Assembly: GCA_965208675.1 (NCBI GenBank)
Contig: OZ242351.1
Coordinates: 2,624,001-2,688,000, forward strand
Direction: 5' to 3'
DNA from: Candidatus Poribacteria bacterium
GTDB lineage: Bacteria; Poribacteria; WGA-4E; PCPOR2b
DNA: 64,000 nt
Below are positions 1-64,000 of this stretch, piece after piece (position 1 is the first letter of the stretch; each line of letters opens with the position of its first letter). The notes beneath the pieces were generated by a model that was not told the origin of the DNA, made no database searches, and was given only the letters and a program-made list of their open reading frames with translations. Position numbers and translations under genes: made by a program.

Positions 1-661
1 TGTAGGTTGTGGGTAATCCTCGGTTGGTCGAGACGACAATTTCCTTATCTTCCGGAACGACGCCAATCAAATTGATTGATAAAATATCAATAATGTCATC
101 CGGATTCATCATATCACCCGATTCGACCATTTTAGGCGCAAGGCGGTTGATAATCAACCCCATGTCATCTATTTCCATGTTCATCAATAATCCGATGATC
201 CGATCGGCGTCTCTTACTGACGTAACTTCCGGTGTTGTTACGATAATTGCTACATCAGCACCTACTGCCGCGTTACGAAACCCCTGTTCAATCCCGGCGG
301 GAGAATCAACAAGAACATAATCGTACTCTTCTTTCAACTCGAGACAAATCTTTTTCATCTGTTCGGGTTGAATATCATTTTTATTATTCTTCTGAGAAGC
401 AGCTAGGAGGTGTAAATCCTTCGTGCGCCGATCCTTGACAAGCGCTTTATCGAGATCGCAAGTACCCTCAATCACATCCATTGAGGTGTAAACCACACGG
501 CTTTCCAATCCCATAATGACATCAAGGTTTCTTAACCCAATGTCCGCATCAACAACAACGACCCTTTGGTTCAGTAAGGCCAAAGCAGTTCCTAGATTTG
601 CTGTGGAAGTACTTTTGCCAACCCCCCCTTTTCCGGAGGTAACCACAATTACTTTCCCCAT
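1..661 (-). CDS. minD: Septum site-determining ATPase MinD (3' end runs off the window)
   Basis: Read manually from ATG at 661: MGKVIVVTSGKGGVGKSTSTANLG...DADIGLRNLDVIMGLESRVVY...DSPAGIEQGF...TTPEVTSVRDADRIIG. It has the deviant Walker A and MinD signatures and lies directly downstream of minC. Confidence 0.96.
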   Translation of the reverse strand, partial: MGKVIVVTSGKGGVGKSTSTANLGTALALLNQRVVVVDADIGLRNLDVIMGLESRVVYTSMDVIEGTCDLDKALVKDRRTKDLHLLAASQKNNKNDIQPEQMKKICLELKEEYDYVLVDSPAGIEQGFRNAAVGADVAIIVTTPEVTSVRDADRIIGLLMNMEIDDMGLIINRLAPKMVESGDMMNPDDIIDILSINLIGVVPEDKEIVVSTNRGLPTTY

Positions 662-739
662 GGGTTTTACCATCCTTTCATTCAATTATTCTCATTAGTT
701 GCTCGAGGAAATTAAATTCCACCTAAAAATTGGATGTAT

Positions 740-1522
740 TCATGCAGATTGCAGTCCACTGTAATCCTCAACGATGATGGCCTTTTCGCGAATTCGGGCA
801 ATTTCCACTTTCTGACGCGACGCCTGCCGTCCACTCGGCGGGCGTGTAATGAACTGCCCAATTCTCAATTGGGTCGGTACCAGATTTAAAGCGATTATTA
901 CCGATGAGGTGTCACCGAGCGCCCCCGCATGAGCAACACCGCGCAATACTCCAAGCACGATGATGTCACCTGTCGCTATCACTTCCGCTCCGGGGTTTAC
1001 ATCGCCTAAAACAATCATGTTCCCCTCTAAGAAGCGTTCAACCTGCCCGGATCGCAAGGTGTGTCGGATATATCGAACTTCCTCTATTTTCGGCAAAAAA
1101 TTATTCTTGATGGTATTTTCTTCGCGATGGAGCGCTGGGGCGCCCCTAATCTTCCGTTTCGGCGTCGGTTCATTTGCCCAATCTGCCACCGGCTCATGTA
1201 TCTCATTGTCCGCCGGTTCATTTTCACGGCCCATTCCATCCAAGAGCCGTTCAACTTCTAAGCCGTAGGTCTCATGCAGCAGCATTTTGACGCGATTCAT
1301 TTCTTCATCACTCAGGGTTTCGTTTCGAATATCAATGTTCATCGTTGTTCCAGCAAGGGAATACCCCAAGTTTGCCATCCGCTTCTTTATCGCGAGTTCT
1401 ACCTGCTCTATTGATGCATCTGGTGCAATGATTAACCGTAAGCTGTCACGAAATCCTTTTAGTTCGACAATTGGGTGTGACACATTTTTCACTGGTAGTC
1501 TCCCTGTGCAAAAAATTGCCAA
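740..1522 (-). CDS. minC: Septum site-determining protein MinC
   Basis: C-terminal TLRSGQ...GDVNPGAEVIATGDIIVLGVLRGVAHAGALGD...QLRIG motif, adjacent to minD. The true start may be slightly downstream. Confidence 0.93.
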   Translation of the reverse strand: MAIFCTGRLPVKNVSHPIVELKGFRDSLRLIIAPDASIEQVELAIKKRMANLGYSLAGTTMNIDIRNETLSDEEMNRVKMLLHETYGLEVERLLDGMGRENEPADNEIHEPVADWANEPTPKRKIRGAPALHREENTIKNNFLPKIEEVRYIRHTLRSGQVERFLEGNMIVLGDVNPGAEVIATGDIIVLGVLRGVAHAGALGDTSSVIIALNLVPTQLRIGQFITRPPSGRQASRQKVEIARIREKAIIVEDYSGLQSA

Positions 1523-1552
1523 TTAACGGGGTAAGGTATACTCACGCCCTAT

Positions 1553-2848
1553 TTAAGACATCTTTTCGACTGTTGCCAAAACGTAGGGACCGTCTGGAAT
1601 CGCCGCAATTTTAGCATCTGACCCGTGTTTTGAAAGTACAAGCTCAATTCCTTCTTCAAGGGTTGCTACCGGACGCACAAAGAGGTTTTCCAATTGATTG
1701 TGTGGAATACCGCCGGCATAACAATAAATTGCAGCTTTTCTTACTGCCTTTGCCAGTTCTTCAAGCTGCCACTGATCGATGATAAAGTTCGCCGAGTTGA
1801 AAATACCTTGAACAAACTGTTCAAGGTCCTGGGTTTTCAGGATGAGTTCCGTAAAGGATTCACTACCGATACCCTGACTACATTCAGCCACAAGAATTAT
1901 GCTTCCATTGGGCTTGACAATCTCCGCGGCAGCCAACACGCCCTTAATCGCTTGATAAAACGTCGCGTCTAGTGGATAACCGGCACCCGACACGACTACC
2001 GCGTCTACTGGACGCGGCAGCGTCGCTTTCACTTGTTTCTCAACGAATTTGGCACCGGCTAGGTGTGCTTTAACCAAATCGCCGGCAAATACGCCGGTTA
2101 ACCTTCGCCGACTATCAATCGCTACATTGACACTGAAATCGACACCCGCCATCAGGGCAATTTCTGTGGCTTCGATATGAAATGGATTGTCCGCCATCAC
2201 TCCCACGGATGCCTTTGGATGCTCAAGGATTTTCGGACCGTGCATTGTTTTAATCGTTTCGACCGAAACTAAACCTGGACAGACCGCCTTGCGTCCACCA
2301 GAATATCCTGCCATCAGGTGCGGTTCAATCAAAGAGGTAGTGATCTTGAGATCGGATTCCAAATAGGTTTTATCAATATGAACAGGAGTGCCATTCCGTG
2401 TTAAACCGAGGTATTTGTGCGTTTGGGGTTCTTGAGCAAGATGATTAACAATCCGGTAGCTATTTAAGATATCGCGCCCAACCATCTCCTCCAACTCTTT
2501 CCCTTCATTGGGGCGATGGATTCCTGTAGCAATTAAAATTGTAATTTTTTCGCGCGGGATGCGTTGTAGTTCCAAAGTTCGAAGGATAGGCGGAAGAATC
2601 AATTGATTGGGAACCGGGCGTGTTACATCCGAAATAACCACACAAGCGGAGGTGCGATTCGCCGCTAATTCGCTCAATGGCGCTGAATCAATCGGTGACT
2701 TGAGCGCTTCCCAAATTGATTGTTCTGCATCGGCAAGTGGAACAGATTGTTGGACATTTAAAACCCCTGCCAAATTTTGGTCGGGAATTTCAACTTCCAA
2801 AGTTCCTCGACCATATCTCATCCCGACTCGCACTGGTAAAAACCTCAA
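1553..2848 (-). CDS. larA: LarA-family nickel-pincer-dependent alpha-hydroxy-acid racemase/epimerase
   Basis: Motifs SDVTRPVPN, ATGIHRP, PHLMAGYSGGRK and GYPLDATFYQAIK. Substrate is not determinable from sequence alone. Confidence 0.85.
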   Translation of the reverse strand: MRFLPVRVGMRYGRGTLEVEIPDQNLAGVLNVQQSVPLADAEQSIWEALKSPIDSAPLSELAANRTSACVVISDVTRPVPNQLILPPILRTLELQRIPREKITILIATGIHRPNEGKELEEMVGRDILNSYRIVNHLAQEPQTHKYLGLTRNGTPVHIDKTYLESDLKITTSLIEPHLMAGYSGGRKAVCPGLVSVETIKTMHGPKILEHPKASVGVMADNPFHIEATEIALMAGVDFSVNVAIDSRRRLTGVFAGDLVKAHLAGAKFVEKQVKATLPRPVDAVVVSGAGYPLDATFYQAIKGVLAAAEIVKPNGSIILVAECSQGIGSESFTELILKTQDLEQFVQGIFNSANFIIDQWQLEELAKAVRKAAIYCYAGGIPHNQLENLFVRPVATLEEGIELVLSKHGSDAKIAAIPDGPYVLATVEKMS

Positions 2849-3253
2849 TTCTGCTTGAAAAACATAATGCCGTTATAAACCGGATTGGCGTATCGCGCTA
2901 GTCATTTTGAGAAATATATATTTTCACTATAACGTAACATAACGCTCAGAGTTTTCAATTGGATTCAAAAAAAACTCGAATTTAATCAGAAAAACACAAA
3001 TTAATTCCGAATTGAGCTATTGGTAGTAAGTTCTTTGGCATATTTTTGATTTTAGGTTGAGCACAATTCGATTTTTCAGCATCAACCGCCGCAAGCGGGG
3101 CATCTTGCACCGCATCACTCTCATCGTACAACTGCGTTAGTCCTAACATTTTTTTAGTCTAGAACGTTCGCCGCAAAAGTTGCATTTTCACATTTCGGAA
3201 AGATAGCTTAACACATCCTCAATATTTTTGCAAGTTGCAGGCGTGAGTAACTA

Positions 3254-3454
3254 GGGCGTGTTGACATTTGGCATCCCGTGGGTTGAATTGAACGGTCAAA
3301 CGGCAGTCCCTATCAAGTACAAAGGAATCTTTTGTAACACAATCTGTTAGATTGTGATCCCAGCCCGCAAACTAACAGTTTGCGCTACTTATATCAGATT
3401 ATCCAATGGTGACAACGTTTGCCGAATCAGTAGCCGCAAAATGTCAACAGAACC
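3254..3454. mobile_element. MITE-like element (~200 bp) with IS5-type ends
   Basis: Terminal inverted repeats GGGCGTGTTGACATTT ... AAATGTCAACAGAACC (11-bp perfect core), flanked by TA within CTAG on both sides. Internal palindromes CACAATCT-gtt-AGATTGTG and CGCAAACT-aac-AGTTTGCG. No ORF. Confidence 0.6.
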
Positions 3455-3856
3455 TAGATTGAACCCTGTTTAGAACCGTAATCGGCGGCTCTGCCAACCG
3501 CATGTTCAAACTGGCCGCGCAATTTCGTTTATGGATGATGACCCAAATGACTCAACGCATTTCAATACCATCAATCCACGACCTTCCAAAGACGAAGGGT
3601 GATTATGAATTTAAAAATGCCTTGACAAAACAAGGTAGAATCGGCAAAAATGCAGTATGATACAATTTCATCTGCGCCAACGTTGAAAACCATTAACACG
3701 AACACCGGTTTAAGAATCGCTTGGACCGAGTTGGCAAAACATGTTTCCCTTGAAAACCACCAGCTGCTAGGCACATAAGTTTAAATTCAGTCGCGGCGAG
3801 GGTAGTTTTTTAACGCAAACTCCAAAGGGAAAGCAATCTTAGGGAGAAAAGAAACC

Positions 3857-4240
3857 GTGCAACAGGTAGTTGTTACCACTAAACCGAACGGCGCTGGGCG
3901 CAGTTGGTTGGAGGTCGGTAATTTTGAAATCGATCAATTCAACCGTAAACAGTGGGTAAAACGAAACGTGCCGTATCAGGATCGACGTTTGAAAACCGAT
4001 CGTCGATACTCGGATCGGGGCGAAACGGTTGATTGGATTATACTCATTCCCGACGATTATCCGATGTCCCTCGTCAAGGTGAATTATGACAGGTTAAATC
4101 CCAGAAACGTAGAAGTTCTCTGGGAACCGGCCAGTACCTCAGATGTAGACCGCGACACAAAGATAAAACGTGCTCTTGAACTGGCGGCTGGGAATGAAGA
4201 GTTGGAAAACTTACTTAAGGAATTGCTCGCCGCGCAATGA
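3857..4240 (+). CDS. Hypothetical protein (127 aa)
   Basis: GTG start with AGGGAG RBS upstream, plausible composition and a downstream hairpin near 4335-4359. No recognised family. Confidence 0.7.
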   Translation: MQQVVVTTKPNGAGRSWLEVGNFEIDQFNRKQWVKRNVPYQDRRLKTDRRYSDRGETVDWIILIPDDYPMSLVKVNYDRLNPRNVEVLWEPASTSDVDRDTKIKRALELAAGNEELENLLKELLAAQ

Positions 4241-4449
4241 TAATCCGGTAACCGGAGAGTGGATGCAAATTGACACCAGTGAGATGCAATTTGAACAAAT
4301 TATGTATACACGGCTCAGGAAACATCAGTAAACTTCTGCCGCGGCTTTAGCGCGGCAGATGGCGGAAATTTCAATCTTCACGGAGTTCCCGATGTCCACG
4401 TTTCAATGCAACGGCATCAATCCATTTTACGATTTCGCAAGGAGTACAT

Positions 4450-5472
4450 ATGAATCACATTGTGACCCGGGAGGAACTTTGTCGAAGTATTGAACTGGTT
4501 CCTCAAGTTGACATTGGTCACTTCCCAACACCCCTAGAAGAATGCCCCCGCTTATCCGAGGCATTGGGCGGGCCTCGCATTTTTATGAAACGGGAAGATT
4601 GTTCAGGGCTTGCGTTTGGAGGAAACAAGGTCCGACAGTTGACGTTCACAATTGGCGAAGCAGTCCATCGCGGTGCAGACACCATCGTTCACGGTGCAGC
4701 GTCACAATCGAACCACTGCCGCCAAACCGCCGCTGCCGCCGCTCGATTGGGATTGAAGTGTTACCTGCGGTTGTCACGAGGGCAGAAAAGCACGCTGCAA
4801 GGAAATCTACTCTTGGATTATCTCGCCGGTGCGGACGTTGAACTCGTCGATCTCCCTATTGGCCCTGAATTGGATGCGATTAAATACGCCACGGCGGAGG
4901 AACTGGCAGCAGCGGGTCTCAAGCCATACGTCATTGCACACCCCCGATCGACTGCCCTAGCGGCTGTGGCTTTTGCGTGGTGTGTCACTGAAATCCATGC
5001 GCAACAGCAGGAATTAGGAATTGAGGCAGACTGGATTTATGCAGGATCGACCGGCGGTACCCAAGCGGGGTTAATCCTCGGATCAAAAGCGCTAGGAATG
5101 AAATTGAAACCCGTAGGAATCACTCCGATTCGTTGGGATGATCGGGTCGAGCGAATCCGAAATGCTGCAAATGATGCCGCGAAGATTCTAAATTTAAACC
5201 TACAAATCGCTGATGATGAGGTAGAAAACTCAGACGATTACGTCGGGGAGGCGTATGGTGTAGTCTCTTCCGAATGCATTGACGCCTTGAAAGTGGTCGC
5301 CCGGACCGAGGGCATCTTCCTGGATCCGGTGTACACCAGCAAAGCCTTTGCCGGCTTAATTGACCATGTTAGAAAGGGCAAGATTACTTCCGATGAAACT
5401 GTGATTTTCTTGCACACCGGTGGAACTCCGGCACTATTTGCTTATAACGAAGAGCTATTTGCAACGGACTAA
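4450..5472 (+). CDS. PLP-dependent D-cysteine desulfhydrase / ACC deaminase family protein
   Basis: Motifs PTPLE, KREDCSGLAFGGNKVRQL, QSNHCRQTA, TGGTQAGL, EGIFLDPVYTSKA and FLHTGG. Confidence 0.92.
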   Translation: MNHIVTREELCRSIELVPQVDIGHFPTPLEECPRLSEALGGPRIFMKREDCSGLAFGGNKVRQLTFTIGEAVHRGADTIVHGAASQSNHCRQTAAAAARLGLKCYLRLSRGQKSTLQGNLLLDYLAGADVELVDLPIGPELDAIKYATAEELAAAGLKPYVIAHPRSTALAAVAFAWCVTEIHAQQQELGIEADWIYAGSTGGTQAGLILGSKALGMKLKPVGITPIRWDDRVERIRNAANDAAKILNLNLQIADDEVENSDDYVGEAYGVVSSECIDALKVVARTEGIFLDPVYTSKAFAGLIDHVRKGKITSDETVIFLHTGGTPALFAYNEELFATD

Positions 5473-5499
5473 TAATGAATCAGGCGAAGGCTCGTGCGC

Positions 5500-6576
5500 T
5501 TACGGAATCTGATACCGCCGGGCGTCTGCGGTTTCGACTACATCGCCGCTCAGAGAGATACCCAACTTCTCTGCCCAGTCCTGTATCTGCCGATAGATGG
5601 TGTCCGGCACTTCAACTCCGTGAACTAGACGCTCAACCCGTGAACTGTGCTCAAAATCACCAGGCACCAATACTTCATCAAAGCCGCGTGCCGGCGGTGT
5701 TTTCTTGATGTCGTCTAGAAATCCGCGAACACGCCGCTGGTAGGCCTCCAACGGTGCAAAAGCGCGGGGATCAATTACTTGCATAAACGTACCGCCCATC
5801 GCTCCCCGCTCAGCGTTGAAGCCTTCAGACAATCCTCCAAGCAGGCAAATTAGGAGCGAGAGCGCGTAACCCTTATGTCCGCCGAACGGCAGTAGGAATC
5901 CGCCGTCGTAATAATCCTCCGTTTTGACGCTTGGGTTGCCATGTTTATCAATAATGCAACCCTCCGGAAGTTCGGAATTTTTGCTTTCGGCGACCATGAT
6001 TTTGCCCCCGGCAATCTTCGCTGTGGCGAAATCAATGATGAAGGGCACGTCATCACCCGTGGGAACCCCAATAGCAATCGGGTTGGTTCCCAACATGCCG
6101 CTTGCGCCGCCAAAAGGCACAATCTTTTTGCCTACCCGCTCGCCTCTGCCATAGGTAATGATACCGATGCATCCCGAATGTGCCGCAATTTCTACATATT
6201 CCCCCAACCGCCCGATATGTCCGGTACCTACGAAGCTCACGCAACAGACACCGGTTTCTCTTGCTTTCTCAATTGCCAGTTTCGTTGCTTTTCTGGCAGT
6301 GTAGTGCCCAAAACCCCACTGCCCATCAATAAATAGGGTGTTGGCGGTCTCTTTGACTACCTTTGGTTCCGCACCGGGATGGATTATTCCTTTTGAAATA
6401 TCGGACAAATAGTGGGGCACACGAAGCACACCGTGTGAGTCATGTCCAGTAAGGTTGGCGTTGACCAGAACCTCTGCCACGACATCAGCAATATGACGGA
6501 GCGCGCCTGCTTCCGTCAACAATCGCCGGGTAATCGCGTGAAGATAACTGGCTTGAAAGCAGTGTGCTTTTTCCAC
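5500..6576 (-). CDS. Ldh_2 family (AllD/ComC-type) NAD(P)-dependent oxidoreductase, paralog 2
   Basis: GHDSHGV, GHIGRLGEY, GTNPIAIGVP, DFAT and LLPFGGHKGYAL. Start moved to GTG 6576 because of a TAGGAG RBS and alignment with the paralog's start. Confidence 0.9.
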   Translation of the reverse strand: MEKAHCFQASYLHAITRRLLTEAGALRHIADVVAEVLVNANLTGHDSHGVLRVPHYLSDISKGIIHPGAEPKVVKETANTLFIDGQWGFGHYTARKATKLAIEKARETGVCCVSFVGTGHIGRLGEYVEIAAHSGCIGIITYGRGERVGKKIVPFGGASGMLGTNPIAIGVPTGDDVPFIIDFATAKIAGGKIMVAESKNSELPEGCIIDKHGNPSVKTEDYYDGGFLLPFGGHKGYALSLLICLLGGLSEGFNAERGAMGGTFMQVIDPRAFAPLEAYQRRVRGFLDDIKKTPPARGFDEVLVPGDFEHSSRVERLVHGVEVPDTIYRQIQDWAEKLGISLSGDVVETADARRYQIP

Positions 6577-6853
6577 AGCTTTCGCTCCTACTTTGACCGA
6601 GCATTTCTGCTGCAAAACGGGCAACTTACGCGCAATTATAGCGGCATTAACAGTGGTAGGTAGTAGGAAATCCGCTTGATAATTAAGTACCCATTAGCCT
6701 AGGATGATTTGCGTTTCGCGCAGCAAATCAACTCGCACAGCGGAGTAGAAACGGACTCTGCAAACATTATGCGGGATTTACACCAGAAACAAGGAATAAT
6801 GCCCAATCTGTAGTGAAATTTACACTATGCGCGTTACAATTTTCCTATCGCGT

Positions 6854-7933
6854 TCACGAGACAAGATATCGATCTACATCGGCGGTTTCGACCACTTCCT
6901 CACCCAGAGTAACACCCAACTTTTCCGCCCATTCTCGGGTACGTTTGTAGTAAATGGCGTCCGGAACATCAATGCCGTTAGCCAAGCGGTGCCGACGTGA
7001 ACGGCGCTCAAAATCACCGGGTACCAAGACCTCGTCAAAGCCGGGTGCCGGCGGCGATGCCTTGATATTGTCTAGGAATTCACGAACATTCCGCTGGTAC
7101 GTTTCCACAGGCGCAAATGCATTTATGTTAATCACCTGCATGAATATACCGCCGACGTAGTCCTTCTCGGCATCAAAGTCTCCATGCTGGAAGCCAAGCA
7201 GACAAGTCAGCAGTGAAAGTGCATAACCCTTGTGCCCGCCAAACGGAAGCAGCGCTCCGCCATCCCAATAATCCGCCGATTTGACGGTTGGATTCCCGTG
7301 TTTATCAACAATGCACCCTTCGGGAAGATCTTCGCCTTTACTGTCCGCAAATTCAATTTTTGCGCCGGCAATCACGCTTGTGGCAAAATCGATGATGAAC
7401 GGCGTATCATCACCGGTCGGAACACCGACGGCGATCGGGTTAGTCTCAAGTGCACCCTTCGCACCCCCGAATGGCGCGACAAACCCCTTGTCTATCCCGC
7501 TGTATCCAACTGTGATGATGCCAATGCACCCCGCTCGCACAGCAACCTCGGCATACTCTCCCAGCCTGCCGATGTGCCCGGTGCGCAGGAAACTCACACA
7601 GCAGACATCAGACTGTTTAGCTTTTTCAATCGCCAAATCCATCGCCTTCCGTGCAATGTAGTGCCCAAATGCCTTGTTCCCGTCAATGTGAAGCGTGCTA
7701 GCTGTCTCTTTGACCACTTTCGGTTCGGCATCCGGGTCAAGTCGCCCTTCTGCGATGTCCAGCAAATAGCGGGGGACGTGAAGCACACCGTGTGAATCAT
7801 GACCGACAAGGTTGGAATTGACCAAAATTTCGGCAACGGTATCGGCAATATGACGCGGCGTGCCTGCTGCCATGAATAGCCGCCGCGTGATCGCGTGAAG
7901 ATGGCTCGCTTGAAAGTGATGAGTCGTTTCCAT
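6854..7933 (-). CDS. Ldh_2 family NAD(P)-dependent oxidoreductase, paralog 1
   Basis: Same motifs (GHDSHGV, GHIGRLGEY, TNPIAVGVP, LLPFGGHKGYAL). Colinear tandem duplicate of 5500-6576. Confidence 0.92.
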   Translation of the reverse strand: METTHHFQASHLHAITRRLFMAAGTPRHIADTVAEILVNSNLVGHDSHGVLHVPRYLLDIAEGRLDPDAEPKVVKETASTLHIDGNKAFGHYIARKAMDLAIEKAKQSDVCCVSFLRTGHIGRLGEYAEVAVRAGCIGIITVGYSGIDKGFVAPFGGAKGALETNPIAVGVPTGDDTPFIIDFATSVIAGAKIEFADSKGEDLPEGCIVDKHGNPTVKSADYWDGGALLPFGGHKGYALSLLTCLLGFQHGDFDAEKDYVGGIFMQVININAFAPVETYQRNVREFLDNIKASPPAPGFDEVLVPGDFERRSRRHRLANGIDVPDAIYYKRTREWAEKLGVTLGEEVVETADVDRYLVS

Positions 7934-7959
7934 ATCTTGCAGCGCCCCTTAAAATGGTT

Positions 7960-8808
7960 TTAGCTTAACCTGTAAAACTGGATAGCGTTGTCGTGGAATA
8001 ATTTGTTGGTTTCATCCTCAGAATAGTCTTGCACCGCCCACTTCAGGGTATCAACCCACCGCGGATACTCCGTTGCGGCCGTCGAAACAGGCCAATCACT
8101 TCCGTACATCACGCGCTCAAAACTGAAGCATTCTATCACATGTTCAATGTACGGCTTCATATCCTCCCGAGTCCAATTCTCGTGATCGGCTTCCGTTGCT
8201 AAGCCAGAAATTTTGCAGACGATATTCGGAAATTCGGACAGTGTTTTTAATTCGCCCCTCCACGGGTCGAAGATTTGCCCTTTAATATCGGGTTTTGCAA
8301 TGTGATCCAATATAAAATGGATATTCGGACACTGCTCCACCATCTTAATGGTATTTGCCAACTGCGGGTGACGGATACAGATGTCAAAGCTGAAACCAAA
8401 TTCTTCGAGAATTTGTACCCCTTTTATGAAATTCGGCTGTACACAAAATTCAATGCTTTCGCCTTCAATAACGTGACGTACTCCTTTGACTATTTGAATA
8501 TCAGCCAGTTTTTCTAATACTGGTCTGACTTCCTCCCCATTATAAACGGGCGCTTCGGCTACAATCCCTTTAAGCCTAGCATCGTCTCTTGCCAGAGAAG
8601 CCACCCATTCCGCTTCCACGACTCCATCATACCCGCCGCATTGCACAAAGACCAGCGCTTCAATATTAATTTCTCCATGGGCGGCTCGATATTCCGCTAA
8701 CGCATGCGGTTTAGCAAATGATGGCGGTGCATCTTCAAGCCACGGATATCTCAACGCACCTTGATCCCATAAGTGAACATGGGTATCAACAATTGGAATG
8801 TTTTTCAA
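7960..8808 (-). CDS. Amidohydrolase_2 family, sugar-lactonase-like (L-fucono-1,5-lactonase type)
   Basis: DTHVHLWD, LDHIAKP, CKISGL and YGSDWPV motifs. Confidence 0.88.
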   Translation of the reverse strand: MKNIPIVDTHVHLWDQGALRYPWLEDAPPSFAKPHALAEYRAAHGEINIEALVFVQCGGYDGVVEAEWVASLARDDARLKGIVAEAPVYNGEEVRPVLEKLADIQIVKGVRHVIEGESIEFCVQPNFIKGVQILEEFGFSFDICIRHPQLANTIKMVEQCPNIHFILDHIAKPDIKGQIFDPWRGELKTLSEFPNIVCKISGLATEADHENWTREDMKPYIEHVIECFSFERVMYGSDWPVSTAATEYPRWVDTLKWAVQDYSEDETNKLFHDNAIQFYRLS

Positions 8809-9446
8809 TGTTCAACTCCTTTTTGAAAAGAATGAATTAGCCGACTTGCGTCATTTAAATCAGCGGGAGTATTGATGTTAAAAAACGAATGCCCGTGCGG
8901 ATCGAACTGCCGCCATTCGGACGGCGGGACAACACGAACAGAGATTCGGCTGTATAATGCATGGACGCGCAGTTCACCCTCGGCGAACATCTGCTTGATG
9001 GCAGACAAGCACTTCTTGGAATATACGGCGGACAGTGTTTGAAATTTGGGGTCAGAGGGATTCGAATCCTCGACATACGGAACAACGGCATCGTCTTCGC
9101 CCAAGATTGTGGTCAAATAAGACAATAGTCTCGGCTGCAGCAGCGGCATATCGCAAGCAACGCAGATTACGGCGGGATTGTCTGCGCGGGTGAGGCCGGT
9201 ATATATACCGCCCAATGCACCCATGTTTGGAACAACATCTGTATACATCCGCACGCCTAGATGCCCAAACTGCGATGGGGTGTTCGTAATCAGTAGGAGA
9301 TTAGTCGTGACCAATCTCATTTGACAAAGCGTGTGTTCAATAAGTGTGGCACATCCAAGCCGCATTAGCGCCTTGTTCTGCCCCATTCGACGGCTGCTTC
9401 CGCCAGCGAGGATGATTCCTGTTGTGGAGTCCTTGACGGTTTGCAT
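8805..9446 (-). CDS. mobA: Molybdenum cofactor guanylyltransferase
   Basis: ILAGGSSRRMGQNKAL, GALGGI, VACDMP and FFNINTP. Overlaps the next gene by 4 bp. Confidence 0.9.
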   Translation of the reverse strand: MQTVKDSTTGIILAGGSSRRMGQNKALMRLGCATLIEHTLCQMRLVTTNLLLITNTPSQFGHLGVRMYTDVVPNMGALGGIYTGLTRADNPAVICVACDMPLLQPRLLSYLTTILGEDDAVVPYVEDSNPSDPKFQTLSAVYSKKCLSAIKQMFAEGELRVHALYSRISVRVVPPSEWRQFDPHGHSFFNINTPADLNDASRLIHSFQKGVEH

Positions 9447-9594
9447 GATATTTTATCCATCATATCATTCTGGCCTAGCCGCGTCAACAGAAAATCTAAA
9501 ATTTCAGAAATCATCATTGACGGATTACAGCTATTCTGATAGGCTGCAACTGCCTTGATTTCTGAGTTCAATCCCTCATTGTAAAGGAAGACTT

Positions 9595-10437
9595 ATGCAG
9601 ATTGGAATTTTCGCGAAGACGTTTATTCGCCCAACGCTTGAAGAAACCTTGGATGCCGTGAAGGCATACGGATTGGGCTGCGTGCAATTCAACATGGTCT
9701 GCGCCGGGTTGCCGTCTATGCCTGACCGCATAAAGGTTGAACACTGCGATGCCATCCGCCGAGAGATGTCAAGGCGGGACATCACGATGGCAGCATTGTC
9801 CGGTACGTTTAACATGATTCACCCCGATGTTCAGAACCGCCGCACCGGGCTGCGGCGGCTGCGTGAACTCGCGTCTGTATGCAAACGGCTTGGCACATCA
9901 GTGATTACGTTGTGCACGGGCACGCGGGATCCCGACAACATGTGGCGTCGCCACCCTGAAAACGATTCGCCGCAGGCGTGGAAAGACCTAATTGCATCAA
10001 TGAGGGAAGCGCTGCAAATTGCAGAGGAACACGGCGTCACACTCGCTTTTGAACCCGAAGTGTCGAATGTGGTGGATTCAGCGAGAAAAGGCCGCCGTCT
10101 GCTTGATGAGATGCAGTCGCCGTACTTGAAAGTGGTGATGGATGCCGCCAACATCTTTCACACTGGCGAACTGCCGCGCATGCGCGAAATTCTAGATGAA
10201 GCGTTTGCCCTCTTAGGCGAGGATATCGTTATTGCACATGCCAAAGACTTGAGCCGCGACGGTGAAGCGGGGGACGCACCTGCGGGTCGAGGGGTTTTGG
10301 ATTACGTCTATTATCTGTCCCTGCTACACAAAACTGGATTCGACGGCCCCTTGATACTTCACGGCCTCGCGGAAGCAGAGGTTCAGGAGAGTGTGGATTT
10401 CCTTCGTGGGAAACTTCAGGGTGTAGATAAGAATTAA
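9595..10437 (+). CDS. Sugar phosphate isomerase/epimerase (AP_endonuc_2 TIM barrel)
   Basis: LAFEPE, VMDAAN, AHAKD and GRGVLDY motifs. Confidence 0.88.
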   Translation: MQIGIFAKTFIRPTLEETLDAVKAYGLGCVQFNMVCAGLPSMPDRIKVEHCDAIRREMSRRDITMAALSGTFNMIHPDVQNRRTGLRRLRELASVCKRLGTSVITLCTGTRDPDNMWRRHPENDSPQAWKDLIASMREALQIAEEHGVTLAFEPEVSNVVDSARKGRRLLDEMQSPYLKVVMDAANIFHTGELPRMREILDEAFALLGEDIVIAHAKDLSRDGEAGDAPAGRGVLDYVYYLSLLHKTGFDGPLILHGLAEAEVQESVDFLRGKLQGVDKN

Positions 10438-10527
10438 TTCTCTCTTTTTTTTTCAAACAAGCTCTAAGAAACGACTGATTTTGTGCATCTTATACCCGCA
10501 GAGACCAATGCATTAAGGTGCTTTCCC

Positions 10528-13053
10528 ATGAAAAACAATAGTGATGAGATGCTGGTGCATCAAACCCTGAGAGGCGATGCATCGGCATACGCTTCTCTGA
10601 TTGACCGTTACAAGGGCGCTGTGCACGCCATTGCATACCACAAACTAGGCAATTTTCAGGATGCCGAGGACGTTGCCCAAGAAGCATTTCTCAATGCACA
10701 CCAGCGGCTCGCGACGCTGAAGGAGCCTTCTCGTTTTGCAGGCTGGTTATATTGTATAGTTTCGAATGCTTGCAAAATGTTGCTGCGAAAGCGGAAGAAG
10801 GAGCGGGAATTGACGGTTCCGCTTGAGGATCTCAGCCCAACTCAAGCAGCCGATCAAGCCTTTTTGACTTTTGAACGGGAGGAAACCCGTAAGCAACTGC
10901 GTCAGGCGATAGACGCACTGTCGGAAACAGATCGGCTAACGTTGAAACTCTTCTACATGGGTGGTACGTCCTGTGCAGAGATTGGTAAACTCATCGGAGC
11001 GTCGGAGAACGCCGTTAACAACCGACTGTACCACGCGCGTAAACGTCTGAGAAAGGAGATGAGAGACATGATTGATCAAATCGCCAAACCAACTCAGTTG
11101 AAGGCTAGCTTCACGAGTCAGATCATGGATATTGTGCAGAAAACCAAACTCACGCCGCCAAAACCACAGACGCCATGGCATATTCCCATCGGAGCCACAG
11201 TTTTTTTGGTATTGCTCGTCGGGTTGGGGGTTGTACCGAAGACGGTGTCGATACCTCCCTTTGACTTGAGCGCTGCCGACGAAACCATACCCGTCGAGAT
11301 GGTATTTTTGCCGCAGGTACCAGAAAGTTCTGTTCCGATCGAACCGATTGTAGGCCCGACACCATCTGATGCAAGGTTAAGTGACAACAGATATATCGGA
11401 CGGAGCAACCAGGCGGCAGTGAAGATCGGCGACGACTATGGGAAAGTTGAAAATCAGATTGTTCTGAACTCCCGCATCCCTGAAGATACGCGGTTGGCAC
11501 TAGAGTTGCTTCGCGAAGCGTGGAACTTGACGGAAGGAACAAGCTATTACGCGCGCGAGTCACTGCTGGCGGAGTTAACGAAGGGGGACATTGACCATGC
11601 TTTGGCATTAGCGGAAACAATTAAAGATAAAAACAAGCTGGATTGGGCTTATACGCAAATCATTAGCCAGCAATTCGGATTCGACGCAGTGGGAGCACTG
11701 ACTTTAGTGGACAAAATACAAAGTCCTGAGACTAAGGCTTGGCTGATCGCAGAAGGTGCCGAGATACTTGCAAAAGAATCGCCTGACAAAGCCAAGAAGC
11801 TACTTCTGCGTGCAATGGAATCCCTCAAGGAAGTGACTGTACCCCGACTCCGATTGCGCATTGCAATTCCCGCGCTACGAGCAGCAAGTATTCTTGAAAT
11901 GGCGCAAATTGAGCAGCAGTTAAGGGTAATTATCCCAAAAGCAGGGGTGAAGACAGAGGAAGAGGCAAAACAGGCGGCATTGGAACCCGATATCGATATT
12001 CAGTTCCTCGATGGCGACTTCCTGCCGGGAACAGACTTTAGACTTACGGAGGAATCGAAGAAAGAACTCATTGAGCAAACTAAGGCGAATTTTCGCGATG
12101 GCAGCGAATTTGGCATGCTCGGCATAGCGGCAGCCGCACTCGTCAAATCGGATTCTGAGACAGCCATTGACCTCATCATGAACCGGAGCGATATGAAAGG
12201 CGTTTACCGTCCGTTGACCGACGTTATCATCAGTCTTGCAGACCATGACCCCCGTGCTGCGTGGCAGCAGTTGCTTGAGATGCGTTCACTCTTTGAGCGT
12301 GACAACGATTTCGTTGGGAAAGGCTATCTCGCAAAAGCCACGAAATATACTGCGTTAGCGATCGCAAAAACAGATGTTCGGATGGCTCTTGATGTAGCAC
12401 GACAAATGTCCTCAAGGGAGGGTGCAAAGGCAATAACTTTGGCAAAGATAGCAATCCTAGTCGCTGAAGATGATAAACAGAAAGCGTTGTATATTTTCGA
12501 GGAAGCGAGTTCTATCCCTGATTTCATGAGGTTTGGGTCTCACCCTGGCAGATGGGCTACATCCGCACGTGTCGGGCATATGCTTTCCTTGGTAGACAAA
12601 ACACGCTCAAGAGAATTTTTCTCGGATCTGCTGCAAAGACTCAAGACCAGCCCGCCCCAAGTTCCTGAGCATGAGCAACTTATGGATCAGCTGCATCTTG
12701 ATTATCAACTTGTCGACATTGCCTTTTATATGGCGGAAATCTATCCCGACAAAGCTCGAAACCTTATCGAAGAGGTAATGGCGAAGGCAAATCGTACTTC
12801 AAATTCCAAGAAACACCCTGCCTATCAACTTCGCGAAGCTGCTCAGGCTGCAACTAGGATTGATGTCAATTGGGCGATTGAAATAGCCAAGAGCATTGAG
12901 CCAATCGGCAACGGTAGTAGGCATGAGAAGGCGGAAGCCCTTCGGAAGCTTGCACAGTATCTGCTTGCGACGCCATCGGAGAGACAGACAATCCATTTCG
13001 GTCGCTGGACTGCTACCGACACCTGGTCGCCGGGCGAGGAAACCAATTGGTAG
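10528..13053 (+). CDS. ECF sigma-70 factor with a transmembrane helix and a large helical-repeat C-terminal extension
   Basis: Sigma2 (DAEDVAQEAFL, FAGWLYCI), sigma4 (SCAEIG...VNNRLYHARKRLR) and a TM segment (IPIGATVFLVLLVGLGVV), then ~580 aa of alpha-helical repeats. ATG 10528 is preferred over 10483. Confidence 0.85.
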   Translation: MKNNSDEMLVHQTLRGDASAYASLIDRYKGAVHAIAYHKLGNFQDAEDVAQEAFLNAHQRLATLKEPSRFAGWLYCIVSNACKMLLRKRKKERELTVPLEDLSPTQAADQAFLTFEREETRKQLRQAIDALSETDRLTLKLFYMGGTSCAEIGKLIGASENAVNNRLYHARKRLRKEMRDMIDQIAKPTQLKASFTSQIMDIVQKTKLTPPKPQTPWHIPIGATVFLVLLVGLGVVPKTVSIPPFDLSAADETIPVEMVFLPQVPESSVPIEPIVGPTPSDARLSDNRYIGRSNQAAVKIGDDYGKVENQIVLNSRIPEDTRLALELLREAWNLTEGTSYYARESLLAELTKGDIDHALALAETIKDKNKLDWAYTQIISQQFGFDAVGALTLVDKIQSPETKAWLIAEGAEILAKESPDKAKKLLLRAMESLKEVTVPRLRLRIAIPALRAASILEMAQIEQQLRVIIPKAGVKTEEEAKQAALEPDIDIQFLDGDFLPGTDFRLTEESKKELIEQTKANFRDGSEFGMLGIAAAALVKSDSETAIDLIMNRSDMKGVYRPLTDVIISLADHDPRAAWQQLLEMRSLFERDNDFVGKGYLAKATKYTALAIAKTDVRMALDVARQMSSREGAKAITLAKIAILVAEDDKQKALYIFEEASSIPDFMRFGSHPGRWATSARVGHMLSLVDKTRSREFFSDLLQRLKTSPPQVPEHEQLMDQLHLDYQLVDIAFYMAEIYPDKARNLIEEVMAKANRTSNSKKHPAYQLREAAQAATRIDVNWAIEIAKSIEPIGNGSRHEKAEALRKLAQYLLATPSERQTIHFGRWTATDTWSPGEETNW

Positions 13054-13546
13054 AACGCGCGTGCATTAAGGAGGCTAACTGCTCACACCACATCGACCGA
13101 AAAAGTGTTAAAGCCCTAGGCAGACACGTACTGAAGTGTGCCACCAAAAGATATAGGACTTACGCAATTCAGCTTTTAGTGAACTTACCCCCAATGTTTG
13201 GACAGTCATACTTGTCCATTAAGTGTTAGCGTTGAAGATTGGTCAATCAACACTGTATCGGAAATTGAAGTTGTATAAACTGCGCGGCCCATCCCGGTAG
13301 GCTCTGTTTCCAACCGCAACGCACTATACACAAATCCTAACCGTTTACGCATTACGCTCTACTCGTTACTCTTTACCGTAGGTGCGATCAAGCGAGTGGA
13401 TAGCGAACGCGATAGAGATCCCCTTCCTAACCGCCCCCAACACCACCCGGTAATCACCGGCAAAAAAAAATTATCTTAAAAACGTTTTCCCCACAAAAAA
13501 GTTATCCATTGACTGACCTAATCCTCCCCTAAAACCTCCTCCGTCG

Positions 13547-13648
13547 TCCCAATATGGGACGAATTCCCATATTGGGAAAACGCCTCCATCCCGCGTCATT
13601 ACAGGCTTATCCGCTATTTCTGCCAATCTTGTCAGTCCCAATATGAGA
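13547..13648. promoter_or_regulatory. Inverted-repeat operator/enhancer-like sites
   Basis: TCCCAATATGGGA (13547-13559), 5-bp spacer, then its exact reverse complement TCCCATATTGGGA (13565-13577). A third copy TCCCAATATGAGA lies at 13636-13648. Confidence 0.5.
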
Positions 13649-13770
13649 CTTTTTCAACCCGCACCCTGTCACGCTACCGTCCGTCTGACTCCTTCCCATA
13701 TCCATCGAACCTAGGCTACCACTGGATTCCTATGCCTCTACAGAGTTGAACCCTTCCTTAGACCGACCGT

Positions 13771-13785
13771 TGGCACGGTTTTTGC
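13771..13785 (+). promoter_or_regulatory. Sigma54-type -24/-12 promoter
   Basis: TGGCACG-GTTT-TTGC matches the TGGCACR-N4-TTGC consensus exactly. It is intergenic and oriented toward the helicase. Confidence 0.6.
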
Positions 13786-13792
13786 CATAACA

Positions 13793-13927
13793 AAGGGGAG
13801 GCAGATTGTCTTTCTCTGATCCGGTTGGTGCAAGACATTGACGCTTTCAATTATCCTTCCCGCGGCAGGAGGCGACATCACGGTGCCGTGATGCCTGCCG
13901 CTCCCCTTCGCCGGGGAATGGAAGGAC
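13793..13927 (+). ncRNA. Putative structured RNA / 5' leader of unknown family
   Basis: Nested helices: TCCTTCC (13854-60) with GGAAGGA (13920-26), GCGGCAGG with CCTGCCGC, CATCACG with CGTGATG, and TCCCC with GGGGA. It begins at about the expected sigma54 start site. Confidence 0.4.
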
Positions 13928-13980
13928 TTTTCAAACAGGATCTTAAATTAATTTCTATATCTAAACGCGAGGTAGAATTG

Positions 13981-16220
13981 ATGATTGAAGTAGCGCAGTT
14001 TAAGGCAAGGCTCATAGAATTCGACGCACTACGTGAAAATGACGAGATAGAAGAAAAGACCGTTGAACATATCGCTCCACAATACAATGATCGGTGGCCT
14101 CCCCATTTACACCCATCTGTCCGAAATGCCCTTAACAGGACCGGCATCGATCGGCTCTATAAACATCAGGCTAAGGCGATTGATTTGTCTCTCAGGGGTA
14201 CAGATATAGTTTTGGAATCGCCCACAGCGAGCGGAAAGACCTTGGCTTTTACCGCGCCGATGCTTGATTCGTTGATTCGCGACAGGAGTTCACATGCACT
14301 AATGATTTACCCTATGAAGGCGTTGGCTTACGATCAGCGCGAGCAAATTGAGCAACTTTGCAGTTTGCTCTCCATCGAATCCTTTCCTTACGATGGGGAC
14401 ACCGAACAGGAACATAGGCAGCTATTGCGAGATTCTCCACCACAGATATTATTTACCAATCCCGAATATTTGAATATGTCATTTCTAGGTTGGCGGGATA
14501 AGTGGAAAGACTTTCTGCACAAGTTGCGGTATGTAGTGATTGACGAAATTCATGAATATCACGGTTTTTTTGGTGGCAATATGGCGCTATTGCTCCGGCG
14601 CTTTTTTCTGCATCTGAAGCGCATTGGCACGAACCCTCGAGTGTTTTTGTCGACCGCGACCTGCGCGAATGCCGCCGAACATGCTAAGAATCTCACCGGA
14701 CGCGATGTCATTGCCGTATCTGCTCGGGATGTCTTGCGTCCTAAGCGACATTATTTTTTCGTGAATCCTTCCATTCCCGATCACAGATACAGGGATATTC
14801 TTCGCCTTAGGGTTGTAAATGCGGCACTAGCAGTTCTCGCCCAAGGGTTGCGCGTGCTTGTTTTTTGCCCAACCAAGAGATTCCTTGAGCAAGCCTACAG
14901 CGATTGCGCGCGCTTAGCTGAGGAAAATGGATTCGCTCGTGACAGAATTGTGCCTTTTCATGCAGATCTGATGTCCGAAGAACGGCAGAGAATACAGCAG
15001 GGCATAAGAGACGGTGAAATTGACGTTGTATTCACGACGAACGCCCTAGAATTAGGTCTGGACATCGGTGGTTTAGACGGCGTGATTTTGGCGGGGTTTC
15101 CGCCTAGAATTACGTCCGCTTGGCAGCAAATTGGACGCGCTGGACGAAAATGGGACAAGGACGCTTTTGTGCTGTTCTACGCCATGAATGATCCGATTGA
15201 CCACTTCTACGTGGGCAACTTGCACGCCTTTCTGACGAAGCCTTTTGATGAATTAGTGGTTGACACTGGCAACGAAGGTCTGATTCAAAATCATCTCAAT
15301 TCGCTAGTCAACGAATCGGGCAAAGACCTAAACGAATCGGATAAGACTATACTGGGCGACCCTTTTTTCAAGCGGCGAAAAACTTCACTGGCATGGTACC
15401 AAAGGGTTTCAAGCCACAGCAAATACTAAAAATGCGTGGGGGATTTGACAAACCGGTCGAGTTAAGATTTCGGAATGAGGTTTTGGGTCAAATTTCGGAA
15501 GTGCGTCGGTTCCGCGAAGCCTATATTGGTGCTATCTTCACATTCTTCGGCCAGCAATACCGCGTACATTCGCATTTGGCAGGTGCCATTGAACTAGAGA
15601 GGGCGGAACTTAATCACAGAACTGACCCAAAATTTTACACGGTACTCTATCAAAAGGAAGTTTTCGATGGGTTTGGTTATGGTGACTTTGAAATAATCTA
15701 CGGAACGCTTGACTTAATTATGAATTTCACAGGTTACAGTGAGGTTAACGAGCACACTGGCGAAGCAGTTGGTCAATTTGGTAATGGAGGATCAGCATAC
15801 TCCAAAGCCAACCTACACGGTTTCTGGATTAATTTCCCGCCCAGTGAAACCACTTCTGGCGGAATTGGCGCCTTAGAACACATGATTCGTGTGGGCGCTA
15901 TGTTTGTCATTCCGGCAGATCCATTTGACACTAGTACCTACTCAAGAGGCTCTGAAGAACCTGCTACTTTTTACTATGAAAACTATCCCACCGGAATTGG
16001 CATAGCCAAAAAACTGTTTGAAGTGTGGTCCAGCGCCTTGAAAAAAGGCATTGAGATTGCGGAAGACTGTAATTGCCGATTAGGGTGTCCCAATTGCATT
16101 CAACCAGCAAAATCATATAAAATAAGCAATACCGAGATTGACAAGGGACGCGGGGTTGAATTGGCGGAGACCCTTTTTGCAGCAACAGAAAAGGGGGAAG
16201 ATCGAAGATTCCAAACGTAG
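13981..16220 (+). pseudogene. DEAD/DEAH helicase with C-terminal DUF1998 zinc domain (MrfA/YprA/Hrq1 type), split by a -1 frameshift near 15363-15369
   Basis: The N-terminal ORF has PTASGKT, YPMKAL, DEIH, STAT, TNALELGLDIG and QQIGRAGR. The second ORF (15393-16220) has ALEH, FYYENYPTGIG and CNCRLGCPNC. Joined length is ~746 aa from ATG 13981 (GAGG RBS). Confidence 0.82.
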
Positions 16221-16343
16221 AACGTGTCCACCGGTGACAAGACGGAAAGACAAAGCCCTCTTAAAACACGTAAGACCATGTCGAATAACCAATGCGCAGT
16301 TTTTGTAGGGTGGGTTGAACGGCGTTAACGAACCAACGCTTGT

Positions 16344-16892
16344 ATGCCGTTTGCACTACGAGTTTTTTTTGCGGTCGCTAGCAGTATCGGTATTTGGCTT
16401 TACGACACGGCGACCCGTCAAGAAGTTGCCTTGCTCACAGGGCATTCGAGCCTGGTCGAAAGCGTAGCGTATAGTCCGTATGGCCAGACACTCGCCAGCG
16501 GGAGTTGGGACGGCACCGTGTTGGTGTGGGAAGTTGCGTCTGCAATCGGAATTGGGGTGGAACCGTCGGGAAGTCTCTTAACTACGTTGGGAAACATCAA
16601 ACGGACAGCGCTGCTGCAAAATTATCCGAACCCGTTTAACCCCGAAACCTGGATACCGTATCAGTTGGCAAAGGATGCACTTGTAACCTTGACCATCTAT
16701 GACCAGAGCGGTCATATCGTCCGCACGCTCGACATTGGACGCCAACTACCGGGAGTTTACCGAGACAAAGCACGCGCAGCGTATTGGGATGGCCGCAACC
16801 AAAACGGAGAACCTGTCACAAGCGGCATATATTACTATCAACTCGGTGCGAGCGATTACATTGCATTACGGCGGATGGTAATTGTCAAGTAA
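16344..16892 (+). pseudogene. Collapsed WD40-repeat protein remnant with C-terminal FlgD-like secretion/sorting-type tail
   Basis: Only about one WD40 repeat (GHSSLVESVAYSPYGQTLASGSWDGTVLVWE), then LLQNYPNPFNPETWIPYQL...AAYWDGRN. There is no clear RBS and the start lies just after a REP-like sequence. Confidence 0.6.
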
Positions 16893-17067
16893 CGAAAGTA
16901 TGGCAGGTAATTGCACCATTGGCTTCAAAAACGTTGATAAAACTCTCGGTTTGACCAATTGAATGACAGGTTAGGTGAACTGCGGTCGGATATTGCGTAA
17001 TTGGATTAAGATTACAAGTTCGGAAAGAAGCATTCCAATAACAGTTCGTTAGAATAGAGGAGATACC

Positions 17068-18231
17068 ATGATTTGTTACAGCACAATCCGTGCAGCCGTC
17101 ACAAGCGTAGTTGTATTTGCCCTGATTACGACCACAATGGGTTGCAGCGGGGAGGAAGATTCCCGTCAAAAAGAGCAAAAAAATTTAATGGCAGACGTTC
17201 GTGGGGGACAACCGGTTTACATCAGAGACCGCCAACTCCTCTCGCTAGTAAGGCAAGCGGTAGGCACAGGGGCGGAGTTCGTAACCGATAAGCAGATGGC
17301 GATGGTTCAAGAGATAATCGCAGCGCCCCATTTTACTCCTGAAGGCAACGTAAATCTATTACACCCCATCCGCGATTTAGAGGGCTTGGAGTTTGCGACA
17401 GGTCTCACACACCTAGACCTATCGGGGCACCATTTGATTGACGACATCACGCCGAACGATTGGGCACATATCACGCTGTTTAACTTTGACAACTATAACT
17501 ACTCGCCGATTGACACGCTTGCCACGATTGACATAGAAATCACATACGCAATGAACCATGTGCACCTAGTGCAAATCCCAGCCAACATTAGCGATATTGA
17601 TGACCTCACGCCGTTGGCGGGCTTAAAAAATCTAAAACACCTATCCCTAACCGTACAGCACGCTTCTGAAGGAATCAAGCCGTTGGCGGGCTTGTCCAGC
17701 CTAGAAACACTACGCCTATCGGGCAGCCGTGATATTGATGATTTCACGCCGTTGGCGGGCTTAAAAAATCTGAAACACCTATACCTAGACGACTGTCGTA
17801 TTCGGGATTGGGATGAAAATGCAATCGCGCCGTTGGCGGGTTTAACCAATTTAGAAACCCTGCATCTAAACCACAATACTATTTATGACATCACGCCGTT
17901 GGCAGGATTAACCAAACTGAGATACCTAGACCTAAGCCAGTGTGGGTTACAAGACATCACGCCGTTGGCGGGATTGACCAACCTAGAATACCTAGATGTA
18001 CGCAGCGATCGGATTGATGATCTCATGCCGTTGGCGGGCTTAACAAATCTAAGACACTTATACCTAGGTGGTGGAAACTCAAACAGAAGTCGTATTGATG
18101 ACCTCACGCCGTTAGCAAGATTGACCAACTTAGAAAAACTATCCCTATACATTAAGGATACTGTAGACGCTTTGTCACTCTGTGCGCTTAAGACGACAGC
18201 TATTTCCGGTGTAGAACTCGACTGTAAATGA
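17068..18231 (+). CDS. Leucine-rich repeat (internalin-like) lipoprotein
   Basis: Signal peptide with MGC lipobox-like site and GAGGAG RBS. About 8 repeats of I.DLTPLAGLTNL..L.L. Confidence 0.88.
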   Translation: MICYSTIRAAVTSVVVFALITTTMGCSGEEDSRQKEQKNLMADVRGGQPVYIRDRQLLSLVRQAVGTGAEFVTDKQMAMVQEIIAAPHFTPEGNVNLLHPIRDLEGLEFATGLTHLDLSGHHLIDDITPNDWAHITLFNFDNYNYSPIDTLATIDIEITYAMNHVHLVQIPANISDIDDLTPLAGLKNLKHLSLTVQHASEGIKPLAGLSSLETLRLSGSRDIDDFTPLAGLKNLKHLYLDDCRIRDWDENAIAPLAGLTNLETLHLNHNTIYDITPLAGLTKLRYLDLSQCGLQDITPLAGLTNLEYLDVRSDRIDDLMPLAGLTNLRHLYLGGGNSNRSRIDDLTPLARLTNLEKLSLYIKDTVDALSLCALKTTAISGVELDCK

Positions 18232-18567
18232 TGAAAGGCAGCCGTTTAGCCTTCGATTGGAACTTACAGGCCGCGTGTCCATGCGGGCATCGCCCCATTT
18301 TTGTTTGTCGGCGAGAAGGGAAGGGTTTACGTTCTTACGATTCAGAGTTGGTGGAATGTTTGGACCCCGAATAAATATTTAAGCCCTAGGAAGATTCCTA
18401 CCGAAGGGCGCAAACAGTAGATAATTCGCCGCAGGGCAATTTAGTGGAGGATTATCCGAGTTTTTAACAGGCAGGGTACCTAACGGCATGCGAACCGCCG
18501 TTTTTTACTTGACACATAAATCCAAGTTATGATACCCTTTAGCAAATTGCAGCGAAAGGCAAAGCTA

Positions 18568-18669
18568 ATGATATTTATGACGTTCCTCCTCCATTCCGAT
18601 ACGGCAACACACAACTGGCATTGGTGGCATTCAAACTGGAGTGGGAGGAGTATGCCTTTGCTGAAGTAG
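18568..18669 (+). CDS. His/Trp-rich attenuator leader peptide (33 aa), MIFMTFLLHSDTATHNWHWWHSNWSGRSMPLLK
   Basis: Read manually. It has 4 His and 4 Trp codons, 7 of them within 10 codons, a GAAAGG RBS, and a terminator and hisI-trpE-trpG downstream. An alternative in-frame ATG lies at 18577. Confidence 0.85.
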   Translation: MIFMTFLLHSDTATHNWHWWHSNWSGRSMPLLK

Positions 18670-18693
18670 ATTTCGCATTCATTTGATAGTTTT

Positions 18694-18732
18694 AAGCCGT
18701 AGGCATACACCACGTTGTCTACGGCTTTTTTT
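18694..18732 (+). terminator. Attenuator (intrinsic terminator) of the hisI-trpEG leader
   Basis: 12-bp stem AAGCCGTAGGCA / TGTCTACGGCTT (one G-U pair) running into 7 T. Its 5' arm overlaps the antiterminator pairing GTATGCCT (18650-57) / AGGCATAC (18701-08). Confidence 0.88.
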
Positions 18733-18759
18733 ATGCCAACTGTTAGGAGGAAAATCACG

Positions 18760-19143
18760 ATGCAAATGCTCGACGAACTCAAATTCGATTCAAACGGACT
18801 AATCCCGGCAATCATACAAGATTACGAGAACAACGACGTACTGATGATGGGTTACATGAACCGCGAAGCGGTGCAGCGAACGCTTGAATCAGGGCGCGTC
18901 ACGTTCTGGAGCCGCTCCCGCCAGAAATACTGGGTAAAGGGGGAGACTTCAGGGCACACCCAAGATGTGCGCTCGCTCGCTTTCGATTGCGATGCAGATA
19001 CGCTTCTCATCAAGGTCGTGCAGAAAGGCGGGGCATGCCACGAAGGGTATCGCTCGTGTTTTTTCCGGGAAGTCTCCCCCAACGGCAATTCGGCACGCAT
19101 CGTTGGTACAAAAGTTTTTGACCCGGGCGCAGTTTATTCGTAA
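18760..19143 (+). CDS. hisI: Phosphoribosyl-AMP cyclohydrolase
   Basis: [34 protein letters not shown] and [19 protein letters not shown] before ATG 18760. Confidence 0.96.
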
Positions 19144-19221
19144 CCGTGTGGTTGCGGTCTGATGACCGCAACCAATGCCGTCATTTGACGGGGCGCCCAC
19201 AGTTAGCAAGGAGACTTCTCA

Positions 19222-20706
19222 ATGTATCATCCCACTTCGGAAGATTTTCGGAAAAAAGCGCAACTCGGCAATTTGATTCCCGTTTACAAATCCATATTGG
19301 CGGACATGGAGACCCCGGTATCCGCATTTTACAAGATTGGCGGCGATGAGTACGCCTTTCTTCTGGAAAGCGTCGAAGGCGGCGAAAATCTCGCCCGGTA
19401 CTCCTTCCTCGGCGCGAATCCATCCATCCTGTTTCAGAGTAAGGGGGATCAGGTTAAAATCACAGAAATGCGAACCGGTAAAATCGTCGCGTGTGAATCA
19501 AGGGACGGGCTTACTCAGCTTGAAGCACTGATGAATCGCTACCAGCCGGTGCAGGTCGAAGGACTGCCCCATTTCCACGGCGGGGTTGTGGGCTACCTCA
19601 GTTATGACATCGTGCGGTTAGTCGAAGAATTACCCGATTGCACCGAGGATGACCGGGATTTACCCGATTGCTATTTCATGACCGCCGATACGCTATTGGT
19701 CTTCGACCATGTGAACCACCGGATTAAGGTCATCGCCAACGCGCATATTGATGGCGATATTGACGCAGCGTATGCAGATGCAATAAATCGAATTGAAGTT
19801 TTGATTGCGAAACTCAAGCGTCCGCTTCGCATGAATCCCGGCAAGAAAACGCCAGAGGAAAACACCCAAACGCAGATTACGTCGAATTTCACGAAAGCAG
19901 GCTACGAATCTGTCGTCCTTCGCGCAAAGGAGTACGTCGCTGCGGGGGACATCATTCAAGTCGTTCCGTCACAACGGATTAGCCGCCCAATTTCCGTCGA
20001 TGCCTTTGAAATCTATCGTGCGCTCCGCACCGTCAATCCCTCGCCCTATATGTACTATCTCAAACTCGCCGGCCTCCAGATCGTTGGGGCTTCGCCGGAG
20101 ATGATGGTGCGTGTAGAGAACGGACGCGCAGAGACCCGCCCAATCGCCGGAACGAGACCGCGCGGACGTTCCCCCGCGGAAGACGCTGCACTCGCTGAAG
20201 AGTTGCTCGCCGATCCAAAGGAACGGGCGGAACATGTGATGCTCGTTGATCTAGGGCGAAACGACCTCGGCCGTGTCTGCGAATACCACACGGTTCGTGT
20301 GAGCGAGATGATGGTAATCGAGCGCTATTCGCATGTCATGCACATCGCCTCGCACGTCGAAGGGCAACTGCGCGAGGGACAGACCGCTTTTGATGTCATT
20401 CGCGCCTGTCTCCCCGCCGGAACGCTGTCGGGCGCACCGAAGATTCGGGCGATGGAGATTATTGAGGAACTCGAGCCGACGCGGCGGGGACCTTACGGTG
20501 GCGCGGTCGGTTACTTCAGTTTCTCCGGCAGCGCAGACACGGCGATTACAATTCGTACCCTCGTCGTCGTGGACGGTGTTGCCTACATCCAGGCTGGCGC
20601 CGGCATCGTTGCGGACTCTGTACCCGAATTCGAATTCGAGGAAACGCTGAACAAGGCGCAGGCTGGATTGAGAGCCATTGAATTTGCGGAGGCGGGATTG
20701 GAATAA
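19222..20706 (+). CDS. trpE: Anthranilate synthase component I
   Basis: LLESVEGGE, NPSPYMYY, GASPE, PIAGTRPRG, AEHVMLVDLGRND and PAGTLSGAPKIRAM. Confidence 0.96.
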   Translation: MYHPTSEDFRKKAQLGNLIPVYKSILADMETPVSAFYKIGGDEYAFLLESVEGGENLARYSFLGANPSILFQSKGDQVKITEMRTGKIVACESRDGLTQLEALMNRYQPVQVEGLPHFHGGVVGYLSYDIVRLVEELPDCTEDDRDLPDCYFMTADTLLVFDHVNHRIKVIANAHIDGDIDAAYADAINRIEVLIAKLKRPLRMNPGKKTPEENTQTQITSNFTKAGYESVVLRAKEYVAAGDIIQVVPSQRISRPISVDAFEIYRALRTVNPSPYMYYLKLAGLQIVGASPEMMVRVENGRAETRPIAGTRPRGRSPAEDAALAEELLADPKERAEHVMLVDLGRNDLGRVCEYHTVRVSEMMVIERYSHVMHIASHVEGQLREGQTAFDVIRACLPAGTLSGAPKIRAMEIIEELEPTRRGPYGGAVGYFSFSGSADTAITIRTLVVVDGVAYIQAGAGIVADSVPEFEFEETLNKAQAGLRAIEFAEAGLE

Positions 20707-20769
20707 GCGTTTTTTAAATCAGAAAAAAGATGTGAGAAAGTACAGACATACTTAATTAAGGAAAAAACT

Positions 20770-21333
20770 ATGGTACTCATGATTGACAACTACGACTCAT
20801 TCACTTACAACCTCGTCCAATATCTCGGTGAACTGGGCGCGAATCTTGTTGTCCACCGCAACGACAAAATCACAATTGAACAGGTTGAAGACCTCGCACC
20901 TGAGAAGATTGTAATTTCCCCCGGCCCCTGCACGCCGCGTGAGGCAGGCATCTCCTGCGAGTTGATTCGTCGCTTTGCCGGCCGTTTGCCGCTGCTCGGC
21001 GTCTGCTTGGGGCACCAGTGCATCGGCGAAGCCTTCGGCGGCGATGTTGTCCGGGCAGAGCGGCTGATGCACGGGAAGACATCTATGATTCACCACGACG
21101 GCGAGGAAATTTTCGACGAACTGGAAAACCCGTTTGAGGCGACGCGCTACCATTCGCTCATCGTGAAAAAGGAGACGCTGCCAGACTGTCTTAAACTCAC
21201 GGCATGGACAGATCAAGACGAAATTATGGGAATCCGGCACAAGGAACATTCTATCTGGGGTGTGCAATTTCATCCGGAATCAATTCTGACACACGCCGGT
21301 AAACCGCTATTGCAAAATTTCTTGCAAATTTAA
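20770..21333 (+). CDS. trpG: Anthranilate synthase component II (glutamine amidotransferase; TrpG/PabA)
   Basis: [30 protein letters not shown] and QFHPESI. Confidence 0.94.
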
Positions 21334-21432
21334 CATGAAGCCTCTGAATGTTTCTGGATTTATCACCGTTTTTTTGGTATAGTATCATATACCTTTGTTA
21401 CCTAATCTTCCATTCAGTGACGGATTATACAG

Positions 21433-22836
21433 ATGCCGGACCTTAGCAACATTGATGAACACCTCGTTCAGAAATTATGGAATGATCGACGCTTTTTTGA
21501 CTTTGAGTTGAAGGCGACCGACGGACGTACTTTGCAAGTGCTGAAAACCGGGCAGTGGAATCATAACGAGGGACCCGACTTCGCTGGAGCCGAAATTCTA
21601 GTCAATGGGAAGTTGTTAACGGGTGATATTGAGATTCACGTTTCTTCATCCAATTGGTACGATCACAAGCACCATCTCGACTCAAAATATAACCGCGCCG
21701 TACTGCATGTAGTTTTTTGGGATGACGATATCAATCTGCGTACTCGGACTCAAAACGGTAATCGGATTCCGACGTTAGAACTGTCTCACCGGCTCGACAC
21801 ACCTTTGGTGGAACTAATCGACGAATACAAGAATCCGAAAGCGAATCGGCTGGAATGCCGAATAACAGGCAGAAGGCTGAAGATTGAACCGCTCAAGTCG
21901 GTTTTCGATCAACTCGGACAAGAGCGGCTCATTGCACATAAAGAGGCGATGCAAGCGCAGCGCGTCACGGTCGATTTTGAGCAGTTGCTCTACAGGGGAA
22001 TCATGGACGCGCTGGGGTACAAATTAAACCGCGAATCCTTTGGGGAATTGGCGTATCGAGTGCCCATCTCGCAATTGATGGGAAAGTCGAATGAGGAGAT
22101 TCAAGCTATACTGCTCGGGGTTGCGGGCTTGCTACCTTCGCAATGCGATCTGCTCTCGCCCTGCGAAGCTAATGAACCGTTTATTTCTCAGTTAGAAACG
22201 CTGTGGGCTGCTTCTGCGCAATACGAGAATTCCAATCGAATGTCGGGGCATGTATGGCGGTTCGGAAACACGCGGCCGCCGAACTTCCCCACTCGCCGCA
22301 TCGCTGCGATGGCTACGCTGATTAGTTCCCGAACGGATAGCTTGTTGGCGGAGTTCGTTTCCCACATCGAAGCCGCAGCAACGGCAAACAAAAAGGGTAT
22401 GCAACGAATACGCCGTAAGTTGCTCGAGTTATTGATGCTCCCCGCCGCCGGTTACTGGGCAAACCACTCTCGTTTTGGAAAAGGAATTGCAAAAAAGGGA
22501 ACAGTATTTATAGGAGAAGCTCGCGCTTCTAAAATCATCATTGATAAATTATTGCCGCTCGCGCTTGTATGGGCGGAAGAGTCGCAGAGTTCCAAATTGT
22601 CTGACGCGGTTCAAAAACTCTACGACCATCATCCAAAGATACAGAATGACCCTATCGCTGATAAGATTGCCGCCCGAATCTTCACCGAACAGCAGCCAAT
22701 TCAGAGCATCTCTCCCTCCGCAAAAAAGCAACAGGGCGCAATCTATCTCGACAAAAACTTCTGTGAAAGCCAACTCTGCGAACTCTGTCCAATCCTCAAC
22801 AGCGGCGCGGTGGACGAAGACGCCGCCAATCCTTAA
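21433..22836 (+). CDS. DUF2851 family protein
   Basis: G.WN...GPDF, GDIEIH, W..HKH..D..YN..VLHVV, RPPNFPTRRIA and C-terminal C-x4-C-xx-C. Confidence 0.85.
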   Translation: MPDLSNIDEHLVQKLWNDRRFFDFELKATDGRTLQVLKTGQWNHNEGPDFAGAEILVNGKLLTGDIEIHVSSSNWYDHKHHLDSKYNRAVLHVVFWDDDINLRTRTQNGNRIPTLELSHRLDTPLVELIDEYKNPKANRLECRITGRRLKIEPLKSVFDQLGQERLIAHKEAMQAQRVTVDFEQLLYRGIMDALGYKLNRESFGELAYRVPISQLMGKSNEEIQAILLGVAGLLPSQCDLLSPCEANEPFISQLETLWAASAQYENSNRMSGHVWRFGNTRPPNFPTRRIAAMATLISSRTDSLLAEFVSHIEAAATANKKGMQRIRRKLLELLMLPAAGYWANHSRFGKGIAKKGTVFIGEARASKIIIDKLLPLALVWAEESQSSKLSDAVQKLYDHHPKIQNDPIADKIAARIFTEQQPIQSISPSAKKQQGAIYLDKNFCESQLCELCPILNSGAVDEDAANP

Positions 22837-22843
22837 AGGCATA

Positions 22844-22948
22844 TAGGTTGGGTAAAGCGGGCACCACCGAATGCGCACATGACGCAATTAACCGCCGCGA
22901 ACACACAGCGACACTCTTGGCGAGAACCGTAAAGCGCAACCCAACCTA
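22844..22948. repeat. REP/REPIN-like inverted repeat (TAGGTTGGGT...ACCCAACCTA family)
   Basis: Terminal 10-bp inverted repeat. Related ends occur at 23413-23992, 24079-24142 and 53769-54053. Confidence 0.7.
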
Positions 22949-23659
22949 CAAAAATTAGATTAGGATAGCCTATAGACATTATTGCGCAGTCCAAGGGGAT
23001 TTGGTAAGGAGAATTGGAATGATAACGCTGCCGACAATTCAGTTTTTGATGGGAGCGGCACCGCTAGGTGTCTCACCCTTTTTTTTTCAGGGTGAAATCA
23101 GGAAGACAATGGAAATTGGGTAATTTCCGGTCGATCCGAGGTTGGTGGTTACCTTTTTTCGAGATGCACCGGCCCGCTTGTGGTGCGGGTTCATTGAAAT
23201 CGTGAGGTAACCAAAAGGTAACCAAGAAAAAAGATCTTTACCTCTATTGAGCCGCTTAACATGCTAATATATTAGCATAGTTTATAGGAGCAATTTAAGC
23301 CTTTCGCTGGCAGCGGATCGAAAGGTATGTCGAGGCAATCGAGGCGCGAAAAGGGCGGTGCGTTTCCCGGAAGAGTTAGGCAATGAGGGATTTTCAATCT
23401 AAAGGAATGTTGATTGGGTTAAGCGGCCGAGCATGGAGTGAACAAGCGAGCGAATAGGGCGTGCGATAGTCTTCTCAAAAAAATCCTCCCCCTTGACAAG
23501 GCGGGATCAACCGACCGAATAGGATCAACTGAGCGGATAGCCAAGGCGATAATTTGCCGGCTGCCGCGATAGTTTTCTTGAATAGTCTTCTCCGTAACCG
23601 CCACCAGTAAACGATTCCAAATGAAATGGCGGAAGCTAGGGTAAAGAGGAGGTGAAGCC

Positions 23660-23890
23660 ATGAAGATGATTCTGCTTATTCTTATGACTGTTTCATGTCT
23701 TGCTTGTAACATGCCGCAAGTGATGATGTACGGGCTTGGCGGTTTCATAGGCGGATCGATTGCGCTAAACGTCCTTTCAAAAGACGATAAGCTACAATGC
23801 GATGTCTGCCGCAAATATGACTTAGGCAAAGCCGACAAAGAAGGTAGTTTTGTTTGCAAGTCGTGTAAACAACAGTCTGAGAATAAATGA
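23660..23890 (+). CDS. Small putative lipoprotein with a glycine-rich hydrophobic helix and a CxxC-x15-CxxC zinc ribbon
   Basis: Strong GAGGAGGTGA RBS, LAC lipobox-like site, GLGGFIGGSIA, and CDVC...CKSC. Confidence 0.65.
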   Translation: MKMILLILMTVSCLACNMPQVMMYGLGGFIGGSIALNVLSKDDKLQCDVCRKYDLGKADKEGSFVCKSCKQQSENK

Positions 23891-24187
23891 GACAATGAAA
23901 GGGGAGGATATTACTAGGGTAGACAATCGCCTTCGCTATCCGCTCAGTTGAACCCTTCCTTTTCTGTCGGTTGATGGCTCAACCCAACCTACAAAAACAT
24001 GTGGATTACCTGTTCTCGGAAACCCATGGCGTTACATTGGGTTCAGCGTTTATTCGGCAGGTGGAAGGTTGTAAAAGCGTTGGGTTTCGCAGAAGACTAT
24101 CGCCTTCCCTATTCGGTCAGTTGATCGCTCTACCCAACCTACAAGACTATCGCCTTCGCTATTCGGTCAGTTGATCCTACAAGAACT

Positions 24188-24357
24188 GACTCCGTTTGAA
24201 TGTTGAACTTTAACTTATCGAAAAACCTCACCCTACCCGACTCGTCACCAACAGCAATATACTAGTCATTCGGTGACCAACGAGGCTTGTGATCCCCGAT
24301 GTCAGAGCGGCTTCATGAACCGCCCGAGAACGGCGTCGGCCTTGCAATTGCCAGACG
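24188..24357 (-). pseudogene. Degenerate 170-bp copy of the 3' end of the WD40 gene (31245-31417)
   Basis: Colinear nucleotide match with substitutions and small deletions, including the stop codon and 3' flank. Confidence 0.85.
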
Positions 24358-24656
24358 CAGACTAGATGGTTAAAACCTCTCCCGCTATTATCCAATGCTT
24401 GATGGACACTGCCTGTTATACTGCTTAAATGTACAAAGTCGAGCTTAGCGCAAGACTGAATTGACTGCGAGAACTTTTTCGGGTATCGGAGAGCCTTGCG
24501 AAAATTTGGAAAGGCTCAGGGACGGTTATAAATCGAAAAGTTTGATTCTCTCAATCTTTTACGATATTCTTAATACCATATTAATCTTCAAGCAGTTAAA
24601 GCATTTCTCTGTTTACAGAGGGGTCCAAAACTGGAGCGATTAGTGAGGAGGGGCCT

Positions 24657-25475
24657 ATGCCAGTTTTTGACGCAGAAGCCTTAGAATTTTGGGAAGAGAA
24701 TGGTTACGTCGTTGTACCGGAGGCGGTACCACTTGAAAATTGCCGCGCTGCAGAACAAGCCGTCTGGGATTTTCTTGAAATGGACCGCGACAATCCAGAC
24801 AGTTGGTATCCCGATCCACCGCGCGGGAGCATCATGGTGGAGATTTATCAACACCAAGCGTTGTGGGACAACCGCCAATACCCCCGTGTCCACCAGGCGT
24901 TCTCGGAAATTTGGGAGACGGAAAAACTCTGGGTTAGTTTTGATCGTGGGAGCATGAATCCGCCTGAACGTTCGGATTGGAAGTTCACCGGTCCTTACTT
25001 ACATTGGGATATGTCGTTGGATGATATGCCGGTACGTTTGAAGGTGCAAGGTGTTTTGTATCTGGCAGATACGCCGGGTAATCAGGGTGCATTCACCTGT
25101 ATTCCGGGATTTCATCGGAAGTTGGAGAAATGGTTGGAGGACTTACCTGATGACGTGAACCCGCGGGAAGTTGTCCGAGAATACCAAGCAGAAGCGGTGC
25201 CGGTTGCTGGGAAAGCCGGCGATCTGGTTATCTGGCATAGTGCATTGCCGCATGGAAGTAGTCCGAACTCCGCTGAGCGTCCTCGTATGGCGCAATATAT
25301 CACGATGTCGCCTGCGCCAGAGAATGGCAATCCTGAGTCCCGAATTAAAGGGTGGCGCGAGCGCTTGACGGGACTCGGAAAAGAGGCGAAAGAGAAGGAG
25401 CATCACCACGGTGAAACAGCGGAATTGACACCTTTAGGAAAGAAGCTTCTCGGACTTGAATCATGGGTTACTTAA
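24657..25475 (+). CDS. Phytanoyl-CoA dioxygenase (PhyH) family Fe/2-oxoglutarate protein
   Basis: FWEENGYVVV, the HWD facial-triad motif, GFH, and AGDLVIWHSALPHGS...R.AQY. Confidence 0.9.
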   Translation: MPVFDAEALEFWEENGYVVVPEAVPLENCRAAEQAVWDFLEMDRDNPDSWYPDPPRGSIMVEIYQHQALWDNRQYPRVHQAFSEIWETEKLWVSFDRGSMNPPERSDWKFTGPYLHWDMSLDDMPVRLKVQGVLYLADTPGNQGAFTCIPGFHRKLEKWLEDLPDDVNPREVVREYQAEAVPVAGKAGDLVIWHSALPHGSSPNSAERPRMAQYITMSPAPENGNPESRIKGWRERLTGLGKEAKEKEHHHGETAELTPLGKKLLGLESWVT

Positions 25476-25585
25476 ACACGGTAGGTGCGGTTTCCTAACC
25501 GCACCGAGTCTCCGTAAAAACCTATGCATCGGAATATCTCAAGGATTCCCTAACCCCTTAGAAATGTTATAAGGAGAACCTTCTC

Positions 25586-26875
25586 GTGACAGATTTATTG
25601 GCAGCACGCGCACAGATGGCGATGTCGCTCGCATTTCACATTATTTTTGCGGTGATCGGTATAGCGATGCCGCTGCTAATGGTGATTGCGGAAGGGCTAT
25701 GGCTCAAAACGCGAGAAGAGGTTTACCTGACGCTTGCGAAGCGGTGGGCAAAAGGGACGGCGATTATGTTTGCTGTCGGCGCGGTCTCTGGCACCGTTTT
25801 GTCTTTTGAACTCGGTTTGTTGTGGCCCAATTTTATGGCTTACGCTGGTCCGATCATCGGCATGCCGTTTTCATTGGAAGGGTTTGCATTCTTCCTGGAA
25901 GCGATCTTCTTAGGGCTTTACCTCTATGGCTGGAACCGTATTCCAAAATATGCCCACTGGTATGCTGGGATGATGGTGCTGATCGGCGGCACCTTGTCCG
26001 GTATTTTTGTTGTCACCGCGAATGCATGGATGAACACGCCTACCGGTTTCTCTATTGTCAATGGAGAGGTGACGGATGTCGATCCGATTGCGGCAATGTT
26101 GAATCCCTCCTCGTTTAGCCAAACACTTCACATGACTATCGCTGCTTTTCTGACAGTCGGATTTGCGGTGGCGGGCATTCACGCCTATTTTCTGCGACGT
26201 GATCCCGACAACCTTTTCCATCGCCGTGCGTTTGCGATTGCCCTGAGTGTTGGCGGTGTGTTCGCACTCCTGCAACCGATTTCGGGTGACATCAGTGCCA
26301 AGAAGCTGGCGAAACACCAACCTATCAAGCTTGCGGCGATGGAGGCGCAGTGGGAGACCGAACGCGGGGCACCTTTACGTATCGGTGGTATTCCTAACGA
26401 GGACACTGAAGAGACTCGATATGCGCTTGAAATTCCGAAGGCACTTAGTTTTCTTGCGTACTCTGACTTCAACGCTGAAGTTATGGGGCTTAAGGCGGTG
26501 CCACCGGAAGACCGTCCGCCTGTGGCGATTGTGCATTTCGCATTTCAAATTATGGTAGCGTGCGGGATAGTGCTGATTGCCGCTGCTGTTATCGGTGGTT
26601 GGCTCGCGTGGAAACATAAAAGACTACCGGATCAACGTTGGTATCTTCGGTTCGTTACGTTCTGTACACCGCTTGGGTTTATCGCGATTGAGGCAGGTTG
26701 GACGGTCACAGAGGTTGGACGGCAACCGTGGATTATTTATAATTACATGCGAACCGCTGAGGCGGTAACCTCAATGCCGAACCTCGTCGTTCCCTTTCTC
26801 GGTTTTACGGTACTTTATATTTTCCTCTCTATTATCGTTGTTATCCTATTACGTCGTCAGATATTTTTAAGCTAA
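25586..26875 (+). CDS. cydA: Cytochrome bd ubiquinol oxidase subunit I (short Q-loop type)
   Basis: AFHIIF, FAVGAVSGT, EGFAFFLEA, ANAWMNTP, QPIKLAAME and GWTVTEVGRQPW. Confidence 0.95.
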   Translation: MTDLLAARAQMAMSLAFHIIFAVIGIAMPLLMVIAEGLWLKTREEVYLTLAKRWAKGTAIMFAVGAVSGTVLSFELGLLWPNFMAYAGPIIGMPFSLEGFAFFLEAIFLGLYLYGWNRIPKYAHWYAGMMVLIGGTLSGIFVVTANAWMNTPTGFSIVNGEVTDVDPIAAMLNPSSFSQTLHMTIAAFLTVGFAVAGIHAYFLRRDPDNLFHRRAFAIALSVGGVFALLQPISGDISAKKLAKHQPIKLAAMEAQWETERGAPLRIGGIPNEDTEETRYALEIPKALSFLAYSDFNAEVMGLKAVPPEDRPPVAIVHFAFQIMVACGIVLIAAAVIGGWLAWKHKRLPDQRWYLRFVTFCTPLGFIAIEAGWTVTEVGRQPWIIYNYMRTAEAVTSMPNLVVPFLGFTVLYIFLSIIVVILLRRQIFLS

Positions 26876-27022
26876 TGTCAAGCGTTAATCACGATTATTG
26901 GTTAAACAACATTTCTTGGATAAGTTCCGCAGGACTCCGATGTTGTCCTGCTGCTTGCACTTCAATAGATTGTTGCGGCGAACCTACTTCCAGGCACCCA
27001 CCGACACGTCGAGAAAACTTTC

Positions 27023-28063
27023 ATGTTGAGTCTTGAATTCTGCATTGCATGTGTAATGCTTATTTCCCTGATTATCTATATGTTGACAGGTGGTGCTGAT
27101 TTTGGCGGTGGCATCTGGGATCTGTTTGCAACAGGTCGCCGTGCGAACGCACAACGCTCGCTTATCGCACACGCGATTGGACCCATCTGGGAAGCAAACC
27201 ATGTCTGGTTGATTGTGATTGTCGTTCTACTTTTCGTGGCGTTTCCTGTTGCATTCGCTGCAATTAGTACGGCTTTACATATTCCATTGACATTTATGCT
27301 CATCGGTATTGTGCTTCGCGGCACGGCGTTTGTGTTTCGCACCTATGATGTTCAATCGGATGTAATACACCGCCGTTGGAGCCGAGTATTCGCTGTGGCA
27401 AGTGTTATTACGCCTGTGATGTTAGGGGTTACGTTGGGCGCGGTCGCGTCCGGTACGATACACGTTGACGTGGCGAGTGGACAGGTGGACACAGATTTCA
27501 TCTCGGCATGGTTTGCGCCGTTTCCGTTTGCAAACGGGTTCTTTACCTTGACGCTTTGTGCGTTGCTTGCGGCGGTGTATCTCACCCTTGAGACTGAGGA
27601 CACAGAATTGCAGGAGGATTTTCGGCGACGTGCTCTCATCTCGGCAGTGAGTGTCGGTGCGATGGCAGGACTGAGTTTTATCTTGTCTGCGGAGGGTGCG
27701 CCGGCAATTCGACGCGGACTCGGTAGCGCGTCTTGGTCGATCCCGTTTCATATTTTAACGGGCGCGATGGCACTGTGGGCGATCTGGACAATTTGGAAGC
27801 GCCAATTTCGCCTCGCGCGTATCCTCGTTCCGATACAGGTTACGCTCATCGTTTTCGGTTGGGGGCTGGCACAGTATCCGTATCTTGTCACACCGGACTT
27901 AACCTTTTCAAATACGGCTGCACCGGATACAGTGTTGCGTCCGTTGTTGATTGTACTGATTGCGGGGGGTGTGCTGTTGGTGCCTGCTTTCTGGTATCTT
28001 TACGCTGTGTTTAAGGGTGCAGCTCGGCAGGCGGGGCAAACCAAAGAAGAGAATGATCCTTAA
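27023..28063 (+). CDS. cydB: Cytochrome bd ubiquinol oxidase subunit II
   Basis: GADFGGG, IGPIWEANHVWLI and LRGTAFVFR. Multi-TM protein that follows cydA. Confidence 0.93.
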   Translation: MLSLEFCIACVMLISLIIYMLTGGADFGGGIWDLFATGRRANAQRSLIAHAIGPIWEANHVWLIVIVVLLFVAFPVAFAAISTALHIPLTFMLIGIVLRGTAFVFRTYDVQSDVIHRRWSRVFAVASVITPVMLGVTLGAVASGTIHVDVASGQVDTDFISAWFAPFPFANGFFTLTLCALLAAVYLTLETEDTELQEDFRRRALISAVSVGAMAGLSFILSAEGAPAIRRGLGSASWSIPFHILTGAMALWAIWTIWKRQFRLARILVPIQVTLIVFGWGLAQYPYLVTPDLTFSNTAAPDTVLRPLLIVLIAGGVLLVPAFWYLYAVFKGAARQAGQTKEENDP

Positions 28064-28156
28064 CGTGAATGGGCTGAAAACGCCATTCCGATTCTACTCG
28101 GCATCGGTTAAATAACCGGCTCTTCAGAGTTAAGTGTGGAAAATGAAATTAACTTA

Positions 28157-28919
28157 AAGCCTGTTTGAAAAGTCATTTGATTCGGTTTCGCAACAAGTAA
28201 ATGGAAGCGATGTACACCATAGTCTCAGCAGTCTTAGGATAGCGTTCATAATCCAAAGTCAATCGACGAAACCAACCAAGCCAAGAAAATGTGCGCTCAA
28301 CAATCCATCGTAACGGAACAGCTTCAAACCCCTGCTGCCCTAGCGTAGATGCAATCTTTAGTTCACACTGATGAGCAAGATATAACCAGTCTTCTAATTC
28401 TCCGCGATAGGCGGCATCGGCACACACCAACTGAATGGTTATGTACCAGTCAAATACTTCGGTTAGTAACTCAATAGCTATCTGATTGTCACTGACATTC
28501 GCGTCAGTGACTTTGACCATCAATGGAATCCCCGTCGTGTCTGTTACCAGATGGCGTTTGCGTCCTTTGACCTTCTTGTGACCATCAAATCCTCGAGTCG
28601 CCGCCAGTTCCGTCGTCTTAACGGATTGGCTGTCAATGATAGCTGCTGTCGGTGATGGTTGTTTGCCATCATCACAACGTGTTTGTTCGCGAAGTGCCTG
28701 ATGAATCAAGAGCCATGTATCGTCGGCTTTCCACTTCCTAAAATGGTAATAGACGGTTTGCCACGGTGGCATATCGTGGGGCAGCATTCGCCACTGGCAC
28801 CCGGACTTGACGACATAAAAGATAGCATTGATGATTAAGCACATCTCCCATTTTAGAGGTCTGCCTAAGGGTTGAGATGTTGGCAGAAACGAGGACAGTT
28901 TCTCCCATTGTGCTTCGGT
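28157..28919 (-). mobile_element. 5'-truncated IS5-family (IS1031-like) element; transposase fragment at 28173-28844
   Basis: One terminal repeat AAGCCTGTTTGAAAAG preceded by TTA. The transposase is closely similar to 50666-51442. Similarity stops near 28919, so the start codon and second IR are missing. Confidence 0.88.
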
Positions 28920-29064
28920 TTATACGCGCGTGGACAAAGTGTTCCTCACGAACCACACGGCGTTCCTCCGAATAAGAAATCGGAAGATTAACACGGAAAC
29001 AGATTAGCCAACTCGATCTAAAGCGGTTTCGTTCCGACTTGTTTTTTTAGTTGTGGGGACAATC

Positions 29065-30753
29065 TTAGGTAAGCAACGGTATTAGCCATCGCCTCGCCGT
29101 ATCGATGTCCATACCGGTGCGTTCTGCATAATCTGCAACCTGATCCTCCCCGATCCTGGCGATACTGAAATATCGAGACTCTGGATGCGCGTAATACCAT
29201 CCACTCACAGACGCTGCTGGGAACGTCGCTAGATTCTCCGTAAGCGTAATTCCCGTGTTCTCTGTTACTTTCAACAAATCAAACAGCGTCCGTTTTTGGT
29301 TGTGATCCGGGCAGGCAGGATACCCCGGTAACGGACGGATGCCTGGGTATCTTTTGGCGATCAGGGCATCGTTATCCAACGCCTCATCGACGGCATACCC
29401 CGAAAGCGTTTCGTGCATCTTCTCCTCGAACGCCTCTGCTAACATGTCAGCCAACGCCTGCGCCATAATACGGTTATAATCGTCCTGTTCCCGCTCGAAT
29501 TCAGCACAGAATTCGGGGACACCGTATCCCGTCGTCACCGCGAAGGCACCGATATAATCTGGCAATGCTGTCGCTTTCGGCGCGATGAAATCACCGAGAC
29601 TGAAGTTCGGTCTGTTAAACGGCTGTTCCGTCTGTTGACGTAGGTGGTGTAGTGTAGCGATGGGTTCCGTCCGCGCTGCGTCGGCATAGATTTCGGTGTC
29701 TTCGCCGACACCATTGGCCGGGAAAAGCCCAACGACAGCGCGTGCTTGAAATCTTTTCTCTTCGATAATGATACGCAAAAGTGCTTCCGCATCTTTGAGG
29801 AGTTTGCGCGCCTCCTCGCCGACCTGCGGATTTTCCAATATATTTGGATACTTACCCCGGAGTCCCCAGATTGTGAAAAACGGACTCCAGTTGATGTAAT
29901 CAACGAGTTCCGACAGAGGGTAGTCGTCAAAAACCTTAATCCCTATCATAGACGGTTCAGGTGGCTGATAATTCTGCAAACCCGGTGTGAATTTCCGCTC
30001 TTGTGCGACACTGAACGGTAGCAAGTTCACCCGCTTTCGGTTCTTCGTACGCCGCACGCGGATATTGGCGTATTCTTCACGCGTCTGCGTCATGAACGCC
30101 TCCTGCCTTTCGTCGCTCATCAAGTTGCTGACAACACCGACGCTTTGGGATGCATCCCTCACATAGATTGTTGGACCGTTATAAACAGGTTCAATTTGGA
30201 CAGCCGTATGTACTTCTGTAGTGGTAGCACCGCCGATGAGTAGTGGGATACGGAATCCTTCACGTTCCATCTCTTCAGCAACATACTTCATCTCATCTAA
30301 CGAAGGCGAGATGAGTCCACTTAATCCGATCATATCGGCGTTTTCTTTCCGCGCGGCTTCAAGAATCTCGTCTGCAGACACCATCACACCGAGATCAATG
30401 ACTTCATAGTTGTTACACCTAAGCACAACTCCGACGATGTTCTTTCCGAGGTCGTGCACATCACCCTTCACCGTTGCTATTACGATTTTGCCTCTTGATT
30501 GGACATCACCTTCCGCTTGTTCCTTCTCAATGTCCGAAATGAGATGCGCAACCGATTTTTTCATGACCCGCGCGCTTTTGACAACTTGTGGCAGAAAAAT
30601 CTTACCCTCGCCAAAAAGTTCACCGACACGGTTCATAGTGCGTGCTTCCTTTGCAAGTGTCTTGAGTACTGTTAATTTTTCTTCTAGCGGCATTTGCTGA
30701 ATTAGATCAATAACCTGTTCAGTTGTTAATTCGAGCGTTAGACTCATGCACAT
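29065..30753 (-). CDS. metH: C-terminal half of cobalamin-dependent methionine synthase (partial cap, B12-binding and SAM-reactivation domains) fused to an unrelated ~38-aa N-terminus
   Basis: [51 protein letters not shown] and [13 protein letters not shown]. The homocysteine- and folate-binding domains are absent. Confidence 0.8.
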
Positions 30754-30852
30754 TACCTTCTGTCTGTCAAACTGTAGATTTCCTCTTTTGGAAACTTTGT
30801 AGATGAAAGCCTGCTTGAATAATTGGTAGCAAGGTCATTTGTAGGAAGTCAT
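30753..30852 (-). pseudogene. Remnant of a four-helix-bundle (23S rRNA IVP / Avd-like) gene
   Basis: Broken reading MTSYK.DL ... [13 protein letters not shown], resembling the family's FPKEE.YSLTDQ motif. Confidence 0.45.
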
Positions 30853-30871
30853 GTATTAAGTGTTGGCTGCT

Positions 30872-31003
30872 ACATACCTGCGCCCCGCTGGGGCTTGGGG
30901 CAACGGGGTTTCGAAGTTTCTACACACCTTCCGCCCCGCTGGGGCTGTTAGAGGCCGGTGCGCAGGGCGCACCCTACAAATGTACTTTTCAAACAGGTTC
31001 TTA
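30872..31003. repeat. REP cluster (CGCCCCGCTGGGGCT x2) ending in a solo IS5-like end TTTTCAAACAGGTTC-TTA
   Basis: Two identical 15-bp palindromic units. The terminal sequence matches the IR plus TTA of the IS at 50572-51458 with one mismatch. Confidence 0.6.
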
Positions 31004-31266
31004 GGACTTACGCAGTCGATCGCTCAAATCTGCCTAATCCGACAGTAGGGAATAACGATCGTTATTCCCGACAAAAGCCTTTACTCCTTAATTTTCGTTC
31101 ATAACTGTCTAAACATTGGAGGTAACTTAAATGCCAGACAGGTCATTGTGCCTTAAACAAAATTTTGTCTACTACCAAATCGGTTAAGGCAAACTGCTCA
31201 GACAAATCGACCGCATACTGACCGAAGTAAGAACTCGGGCAACCGACTCCGTTTGAATGTTAAACT

Positions 31267-32322
31267 TTAACTTATCGAAAAAACGCTCACCCGACCCGAC
31301 TCGTCACCAACGGCAATGTACTGGTCATTCGGTGACCAAACGAGGCTTGTGACCCCCGCGGTCAGAGCCGCTTCATGTACCGGCCGAGAACGGAGTCTGC
31401 CTCGCAATTGCCAGACGAAGACCCGACCGTCGGCGCCGCCCGAAGCCAACAGTTTTCCGTGATGTTGAAAACGCACAACGCTGATAAAATCCTGATGTCC
31501 GGAAAGCGTAATGGGTTTGGAACCGGCGGGTCCGCGGCCGGAACAATCCCACACCGTAACGTCCTCACTGCCTCCCGTAGCCAAGTATCGACTCGCGGCA
31601 TCCCACGAGAGTTCCCGCACCTTTGTCGGATAGCCAGACATTTGCAAATCGTCACCGGTAGACATGATCCAGAAATGTACGGTCGAATCTTGATCTCCTG
31701 TGGCGATGTATTTGCTGTCAGGGCTCCACGCAATCACCAGTGATGAGCCTTTCCATTCCAACCGGCGGACAGCGTCCGACTGTTGCGGGTCCCATAGCGT
31801 AACGCCGCCGTACGCTATCGAGGCAAGTTGCCTTACATGCGGTTTCCACTGGAGACCAGAAATCGTGCTCTGATGGTCGCGATATTCGCGAACAAGTTCG
31901 CCGGCGGCGCTCCAGAGTTTCAGCTTGCGACCAGCGGCAGAAGCGAGGATCGGTTTCTTGCCGCCGCTCCATGCTAGGTGCTCAACCCATGCTGCGCCCC
32001 CGTCAAGCGAATGGACGGCTTCGCCAGTTGTCATATCCCACAACCGAATCTTCCCATCTTGTCCTGCGCTTGCAAGCACCTTGCTGTCTGGACGCCATGC
32101 GATTGACATTGTGCCGAATTCATGCCCATCGAAGGCTTGGATAACCGATTGACGACGACCTTCAAAAACTGTCACTGGACCGAGAACCGACGCGGCAGCG
32201 ATGAATCTCCCATCAGGAGACCACGCCATATCAATGACGTGGTCGCTTACGGTTCCGCTCCAATTTTCGCGCAGTTGAATGGGCTGGACAAAGCGGTTGC
32301 TCAGGTTGTTCAAGCGAGACAT
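31267..32322 (-). CDS. WD40-repeat beta-propeller protein coupled to a COG0523 GTPase
   Basis: About 7 WD40 repeats (LASAGQDGKIRLWD etc.). Overlaps the upstream GTPase by 13 bp. Confidence 0.92.
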   Translation of the reverse strand: MSRLNNLSNRFVQPIQLRENWSGTVSDHVIDMAWSPDGRFIAAASVLGPVTVFEGRRQSVIQAFDGHEFGTMSIAWRPDSKVLASAGQDGKIRLWDMTTGEAVHSLDGGAAWVEHLAWSGGKKPILASAAGRKLKLWSAAGELVREYRDHQSTISGLQWKPHVRQLASIAYGGVTLWDPQQSDAVRRLEWKGSSLVIAWSPDSKYIATGDQDSTVHFWIMSTGDDLQMSGYPTKVRELSWDAASRYLATGGSEDVTVWDCSGRGPAGSKPITLSGHQDFISVVRFQHHGKLLASGGADGRVFVWQLRGRLRSRPVHEAALTAGVTSLVWSPNDQYIAVGDESGRVSVFSIS

Positions 32323-33650
32323 GCTTCAAACCCTTCAGTCAATTCTGCCCGGTCGAGGTTGCGTCCGATGAAGATGAGGCTATTGTAGCGCGGTTCACCA
32401 GCCCACGGGCGATCAGGGCGACCGTCGAAGAGCATATGAACACCTTGAAAGACGAATCGGTTTGGCTGACCTTTTATGCTCAGAATACCTTTCATGCGGA
32501 AGATGTCTAGGCCTTTTGTCTGAAGCAGATTGCCAATCCAATCGTTCAGCCGGTCGGAGTCGAGGTCGCCGGGGATTGTGATGCCGACCGATGTGACTTC
32601 CTCGTCATGTTCGTGATCTGGCTTAAATTCGCGTTCAACAGCTGGCTTGACAAGTGCGCCGCTACCAAAGAGTTGTGCTTGAAATTCGTCCGGGTGATGC
32701 TCGGTAAACAGTGCGTAAGCGCCGGGGCGGTCGACCTGCACTTCAAAGCGTAATTCGTCCGCCGTGAGATTCAACGCAATGAGTTGTCCACTCGGTTGAA
32801 GGGCGCCGGCCGCCGAAAGTTCACGCTCATCATCGGAGAAAACCATAACGACTGGCTCGACAGCTCCCTCCAAAGCTGCATCGGTTGACTCACTTACGGG
32901 TATCAACGCAACTTTCATCGTCGGGTCAGGGCCTTCTTGGAGCACCAGTTCATGGGTGCCAGCTGCAAGATTATAAACACCAGCCCACTCGAAGGGATAT
33001 TCCGGTTCCATAAACTGCGGGTCCACCTCCATCGCCCGGTCGAGATCGAATCCGCCGACATTGAGAATCTTGTCCATTTCAACCACGGCATTTTTCGTTC
33101 GATAAATCTTCGCCGCAGCGTTCATGCTGCGAATTCTGGCTTCCAGTTGCTCTAACTGTTCCTCGGTCACAAGGTCAATCTTGTTCAACAGAATAACATC
33201 TGCAAAGGCAATCTGTTCACGCGCTTCGTCGCTGTCATCGATGTGCTGCCAGATGTGCTTGGCATCAACTACCGTCGTGACGGAATCCAGTTGCAGTTTG
33301 TCCTGCATTTCGGCGTCCATGAAGAACGTCTGAGCAACCGGCCCGGGGTCAGCGAGCCCTGTGGTTTCGACCATGATGTAGTCGAACTTATCGCGGCGCT
33401 TCATCAGGTTCCCTAAAATACGGATGAGATCGCCGCGCACCGTACAGCAGATGCAGCCGTTGTTCATCTCGAAAATCTCTTCTTCGGCGCCGATGACCAA
33501 ATCATTATCGACGCCGACCTCGCCAAACTCATTTTCGATGACGGCGATACGTTTGCCATGGTTTTCGGTGAGAATGCGGTTGAGAAGCGTGGTTTTACCA
33601 GATCCCAAAAAGCCCGTCAACACGGTAACGGGGACTTGATTGTTTAGCAT
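32310..33650 (-). CDS. COG0523/CobW-family metallochaperone GTPase with an inserted ~120-aa domain
   Basis: GFLGSGKTT, NEFGE, GCICC, ETTG, NKID, DHEHD and CobW_C (FRMKG, FQGVH, FIGRNLD). Confidence 0.93.
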   Translation of the reverse strand: MLNNQVPVTVLTGFLGSGKTTLLNRILTENHGKRIAVIENEFGEVGVDNDLVIGAEEEIFEMNNGCICCTVRGDLIRILGNLMKRRDKFDYIMVETTGLADPGPVAQTFFMDAEMQDKLQLDSVTTVVDAKHIWQHIDDSDEAREQIAFADVILLNKIDLVTEEQLEQLEARIRSMNAAAKIYRTKNAVVEMDKILNVGGFDLDRAMEVDPQFMEPEYPFEWAGVYNLAAGTHELVLQEGPDPTMKVALIPVSESTDAALEGAVEPVVMVFSDDERELSAAGALQPSGQLIALNLTADELRFEVQVDRPGAYALFTEHHPDEFQAQLFGSGALVKPAVEREFKPDHEHDEEVTSVGITIPGDLDSDRLNDWIGNLLQTKGLDIFRMKGILSIKGQPNRFVFQGVHMLFDGRPDRPWAGEPRYNSLIFIGRNLDRAELTEGFEACLA

Positions 33651-33681
33651 GGCTGAATTTACCTTTCTCTACTTGTTGGAT

Positions 33682-33942
33682 TTAGCCAGCGGTCAAGCTA
33701 ACGATGTCTGTCTGCTTCACCTCCGCCAGCGGTTTGTGAATCTTGTATTGCCGGGGCTTGCCGGGCGTCTCCATGATTGCAATGACCGTTTCAATAGGCG
33801 GACAGCCTTCTTCGGTGCATTGCAACTGGGTAACCATCACGGAGACGTCCTCTGATAGGTCAAAAGCTTGGGAGACCCACGATTTGACTTGGACGAGTTG
33901 CCGCGGGTCACTCTCTTTTTGCGAATTGAAAAAATTCTGCAC
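33682..33942 (-). CDS. Small conserved-looking protein with a C-x4-CPP-x-ET motif
   Basis: QLQCTEEGCPPIETVIAI...KIHKPL. AAGGAGG RBS. Lies directly upstream of the COG0523 gene. Confidence 0.75.
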   Translation of the reverse strand: MQNFFNSQKESDPRQLVQVKSWVSQAFDLSEDVSVMVTQLQCTEEGCPPIETVIAIMETPGKPRQYKIHKPLAEVKQTDIVSLTAG

Positions 33943-34005
33943 TGTGGTATTGCCTCCTTTCCAAGCACATGATGCTGTTTTAATACCTGAAATTTCGCCC
34001 GGAAC

Positions 34006-34461
34006 CGGTCATCGCACAGGATTCTGACCAGATTTTTCTCAAGTCCGCGGTCTCTATTCTGCGGAGGTTGCGTACCTGGCCCGGAATTATCCCTGATCCG
34101 AGTTATCGATGCCGCACGGGCAGATGGCGTTGCCGGGCGCGCCATATGATGCCGGCATTTTTCCTATAGGCGCGGGCTGTATTGGATTCTCATAGTATGC
34201 CTTCTCGACAGCGCAGCGGCATTGCGGGTTGACCGGCTTTGCTGCGGCTATCTCCTTATGACTGTGACACGATGCACATATCAGAACTGCCGTTATCACG
34301 AGGGTGATGCTCAATGATTTCATGGTATGCTCCTTTGAAATAAGCCGCAAACTAACAGTTTGCGGTACAGTCCCTAGAGTTGGCGTCGAATCGGTCACCG
34401 CACACGATTCTGACCGGATTTTTCTCAAATCTGCGGTCTCTAGGCTGTGGGACGCGCGTAC
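34006..34461. repeat. 70-bp ungapped direct repeat (34006-34075 and 34392-34461) in consecutive intergenic spacers
   Basis: 57/70 identical by manual alignment. Non-coding substitution pattern. Confidence 0.8.
34087..34323 (-). CDS. Small His/Cys-containing putative lipoprotein (78 aa)
   Basis: AAAGGAG RBS before ATG 34323. MKSLSITLVITAVLICASC-HSH..., with CRC and CPC motifs. Confidence 0.65.
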   Translation of the reverse strand: MKSLSITLVITAVLICASCHSHKEIAAAKPVNPQCRCAVEKAYYENPIQPAPIGKMPASYGAPGNAICPCGIDNSDQG

Positions 34462-34516
34462 GGAACTGCGCCAACCAGTTGCACAGTCCTCTACACCGAC
34501 CGTAATCAAGCTCGTA

Positions 34517-35008
34517 TCAATGCAGCACCTCTGAACGACTGGAACCTACTCGGCGAACGCTTGCCGCGTTGAAGCCTTGCAATTCAAGGGCCGCTTGTTT
34601 TTTCTGAAACCCGAACGGGGGAGATCGAAACCGATCAAAACGGTGACTATCAAAGGCTGGCGGCAACGGAAGCAGCGCATCTGTTCGTGCCACGGCGTCC
34701 GCCCAATCTACAAGCCGCGTATAGTGCAGATGGCGTTCTATCTGTCCTAACCACACAACGCCGTGCGGCGATGTTATACAGACGACATTTGCGAGATCAC
34801 ACGGCCCAAGGCAGCCTTCGCTGATAGTCAATGTTATTGAAGGGGACAGCCGCCGGTTCCGCCACTCCTGTTTGAGCCACTCGACCGGTACCGGCGGATT
34901 TCGTTTCTCAGTCACGCCGCAACAACAACCTTTACAGACCAGCATATGCGCTAAGACACGCCGCCTTGACGCCAGCTTTGGCGGTGATTCGATTCCATCT
35001 GCTCTCAT
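34517..35008 (-). CDS. Thioredoxin-like (2Fe-2S) ferredoxin-domain / Cys-rich metal-binding protein
   Basis: LVCKGCCCG ... GCLGPCDLANV motif. Confidence 0.7.
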   Translation of the reverse strand: MRADGIESPPKLASRRRVLAHMLVCKGCCCGVTEKRNPPVPVEWLKQEWRNRRLSPSITLTISEGCLGPCDLANVVCITSPHGVVWLGQIERHLHYTRLVDWADAVARTDALLPLPPAFDSHRFDRFRSPPFGFQKKQAALELQGFNAASVRRVGSSRSEVLH

Positions 35009-35109
35009 ACCTTTTTCCTATGCGTTACGTTCCTGCGAATATACTGATTCATCACTACCCGATTCCGTTCAAGGGTAGTGATGATTTTTTTTCGGCGCAT
35101 AATTCAAGG

Positions 35110-37032
35110 TTATTTCAATATAACCATCCGCTTCATCTGTTGAAAAGACGGCGTGGACAATCGGTAGAAATAAACGCCGCTTGAAACAGTCTCACCCGCA
35201 TCATTTCGACCATCCCAATAAGCAGCACGTGCGCGGCCTTGATAGAAACCCGCTGGCTGGATGCCAATCGAAAGCGTTCGCACCGGTCGCCCGTTCGTAT
35301 CGTAAATTGATAGCGTCACAGGGGCAGATTCCGAAAGGCGATACGGTATCCATGTTTCGGGATTGAACGGGTTGGGATAGTTCTGCAACAGTAGGCTCTG
35401 CTTCGGTATGCCAATCCCCTCCAGCGTAATAGGGAGAACTGCGTTTGCAAGCGTGTCCGGCGTCACGACGAACCTCAGACTTTCCGAAGCAATCTCTCCC
35501 GTTGCATCCGCAACGGTGACTTCCAGCGTGTCGCCGACCCAGACGACGCTCTGGCGGGAGAGATCGGCGGTCGCCGCGGCAAAGTAGCCCTCTCGCACAC
35601 GATTCGCCATAATAGCGTTCGTTCGCAGATTTCGTACTGTAACCAGATAGCCTTCAAGGTTCTGCTCGCCTTCTAATTGCCCACTGACAACGAACGCCCA
35701 GGCGGTATTTGGCTTATCAATTGGTCTTGCAACCGGTGCCGCCGAAACTTGCGGCTGATTGGTCCACGGCGCCCCGACAAAGGCAACCTGTCGGACGTGC
35801 GGCACGTTTACGATGTATCCCTTTGCCCCTTCGATTGAAAACCCGTTGTCCGGTGCATCCGGCGTCCAGCCAATGAACTCTTGGTTGACATCATCAAGCT
35901 CAATTACCGTCGTTGCGCCAACCATCTCCGCCATCGACCGAGCATTCATCGGTTGGCGAGGCTTCAGCGGTAAGGAGATCATGTTCAAGCCTTCGGAGAG
36001 AGATGCGAAGTATACGTGACTGAAGTCATCTCCGTCGGTAGGCACTGGGGTGGCAATGAAACCGTGAATCTGATGTTCTCCGTCTTCCTGGTGAATTTCA
36101 AACCAGCCGACAATGACACCGTCATCGTTAATGCCTTGTGCTATCGTGGCTTCTGCGCCGGGAATCCCGAACCGGTGGAACTCGCCCTCCGGATTGCGTA
36201 GAAATCCGTGTATTTCGGAGAAATCAAGCGGCGCGGTATGACCGACAATCCTGCCATGATTGTCGATGTCATCGGGGAGCGTATGCCGCTCTGCGTCAAT
36301 GGACAGTGTCGTGAACGCGCCATCCTCGTAAATCAGCCCATCAATTATCTTTGTTGGTGTAAATCCTGATTCAGGCAGATTCCATCCCGCCATCACACCG
36401 GCGTTATTGATACCACGAAAAACATTGCCGCCAACACCGCCCGAAGAGGGAACTTGCGCGAAAGTCCCGTCCGGCTCGCGAAGAAAACTGGTGATGACAA
36501 TGTCGTTCGCTGTTGGGAAATCGAAATTATACGAAGTGAGTTGACTGGAGTCGTTGATACCCCATGCGTAGTTAAAAGCTGCACCCGGATTAACTAATAT
36601 ATACTGGCCGTCCGGTTCTCTCAGGAATCCGTGTTGCACGCCAGCCGCATCTTTATACCGACCCGTGATTTGACCGGATGTATTGATTCCGAATGCACGT
36701 GTGTCTGTTGCACCTTCTGGGGCGATCGTCTCGAAGACACCGTTTCTCAGCCAGAATCCTTTCCGAACAGCGTTTGCATCTGCATAGCTCCCGACGATGT
36801 CCCCAGCGTTGTTGATACCGAAGAGTTCGGTCTCTGACGCGCCTGCGAACGGTACATCCACGACCGCAATATGATACGGAATACCGATTGTCAGATGAAT
36901 ATCACCTGCCGGGATGTCGGCGACATGTTCATGGTCGTGGTCACCCTGTTGCGCGACGGCTTGCCATGAGATGGTCAAACAAAAAATCGAAAACATAAGC
37001 AGAACCAGTGTGGCTCTTATGTGAGTACGCAT
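35110..37032 (-). CDS. Secreted HAF-repeat protein with a His-rich N-terminus and a C-terminal FlgD-like tail
   Basis: Signal peptide, GDHDHEH, ~6 repeats of GIN..G.IVG...HGF, and LLQNYPNPFNPETWIPY...AAYWDGRN. Confidence 0.85.
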   Translation of the reverse strand: MRTHIRATLVLLMFSIFCLTISWQAVAQQGDHDHEHVADIPAGDIHLTIGIPYHIAVVDVPFAGASETELFGINNAGDIVGSYADANAVRKGFWLRNGVFETIAPEGATDTRAFGINTSGQITGRYKDAAGVQHGFLREPDGQYILVNPGAAFNYAWGINDSSQLTSYNFDFPTANDIVITSFLREPDGTFAQVPSSGGVGGNVFRGINNAGVMAGWNLPESGFTPTKIIDGLIYEDGAFTTLSIDAERHTLPDDIDNHGRIVGHTAPLDFSEIHGFLRNPEGEFHRFGIPGAEATIAQGINDDGVIVGWFEIHQEDGEHQIHGFIATPVPTDGDDFSHVYFASLSEGLNMISLPLKPRQPMNARSMAEMVGATTVIELDDVNQEFIGWTPDAPDNGFSIEGAKGYIVNVPHVRQVAFVGAPWTNQPQVSAAPVARPIDKPNTAWAFVVSGQLEGEQNLEGYLVTVRNLRTNAIMANRVREGYFAAATADLSRQSVVWVGDTLEVTVADATGEIASESLRFVVTPDTLANAVLPITLEGIGIPKQSLLLQNYPNPFNPETWIPYRLSESAPVTLSIYDTNGRPVRTLSIGIQPAGFYQGRARAAYWDGRNDAGETVSSGVYFYRLSTPSFQQMKRMVILK

Positions 37033-37071
37033 AGCTGCAACCTCCTTTTCAATCGAAGTTGTATTATGAAG

Positions 37072-38199
37072 TTAAGAATCAGTTGCATTGTGTGAATTCG
37101 CTGGCGGTTCTTCCAAAAAAAGCTCCCGAAGCAATTCAAAATCGGCGGCGGCATCAGGCGCGATAACCTCGTGCGATTCATTTTCCGTTTCGCACGCATC
37201 AAATCGCGACTGCAACTCGCAATCTTCAATTCCGCCAGGCTCACCGATAAAGACTAACTGCGTGCCCGGTTTCTCATCATCCCATGGCGCACCAATGATG
37301 ACACGCGCCCGTTGGCCGACAACTTGGACGATTCCCTTTCGATCCGGAGTCTCTTCGAGATAAACAACCCCTTTGGCGCGGTAGATTGCCGCCGGCAACG
37401 TTTTCACCGCATGACGCACTGCCCGATGTGACAGCGGTTTCTCGGTCGTATAACTCCACGTATTAAAGACCAACGTATGGTCGTGTTCGTGATGGTGTTC
37501 ATCCTCGTGGCCGTGCTCCTCCCCGTCGGGGTGGACGTGAACATCCAAGCCCGTTTTCCCCGAAAAGCGGCGGAGGTCGTATCTCCCGACATCAAGCACC
37601 AAATCGAGCGGAACCTTACCGTGTGTGGTTTCGAGGATACGCGCCTTCGGAACAAGGTTTTTGACGAAGTCTGCCAATTCCGCCCGTTTTTCATCATTGA
37701 CCAAGTCAACCTTGTTCAGCACGACAATGTCCGCCATAGCGATTTGGTCTAAAGCGAGCTCCCGATGCTTTCTGTCTACATGATAGATTTGCTCGGAATC
37801 AACCACTGTTAGCATACTGTCTACTCGCGCCGCCGACCGCAATCCACGCGCCAGGAAGGTCAATGAAACCGCCAAAGGGTCAGATACGCCGCTGGTCTCA
37901 AGGACTATATACTCCGGCGGGTCAGGGCGTTGAATTAATTGTACCGTAGCCTCAAGCAGGTCGTCGCGAATTGAGCAGCAGATACACCCGTTGGAAAGGT
38001 TAATGGTGGATTCCCCAGAGACACCGGAGATTAACCCGGCGTCAATATTAACCTCTCCAAAATCGTTGACCAAAACCGCCACGCGCAATCCGTGGTCGGC
38101 ATTGAGAATGTGGTTGAGCAGGGAGGTTTTGCCCGCGCCTAAAAAGCCGCTGATGATGGTCACCGGAATCGGTTCTTTGAAGTCTTGGATTTCAGCCAT
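37072..38199 (-). CDS. Second COG0523/CobW-family GTPase with a His-rich linker
   Basis: GFLGAGKTS, NDFGE, GCICC, ETSG, NKVD, HVHPDGEEHGHEDEHHHEHDH and YRAKG. Confidence 0.93.
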   Translation of the reverse strand: MAEIQDFKEPIPVTIISGFLGAGKTSLLNHILNADHGLRVAVLVNDFGEVNIDAGLISGVSGESTINLSNGCICCSIRDDLLEATVQLIQRPDPPEYIVLETSGVSDPLAVSLTFLARGLRSAARVDSMLTVVDSEQIYHVDRKHRELALDQIAMADIVVLNKVDLVNDEKRAELADFVKNLVPKARILETTHGKVPLDLVLDVGRYDLRRFSGKTGLDVHVHPDGEEHGHEDEHHHEHDHTLVFNTWSYTTEKPLSHRAVRHAVKTLPAAIYRAKGVVYLEETPDRKGIVQVVGQRARVIIGAPWDDEKPGTQLVFIGEPGGIEDCELQSRFDACETENESHEVIAPDAAADFELLRELFLEEPPANSHNATDS

Positions 38200-38341
38200 C
38201 CTCTCACACCTTGAATTATAGATTGTGTGTATTTGTCAATTCGTCAGGCAAACCGATTGTCTTGAGTCTCCGAATTGAGAACTGTTTGCACCGCTCACCC
38301 TTTAAAATCCGGCCGGGTGAACGCCTATTTGCCCCAATATT

Positions 38342-38629
38342 TCAGCAGCATGTGCAGCCGACCGGGTGGCTATAGCTGGGCGCATCCAAGGCCTCAATCG
38401 CTGCATGTTCTACGGACTCTTCGGCACCCGATTCGCCGGAATCTACTTCAGCGCCGGATGGATTGGAGCGCCCTCGGCTGACGAGTAAGGTGGGGGCGTT
38501 AATGACCTTTTTGACGCGAGGCGTATAGCAGATGGTGCATTCGACAACCGCTTCGTCCAAAGGCGCAAGGGAAAGCCGTTCCTCAAAGAGAACATCACAA
38601 TCGAACCATTCAATTTCATAAATCGGCAT
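38342..38629 (-). CDS. FmdB-like zinc-ribbon protein variant with a C-terminal HPVGCTCC tail
   Basis: MPIYE...C...FE ... CTIC...VKKVI matches the FmdB pattern, with the first Cys replaced by Trp. Confidence 0.65.
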   Translation of the reverse strand: MPIYEIEWFDCDVLFEERLSLAPLDEAVVECTICYTPRVKKVINAPTLLVSRGRSNPSGAEVDSGESGAEESVEHAAIEALDAPSYSHPVGCTCC

Positions 38630-38702
38630 TGCGTGTTTCCTGGTTGAACTGGGCATGTAAACATCCAGTCCAATTGCCGCTAACGTCTCACGCTTTACGT
38701 TT

Positions 38703-39683
38703 TTATTGCCTCCGATAAGCTAACTCAGCTCTCAAAGCGTTCACGGTGGTATCTATGTTGTGGCGCATCATCCCAATATACGTCCCTTTAGGAGTTCCGG
38801 GCGTTCCCATCGCATCGGCGAAAAGCCTGCCGCCGATTTGGACTTCGAACCCCTTTGCGCGAACAGCGGCTTGAACAGCCTCTATGCCCTGCGACGGGGT
38901 TGAGGTTTCGACGAACATAGCGGGGATTCGATGTTCAATAATATACTCCGCTAGTTCTCTGACATCGGCGACGCCCGCTTCCGTTTCCGTGTTCAACCCT
39001 TGAAGGCCGCGCACCTCGAAACCGTAAGCACGTCCGAAGTAACCGAACGCATCGTGGGTCGTGACGAGAACGCGGCGCTGGGCGGGAATCTGTGCCGCGA
39101 GGTATTGTAGGTCGTCATGCAATGTTCTCAACTCTGCCAAGTATCTATTCGCGTTAGAAAGATAATATTCGGCATTATCCGGGTCGGCTTGAACCAACGT
39201 GTCTCGAACCTTTTCAGCTGCTTTCATCCAGAGCGACACATCGTGCCAGACATGCGGGTCGTAACCGCCCTGAAATTCGGATGTTGTGCGAAGTTGTGAG
39301 CGTAGAGTCCCAGCCGTGACGGCGACTGCCTTCGTTTTATACGCCATCTTATTGAGGACGGCGCCTATGATTTTCGATTCAAGATACAAACCGTTGTAGA
39401 AGATAATCTCAGCGTCCTTCAGCCGTTCGACATCTCCCGCTGTCGGTTTATAGAGATGCGGGTCAACGCCTTCACCGACAATCGCGGTGACGTCAATCCT
39501 ATCTCGGCCAATGTTTTCCACAATGTCCGTAATCATGCTGATTGTTGCGGCGACGCGAAGTTTTTTCTCTGTCGTAGGGTTTGTATGTGCGGAGTCTTCC
39601 GATTTTTCCTTTTGACATCCGCCAGCAACTATCAACAGTAACACCAACAAACATAAACTCGCCTTGAGAAATTGGCGATCCAT
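38703..39683 (-). CDS. Cluster A-I metal (Zn/Mn) ABC substrate-binding lipoprotein (TroA/ZnuA family)
   Basis: Lipobox AGGC, DPHLY, DPHVW, THDAFGYFG and LFADAMG. Confidence 0.93.
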   Translation of the reverse strand: MDRQFLKASLCLLVLLLIVAGGCQKEKSEDSAHTNPTTEKKLRVAATISMITDIVENIGRDRIDVTAIVGEGVDPHLYKPTAGDVERLKDAEIIFYNGLYLESKIIGAVLNKMAYKTKAVAVTAGTLRSQLRTTSEFQGGYDPHVWHDVSLWMKAAEKVRDTLVQADPDNAEYYLSNANRYLAELRTLHDDLQYLAAQIPAQRRVLVTTHDAFGYFGRAYGFEVRGLQGLNTETEAGVADVRELAEYIIEHRIPAMFVETSTPSQGIEAVQAAVRAKGFEVQIGGRLFADAMGTPGTPKGTYIGMMRHNIDTTVNALRAELAYRRQ

Positions 39684-39907
39684 CCTGTCACCTCCTTTTG
39701 AATTTGTTAGGAGTTAGGCCCTTCAGTTCGTAGCAGCGAAATTCACTCCCCTTCCGGTCGGGCGATAAATCGCCATACTACAAATCTAAACCCTAAATGT
39801 AGTCGTCCAACTCATCGAGTTTCGTTGTGCAGTGATAAACAATCGAACTGCGAGGGGTTGAACGTTCATCTGCGTAAGTCCGGTTATATTGCAATAATTG
39901 CCGCAAT

Positions 39908-39924
39908 ATGTTATATTATAACAT
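39908..39924. promoter_or_regulatory. Zur box overlapping the leftward -10 element
   Basis: Perfect palindrome ATGTTATA-T-TATAACAT, the core of the proteobacterial Zur consensus. It overlaps minus-strand TATAAT (39915-39920), with TTGACT 16 bp upstream. Confidence 0.85.
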
Positions 39925-40212
39925 AACAATTTCAGAAGTCAAGTCAAAATTATGGTATCTTCTAGGGTCATTAATTCTCCAGTAATTCAATCTACCGGTC
40001 GGGGCTGCGGTGGGGCAAGGGGATCTCTATCGCATTCACTATCCACTCGCTTGATTCCCTCCTGCCGGTTCGGGTTGTTCCAAAATCAGTCAAAAAACGA
40101 AAAAACTAAATACTCCTGTGGATTCTTCTAGGTAGGAGGATTTGACTGAATCTTTAACAAAGGAATCAAGACTCGTTCTTACTTCCACTAAATGCAAGAC
40201 GTTTTGAATTCA

Positions 40213-40241
40213 TTGACAATCATGGCGTTACGTCATAACAT
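40213..40241 (+). promoter_or_regulatory. zur promoter with a degenerate Zur box (autoregulation)
   Basis: TTGACA-N17-TAACAT overlapped by GCGTTACG-T-CATAACAT (40225-40241). Confidence 0.6.
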
Positions 40242-40274
40242 AACGTACACCTTCAGTTTTAAGGAGCTAGGGTT

Positions 40275-40772
40275 ATGTCTTCTACGGAATCGGAAAACAC
40301 AACGATTGAAACCTTTCCCAAGCCAATCCATGACCATTCTAAGTGCGTCAAAGACGCATTGGAAATGGGTTTGGCGATTTGTCAGGTGCGCGGCGTACGA
40401 TTTACCGAGCTACGGAAACAGGTTTTCGAACTCGTGTGCGCCAGCCACAAGCCAATCGGCGCTTACGATATACTTGACACCTTTCAAAAACGCGGCCGGA
40501 AAACCGCACCGCCAACCGTCTACCGCGCCCTCGAGTTTCTGATTGAGCAGGGCTTGATTCACAGGATTACCTCATTAAACGCTTATATCGGGTGTGACTT
40601 CCCACAGGAACCGCATCGCGGACAGTTCGTCGTCTGCAAATTGTGCGGCGAGGCAACTGAGCTTGTCAGTCACACGATCGAGCGGTGTATCACTGCCGCC
40701 GCCGAGAAACTTGACTTTCAGGTCCAATCTAGAGTCATCGAGATTCTCGGCATCTGCTCGGTCTGCCGATGA
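40275..40772 (+). CDS. zur: Fur-family zinc uptake regulator
   Basis: HDHSKC, KPIGAYDIL, APPTVYRALEFL, GLIHRI, and two CxxC motifs. Divergent from the zinc genes and next to a Zur box. Confidence 0.88.
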   Translation: MSSTESENTTIETFPKPIHDHSKCVKDALEMGLAICQVRGVRFTELRKQVFELVCASHKPIGAYDILDTFQKRGRKTAPPTVYRALEFLIEQGLIHRITSLNAYIGCDFPQEPHRGQFVVCKLCGEATELVSHTIERCITAAAEKLDFQVQSRVIEILGICSVCR

Positions 40773-41241
40773 GTATTTAGCGCGCACAAAGCGTGATAGC
40801 CGTGCCTTTCCTTGTGTACCACTCCGCGCATTGGTGATTCGTTCAGGTTGCAGATAAGATGAATCTATTTCTCTCGTAATGCGTTTATTTAATGCGAGGT
40901 CATAGTCAAAAATAACATGTTCAAGTGAGTCGCCGATGCGTACAGCCAACAAATGGTGAACCTTGCCTCTATTTGAAGTCTTTGAGTAGACGGCGATTCT
41001 GTCACATAACTTCTCTATTTTTGTTTGACAACCACTTTAAACTGTGGAAAAATATGATTTGGTTAAGTTGTTCATAACGAAACGTCAAGAAGATATGCGC
41101 CGTTCCGCGTATTTCTTATGGTAGTTTTCAGCTTGAACTTAATCCTAATCAATCGATAACGATCGGACTGGGCGAGGTTTTCTAGATTTTGCCCCGCTTA
41201 AAATTTTTTTGAACACTATTATGAACAAAAGGAGATTCAAG

Positions 41242-42399
41242 ATGAAGGTTAGTAGATTCATTAAGTTCACGTTTACAATAGCGATTGTCGCGCTAGTTGC
41301 TGGACTTTCCGCTTGTGACCAGCTTCAACAACTCTTCCCGCCGGCCGATATGGAAGGGCTTAGCGGCGAGATTCCCGTCGGCGTCGTAGTCGCTCAGACT
41401 GGGCAATTCGCGGAACCGTACGGGTTACCAATGCTTGACGGCTTTAAGCTCGCCCTCGACGAAATAAACAACTCGGGAATGCTCGGAAACGCCACAATGA
41501 CCTTTATCGTGGAGGACGATCAGAGCGTGAGCGGCGTTGAAGCGGCAAATAAACTGATTCATGAAGACGGCGTGTCCGCTATCGTCGGTTTTGCTATTTC
41601 AACTCAGCTCGAACAGGTAATCCCAATTGCCCAAGAAAACGGGGTTGTCGTTGTAAGCTCAGTCTCGTCTGCCCCAGATTTGAGTGCGCTTGGCGATTAT
41701 ATCTTCCGCACAGGACTCAACTCAGGTGTGCTTAATCCCGCTGCCGTCAATGCGACTCATGAAAAATCCGGATACGAGAGTGCCGCCACGATATACCACC
41801 TCGGCGATACCTACTCCACGCGCAGCGACGAAGCGTTTAGGGCGGCGCTTGTCGAAAGAGGTGTTGACGTGGTGGCAGTAGAAACCTACGAAGGCAGCGA
41901 AACCGACTACACGGCGCAACTCACTCGGATAATGGAGTTAAATCCCGATGTACTCTTTATCTCGGCTTTAGGCGCGCACATACCCGGCATCATGGTTCAA
42001 GCGCGCGAACTCATGCCTTCTGTCGCCTTTATTGTTCCCGAATTGACTAGTATTGAGGTGAATGCCGCAGGCGATGCCGCCGAGGGCACGGTAACTTCTA
42101 TTGGTTGGCTCAGCACGACTGACACACCTATGAATCAAGCCTTCGTCCAAAGCTACACCGAAATTCACGGTGAGGCGCCGGTTGCTTGGGCTGCACAGTC
42201 GCATGCAGCGCTCCATATACTCGCCGCGGCAATTGCAGAGGCACAGTCCGCCGATGCAAGCGCGATTCGGGACGCAATGGCGAATACCATGGATTTTGAC
42301 ACCGTCGTGGGTAATTTCTCTTTTGACCCCAACGGCGAAGCGGTTTACGACCCAATCGTGCTTGCGGTCGAAAACGGAGAGTTTGTAATTTTTGAGTAA
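41242..42399 (+). CDS. LivJ-like (Peripla_BP_6) substrate-binding lipoprotein, copy 1
   Basis: LSAC lipobox, IPVGVV, EDDQS, DYIFRT and C-terminal G.FSFD..G.AVYDP. Confidence 0.9.
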   Translation: MKVSRFIKFTFTIAIVALVAGLSACDQLQQLFPPADMEGLSGEIPVGVVVAQTGQFAEPYGLPMLDGFKLALDEINNSGMLGNATMTFIVEDDQSVSGVEAANKLIHEDGVSAIVGFAISTQLEQVIPIAQENGVVVVSSVSSAPDLSALGDYIFRTGLNSGVLNPAAVNATHEKSGYESAATIYHLGDTYSTRSDEAFRAALVERGVDVVAVETYEGSETDYTAQLTRIMELNPDVLFISALGAHIPGIMVQARELMPSVAFIVPELTSIEVNAAGDAAEGTVTSIGWLSTTDTPMNQAFVQSYTEIHGEAPVAWAAQSHAALHILAAAIAEAQSADASAIRDAMANTMDFDTVVGNFSFDPNGEAVYDPIVLAVENGEFVIFE

Positions 42400-42562
42400 T
42401 CTTCATCGCTAGATGTCCATAAGCAAAACCCTGTCATCATTTTTTCGTCAATGACGGGGTTTCGGAAACATTAGTAACCTATTTCAAATATCAATCAACG
42501 GGGTTACCAATATTGTCTTGGTGCTGCCCCGCCTAATCCCTTCAAAACCAAGGAGGTTTTAA

Positions 42563-43723
42563 ATGAACGTCAGCAGATTCACGAAATTCGCATCTATAAT
42601 TGCGATTGCCGCGCTTATAGCGGGGCTTTCCGCTTGTGACCAGCTTGGCGAACTTCTCGTCCCGCCGCCTGATATGGATGGGCTTGGCGAGATTACTATC
42701 GGCGTCTCCCTGCCGCTGGACGACACAAACGGCCCTCTTTACGGATTACCGATGAAACGCGGCTTTGAGCTCGCTCAAAAAGAGATTAACCAGCTCGGCG
42801 GTTCGCAAATCACCTTCATCATTGAAGACGATCAGAGCACGGTTGAAGGCGCAATGACAGCCTTTAATAAACTGATTCATCAAGATGGCGTGTCCATAAT
42901 CACGGGTGTCACTTTCTCATCTCAGCTCAGGGAGTTATTTCCAATCATAGATGAAAACGAAATTGTATGTTATAGCTCGCTCTCTTCCGCTGCCGGTTTG
43001 AGCGCACGTAGCGATTTTGTCTTTCGGACAGGGCTGCCCACAAATGTTCTAAATCCGGAGGGAATCCGGGTAAGTCAGGAGAAACTCGGCTATCAAAGGG
43101 CGGCGCTGATATATGATTCGGACGATGTCTATGCCGCGAGCAGCAATGAGGAGGTGGTTAAAGCCCTTGAGGCGAGTGGTGTTGATATTGTGATCGCCGA
43201 GGCTTTCGAAGACAAACCTGCTGATTTAAGGCCGCAGTTAACACGGATAATGGAGGCAACTCCTGATGCAATCTTCATCTCCGCTTTATCCGCCCAAATG
43301 ACAGATATTATGATTCAAGGGCGTGAAGTCGGTATCCCTGCCTCTGTTCCGTACATAGTTCCTGATCTGACCGGAATCGAAGTGCAAATCGCAGGGGACG
43401 CCGCCGAGGGAGCGATTACTTTTACCAATTGGAGTGCTACGTCTAACACACCGGGAAATCAAACCTTCGTCTCGAATTACCTAGCGGAATACGGCATCGA
43501 AGCCGATCCCTGGGCGGCACAATCGTATGCCACCCTTTATATTCTAGCGGAGGCGATTGAAAATGCACAATCGACCGAGGCAACCGCTGTTCGGGATGCG
43601 CTGGCGAACATCATGGATTTCCCCACCGTTATGGGAAATTTCTCTTTTGATGAAGTCGGAGACGCAGTTTACGACCCGATTGTATTAACTGTTGAAAACG
43701 GTGAGCTTGTGGCATTTGAGTAA
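42563..43723 (+). CDS. LivJ-like substrate-binding lipoprotein, copy 2
   Basis: LSACDQ lipobox and the same motif set. Confidence 0.9.
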   Translation: MNVSRFTKFASIIAIAALIAGLSACDQLGELLVPPPDMDGLGEITIGVSLPLDDTNGPLYGLPMKRGFELAQKEINQLGGSQITFIIEDDQSTVEGAMTAFNKLIHQDGVSIITGVTFSSQLRELFPIIDENEIVCYSSLSSAAGLSARSDFVFRTGLPTNVLNPEGIRVSQEKLGYQRAALIYDSDDVYAASSNEEVVKALEASGVDIVIAEAFEDKPADLRPQLTRIMEATPDAIFISALSAQMTDIMIQGREVGIPASVPYIVPDLTGIEVQIAGDAAEGAITFTNWSATSNTPGNQTFVSNYLAEYGIEADPWAAQSYATLYILAEAIENAQSTEATAVRDALANIMDFPTVMGNFSFDEVGDAVYDPIVLTVENGELVAFE

Positions 43724-43828
43724 CCTTCAGCGGTAGATTCACATAACGGAAAAGCCTGTCATCAGCAAGCAAATGGTGGCAGGCTTTTTAAGTTAATATT
43801 GCCTTCAATGAAGACGAGGAGGTTCAGC

Positions 43829-44998
43829 GTGAAGGTCGGCGGATTTACAATAATCATGTTTGTATTGGCGATTGCCTTTCTGATTGCGGGGCTTTCAGCC
43901 TGTGACCAGATTGGGCAACTGCTCGTCCCGCCGCCGCCTGATATGGAAGTGCTCAATGGGGAAATTCCGATTGGTGTAGTCCTTGCTCTTACCGGGCAAT
44001 TCGCCGACGAGCTTGGGAAGCCGATGAAAAACGGCTTTGAGCTCGCTCGCGCAGAGATTAACAGTTTAGGCCTGCTCGGTGATGCAAAAATCACGTTCAT
44101 TACGAAGGACGATCGCAGCGAGAGCGCCGTTGAAGCATTTAACAAGTTGATTCATGAAGACGGCGTATCCGTTATTACGGGGCTTGCTGTCTCAACCCAA
44201 GCCAAGGACGCGTTTCCTATCGCGCAAGAAAACCGCGTCGTGGCGTTTAGCCCTGTTTTCACCGCCCCCGGCCTCAGCGCGATTGGGGACTATATCTTCC
44301 GCGCCTCTCTCACCGTCGATGAGCTAAATTTCAATGGGGTCAAAATAACTCAGGAAAAACTCGGCTATAAAAGAGCGGCAACCATTTATGATGAGACCGA
44401 TCTTTTCTCTACCAATAGCAACGAAGCGTTCTTGGATGCGCTTGCGGAAAACGGTGTTGAGGTACTTACTACGCAAACCATCCAAACCGGCAATACCGAC
44501 TTTTCTGTACAATTGACTCGGATTAAGGCGACAAATCCCGACGCCATCTTTTGTACTGCCCTACCAAAGGAAATACCCCTGATTCTCACGCAAGGCCGCG
44601 ATCTCGGTATACCCGGCTCGGTTCCTTTTATTATACCTCAATTGTCCCTAGAACTGGTACAAGGCGCAGGACTTGCTGCGGAGGGTGCGATTTCCCTTAT
44701 AGCGTGGTCTAGTATCAAACCGACACCTGGCAATGGCGCCTTCGTCCAAAATTATCGAGCGGCATACGGTACGGATCCGAACGCGTGGGCAGCACAATCG
44801 TATGCAGCGCTTTACATCCTCGCCGCAGCGATTGCGGATGCCCAGTCCACCGATCCAACTGCGATTCGAGACGCATTGGCAAAAACTATAAATTTCGACA
44901 CTATTTTAGGGCAATTCTCTTTTGACGCCGTTGGCGATGCAGTTTACGACCCGCAAATACTAATTTTCAAAAACGGGAAATTTGAAGCATTCGAGTAG
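43829..44998 (+). CDS. LivJ-like substrate-binding lipoprotein, copy 3
   Basis: GTG start after AGGAGG, LSACDQ, same motifs. Confidence 0.9.
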   Translation: MKVGGFTIIMFVLAIAFLIAGLSACDQIGQLLVPPPPDMEVLNGEIPIGVVLALTGQFADELGKPMKNGFELARAEINSLGLLGDAKITFITKDDRSESAVEAFNKLIHEDGVSVITGLAVSTQAKDAFPIAQENRVVAFSPVFTAPGLSAIGDYIFRASLTVDELNFNGVKITQEKLGYKRAATIYDETDLFSTNSNEAFLDALAENGVEVLTTQTIQTGNTDFSVQLTRIKATNPDAIFCTALPKEIPLILTQGRDLGIPGSVPFIIPQLSLELVQGAGLAAEGAISLIAWSSIKPTPGNGAFVQNYRAAYGTDPNAWAAQSYAALYILAAAIADAQSTDPTAIRDALAKTINFDTILGQFSFDAVGDAVYDPQILIFKNGKFEAFE

Positions 44999-45199
44999 AT
45001 TCCGATCCAGGTAGAAACCTGGTAGTTGGTGTGTGCAACCAGATTACAGTATTGATGCAAATTAGATTGGCCGATCGAAAACTTTGAGATTTTTTCAAAA
45101 CGACACGTGTTATCCAAAAAGAACATCGCTTTTTTTGTGGATGAATTTAATTTACAGCATTATCAACTCAATCAGAAACCATAAAAAAGGAGATTCAAC

Positions 45200-46381
45200 A
45201 TGAAAGCAACTCCGATTAGTAGTTTAACGTTTGTATTGGTCCTGGTTATGCTGATGATAGGACTATTCGCCTGCGACCAGCTAGGGCAAATCCTAGTTCC
45301 ACCCGAACCGGGAGCGGAAGGGCTTCCCATTGGCGTGGTCTTGCCGCTGTCAGGTTACTATGCTGCCACTTTCGGCGAACCTATGCTAAGCGGCTTCAAA
45401 TTGGCGGCAGAAGAGATAAATGGCTCACGAGCACCCGATGATCAACTCAAGATTATCCCGAAAGACGATGGTGCAACTGTAGAGGGTGCGGTCACTGCCT
45501 TTAACACACTTATTGAAGCGTATAACGTACCTGTTATTCTCGGTCCCGGTTTTTCATCTCAGTTCAAAGAGACTTCCCTCGTCGCCAATGAACACGGTGT
45601 TGTAGGTTTTAGCTCTACCTCCTCAGCCTCTGGCATTAATGAAGCTGGTGATTTTAACTTCCGCGCCGGGCTAATCACTTCTCGGCTAAACCCTCCCGGC
45701 GTCATGATTACGAAGGAAGTGTTAAAGTACGAGCGGGTGGCAACCATATTTGATGGTGCCGATACCTATTCCACAATCGGGCATGATGATTTGACGGAAG
45801 CACTCACGGCGAACAACGTTAATATTGTTGCAACAGAAGAAATCGACAGCAAAAGCGGGGAAATTGACTTTTCAGACTTATTAGGCCGGTTAATGGAATC
45901 TAATCCGCAAGCTATCTTTGCGTCAGTTCTAGCAGGAGAGATGACTCCAATTCTGATTCAAAGCCGCGAACTCGGTATCACTCCTTCTGTCCATCTCATA
46001 ATTCCTGAATTTTCTAATATCGAGGTGGACGCCTTGGTTGAGGCTGGTATGGGCGAGGCAGCCGAAGGAGTCATCAGCTTTACAGGTTGGTCCAGCCTAG
46101 CTGCGACCCCGGGAAACCAAGTCTTCATCGAGAATTACCGCACGGCTTACGGTGCTGACCCGAACCCATGGGCGGCGCAGTCGTATGCCACGCTCCATAT
46201 TCTCGCCGCAGCGATGGAGGAGGCGCAATCCACAGATGCGGCTGCCATCCGAGACGCGCTGGCGAATACCATGGATTTCGAGACCATCTTAGGCAAATTC
46301 TCATTTGACGAGGTCGGAGATGCGGTGTACGATCCGCAGATATTGATTGTCAAAGACGGCGAATTTGCAGTCTTTGAGTAA
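45200..46381 (+). CDS. LivJ-like substrate-binding lipoprotein, copy 4
   Basis: LFACDQ, same motifs, more divergent. Confidence 0.9.
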   Translation: MKATPISSLTFVLVLVMLMIGLFACDQLGQILVPPEPGAEGLPIGVVLPLSGYYAATFGEPMLSGFKLAAEEINGSRAPDDQLKIIPKDDGATVEGAVTAFNTLIEAYNVPVILGPGFSSQFKETSLVANEHGVVGFSSTSSASGINEAGDFNFRAGLITSRLNPPGVMITKEVLKYERVATIFDGADTYSTIGHDDLTEALTANNVNIVATEEIDSKSGEIDFSDLLGRLMESNPQAIFASVLAGEMTPILIQSRELGITPSVHLIIPEFSNIEVDALVEAGMGEAAEGVISFTGWSSLAATPGNQVFIENYRTAYGADPNPWAAQSYATLHILAAAMEEAQSTDAAAIRDALANTMDFETILGKFSFDEVGDAVYDPQILIVKDGEFAVFE

Positions 46382-46596
46382 TCCACACCGAATCAAGATC
46401 TGTATCTTGTAGAGAACAACAATTCACCGGTCTATGCCTGAAAACCAAAAGTTGTTCCCTACGCCTTCGGTTTTAAATCGAATTAAGTTCAATTCCCTAT
46501 CCAACGTACCGATTCTCAACAAATCAGGTTTGAAGGGTATGTCTTTCTTGGTTGCCCCTCGCCTGATTTTTTCATTTCAAAACAAGGAGGTGCCAC

Positions 46597-47769
46597 ATGA
46601 ATGTCCGGAGAATAAAATATCTAGCGTTTTTACTGTCAATTGCCGTCCTGATGGCAGGACTTTCCGCCTGTGACCAGATTCAGCAACTTCTCACCCCCGC
46701 ACCACCTCAGATGGAAGAACTCGATGGGGAGATTCCCGTCGGCGTCGTCTTATCTATTACAGGGCGATTCGCTTCGACGTTTGGCAATCCAAATGAAAAA
46801 GGGCTTGAATTAGCTCTCGAAGAGGTTAACAATTCAAAACTCGGAGATAGAAGTATCAAGCTGATTATAGAGGACGACGAGAGCACTGTTGAAGGCGCCC
46901 TTGAAGCATACAATAAACTGATTGAGCAGGATGGCGTGCCGGTTATCCTCGGACCCGCCACGTCAAGTCAGGCCAAAGCAGCGTTTACGATAGCGCAAGA
47001 AAATCAGGTCGTAGCTTTTAGCCCCAGCTCCGCTGCGCGGGGTCTAAGTGCGATTGGCGATTTTATTTTTCGTGCCGCGCTTACCACTGATGTGCTGATA
47101 CCGAGCGGCATTGAGGCGACTTCGGCAAAACTCGGCTACAAAAGAGCGGCAACGATGTACGATGAAAGCGATGTGTTCTCCACAGATAGCGATGAGGCGG
47201 TGAGGGAAGCACTTGCCGCGAACGGCGTCGAAGTGCTGGTCACAGAAACCTTCCTAGGCGGCGACACTGACTTTAGCGAACAGTTATCTCGGATAAGGGA
47301 CGCGAATCCCGACATTATATTTATTTCCTCGTTATCGCCGGAAAAACCGGGAATCCTGATGCAAGGCCGCCAACTCGGAATACCCAATTCAGTTCCGTTT
47401 GTTGTACGCACCTTGACCACAGCGGACGTGAATGCGGCGGGCGATGCTGCAGAAGGGGCGATCACCTTCGTAGGTTGGGCAAGCACGGCTGACACACCGG
47501 GAAATAGTGCCTTCGTCCAGAACTATAGCGCCAAATACGGGGAGGAGCCGAGCAACTACACCGCACGGTGGTATGCCGGTCTGCATATTTTGGCGGAAGC
47601 GATTGCCAACGCCCAATCCACTGACTCAACTGCAATTCGAGACGCATTGGCAAACATCTCAGACTTTGACACTGTTTTCGGTAAATTCTCTTTTGACGCG
47701 GTCGGAGATGCTATCTACGACCCGAAAATCTTGATTGTGGTAAACGGTCAGTTGGAAATCTTCGAATGA
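46597..47769 (+). CDS. LivJ-like substrate-binding lipoprotein, copy 5
   Basis: LSACDQ, same motifs. Confidence 0.9.
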   Translation: MNVRRIKYLAFLLSIAVLMAGLSACDQIQQLLTPAPPQMEELDGEIPVGVVLSITGRFASTFGNPNEKGLELALEEVNNSKLGDRSIKLIIEDDESTVEGALEAYNKLIEQDGVPVILGPATSSQAKAAFTIAQENQVVAFSPSSAARGLSAIGDFIFRAALTTDVLIPSGIEATSAKLGYKRAATMYDESDVFSTDSDEAVREALAANGVEVLVTETFLGGDTDFSEQLSRIRDANPDIIFISSLSPEKPGILMQGRQLGIPNSVPFVVRTLTTADVNAAGDAAEGAITFVGWASTADTPGNSAFVQNYSAKYGEEPSNYTARWYAGLHILAEAIANAQSTDSTAIRDALANISDFDTVFGKFSFDAVGDAIYDPKILIVVNGQLEIFE

Positions 47770-47832
47770 CCACTCAATGAAATCAGGATAATAAAGAATG
47801 GCTTGAGTTATAAAAAAACAAGGAGGCTCAAA

Positions 47833-48996
47833 TTGAACACAAATAGAATTGCCCGATTAGCATTTGTACTGACGGTTATCGCGCTGATTACGGGACTCTT
47901 CGCCTGCGACCAGATTCAGCAACTTCTCATTCCAGATACACCTCCAATGGAAGGACTCAGCGGCGAGATTCCCATTGGTCTTGTCTACCCTGTCACCGGG
48001 CGGCTTGACACTTTTGCACTACCGATACAACGCGGCTTTGAATTGGCTCTTGGGGAGGTAAACAGCTCACAACTGGGCGATGTAAGGTTTAAGTTCATCG
48101 TCGAAGACGACCAAAGCACCGTTGAGGGTGCAGTCCAAGCCTATAATAGACTGATTGGTGCGGATGTGCCGGTTATTTTTGGCCCCACAACTTCAGGTCA
48201 AGCCGAAGCAGCGTTTCCAATTGCGCAACAGAATGGAGTTGTGGCATTTAGTTCATCCTCAAATGCAACAGGCCTTAGCGCGCTTGGGGATTTTCTGTTC
48301 CGCGCCGGACTCACTACAGATATCCTGCTCCCCAGCGGCGTCAGGGCAACGCATGCGAAACTTGGATATCAACGGGCAGCGATTATATATGATGATATTG
48401 ATTCCTACTCAATAGATAGCTATGAAAAGTTCAGAGACACGCTGACGGAGATTGGCGTTGAGATTTTGATTACAGAAACCTTCCAAGGAGGTATTGATAC
48501 CGACTTTTCTGCACAATTGACTCGAATAATGGAAGCAGATCCTGAAGCCGTCTTTATCGCATCACAACTCCCGGAACAGACTGAGATTCTGATAAACGGC
48601 CGCCAGATTGGGATTCCCACCGATGTTCGGTTTATCACTAGCCTGATAAATGACGTGGAAAACGCAGGGGACGCTGCCGAGGGGGCAATCTCCTTCGCAG
48701 GTTGGATTAGCACGGCTGATACACCGGGGAATGCTGCCTTCGTCCAGAACTACCGAGAGGCGTACGGGAGTGAGCCAAACGCTTGGACCGCGCAGTCACA
48801 TGCCGCTGTTCATATTGTTGCAGCGGCGATTGCGGAAGCCCAATCCACCGATCCAACCGCAATCCGGGATGCACTCGCGAATACAAAAAATTTCGACACG
48901 GTTCTAGGGGCATTCTCTTTTAATGATGTTGGGGACGCCGTTTACGACCCAATCGTACAAATTGTGGAAAACGGTGAATTCAAAATTTTTGAATAA
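47833..48996 (+). CDS. LivJ-like substrate-binding lipoprotein, copy 6
   Basis: TTG start after AGGAGG, LFACDQ, same motifs. Confidence 0.9.
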   Translation: MNTNRIARLAFVLTVIALITGLFACDQIQQLLIPDTPPMEGLSGEIPIGLVYPVTGRLDTFALPIQRGFELALGEVNSSQLGDVRFKFIVEDDQSTVEGAVQAYNRLIGADVPVIFGPTTSGQAEAAFPIAQQNGVVAFSSSSNATGLSALGDFLFRAGLTTDILLPSGVRATHAKLGYQRAAIIYDDIDSYSIDSYEKFRDTLTEIGVEILITETFQGGIDTDFSAQLTRIMEADPEAVFIASQLPEQTEILINGRQIGIPTDVRFITSLINDVENAGDAAEGAISFAGWISTADTPGNAAFVQNYREAYGSEPNAWTAQSHAAVHIVAAAIAEAQSTDPTAIRDALANTKNFDTVLGAFSFNDVGDAVYDPIVQIVENGEFKIFE

Positions 48997-49126
48997 TCTC
49001 CTCGACAATCCAAATGACAAAAACCGTGTTTTTGCTGTGGGTCGACAGTCCTATCGTTCGTGAAAAACTCGGTTTTTCCAAGATGTGCAACCGGTAACGT
49101 AATAGAAAAATAAGGACGTACAGTAC

Positions 49127-50296
49127 ATGGGCATCAGAAACATTATCAGAATTGCTTCTGCCTTCGTGATTATCGTTCTGATTGCGAACTTTTCCGCTTG
49201 CGATCAGGTTCAGAAACTTTTGCTCCCCAGAACAAATCAGATGGACGGACTCGGTGAGGAAATCTCCATCGGTCTCGTCTACCCTATCACGGGACGGCTT
49301 GCTTCCGTTGGGATGGAAATGGGACGCGGCTTTGAACTGGCTCAAGAAGAGATTAATAATTCACAACTTGGCGATACAAAACTCAGGTTTATCACTGAGG
49401 ACAGCCGGGGCGATCCGGAGGGTGCTGCCGAAGCCTTCAATAAACTGATTCAGCAAGACGGGGTGCCCGCAATCGTTGGACCAGGTACCTCAAGTGCGGC
49501 TGAAGCGGCGTTTCCGATAGCGCAACAGAATCGGGTTGTAGCCATAAGCGCCACCGCCGCTGCGCGAGGCCTGAGCGAGATCGGTGATTTTGCCTTTCGT
49601 ACCATTCTCACCACAGACGTATTGATTACCAGCGGCATTGCGGCGACACAAGCAAAACTCGGCTACCGGAGGGCAGCAATCGTATATGATGAAACCGACC
49701 TTTTCTCCGCGGATGGCGCCGAGGTAATGAGGGACGCGCTCACTGCAAATGGTGTCGAGATTCTGGCCACAGAAACCTTTCAAAGCGGCGATACCGATTT
49801 TTCTGCACAATTGACGCGCATCAAGGATTTAAACCCCGACGCAATCTTTGTTTCCGCGTTGCCGCCAGATAAACCGGAGATTCTGGCTCAGGCTGACAAA
49901 TTCGGAATACCTGATTCAGTGCGGTTCATTATTAACACGCTGACTACGGCCGACGTGCGCGCTGCGGGTGATTCTGCAGACGGGGCGATAGCTTTTACGA
50001 GTTGGGTCAATACGACAGACACTCCGGGAAATGGTGCCTTCGTTCAGAATTACAGTGCGAAATACGGTATGGAACCTAGTATCTGGGCTGCGCAGTCGTA
50101 CGCCACCGTACACATCTTGGCGAAAGCATTCTCAGAGGTCCAATCCGCCAATTCAACCGCGATTCGCGGCGCACTCGCGAATATCACAAATCTAGACACC
50201 ATTTTGGGTAAATTTTCTTTTGACACGGTCGGTGATGCAGTTTACGATCCGGTGGCACTGATTGTCAATAACCGCAAATTGGAAATCTTTGAGTAG
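49127..50296 (+). CDS. LivJ-like substrate-binding lipoprotein, copy 7
   Basis: FSACDQ, same motifs. Confidence 0.9.
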   Translation: MGIRNIIRIASAFVIIVLIANFSACDQVQKLLLPRTNQMDGLGEEISIGLVYPITGRLASVGMEMGRGFELAQEEINNSQLGDTKLRFITEDSRGDPEGAAEAFNKLIQQDGVPAIVGPGTSSAAEAAFPIAQQNRVVAISATAAARGLSEIGDFAFRTILTTDVLITSGIAATQAKLGYRRAAIVYDETDLFSADGAEVMRDALTANGVEILATETFQSGDTDFSAQLTRIKDLNPDAIFVSALPPDKPEILAQADKFGIPDSVRFIINTLTTADVRAAGDSADGAIAFTSWVNTTDTPGNGAFVQNYSAKYGMEPSIWAAQSYATVHILAKAFSEVQSANSTAIRGALANITNLDTILGKFSFDTVGDAVYDPVALIVNNRKLEIFE

Positions 50297-50571
50297 GTCT
50301 CCAAATGATAACAGGGATTCTTGGGGACACCCTTTACGGGTGCTCGTTTAGAGGAATAACACGCTCTTTTATAAAAACTAGGAGGTACAAGATGAAAACC
50401 CGAAAATTCGCCGCATCTGCGTTAATCTTGATGATTGCCGCGCTGATTTCAGGGCTATCCGCCTGTGACCAGATTCAACAACTTCTCCTCCCCTCGACAC
50501 CTCAGATGGAAGGGTTTAGCGAAGAAATTTCTATTGGTGCCGTTCATCCTATCACTGGGCGACTTGGCTTA

Positions 50572-51458
50572 GAGCCTGTTTGAAAAAGAAAAAAGATGTC
50601 TGAACGGTTGATGTTTACGTTTACTCACTGGAGCAGTTGATTCCGAACCAATGAAGGGAGTAAACATGAACCGAAAACGTTATCCTAGTGATTTGACCGA
50701 TGTACAATGGCAGAAACTGTCAGCGTTTCTGCCAACCCCTCAACCATTAGGTAGACCTCTAAAATGGGAGATGTACTTAATTGTCCATGCCATCTTTTAT
50801 GTCGTCAAGTCCGGTTGCCAGTGGCGAATGCTACCATACGATATGCCGCCGTGGCAAACCGTCTATTACCATTTTAGGAAGTGGGAAGCCGACAATACAT
50901 GGCTCTTGATTCATCAGGCACTTCACGAACAATCACGCTGTGATGGTGGCAAAGAACCATCACCGACAGCAGCTATCATTGACAGCCAATCCATTAAGAC
51001 AACTGAACTGGCGACGACTCGCGGTTTTGATGGTCACAAGAAGGTCAAAGGACGCAAACGACATCTAGTAACGGATACGACGGGTATTCCATTGATGGTC
51101 AAAGTCACTGACGCGAATGTCAGTGATAATCAGATTGCTATCGAGTTACTAACAGAAGTGTTTAGCTGGTACATAACCATTCAGTTGGTGTGTGCCGATG
51201 CCGCCTATCGTGGAGAATTGGAAGACTGGTTATATTTTGCTCATCAATGTCAACTGGAGATTGCATCTACGCTAGGACAGCAGAAGTTTGAAGTTATCCC
51301 GTTACGATGGATTGTTGAGCGCACATTTTCTTGGCTTGGTTGGTTTCGTCGATTGACTTTGGATTATGAACGCTATCCTAGGACTGCTGAGACTATGGTG
51401 TACATCGCTTCCATTTACTTAATGCAAAATCGAATCAAATGACTTTTCAAACAGGCTC
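50572..51458 (+). mobile_element. Complete IS5-family (IS1031-like) element, 887 bp
   Basis: Perfect 15-bp IRs GAGCCTGTTTGAAAA / TTTTCAAACAGGCTC and a TTA target duplication (50569-71, 51459-61). Confidence 0.95.
50666..51442 (+). CDS. IS5-family DDE transposase
   Basis: YPSDLTD.QW, GCQWRMLP, IIDSQS, KVKGRKRH, ADAAY and RWIVERTFSW. Confidence 0.95.
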   Translation: MNRKRYPSDLTDVQWQKLSAFLPTPQPLGRPLKWEMYLIVHAIFYVVKSGCQWRMLPYDMPPWQTVYYHFRKWEADNTWLLIHQALHEQSRCDGGKEPSPTAAIIDSQSIKTTELATTRGFDGHKKVKGRKRHLVTDTTGIPLMVKVTDANVSDNQIAIELLTEVFSWYITIQLVCADAAYRGELEDWLYFAHQCQLEIASTLGQQKFEVIPLRWIVERTFSWLGWFRRLTLDYERYPRTAETMVYIASIYLMQNRIK

Positions 51459-52551
51459 TTAGAGAATCCGCCGTTGCGACAGGGCTTTGAACTGGCAGTC
51501 TCTGAGATCAATAACTCGCAACTCAACAACATAAAAATCAAACTTATCGTCGAGGATGGCCAGAGCACCGTTGAGGGCGCCGTTGAAGCATTCAATAAAT
51601 TGATTCATCAAGACGGCGTATCTGCCATCCTCGGACCCGCCACGTCAATGCAGGCACAAACAGTGTTTCCAATCGCGCAAGAGAATGAGGTTGTGGCGAT
51701 AAGCCCCACCTCTGCCGCCCGCGGCCTCAGCGCGATCGGCGACTCCATCTTTCGCATCGCGCTCACCACGGATGTATTGATCCCAAGTGGTGTCAGAATA
51801 ACTCAGGAAAAACTCGGCTACAAAAAAGTAGCGACCATATACGATGAAAGCGATCTCTTCTCCACGGATAGCGAGGCAGTTGTGAAAGACGCTCTCGCCG
51901 CGAACGGCGTCGAGGTACTAACGACAGAGACTTTCCAGACGGGCGAGACTGACTTTTCCGCCCAATTAACTCGCATCAAGGATTTAAGTCCCGACGCCAT
52001 CTTTATCTCGGCGACGGTGATAGAGACCCCAGCAATCCTGATTCAAGGACGCCAACTTGGGATTCCCGCCGATGTTCCGTTCCTTATTATGTTTACCCTT
52101 TCCTCAGGTCAAATTCAACCTGCGGGCGATGCCGCCGAGGGGGCGATTGCGTTTACCACTTGGATCGGCACCGGTGAGACACCGGGAAATCGAGATTTCG
52201 TTCAGAATTACCAATCAGCATACGGTATCGAACCGGACGTTTGGGCAGCGCAGGCATATGCCACTGTTTACATCCTCGCTAAGGCAATTGCCGATGCCCA
52301 ATCGGCTGATCCCAGCGCAATTCGGGATGCACTGGCAAACATCACAGATTTCGACACCATTCTGGGTAAGTTCTCATTTAACGCGGTTGGCGACGCCGTC
52401 TACGACCCGATTGTATTGATTGTCAAAGACGGCCAATTTCAGGTTTTTGAGTAAACCTCCGAATCTGAACAGGATTTGAAGGGGCACCCGTTGTGGTTGC
52501 CCTCTTAGGATGCTACCACCCTCGTGTATCTCGAAAAGGAGGAGATTCAAG

Positions 52552-53736
52552 ATGGCTAATAGATGGTTCGCCGCATTTTCGATTGTCTTTGTGATTATCG
52601 CTCTGATCGTAGGGTGTTCTGCTTGTGACCAAATCCAACAACTTCTCGGTCCCGCTCCACCTCAGATGGAGGGGCTTAGCGGGGGGATTACTATCGGTGT
52701 CGTCTTGCCACAGACCGGGCATCTAGGGCCTGGTGAATTCGGGCCCGGTGCCTTAGCGATGGAAAACAGTTTTAACATGGCGCTTGAAGAGATTAACAGG
52801 TCGCAACTGAGCGATTTAAGACTCAAGTTTATAATCAAGGACGACCAGAGCAGCGTTGAAGGTGCGGTTGAGGCATTCAATAATCTCATCCACCAAGATA
52901 AAGTTCCTGTCATCCTCGGTGTCTGGACATCACACGTTGCCAGATCAGTTTTTCCGATAGCGCAAGAAAACGGGGTTGTGGCTTTTAGTCCTGTCGTCGT
53001 CGCCTCTGGCTTGACGGAGATAGGCGATTTTATCTTCCGGGCAAGCCACACCACAGAGGTACTGATTCCCGATGGGGTAAAAGTGACTCAAGAAAAACTC
53101 GGCTATCTACAGGTGGCGACGATATCAGATAGTGTTGATCTCTTTTCCCGGGATAGTGACGCGCTATTCAAAAAGACATTCGCCGATAGCGGCATTGAGG
53201 TTGTAGCATCGGAAAATTTCGAGACCGGTGATACCAATTTATCCACGCAATTAACTCATATCAAGGAATCAAATCCGGACGCCATCTTTGTGTCGGCGCA
53301 ACAGATAGAGTTGATTGAGATTATGACCCAAGGACGTCAGCTTGGGATTCCACCCGAAATTCCCTTTATCAGTCTCGTCCTGTCTGTGGATGAAGTACAA
53401 AGTGCGGGTGACGCCGCTGAAGGAGCGATAACATTTACCAGTTGGGTTAGCACTGCTGACACACCGGGAAATGGTGCTTTCGTGCAGAATTACACCAGGA
53501 GATATGGTATGGAACCGAGCGTCTGGGCGGCGCAGCCGTATGCCGCTGTCTTTATCTTAGCAAAAGCAATCTCAGACGCCCAGTCCACCGATTCAACGGC
53601 TATTCGGGACTCGCTGGCGAACATCTCCGATTTCGACACGATTTTAGGCAAATTCTCATTCAATGCTATCGGAGACGCTGTGTATGATCCGGTTGTACTG
53701 ATTGTTAAAAACGGCCAACTCGAAGTCTTCGAGTAA
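52552..53736 (+). CDS. LivJ-like substrate-binding lipoprotein, copy 9
   Basis: CSACDQ, same motifs, with a 5-aa insertion (GPGEFGPG) in the first loop. Confidence 0.9.
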   Translation: MANRWFAAFSIVFVIIALIVGCSACDQIQQLLGPAPPQMEGLSGGITIGVVLPQTGHLGPGEFGPGALAMENSFNMALEEINRSQLSDLRLKFIIKDDQSSVEGAVEAFNNLIHQDKVPVILGVWTSHVARSVFPIAQENGVVAFSPVVVASGLTEIGDFIFRASHTTEVLIPDGVKVTQEKLGYLQVATISDSVDLFSRDSDALFKKTFADSGIEVVASENFETGDTNLSTQLTHIKESNPDAIFVSAQQIELIEIMTQGRQLGIPPEIPFISLVLSVDEVQSAGDAAEGAITFTSWVSTADTPGNGAFVQNYTRRYGMEPSVWAAQPYAAVFILAKAISDAQSTDSTAIRDSLANISDFDTILGKFSFNAIGDAVYDPVVLIVKNGQLEVFE

Positions 53737-53768
53737 GCACCCATTCCTTCAATAGACCTCAAGCGTCT

Positions 53769-54053
53769 GTAAGTTGGGTTAAGCGTATATTACCAAAACC
53801 GTTCAAACGGCGATTGCCGTTCCGACTGCCGAACCATGTATTTCGCAAAACAATCGGGGCGTAACCAAACGTTTTTGGATAGTGCGGCGAGTTCGGTTCG
53901 TTGGTGGCGGTTCGGATAAGACTATCGCCTTCGCTATTCGCTCAGTTGATCGTTGGGTTACGCTGCATCATTACCCCTATGAAACAATTTGAACATACGA
54001 ATCACCCACAAATCATCGCGCGCTCTTAATAATCTCCGCTCAACCCAACCTAC
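53769..54053. repeat. REPIN-like element between convergent genes
   Basis: GTAAGTTGGGTTAAGCG ... CGCTCAACCCAACCTAC inverted ends. Contains a micro-element copy at 53918-53950. Confidence 0.7.
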
Positions 54054-54129
54054 AAAAACTCATCCAAAAAGCCTCTTGATACTGATAGAACCGTTACATT
54101 AAGAGGCGTATGCTATTTCAGGAGAGGGC

Positions 54130-56961
54130 TCAATCGCCTTGGAACCCGTCAGTATCCCAGAATCGAATGGTGCCATCCGAACCGCCCGTAACCAGCATTT
54201 TCCCGTCGTGGCTGAAAACGAGCGAAGAGGCAGATACGTCAAGGGGAATCAATTCTTCCTGCGTTTTCATATCCCATACACACACCTTTGCCTTCGCCTT
54301 GACTGAAGCAGCGAGAAAACGCCCATCAGGACTGATGTCGAGTGCGTAAATCCATTCCCCTGCGTCCAATGTCCAAATTATCTTGTGTTCCGCTATACTC
54401 CACAATTGAATTTCTCTGTGGGTCCCCGCCGTCGCAAACGTTTGCCCGTCAGGGCTAAACGCTACGGAATTGATGACGGCATATTCCATACCCTTTTTGT
54501 CTGGCTCGGCCGTGAAGATTTCACGTCGTTTTCTAACGTCCCATAATCGAACCGCGTTATCAATTCCACCGGAAATCAACAACTTCCCGTCGGGATTGAA
54601 GTCTATTGACGCTATGGTACTGTTGGCAACTGGCGATTCAACTGGAATTTCTCCGTATACCCACTTTGACCATAACCTCTCCAAGAAACCGGCTTTTCTG
54701 CGTGGAGGCTCCTGCCCCAACACAGATATTGCTCTTTTCCGGCGTGTGTCCCATAACCGAATGCAGGTATCATCAACACAAGCAAGAGTTTTACCGTCTT
54801 GACCAAACGTCATGGATTCCACAATTGCGGAGTGCTTAAAGACCGCAATCTGTTTTCGATCGCGTATGTTCCAAAGGTGTGCGTGCTCTGACGCACTTGA
54901 GGCAAGAAGTCTCCCATCGGGACTGAACACCACGCATTGCACCATTGCAGCGTGGCCCCGTAAAGAATCAATTCGTCTCTTGCTTCGTACATCCCATAAT
55001 TCAACGACACCATTATCACGTCCCACAGCCAAGAGTTCGCCGTCAGGACTGAGCGCTACTGATGAAACCGAAGGGCTGTGATCTTGAGCTACGGCGATTT
55101 GCTTTCCACTCTCAACCTCCCAAAGCCGAATAGACATGTCTCCACCCAGTTGAATTTCCGTCGGCGCACGCCCACCGTTCAGGGACGCTAGTGTCTTTCC
55201 ATCCGGACGAAACGCGATAGATGTTACGCCACCAGATTTAGTTTCTAACTTACCGATCTGTTTTAGTGTGCGAGTATCCCACATTCGGATGATGGAGTCA
55301 TCACTAGCGGAGGCCAAGATTGCGCCATCTGGGCTAAAGGCGATGTGGTTTATGCCATCTAGGTTATTAGTTTCTTGCAACAGTACGATTTGTGCCCGAC
55401 TCGCTACGTCCCATAGACGTAAAGTGCCGTCAATGAAGCTCCCTGAAGCCAAGCTTTTTCCATCCGGACTGAAAGTAACATCCGAAACTGCAGAATTCGG
55501 TAGCCCTGCATCGTGCATATGTCCATCGAATGACCATATTAGCGTCTGAGTTTGTAAATCCCACAAACTAATTTTTGAGTCTTCATATCCGCCTGACGCC
55601 AACAACTGCCCGTCCGGGCTGAAAGCTAAAGCCCACACGAATTTTGAAGCGGTTTCTAGCAACGCGGTTTGCCGTTGGGTACGCATATCCCACAAAGCAA
55701 TTTCCCCATAACCGAAACCTACGGCGAGGGTGTTCCCATCAAGCGAAAAGGATAAGGCCGTCACTCCCTTACTCGGCAATGTCAAACTCCCAATCTGCTG
55801 CTGTGTCGACACATCCCATAGATAAACCTTAGATTCTCTACGGCCGGATGCCAGTGTATTTCCGTCGGGACTGAATGCGATGGTGCTCGCCCCATGTGCT
55901 ATCATTCCAACTTCCGTAAGTGTTTCGGCGTCATAAAACCAGATGCCTATAGCCCCCTTGACAGCAATCAGCTTGCCATCCGGGGAATAGGCCAATTCGG
56001 TCACGATACCATTGCCAAGACGAGCTGTCGGCTCATTTCTGCTGTCCGTTTCCACTTCGGTATCAGCGATTGCCGCCCGCACCTCATTGGTCGGCCGAGA
56101 ACCCTTGATCGGATCTTTTTTGCCGTCGCCGCTTGAAACAACTAAAGTATCCGAAAGCATTACCACATCTACGGGAATTTCGCCGGTTTCCGTGACTTCG
56201 GTTTCACTTGACACCGGCGTCCCAATCAACGTACCGACTGCCGGAACTTGATCGAAGGGCACGATGAGAAACATCATTGACAATGTCAGCAGACTAACGG
56301 CCGCGATCCCTATGGGAACAGCGGGCGTCTGCGGACTCGATTGGATTCGTGTTCGCTGAATGGCTTCGACGATGTTAAGCGTAAAAGCTGGATGAAGCTT
56401 CTGTTGTTCAAAACTGGTATCCATCATCGTTAACATCTCCTTCTTCAATTTAGCGCGTGCGCGGTTGAGCCGCATGGCTATTGCATGGGGCGATGCTCCG
56501 AGAAACTGGGCAATCTCTCTGCAACTCATCCCTCCCAAATAGTGAAGGGTTAAGACTTGCCGATGAATCTCGGGCAACTCAGACAGGGCTTCTTGGAGCG
56601 TTAGATGGATTTCGTCCTCTTGGTATGAACACATTGAAATCTTGTCCAAGCACTCCTGTTCTTGGTCGGCAACGTACTCTCCATCAGGCCGGCTTGCCTT
56701 AGAACGCAAAAAGTCTTTGCACGAATTGGAAGTGATCGCGTACAGCCATGACAGAAACTTGTCGCACTGTTTCAACGTGCGAAGTTTCTGATATGCCTTG
56801 AGAAATACCTCCTGCGTTATGTCCTGAGCGTCGTGGAAGTTACCGAGTTTCGTATAAGCCAACGCGTACACGCTGCCTTTGTACTTGTCGACGAGCAAGC
56901 CAAACGCAGCGGCATCTCCATCAAGGCATTTCTGAATGATATAACCATCTTCCGTTCGCAT
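54130..56961 (-). CDS. ECF sigma-70 factor fused via a TM helix to about 14 WD40 repeats
   Basis: DAQDITQEVFL, FLSWLYAI, SCREIA...RLNRARAKLK, TM IPIG-like segment (VPIGIAAVSLLTLSMMFLIV), and repeated FSPDG..LAS...LWD. Confidence 0.92.
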   Translation of the reverse strand: MRTEDGYIIQKCLDGDAAAFGLLVDKYKGSVYALAYTKLGNFHDAQDITQEVFLKAYQKLRTLKQCDKFLSWLYAITSNSCKDFLRSKASRPDGEYVADQEQECLDKISMCSYQEDEIHLTLQEALSELPEIHRQVLTLHYLGGMSCREIAQFLGASPHAIAMRLNRARAKLKKEMLTMMDTSFEQQKLHPAFTLNIVEAIQRTRIQSSPQTPAVPIGIAAVSLLTLSMMFLIVPFDQVPAVGTLIGTPVSSETEVTETGEIPVDVVMLSDTLVVSSGDGKKDPIKGSRPTNEVRAAIADTEVETDSRNEPTARLGNGIVTELAYSPDGKLIAVKGAIGIWFYDAETLTEVGMIAHGASTIAFSPDGNTLASGRRESKVYLWDVSTQQQIGSLTLPSKGVTALSFSLDGNTLAVGFGYGEIALWDMRTQRQTALLETASKFVWALAFSPDGQLLASGGYEDSKISLWDLQTQTLIWSFDGHMHDAGLPNSAVSDVTFSPDGKSLASGSFIDGTLRLWDVASRAQIVLLQETNNLDGINHIAFSPDGAILASASDDSIIRMWDTRTLKQIGKLETKSGGVTSIAFRPDGKTLASLNGGRAPTEIQLGGDMSIRLWEVESGKQIAVAQDHSPSVSSVALSPDGELLAVGRDNGVVELWDVRSKRRIDSLRGHAAMVQCVVFSPDGRLLASSASEHAHLWNIRDRKQIAVFKHSAIVESMTFGQDGKTLACVDDTCIRLWDTRRKRAISVLGQEPPRRKAGFLERLWSKWVYGEIPVESPVANSTIASIDFNPDGKLLISGGIDNAVRLWDVRKRREIFTAEPDKKGMEYAVINSVAFSPDGQTFATAGTHREIQLWSIAEHKIIWTLDAGEWIYALDISPDGRFLAASVKAKAKVCVWDMKTQEELIPLDVSASSLVFSHDGKMLVTGGSDGTIRFWDTDGFQGD

Positions 56962-57429
56962 GGCTTCCTCCCTTTACGATCGCTGTATGAATGTTAGACG
57001 TATGCCATCGCCGAAATCTCACCTGCGAATCAAAATATTTTTTTAGTTGGGAGAAAAATGTTAAATTGAATACGCACTCGGTCACAGTAATGTTACGACA
57101 TTATAATTTTTCTAGTATTATACCGTCAAACGTGAAAGCGTCTGTTCACATATCTGAATAACAGAGTTTTCCACAACCCCCGATGGCGTAACTGCCCAGG
57201 CGTTTTTATGGTGCGTCCGCGAGCGAATGAACACGGCTTTAAAAAGTCTATGGAAAGTCGTGACTTTTTTGTGTATACTAACTTGGCGATTTACGGAATT
57301 AAGATTTCCAGATTTTATTATGAATAGTTGGGATTCATCCACCTAATCACCGCAATTCACATCATTTTTCGTACCTTAAAATAGACAATTGTCCATCAAT
57401 AAAAGGAGGATTAACCAATTAAATATTTA

Positions 57430-58698
57430 ATGCGACTTAACCAAATAAGTAAACTTTTCACAGCGGCTTCGCTGATTTTAATTTGTTGTTTAAGTAACAG
57501 TATGCTAACCACAGCATTGGGAAACGGCTCACGCGCCGAATGGCCTCAATGGCGGGGGCCCAACCGTGACGGGGTTTCCCAAGAAACCGGGCTTCTCACT
57601 AGTTGGCAGCAGGACGAGCCCAAAGTCTTATGGAAAATCCCTTTTGGACACGGCTATTCGGGAATCTCCATTTCGGGCGGGCGCCTTTACACCATGTTCG
57701 CACAAGGGAATGATGAGTACGCGGTTTGCTTGAATGCGTCCAATGGGGAAGAAATTTGGCGATTTCGTACCGGTTCAAAATTCACCAACAACCACGGCGA
57801 TGGACCGCGTTCAACGCCAACGGTGAATGGAGATGTGGTTTTTGTGCTGGGAGCGAAAGGTAAACTCCACGCTTTAGACGCTAGAACTGGCGAAAAATTG
57901 TGGGGCTACGATTTAGTTGACGAGTTTGGCAGTAAGGTCCCGCGGTGGGGGTTCGCCACATCACCGCTTGTTGAAGCCAATCTCCTTGTGGTTGAAGTTG
58001 GCGGAAAGGACGGTAAATCTGTTGTTGCCTTCGACATTAAGAGCGGCGATGTGATTTGGACATCCGCTATTGATGCACCTGCGTACTCATCGCCCATTGC
58101 CATTACATTCAACGGGATACGGCAACTCATAATTCTTACATCAAACGGTCCGGTTTCTGTATCGCCAACAGATGGGCAGGTTTACTGGAAATATCACTGG
58201 TCAAAAGGTATAAACATAGCGACGCCGGTGTTCATTCCAGAGAGTCAAATTTTTGTCTCCGCCGCTTACGATAAGGGTGCCGCGCTAGTCAAGATGAAAG
58301 CCGACGGCGGTGCGGTGACGGTTGATGAGGTGTGGAAGAGCCGTGTGATGAAGAATCATTTCAATGCATCGGTGCTACACCGCGATTACCTATACGGTTT
58401 TGACAACACCATCCTGAAATGTATTGAAGCGAATACGGGCGAAGAGCAATGGGTAGCGCGCGGTTTCGGCAAAGGCAGTCTGATTTATGCTGACGGAAAT
58501 TTAATAGTCCTCGGCGATGCGGGCAGGCTCACGTTGGTTGAAGCAACACCGACGGAATATAGGGAAAAAGGGGATATCCAATTGCTGCACGGCAAATGTT
58601 GGACGGCGCCAACCCTCGCGGGCGGCAAACTTTACCTCCGAAACCACGAGGAACTGGTGTGTTTGGATGCGACAGGAGGAAATGCCGCAAACGAGTGA
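57430..58698 (+). CDS. Secreted PQQ-binding-like beta-propeller protein
   Basis: Signal peptide, EWPQWRGPNRDG, GPRSTP, YSSP and W..P.LAGGKLYLR. Confidence 0.88.
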   Translation: MRLNQISKLFTAASLILICCLSNSMLTTALGNGSRAEWPQWRGPNRDGVSQETGLLTSWQQDEPKVLWKIPFGHGYSGISISGGRLYTMFAQGNDEYAVCLNASNGEEIWRFRTGSKFTNNHGDGPRSTPTVNGDVVFVLGAKGKLHALDARTGEKLWGYDLVDEFGSKVPRWGFATSPLVEANLLVVEVGGKDGKSVVAFDIKSGDVIWTSAIDAPAYSSPIAITFNGIRQLIILTSNGPVSVSPTDGQVYWKYHWSKGINIATPVFIPESQIFVSAAYDKGAALVKMKADGGAVTVDEVWKSRVMKNHFNASVLHRDYLYGFDNTILKCIEANTGEEQWVARGFGKGSLIYADGNLIVLGDAGRLTLVEATPTEYREKGDIQLLHGKCWTAPTLAGGKLYLRNHEELVCLDATGGNAANE

Positions 58699-58746
58699 AT
58701 GGCAGCCGCAGCATTGCGTATTGCACTAAAACTCAACAAATTGACC

Positions 58747-58862
58747 GGACTTACGCAAATGGAGCAGAGGTGGAAAATTGGACTTAAAAAGTTGTTAATT
58801 CATGTTTTTAACCCCCTAAGTCCCCCTTATCAGGGGGATTTTTGGACCTATTTCGTAAGTCC
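58747..58862. mobile_element. Short MITE-like element with GGACTTACG ends
   Basis: GGACTTACGCAAA ... TTTCGTAAGTCC inverted ends around a CCCCCT..AGGGGG hairpin. Solo ends also occur near 13157, 31004 and 39871. Confidence 0.55.
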
Positions 58863-58884
58863 CAACTAAGTAATACACACGGAT

Positions 58885-59727
58885 ATGACTGACAAAAGAA
58901 AAGTTCTAATTACTGGCGCATCGGGATATATCGCAGGGCGGATGTTACCTGCGTTTCGTGAACGGTACGATCTGGTGTTGCTCGATGTCAATACGACTAA
59001 TCGGGACAATGAGACGGTCGATGGTGTTCAGATTGTAGATTTAACTGTCCCCGACCGCGACGCATACCGCCGTTATTTCAATGGCATTGACGCCGCGGTA
59101 CACTGCGCGTTCAAACGCGGCGGTTTTGAGAACGAGCTTGCGAACGTGCAGATGGCATACAATGTTTATCAGACGTGTCTTGAGGAAGACGTTCGACGGG
59201 TGGTTGTGTGTAGTTCAAATCACGCGGCGGATTACTATGAAAGGTTAATCTGGGCGGATGAATGGGATGTTGTAACGCCGGAGATGCGCCCACTGTCTGA
59301 CAACTTCTACGGATGGGCGAAAGAGGCGTATGAACATCTCGGTTTTGTGTTCGCCGCGGGGCATGTCGATGGCAAAAAGCTGCAGAATGTACAACTTCGA
59401 ATCGGCGCCCCTCGAGAAACAATCCTTGATGAAGTTGAACCTAGCAAACTGAAGCGTATTCACCGGGGGCTTGGCGCTTACTTGAGCGCACGGGATCAGA
59501 CTCAGCTTTTCATCAAAAGCATCGAAACCGAAAACATCGAAGATGAAAATGGAGTACCGTTTCAAATCTTCTACGGAATAAGCGGCAACTCGCACGGATT
59601 CTGGAGCATCGTAAACGCCCGCAAAATTATCGGCTATGAACCTGAAGACAACAGTGCAATAAAGTTTACTGAACAAATTGCGGCGTTAATGGGAACAGCA
59701 AATCGTGATGATTCCGGTATTGGCTGA
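58885..59727 (+). CDS. NAD-dependent epimerase/dehydratase (uronate dehydrogenase-like SDR)
   Basis: ITGASGYIA, SSNHA, YGWAK (YxxxK) and LRIG. Confidence 0.85.
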   Translation: MTDKRKVLITGASGYIAGRMLPAFRERYDLVLLDVNTTNRDNETVDGVQIVDLTVPDRDAYRRYFNGIDAAVHCAFKRGGFENELANVQMAYNVYQTCLEEDVRRVVVCSSNHAADYYERLIWADEWDVVTPEMRPLSDNFYGWAKEAYEHLGFVFAAGHVDGKKLQNVQLRIGAPRETILDEVEPSKLKRIHRGLGAYLSARDQTQLFIKSIETENIEDENGVPFQIFYGISGNSHGFWSIVNARKIIGYEPEDNSAIKFTEQIAALMGTANRDDSGIG

Positions 59728-59777
59728 TTGTCCGCGCAAACGTACCACCATTTCATTTGCTACGCCTAAGGAGTTGC

Positions 59778-60749
59778 ATGGCAAAAATCAGAATTGGTAT
59801 CGTTGGATCCGGCGGCATGGCGCGAAGCCACGCCGAACAATTCGCCGGGCTTGATGCCGCTCGAGTCGCCGCCATTGCATCAAGGAATGTTCACACAGGT
59901 ACACAACTCGCGCAGAGATTCGATGCAGTATTTGAACCGGATTGGCAAAATCTGGTTGAGCGTGAGGACTTGGGCAGCGTCGTCATCACTACCCATAACG
60001 ACAGCCACGGCGAAATCGCGATTGGTGCGTTGAGCGCTGATAAACACGTTTTTACCGAATATCCGTTGGCACGGTCCATTGGCGAAGGCGAGAAAGCCAT
60101 CGCTGTGGCGAAATCCAAGCAACGCGTGCTGCGAATCTCACATCCTGAAACTGTGTCAAAGCTGCACAAAGCCATTAAGCGGAAACGCCAGAACCTCGGA
60201 AATCTGCTGTTAACCTCTTTCTTGCGCCTCACACCTGGGCGTGGCGCCCGCCCTGAAATCTTGTTTAACCTACCTGTTTCAGGACCGCCGGCACACTTCT
60301 TCATTTATCATATCTATCCAGTAATCGATCTGTTTGGCGGTGTCTCGTGGGTTGAGGCAGGCGCCGCTTACGAAGGATTAACGAATCGTGGGACATACGA
60401 TCGGTTTGCCAATACCGTCAATGTTGGGTTCAAGGCAGGAGGCATCGGACAATGGACGTGGGCAGGCGGTATTGAGATTAAGGCGGCGGAGCAACGCCAG
60501 CACTACGTCATGGCAGACGGTACAATTTCCAGCGAAGGCGGTTGGCGCTGTTCGACCAGATCGGAAATTGAGGAAATTCAGCCGATTGATGCACCGAATA
60601 TTTCACTCCAAGAATTGTGGTTGCGAGAAATCCAAGACGGCGATACAGGCGCGGCGCATGCGGACGCCGAAACCGCACTTGAGGCAATTAAAGTTAGCCT
60701 TTCAGGCGAGCAATCAATACTCGAAAGCCGGCGAATTGTGTTACCTTAA
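59778..60749 (+). CDS. Gfo/Idh/MocA family oxidoreductase
   Basis: IGIVGSGGMA, TTHNDSH and KHVFTEYP. AAGGAG RBS before ATG 59778. Confidence 0.87.
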   Translation: MAKIRIGIVGSGGMARSHAEQFAGLDAARVAAIASRNVHTGTQLAQRFDAVFEPDWQNLVEREDLGSVVITTHNDSHGEIAIGALSADKHVFTEYPLARSIGEGEKAIAVAKSKQRVLRISHPETVSKLHKAIKRKRQNLGNLLLTSFLRLTPGRGARPEILFNLPVSGPPAHFFIYHIYPVIDLFGGVSWVEAGAAYEGLTNRGTYDRFANTVNVGFKAGGIGQWTWAGGIEIKAAEQRQHYVMADGTISSEGGWRCSTRSEIEEIQPIDAPNISLQELWLREIQDGDTGAAHADAETALEAIKVSLSGEQSILESRRIVLP

Positions 60750-60988
60750 TTATTCGATCGATGCTAAGCGAAAACTCGCCATTCCCTCTATTATGAGGTT
60801 GGCTGAGCCTACTTGTTTAATCGTTGACAGCATTGTTAAGCTCAAATATAATAGCAGGCGATCAAATTTGTCGTTGAGATAAGTGACTAGGACTCACACA
60901 TTCGAGGTTCGGAACATATTGCATCCTGTCTCACATGGTGACATAGTAAAGTGCCCGTTCCAGCGATGCGCCAACGTTATCCGATAGC

Positions 60989-61927
60989 ATGGAGGTTTCA
61001 TCAGTGACGGCGACGCTCGAACTTCGCCCTTTCGGACGGACCAATGAGCAGGTCACCGTTATCGGCCTTGGCGGGGGCTACCTTGATAAGCACTCTTTGG
61101 CGGACGGCATTGCCACTGTACGCCGGGCGCTAGACCTGGGCGTCAATTACTTCGACACCGCGCCAGTCTATGGCCAGGGAGCATCTCAAGTGATTCTCGG
61201 CAATGCTCTCGAAGGGCGCAAGGAGCCACATTTATTGGCGACGAAGATAGGCTTCCTTGCTCAATCAGCAGCCTATCGGTCACCGGACGCGCTTCGCTCC
61301 CAACTTTGGGAGAGCCTGCGAGCGTTACGGCGGAGTCATGTGGACATTCTACAAATCCATCTCGCGGAATCGGCTTGTTGGTGGAAGTCCGGCGTTCCGG
61401 AAGAACAACTGTTGAACCCTGACGAAACTTATAGTTTCACAGACGCCCCCGTGATGGAGGTATTGTACGAGGCAAAGGCACAGGGAATCTGCCGTTTTCT
61501 CGGAATCACGTCGGACCACGCCGAGCAGATAACCTACGTTTTGCGCGGGATCGAAGTAGATGCATGTCTAGTGGCTTATGAATACACGCTTCTGCACCGC
61601 AATGCGCTTCGCACAGTGCTGCCGTTAATACGGGAAAAGGGTACCGCTTATATTCCGGTAGGCGTGTTTAAAACCATTGGAGCAGATCAGGGACAGAGTC
61701 CCGTTCCCCGATTGAACGAAATACAGAGAGGCTGCGGTTTGTCTTTGATCGAACTGACAGTCCGCTACCTTATCGCCGACCCGTGTATCACAACCATTCT
61801 AGTCGGTGCGTCCACCCCGGAAGAATTGGAAGAGAGCGTCCTCGCAGCCCAGGCCGGTCCACTCCCACCCGATCTTCATCGAACTCTAGACGAATTGGAG
61901 ACTCCTAATTCAAGCATTGAAGATTAG
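60989..61927 (+). CDS. Aldo/keto reductase
   Basis: GVNYFDTAPVYG, LATK, SLRALR..HVDILQIH and LVGAST.EELEE. Confidence 0.9.
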   Translation: MEVSSVTATLELRPFGRTNEQVTVIGLGGGYLDKHSLADGIATVRRALDLGVNYFDTAPVYGQGASQVILGNALEGRKEPHLLATKIGFLAQSAAYRSPDALRSQLWESLRALRRSHVDILQIHLAESACWWKSGVPEEQLLNPDETYSFTDAPVMEVLYEAKAQGICRFLGITSDHAEQITYVLRGIEVDACLVAYEYTLLHRNALRTVLPLIREKGTAYIPVGVFKTIGADQGQSPVPRLNEIQRGCGLSLIELTVRYLIADPCITTILVGASTPEELEESVLAAQAGPLPPDLHRTLDELETPNSSIED

Positions 61928-62385
61928 CGCCACAAATACCACGTTCTCATATTCAATTGAGCCTAGGTTATCAGTGCGTAATGCGACGGTAGACTACGTC
62001 TCACGGACAGTCATACCTAATTTTCAACAATCATTTGCGGTATAATTTCCATCCGACATTGGGAGCGCAGGATTTGATGGCTCCAACCAGCTTACAGAAT
62101 CATCTAGACTTGGAATTTCTTCCAGGGTACAGTTTTACGTCCAAACTCAGAGATTAATTCCCGGCATCACGCGCAATGCACCAAACCAGTCTTGGGCATT
62201 TTAGTTGCTATAACCGGTGGAACCTCTATCGCGCGGGATTTTCTATCGCCTTCGCTATTAGCTCAGTTGATTCTATTCGATCGCTTGATTCCCGCCTACG
62301 GAGGGTAGTGTGGTACTATACACCTGCCGCCCCTCAAGGGCTGTATAAAATGAATTTTCAAACTAGTTCCAAGGAGGTTTGATAC

Positions 62386-62922
62386 ATGAAAAATAGAAAC
62401 ATTCTTGGCTATTTGCCTTTTTTGTGGGCAGCAACCTACGCCATGATAGTTGGAGTTGGCTGCAGCCATTCAGGCAATACGCCCCAAATGAACAACAGCG
62501 CACCGAATAAACAGCGAGTTGTGTCCGTAAAGAATTTTGAGCAACCCAACATCAGCGGCGACTGGACCGGCACTTGGGGCGTATATCATCCGCAACAGAC
62601 AAATAACGCCGCTCAGAATACTCAGCAGCAGTTAGACTGCCGCGTGGTGGCGTTAACTCGCGGCGAATGGCAAGCGACATTTGAGGGCGAGTGTGGACGT
62701 CCCTATAAATACACAATACAAATGCTCGGGCGCCGGACCGGAGAAGTCGTCCTATTTAAAGGCAGTGTGGACCTTGGAGAAAAAGATGGCGGTGTATACG
62801 ACTGGATTGGTCGAGCTACAGAGGAAAAATTTATCGGATTCTACACCAGCCAAAATTATACGGGGACCTTCCAAATGGCTCGAGCGACAAAATCGTTTGG
62901 CACGGAAGCCGGAAATCTATAG
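62386..62922 (+). CDS. Hypothetical lipoprotein
   Basis: AGGAGG RBS, GVGC lipobox-like site and a beta-rich domain (ISGDWTGTW). No family recognised. Confidence 0.7.
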   Translation: MKNRNILGYLPFLWAATYAMIVGVGCSHSGNTPQMNNSAPNKQRVVSVKNFEQPNISGDWTGTWGVYHPQQTNNAAQNTQQQLDCRVVALTRGEWQATFEGECGRPYKYTIQMLGRRTGEVVLFKGSVDLGEKDGGVYDWIGRATEEKFIGFYTSQNYTGTFQMARATKSFGTEAGNL

Positions 62923-63064
62923 CTTCTCGGTACGTCAAAGTTTGAAAGTAAATGGAGGAAGGTTCGCCACTGAAGGCCGTTACCGATATTACCCACCATG
63001 CTTCATGCCTCTGTTCCCCTGAACATCTAATGTCATAATTCAGACACATTTTAGGAATCGTGCT

Positions 63065-64000
63065 ATGAAAAAAAACGATGTACGGCTTTTCGGATTCGTT
63101 TTGTTGTTAGGTTGGCTTTCTCCGATTAGCCTTGCAGAAGAATGGTCCAAGAAAACAGGTATGCCGACCCCAAGACTGTGGTGCTCCACATGTACATTGA
63201 ACGGAAAGATTTACGCCATTGGCGGCGCAGCGGAAGGACCACCGCTTTCGACGATTGAAGAATTCAATCCGGTATCAAATGAATGGACGCAGAAACCGAA
63301 TATGCCGATGGCAAAAGCAAGCATGTCCGCGTGCGTCGTGGATGAAAAAATTTACGTCATTGGGGGATGGGCAGCTCTGCCGAACGTTACTTTTCTTGCC
63401 ACAACAGAGACTTACAATCCTGTCTTGGAACAGTGGGAAAATAAACGCAAAATGCCAACTGCAAGAGCGTTTTTTTCCACGGGGGTAGTGAATGGGAAGA
63501 TTTATGCGATTGGGGGCGTTCCCGACCAACTTGGACCGGTACTCGCCATCGTAGAGGAATATGATCCAATGCTCAACATATGGAGGCGGAAAGCGGATAT
63601 GCTGACCGCGAGAGCGGGTGCGTCTGCAAGTGTTGTTGACGGTAAAATTTATGTGATTGGAGGGGTTACTCAGGTGCAGGGGCCTGTGCTTGACACCGTA
63701 GAAGCATATGACCCAGTCCTCGACAAATGGACCGTAGCGGCTGACATGCCGACCGCAAGAACCGCATTGTCCACCAGCGTGGCAAATGGGAAGATTTACG
63801 CCATCGGCGGCACAGCCGAAGTGACAGGGCCGGGGCTTCCAACTGTAGAAGAATATGATTCGGCAACAAATACTTGGACGCGTCAGCCCGACATGCCAAC
63901 GCCGCGGGTGTTTTTGTCTACTAGCGCCGTAGATGGGATAATTTATGCCATCGGTGGTACTGCAGCAGGAGTCGGCCCGGGACTTCCAACAGTAGAAAGC
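63065..64000 (+). CDS. Secreted Kelch-repeat protein (runs off the window)
   Basis: Read manually: MKKNDVRLFGFVLLLGWLSPISLAEEW..., then repeated MPTAR...V.GKIYAIGG...VEEYDP...W. Confidence 0.92.
   Translation, partial: MKKNDVRLFGFVLLLGWLSPISLAEEWSKKTGMPTPRLWCSTCTLNGKIYAIGGAAEGPPLSTIEEFNPVSNEWTQKPNMPMAKASMSACVVDEKIYVIGGWAALPNVTFLATTETYNPVLEQWENKRKMPTARAFFSTGVVNGKIYAIGGVPDQLGPVLAIVEEYDPMLNIWRRKADMLTARAGASASVVDGKIYVIGGVTQVQGPVLDTVEAYDPVLDKWTVAADMPTARTALSTSVANGKIYAIGGTAEVTGPGLPTVEEYDSATNTWTRQPDMPTPRVFLSTSAVDGIIYAIGGTAAGVGPGLPTVES

Follow-up and report, generated by a model that had tools for sequence, protein, structure and literature searches.

We analyzed a 64,000-nucleotide stretch of the genome of a Candidatus Poribacteria bacterium (contig OZ242351.1; below, the window), in which an earlier, sequence-only reading had proposed a leader responsive to both histidine and tryptophan upstream of three biosynthetic genes. 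The features at this locus, in positions of the window, are as follows.

18509-18538, + strand: promoter-like region, in which the -35 consensus hexamer is matched perfectly at 18509-14 and is followed by an extended -10-like element, 18530-38
18550-18561, + strand: region 1, outer 5' arm, which includes the Shine-Dalgarno region and pairs with 18653-63 (duplex prediction and minimum free energy (MFE) folds)
18568-18669, + strand: leader ORF, 33 codons and a TAG stop, with four His and four Trp codons
18586-18597, + strand: region 1, inner 5' arm (helix 1 of the sequence-only reading), pairing with 18638-50 in MFE folds
18610-18639, + strand: control codons, an interleaved His/Trp run (codons 15-24) within the predicted 1:2 loop
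18638-18650, + strand: region 2a, which pairs with the inner 5' arm to form helix 1 (MFE folds)
18647-18663, + strand: region 2b, 5' arm of the antiterminator and, in the outer 1:2 helix, the 3' arm, within the final seven leader codons
18694-18711, + strand: region 3, 5' arm of the terminator and 3' arm of the antiterminator
18694-18732, + strand: intrinsic terminator (3:4), with a hairpin at 18694-18727, arms 18694-18705 and 18716-27, and seven T at 18726-32
18760-19143, + strand: hisI, phosphoribosyl-AMP cyclohydrolase, 127 aa (PRA-CH domain, E 3e-36), with its own Shine-Dalgarno sequence at 18745-50
19222-20706, + strand: trpE, anthranilate synthase component I, 494 aa, with the chorismate-binding and anthranilate synthase N-terminal domains
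20770-21333, + strand: trpG, glutamine amidotransferase component II (GATase), 187 aa

Domain matches identify the three genes as hisI, trpE and trpG, that is, the one His and two Trp enzymes previously claimed, and they are probably co-transcribed. The genome has no second copy of hisI, and its remaining his and trp genes are scattered. The promoter-like region is a candidate promoter from which a transcript would start at about 18545; a consensus promoter scan reported a weaker overlapping pair (18504-18533, 9 of 12 matches), and at the same place in relatives a consensus -35 hexamer is separated by a 17-nt spacer from a good -10 element. The 33-codon leader ORF, with its four His and four Trp codons, is present in the sequence exactly where it had been placed, with a Shine-Dalgarno sequence at 18555-59 and the stop codon at 18667. 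The order His, Trp, His, Trp, Trp, His occupies codons 15 and 17-21, a further Trp is codon 24, and the predicted fold at this locus leaves all the control codons in the 1:2 loop.

Folding recovered each of the three helices that had been described. The 12-bp terminator followed by seven T at 18694-18732 has a predicted energy of -18.9 kcal/mol (z -6.5; none of 200 shuffles is as stable), and its 5' arm is common to the antiterminator; a consensus terminator scan missed the hairpin because its loop exceeds the 8-nt limit of the scan. The antiterminator 18650-57/18701-08 is a perfect 8-bp pairing that the fold lengthens to 18647-62/18695-18711, and helix 1 (18586-97/18638-50) appears in the minimum-energy folds. 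As to the suggestion that these helices compete, the antiterminator and the terminator do exclude each other, but helix 1 and the antiterminator merely abut, with one base in common. The folds point to a different competitor, absent from the earlier description, namely the outer helix 18550-61/18653-63, which stacks outside helix 1 and, in the predicted structure, buries the ribosome-binding site of the leader. The resulting 1:2 structure is the MFE fold in the window. Taken as single sequences, helix 1 and the antiterminator have unremarkable z-scores (-1.2 to -1.4), and the case therefore rests on the comparison with relatives, where it is strong.

The comparison covered a broad set of loci and shows the element to be conserved throughout the phylum. 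In all 30 loci examined for gene order, that of the window included, trpE directly follows hisI, and a leader is present in 52 of the 67 hisI-trpE loci, spanning 17 genera and 8 family-level groups. Leaders were chosen on Trp content alone, as an ATG-initiated ORF of 25-42 codons with at least two Trp codons that ends just upstream of a terminator; all 52 start with ATG, but the selection preferred this codon. A covariance model of the leader matches a single site in the genome under study and, across the four families of the order, 28 of 28, 11 of 11, 38 of 104 and 3 of 7 genomes; among the model-negative genomes of what we call the second family, the leader is present in all three that were inspected. 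The leader is weak or undetected in five hisI-trpE genera (g12, g13, g16, g17 and g20), in one of which, g16, just 208 nt upstream of hisI are covered so that the leader region may fall outside, and it is degenerate in one genus (L022). A second trpE copy in one genome (G086), which has neither hisI nor a leader, is uninformative.

The geometry of the element is preserved together with the ORF. Across 55 leaders, the 5' arm of the antiterminator starts a median of 15 nt past the last control codon and ends a median of 3 nt before the leader stop, and the antiterminator duplex has a median predicted energy of -15.9 kcal/mol. The leaders end in one of three different stop codons, with the spacing between region 2 and the stop conserved; insertions and deletions at the Trp codons are multiples of three. 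Nearly every leader has three or four Trp codons, a number more constant than that of the His codons.

Compensatory changes, proposed in the sequence-only reading as a check of the helices, were found in both the terminator and the antiterminator. In the terminator, 96% of the alignment cells are paired, 6 of 12 pairs have changed on both sides, and the covariation score is reached by 0 of 500 shuffles. Three columns of the common arm, region 3, change together with both of their partners, in the terminator and in the antiterminator; one such column is A-U in 26 sequences and G-C in 3, in both helices. The alignment-based pair count was applied to the terminator only: region 2 is misaligned by a few columns in alignment A3 (in the second family and one distant genus), and the antiterminator pairs were therefore counted by mapping per-sequence duplex predictions onto the terminator columns. 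Alignment A2, which held reverse-strand partial matches to the palindromic terminator, was left out of the counts. The 1:2 structure has a median predicted energy of -26.8 kcal/mol; z is at or below -2 in 12 of 23 genus representatives, and the pairing is no better than shuffled in 6 of the 23. Its arms are not positionally homologous between genera; in most genera, as in the window, region 2 is predicted to pair with the start region of the leader.

Thus, the locus contains an ORF with a ribosome-binding site, a cluster of cognate codons, a terminator, and a mutually exclusive antiterminator with a 5' arm that a ribosome at the leader stop would mask. We propose, with a probability of roughly 0.6, that hisI-trpE-trpG is controlled by a ribosome-mediated transcription attenuator like trpL and hisL, with control codons for both His and Trp. 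The label "translational attenuator", used earlier, does not fit this mechanism, which would be transcription attenuation driven by translation and not translational attenuation in the strict sense. Under this model, transcription would start near 18545. When no ribosome translates the leader, region 1 would pair with region 2, leaving regions 3 and 4 to form the terminator, and transcription would stop at the T run, 18726-32. The terminator would form as well upon smooth translation to the stop codon at 18667, with the ribosome covering region 2. When charged tRNA-His or tRNA-Trp is scarce, the ribosome would stall at the codons within 18610-30 and hold the 1:2 structure open; the free region 2 could then pair with region 3, the terminator would not form, and the operon would be transcribed. 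Ribosome stalling and a response to each of the two amino acids are accordingly components of the model that we infer, and the same applies to the OR logic, in which His starvation alone would elicit a response, and to the putative link between the two pathways through PRPP.

The principal question is whether the His codons are sensors. At least one His codon lies within three codons of the Trp run in 51 of the 52 hisI-trpE leaders, and at least two in 46 of the 52; a loss of His codons from orthologous leaders, previously named as the observation that would reduce the element to a plain Trp attenuator, is thus not what the comparison reveals. The His codons vary synonymously across the leaders (CAT 142, CAC 45), and their positions shift between lineages while their number is kept. 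When hisI is missing from the operon and the leader homologue lies directly upstream of trpE, the picture is different: in two genera (L180 and L181) the whole peptide contains four Trp and no His residues, and in a third, g10, there are 0, 1 and 1 His in three genomes (L076, L075 and L077, respectively). In a TrpE tree, the hisI-less leaders form two separate contrasts, one a basal sister clade and the other nested in the His+Trp clade (SH-aLRT 95-100). The association of His codons with hisI amounts to two independent evolutionary contrasts, and genomes of relatives do not count as independent samples. Exceptions in codon content among the hisI-containing operons are a genus with four Trp codons yet a single His (L186), and a leader with Tyr in place of His in the core and three His upstream (L006). 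Because His codons accompany Trp in the hisI-trpE leaders and number none, or none to one, where hisI is absent, dual sensing appears to be the best reading of these sequences, at the level of probability given above.

The most substantial alternative, which we nevertheless consider unlikely, is that the attenuator responds to Trp only, with hisI as a passenger and the His codons kept by common ancestry, by constraint on the RNA or by tuning of the basal ribosome speed. The greater steadiness of the Trp codons speaks for this possibility, as do the leaders in which Tyr, Asn, Asp, Cys or Arg takes the place of His, the single His in the L186 genus in spite of the presence of hisI, the His retained in two of the three hisI-less g10 genomes, and the ancestral-looking sister clade with its plain Trp leader. 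In addition, RNAalifold proposes that the junction of the Trp and His codons forms a 5-bp helix with region 2; this helix could hold the central His codon in place. However, no compensatory changes either support or refute this helix, which is weakened in the second family, where the His codon stays, and it would account for the central His only and not for the one to three flanking His codons with their mobile positions and kept number. The synonymous variation of the His codons and the absence of His from the leaders of two hisI-less genera also argue against a Trp-only sensor. The physiology counts against dual sensing: control by His supply would be exerted on hisI and not on the first enzyme of the His pathway, which is unusual.

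It is far less probable that the His/Trp run is kept for the function of the peptide itself, as a nascent arrest peptide or a trans-acting small protein in the manner of TnaC or peTrpL. Leader peptides with functions in trans have been reported (peTrpL), and the core run and C-terminal residues of the Poribacteria peptide are conserved across families. Nevertheless, the conserved C-terminal part overlaps region 2 of the RNA, a region that covaries with the arm of the terminator, the N-terminal half differs between families, the positions and numbers of the His residues vary, and the length ranges from 25 to 42 codons. A switch controlled by a protein or ligand (TRAP-like, T-box-like or riboswitch-like), with an incidental ORF, is the least plausible option: the terminator arm shows more sequence conservation than is usual in terminators, but this is explained by its two alternative partners, and the conservation of the ORF, its ATG, its frame and its distance from region 2 to the stop with three stop codons in use, the indels in threes at the Trp codons and the lack of an Rfam family match at E up to 10 all speak against it.

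A cmscan search of positions 17500-22000 at E values up to 10 yielded no match to Trp_leader, His_leader (which we take to be RF00513 and RF00514, respectively) or T-box; the three matches found were at chance level and to unrelated families (osmY, snoZ40 and H19_2). With no relevant match at this permissive threshold, we rejected membership in Trp_leader, His_leader, T-box or any riboswitch family.

The element resembles known attenuators in design and differs from them in content. The Escherichia coli trpL leader combines Trp control codons with the pairings 1:2, 2:3 and 3:4 and a terminator before the first gene. The Poribacteria leader shares with it a short ORF with Trp codons, three predicted alternative pairings, a stop codon placed so that a ribosome there would mask region 2, and the terminator, but shows no sequence or model similarity. 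Whereas the control codons of trpL are in region 1, those of Poribacteria lie in the predicted 1:2 loop, and the ribosome-binding site of the leader itself falls within region 1; His is interleaved with Trp; and, compared with the E. coli trp operon, the operon consists of hisI plus only trpE and trpG. In the enterobacterial hisL, seven consecutive His codons control the whole his operon. By analogy, the His codons of the Poribacteria leader may likewise sense charged tRNA-His, but they number two to four, are mixed with Trp and are placed upstream of one his gene, and there is no match to the Rfam model. Multivalent leaders, in which, as in Poribacteria, a single ORF has control codons for two or more amino acids, include thrL (Thr and Ile) and ilvL and ivbL (Leu, Val and Ile), in which shortage of any of these amino acids relieves termination. 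The amino acids in these cases belong to one pathway family, and each of them depends on the controlled enzymes; in Poribacteria, by contrast, the pathways are separate and the codon mix mirrors the mixed operon. The trpE(G) attenuator of Sinorhizobium meliloti (trpL, rnTrpL; PMC6614838) has a Trp-only leader and no his gene; as in the Poribacteria genome under study, the leader is found on the anthranilate synthase operon only, and the other trp genes are located elsewhere without one, but the trpL sequence is unrelated to the Poribacteria leader.

Leader-peptide attenuators described so far, as far as we found in the literature, respond to a single amino acid or to one pathway family. Searches of the literature outside subscription journals, PMC4833913, PMC2395257 and PMC1183508 among it, found no His+Trp leader, hisI-trpE operon or Poribacteria attenuator, in keeping with the earlier reading, to which no described His+Trp leader was known. 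To the extent of this search, the element, which spans only about 190 nt, is the first cis-regulatory RNA for which evidence is available in Poribacteria, an uncultivated phylum, and it suggests that Trp and His synthesis in these bacteria responds to supply. We lean slightly toward a still broader view, that the leader is a two-input sensor with a codon content rewritten in evolution to match the genes of the operon, His codons accompanying hisI and disappearing once hisI leaves, and that the hisI-trpE adjacency hints at coupling of the His and Trp pathways. If so, the tracking of operon content by the codon mix would indicate that attenuator sensors are readily re-programmed by evolution, and the locus would provide a natural case of control across the His and Trp pathways.

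Within the genome, the leader appears to stand alone. No His- or Trp-rich leader is present upstream of trpA, trpC, trpD, hisG, hisA/F or hisE, and a crude and noisy genome-wide scan, which looked immediately before terminator-like hairpins for short ORFs enriched in a single residue, listed a few Trp-rich short ORFs and no convincing case besides this locus. Non-Poribacteria account for 23 of 80 hisI-trpE loci; 20 of these have no candidate ORF, and in the other three the only ORFs found by the scan start with GTG or TTG, contain two Trp codons set apart from each other and lack a His cluster. The adjacency of hisI and trpE is itself kept in several other phyla without a leader detected in the ORF scan, and this may hint at an unrecognised functional link between the two pathways.

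The candidate His/Trp attenuator precedes the only hisI copy of this complete, 4.89 Mb genome and consists of the following elements (window coordinates):

18555-59, + strand: Shine-Dalgarno-like element preceding the leader ORF
18568-18669, + strand: leader ORF of 33 codons, including 4 His and 4 Trp
18694-18727, + strand: terminator hairpin downstream of the leader ORF, with seven T directly after it

The hairpin folds with -18.9 kcal/mol (z -6.5; 0 of 200 shuffles as stable) and is followed by hisI (PRA-CH, E 3e-36), trpE and trpG. The observation of the sequence-only reading, which had described this ORF with its codons, competing helices, terminator and downstream genes, is confirmed as a whole, each helix being found exactly where it had been placed. 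The proposed mechanism is that of the proteobacterial trp, his, thr and ilv attenuators, and leaders combining codons for several amino acids are known where these belong to a single pathway family. The Poribacteria leader shares those defining features of the proteobacterial systems that could be checked but lies outside every Rfam family, a search with the leader region yielding no match. We consider it a genuine ribosome-mediated transcription attenuator with a probability of about 0.9; with a 270-nt construct, it is small enough for direct assay. The other trp and his genes found (trpA, trpC, trpD, hisG, two hisA/F and one PRA-PH gene) are dispersed around the chromosome, with no comparable leader upstream of any of them.

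Conservation of the arrangement was analyzed across Poribacteria. From the window's genome and 40 relatives, 30 loci were retrieved; trpE is the next gene after hisI in every one, and in 29 hisI is preceded by an ORF containing a Trp/His run and, after it, a terminator that hardly varies. A covariance model made from 29 of these regions and searched against 151 genomes of the order matched 28/28, 38/104, 11/11 and 3/7 genomes of families f1 to f4, respectively; in f2, the weak matches are located immediately 5' of hisI, and inspection of three fetched f2 genomes missed by the model revealed the leader in all three. The collection includes 176 genomes of the phylum, with TrpE in 172 and HisI in 171. 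Automatic leader detection covered 74 loci from 31 genera and accepted ORFs of 12-45 codons ending just 5' of a terminator-like hairpin, which were picked on Trp content only, so that the procedure is blind to His. Of the 67 loci in which trpE immediately follows hisI, 52 have leaders with at least two core Trp codons; these leaders all start with ATG, which the selection favoured, span 25-42 codons and use all three stop codons. Among the remaining 15 loci, the leader is interrupted by an insertion in one, degenerate in another and weak in three (genus g12); in two (g25) it has three His and one Trp, and in one (g27) it is visible, with a terminator lacking the T run. Two loci are cut by contig or locus ends, and in five (g13, g17 and g20) no leader was detected.

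Several loci depart from the common layout. The leader and terminator are tandemly duplicated ~40-400 nt upstream of hisI in L015 (genome G023), yielding two attenuators in series, both matched by the covariance model. An in-frame insertion interrupts the His/Trp run of the L024 leader (G011), the terminator remaining intact. Insertions of 0.7-1.6 kb separate hisI from trpE in L198 (G174) and L073 (G134), the latter carrying an extra 153-aa ORF, and the leader is still 5' of hisI in both. The g17 loci (L171, L173, L174) have no leader upstream of hisI, and in L171 this region is packed with arrays of GC-rich, REP-like palindromic repeat units.

The terminator helix is retained across 29 representatives of 10 families, with 96% of the cells paired, both sides altered in 6 of the 12 pairs, and a covariation score of 0.38, which none of 500 shuffles attains (shuffles, 0.20). 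In 55 leaders, region 2 (window 18647-63, the last leader codons) pairs with the 5' arm of the terminator (median -15.9 kcal/mol); the duplex starts a median of 15 nt past the last control codon and ends a median of 3 nt before the stop codon, and both distances fit the classical attenuation model. We mapped the two predicted helices of each sequence onto the aligned terminator arm to find jointly changing columns. Column 1 carries A opposite U in 26 sequences and G opposite C in 3, in the terminator as well as in the antiterminator; column 2 (G in 27, A in 2) shows the same joint change with both partners. The existence of two alternative partners explains why this arm is so conserved. Two further terminator pairs change from G-C to U-A in the nine second-family sequences.

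The helix formed by 18586-97 and 18638-50, which the sequence-only reading had cast as a competitor of the antiterminator, is present but by itself only abuts the antiterminator. An outer helix, in which the leader ribosome-binding region (18550-61) pairs with 18653-63, stacks on it, and the two constitute the minimum-energy fold of 18546-18666 (-34.2 kcal/mol), with the control codons in the loop. In most genera, the leader start and early codons similarly pair with region 2 (median -26.8 kcal/mol), with z of -2 or below in 12 of 23 representatives, values no better than shuffles in 6, and arms at non-homologous positions. We read the modelled structure as a 1:2 element that would impose termination by default and block late ribosome loading; a ribosome at the leader stop codon would mask region 2, and one stalled at the control codons would leave it free.

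The His codons probably, with some reserve, provide a second sensory input, judging from their distribution. At least one His lies within three codons of the Trp run in 51 of the 52 leaders, and at least two in 46. The two synonymous His codons both occur, which also favours a sensory role (CAT 142 and CAC 45 overall; CAT 42 and CAC 6 at the central position). Their layout varies by genus with the count maintained: a pair of His ahead of the run, a single one inside it between Trp codons, or one to two behind it, with one genus having three ahead of the run and another three around a single Trp. The N-terminal half of the peptide is unconserved between families. The main rival, a Trp-only attenuator with hisI as a passenger, seems less likely, and several observations speak for it: one genus with hisI in the operon has one His among four Trp (L186), Tyr replaces the core His codons in another (L006), and the central His codon could be constrained by 5 bp formed with region 2, with no covariation for or against. 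A sensory role of the His codons is favoured by leaders located directly upstream of trpE with hisI elsewhere, clearly homologous by their region 2 and terminator design: the peptides of L180 and L181, which represent two genera, contain four Trp and are entirely free of His, and the g10 loci L076, L075 and L077 have 0, 1 and 1 His, the single His retained in two genomes again agreeing with the rival. In these lineages, hisI is a divergent leaderless copy (37-48% identity to that of the window).

A TrpE tree was computed from 30 Poribacteria rows and 7 outgroup rows, limited to one representative per genus and two for g10 (IQ-TREE quick search, LG+G4, SH-aLRT support only). In it, the two His-free genera group with one leaderless genus in a clade that is sister to the rest of the Poribacteria (support 100 and 98), and g10 falls within the His+Trp clade, where g12+g13 is its sister group (support 95). 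These placements make two independent contrasts, and the direction in g10 is loss of hisI together with loss of His codons. That there are just two is a point against a sensory role of the His codons; comparison by eye of HisI and TrpE coordinates across the phylum revealed no additional lineage with hisI gone from the operon. In genus g22, the apparent lack of hisI reflects a contig break: its hisI, headed by a His+Trp leader, sits on a short contig. Other apparent separations proved to be due to contig breaks, to sequence inserted between hisI and trpE, or to an additional, unregulated trpE copy. One such additional copy, L197 (G086), is ~68% identical to the window's trpE; it comes right after a WD40-repeat ORF and has no hisI, leader or terminator upstream.

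Beyond Poribacteria, hisI is directly upstream of trpE in 23 of 80 loci examined (among L092-L161; titled Omnitrophota, Verrucomicrobiota, Planctomycetota and others), none of the 23 with a comparable leader, so that the gene linkage is older or wider than the leader. This adjacency hints at a conserved linkage of His and Trp genes. The literature in full text, with supplements and most subscription journals beyond reach, yielded no leader mixing His and Trp, no hisI-trpE operon and no attenuator of any kind in Poribacteria.

Genes neighbouring the operon (window 15393-18231 and 21433-22836) encode an MrfA zinc-binding domain protein, a WD40 protein with a FlgD-Ig/CHU_C type IX secretion tail, a leucine-rich-repeat protein and, 3' of trpG, a DUF2851 protein. 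Outside the window, a 309-aa frame (G000:C1:4125762-4126691) matches PRA-PH (hisE) and, weakly, a HisG-like sequence; it could be a his gene fusion or an atypical his gene. In genus g11 (L078-L081; genomes G047, G049, G038 and G029), a paralogous attenuator that shares the region 2 and terminator design and has a 26-codon leader containing 3-4 His and one Trp is located 5' of a gene not for amino-acid biosynthesis but for a ~600-aa secreted protein with DUF5916 and CBM9-like domains.
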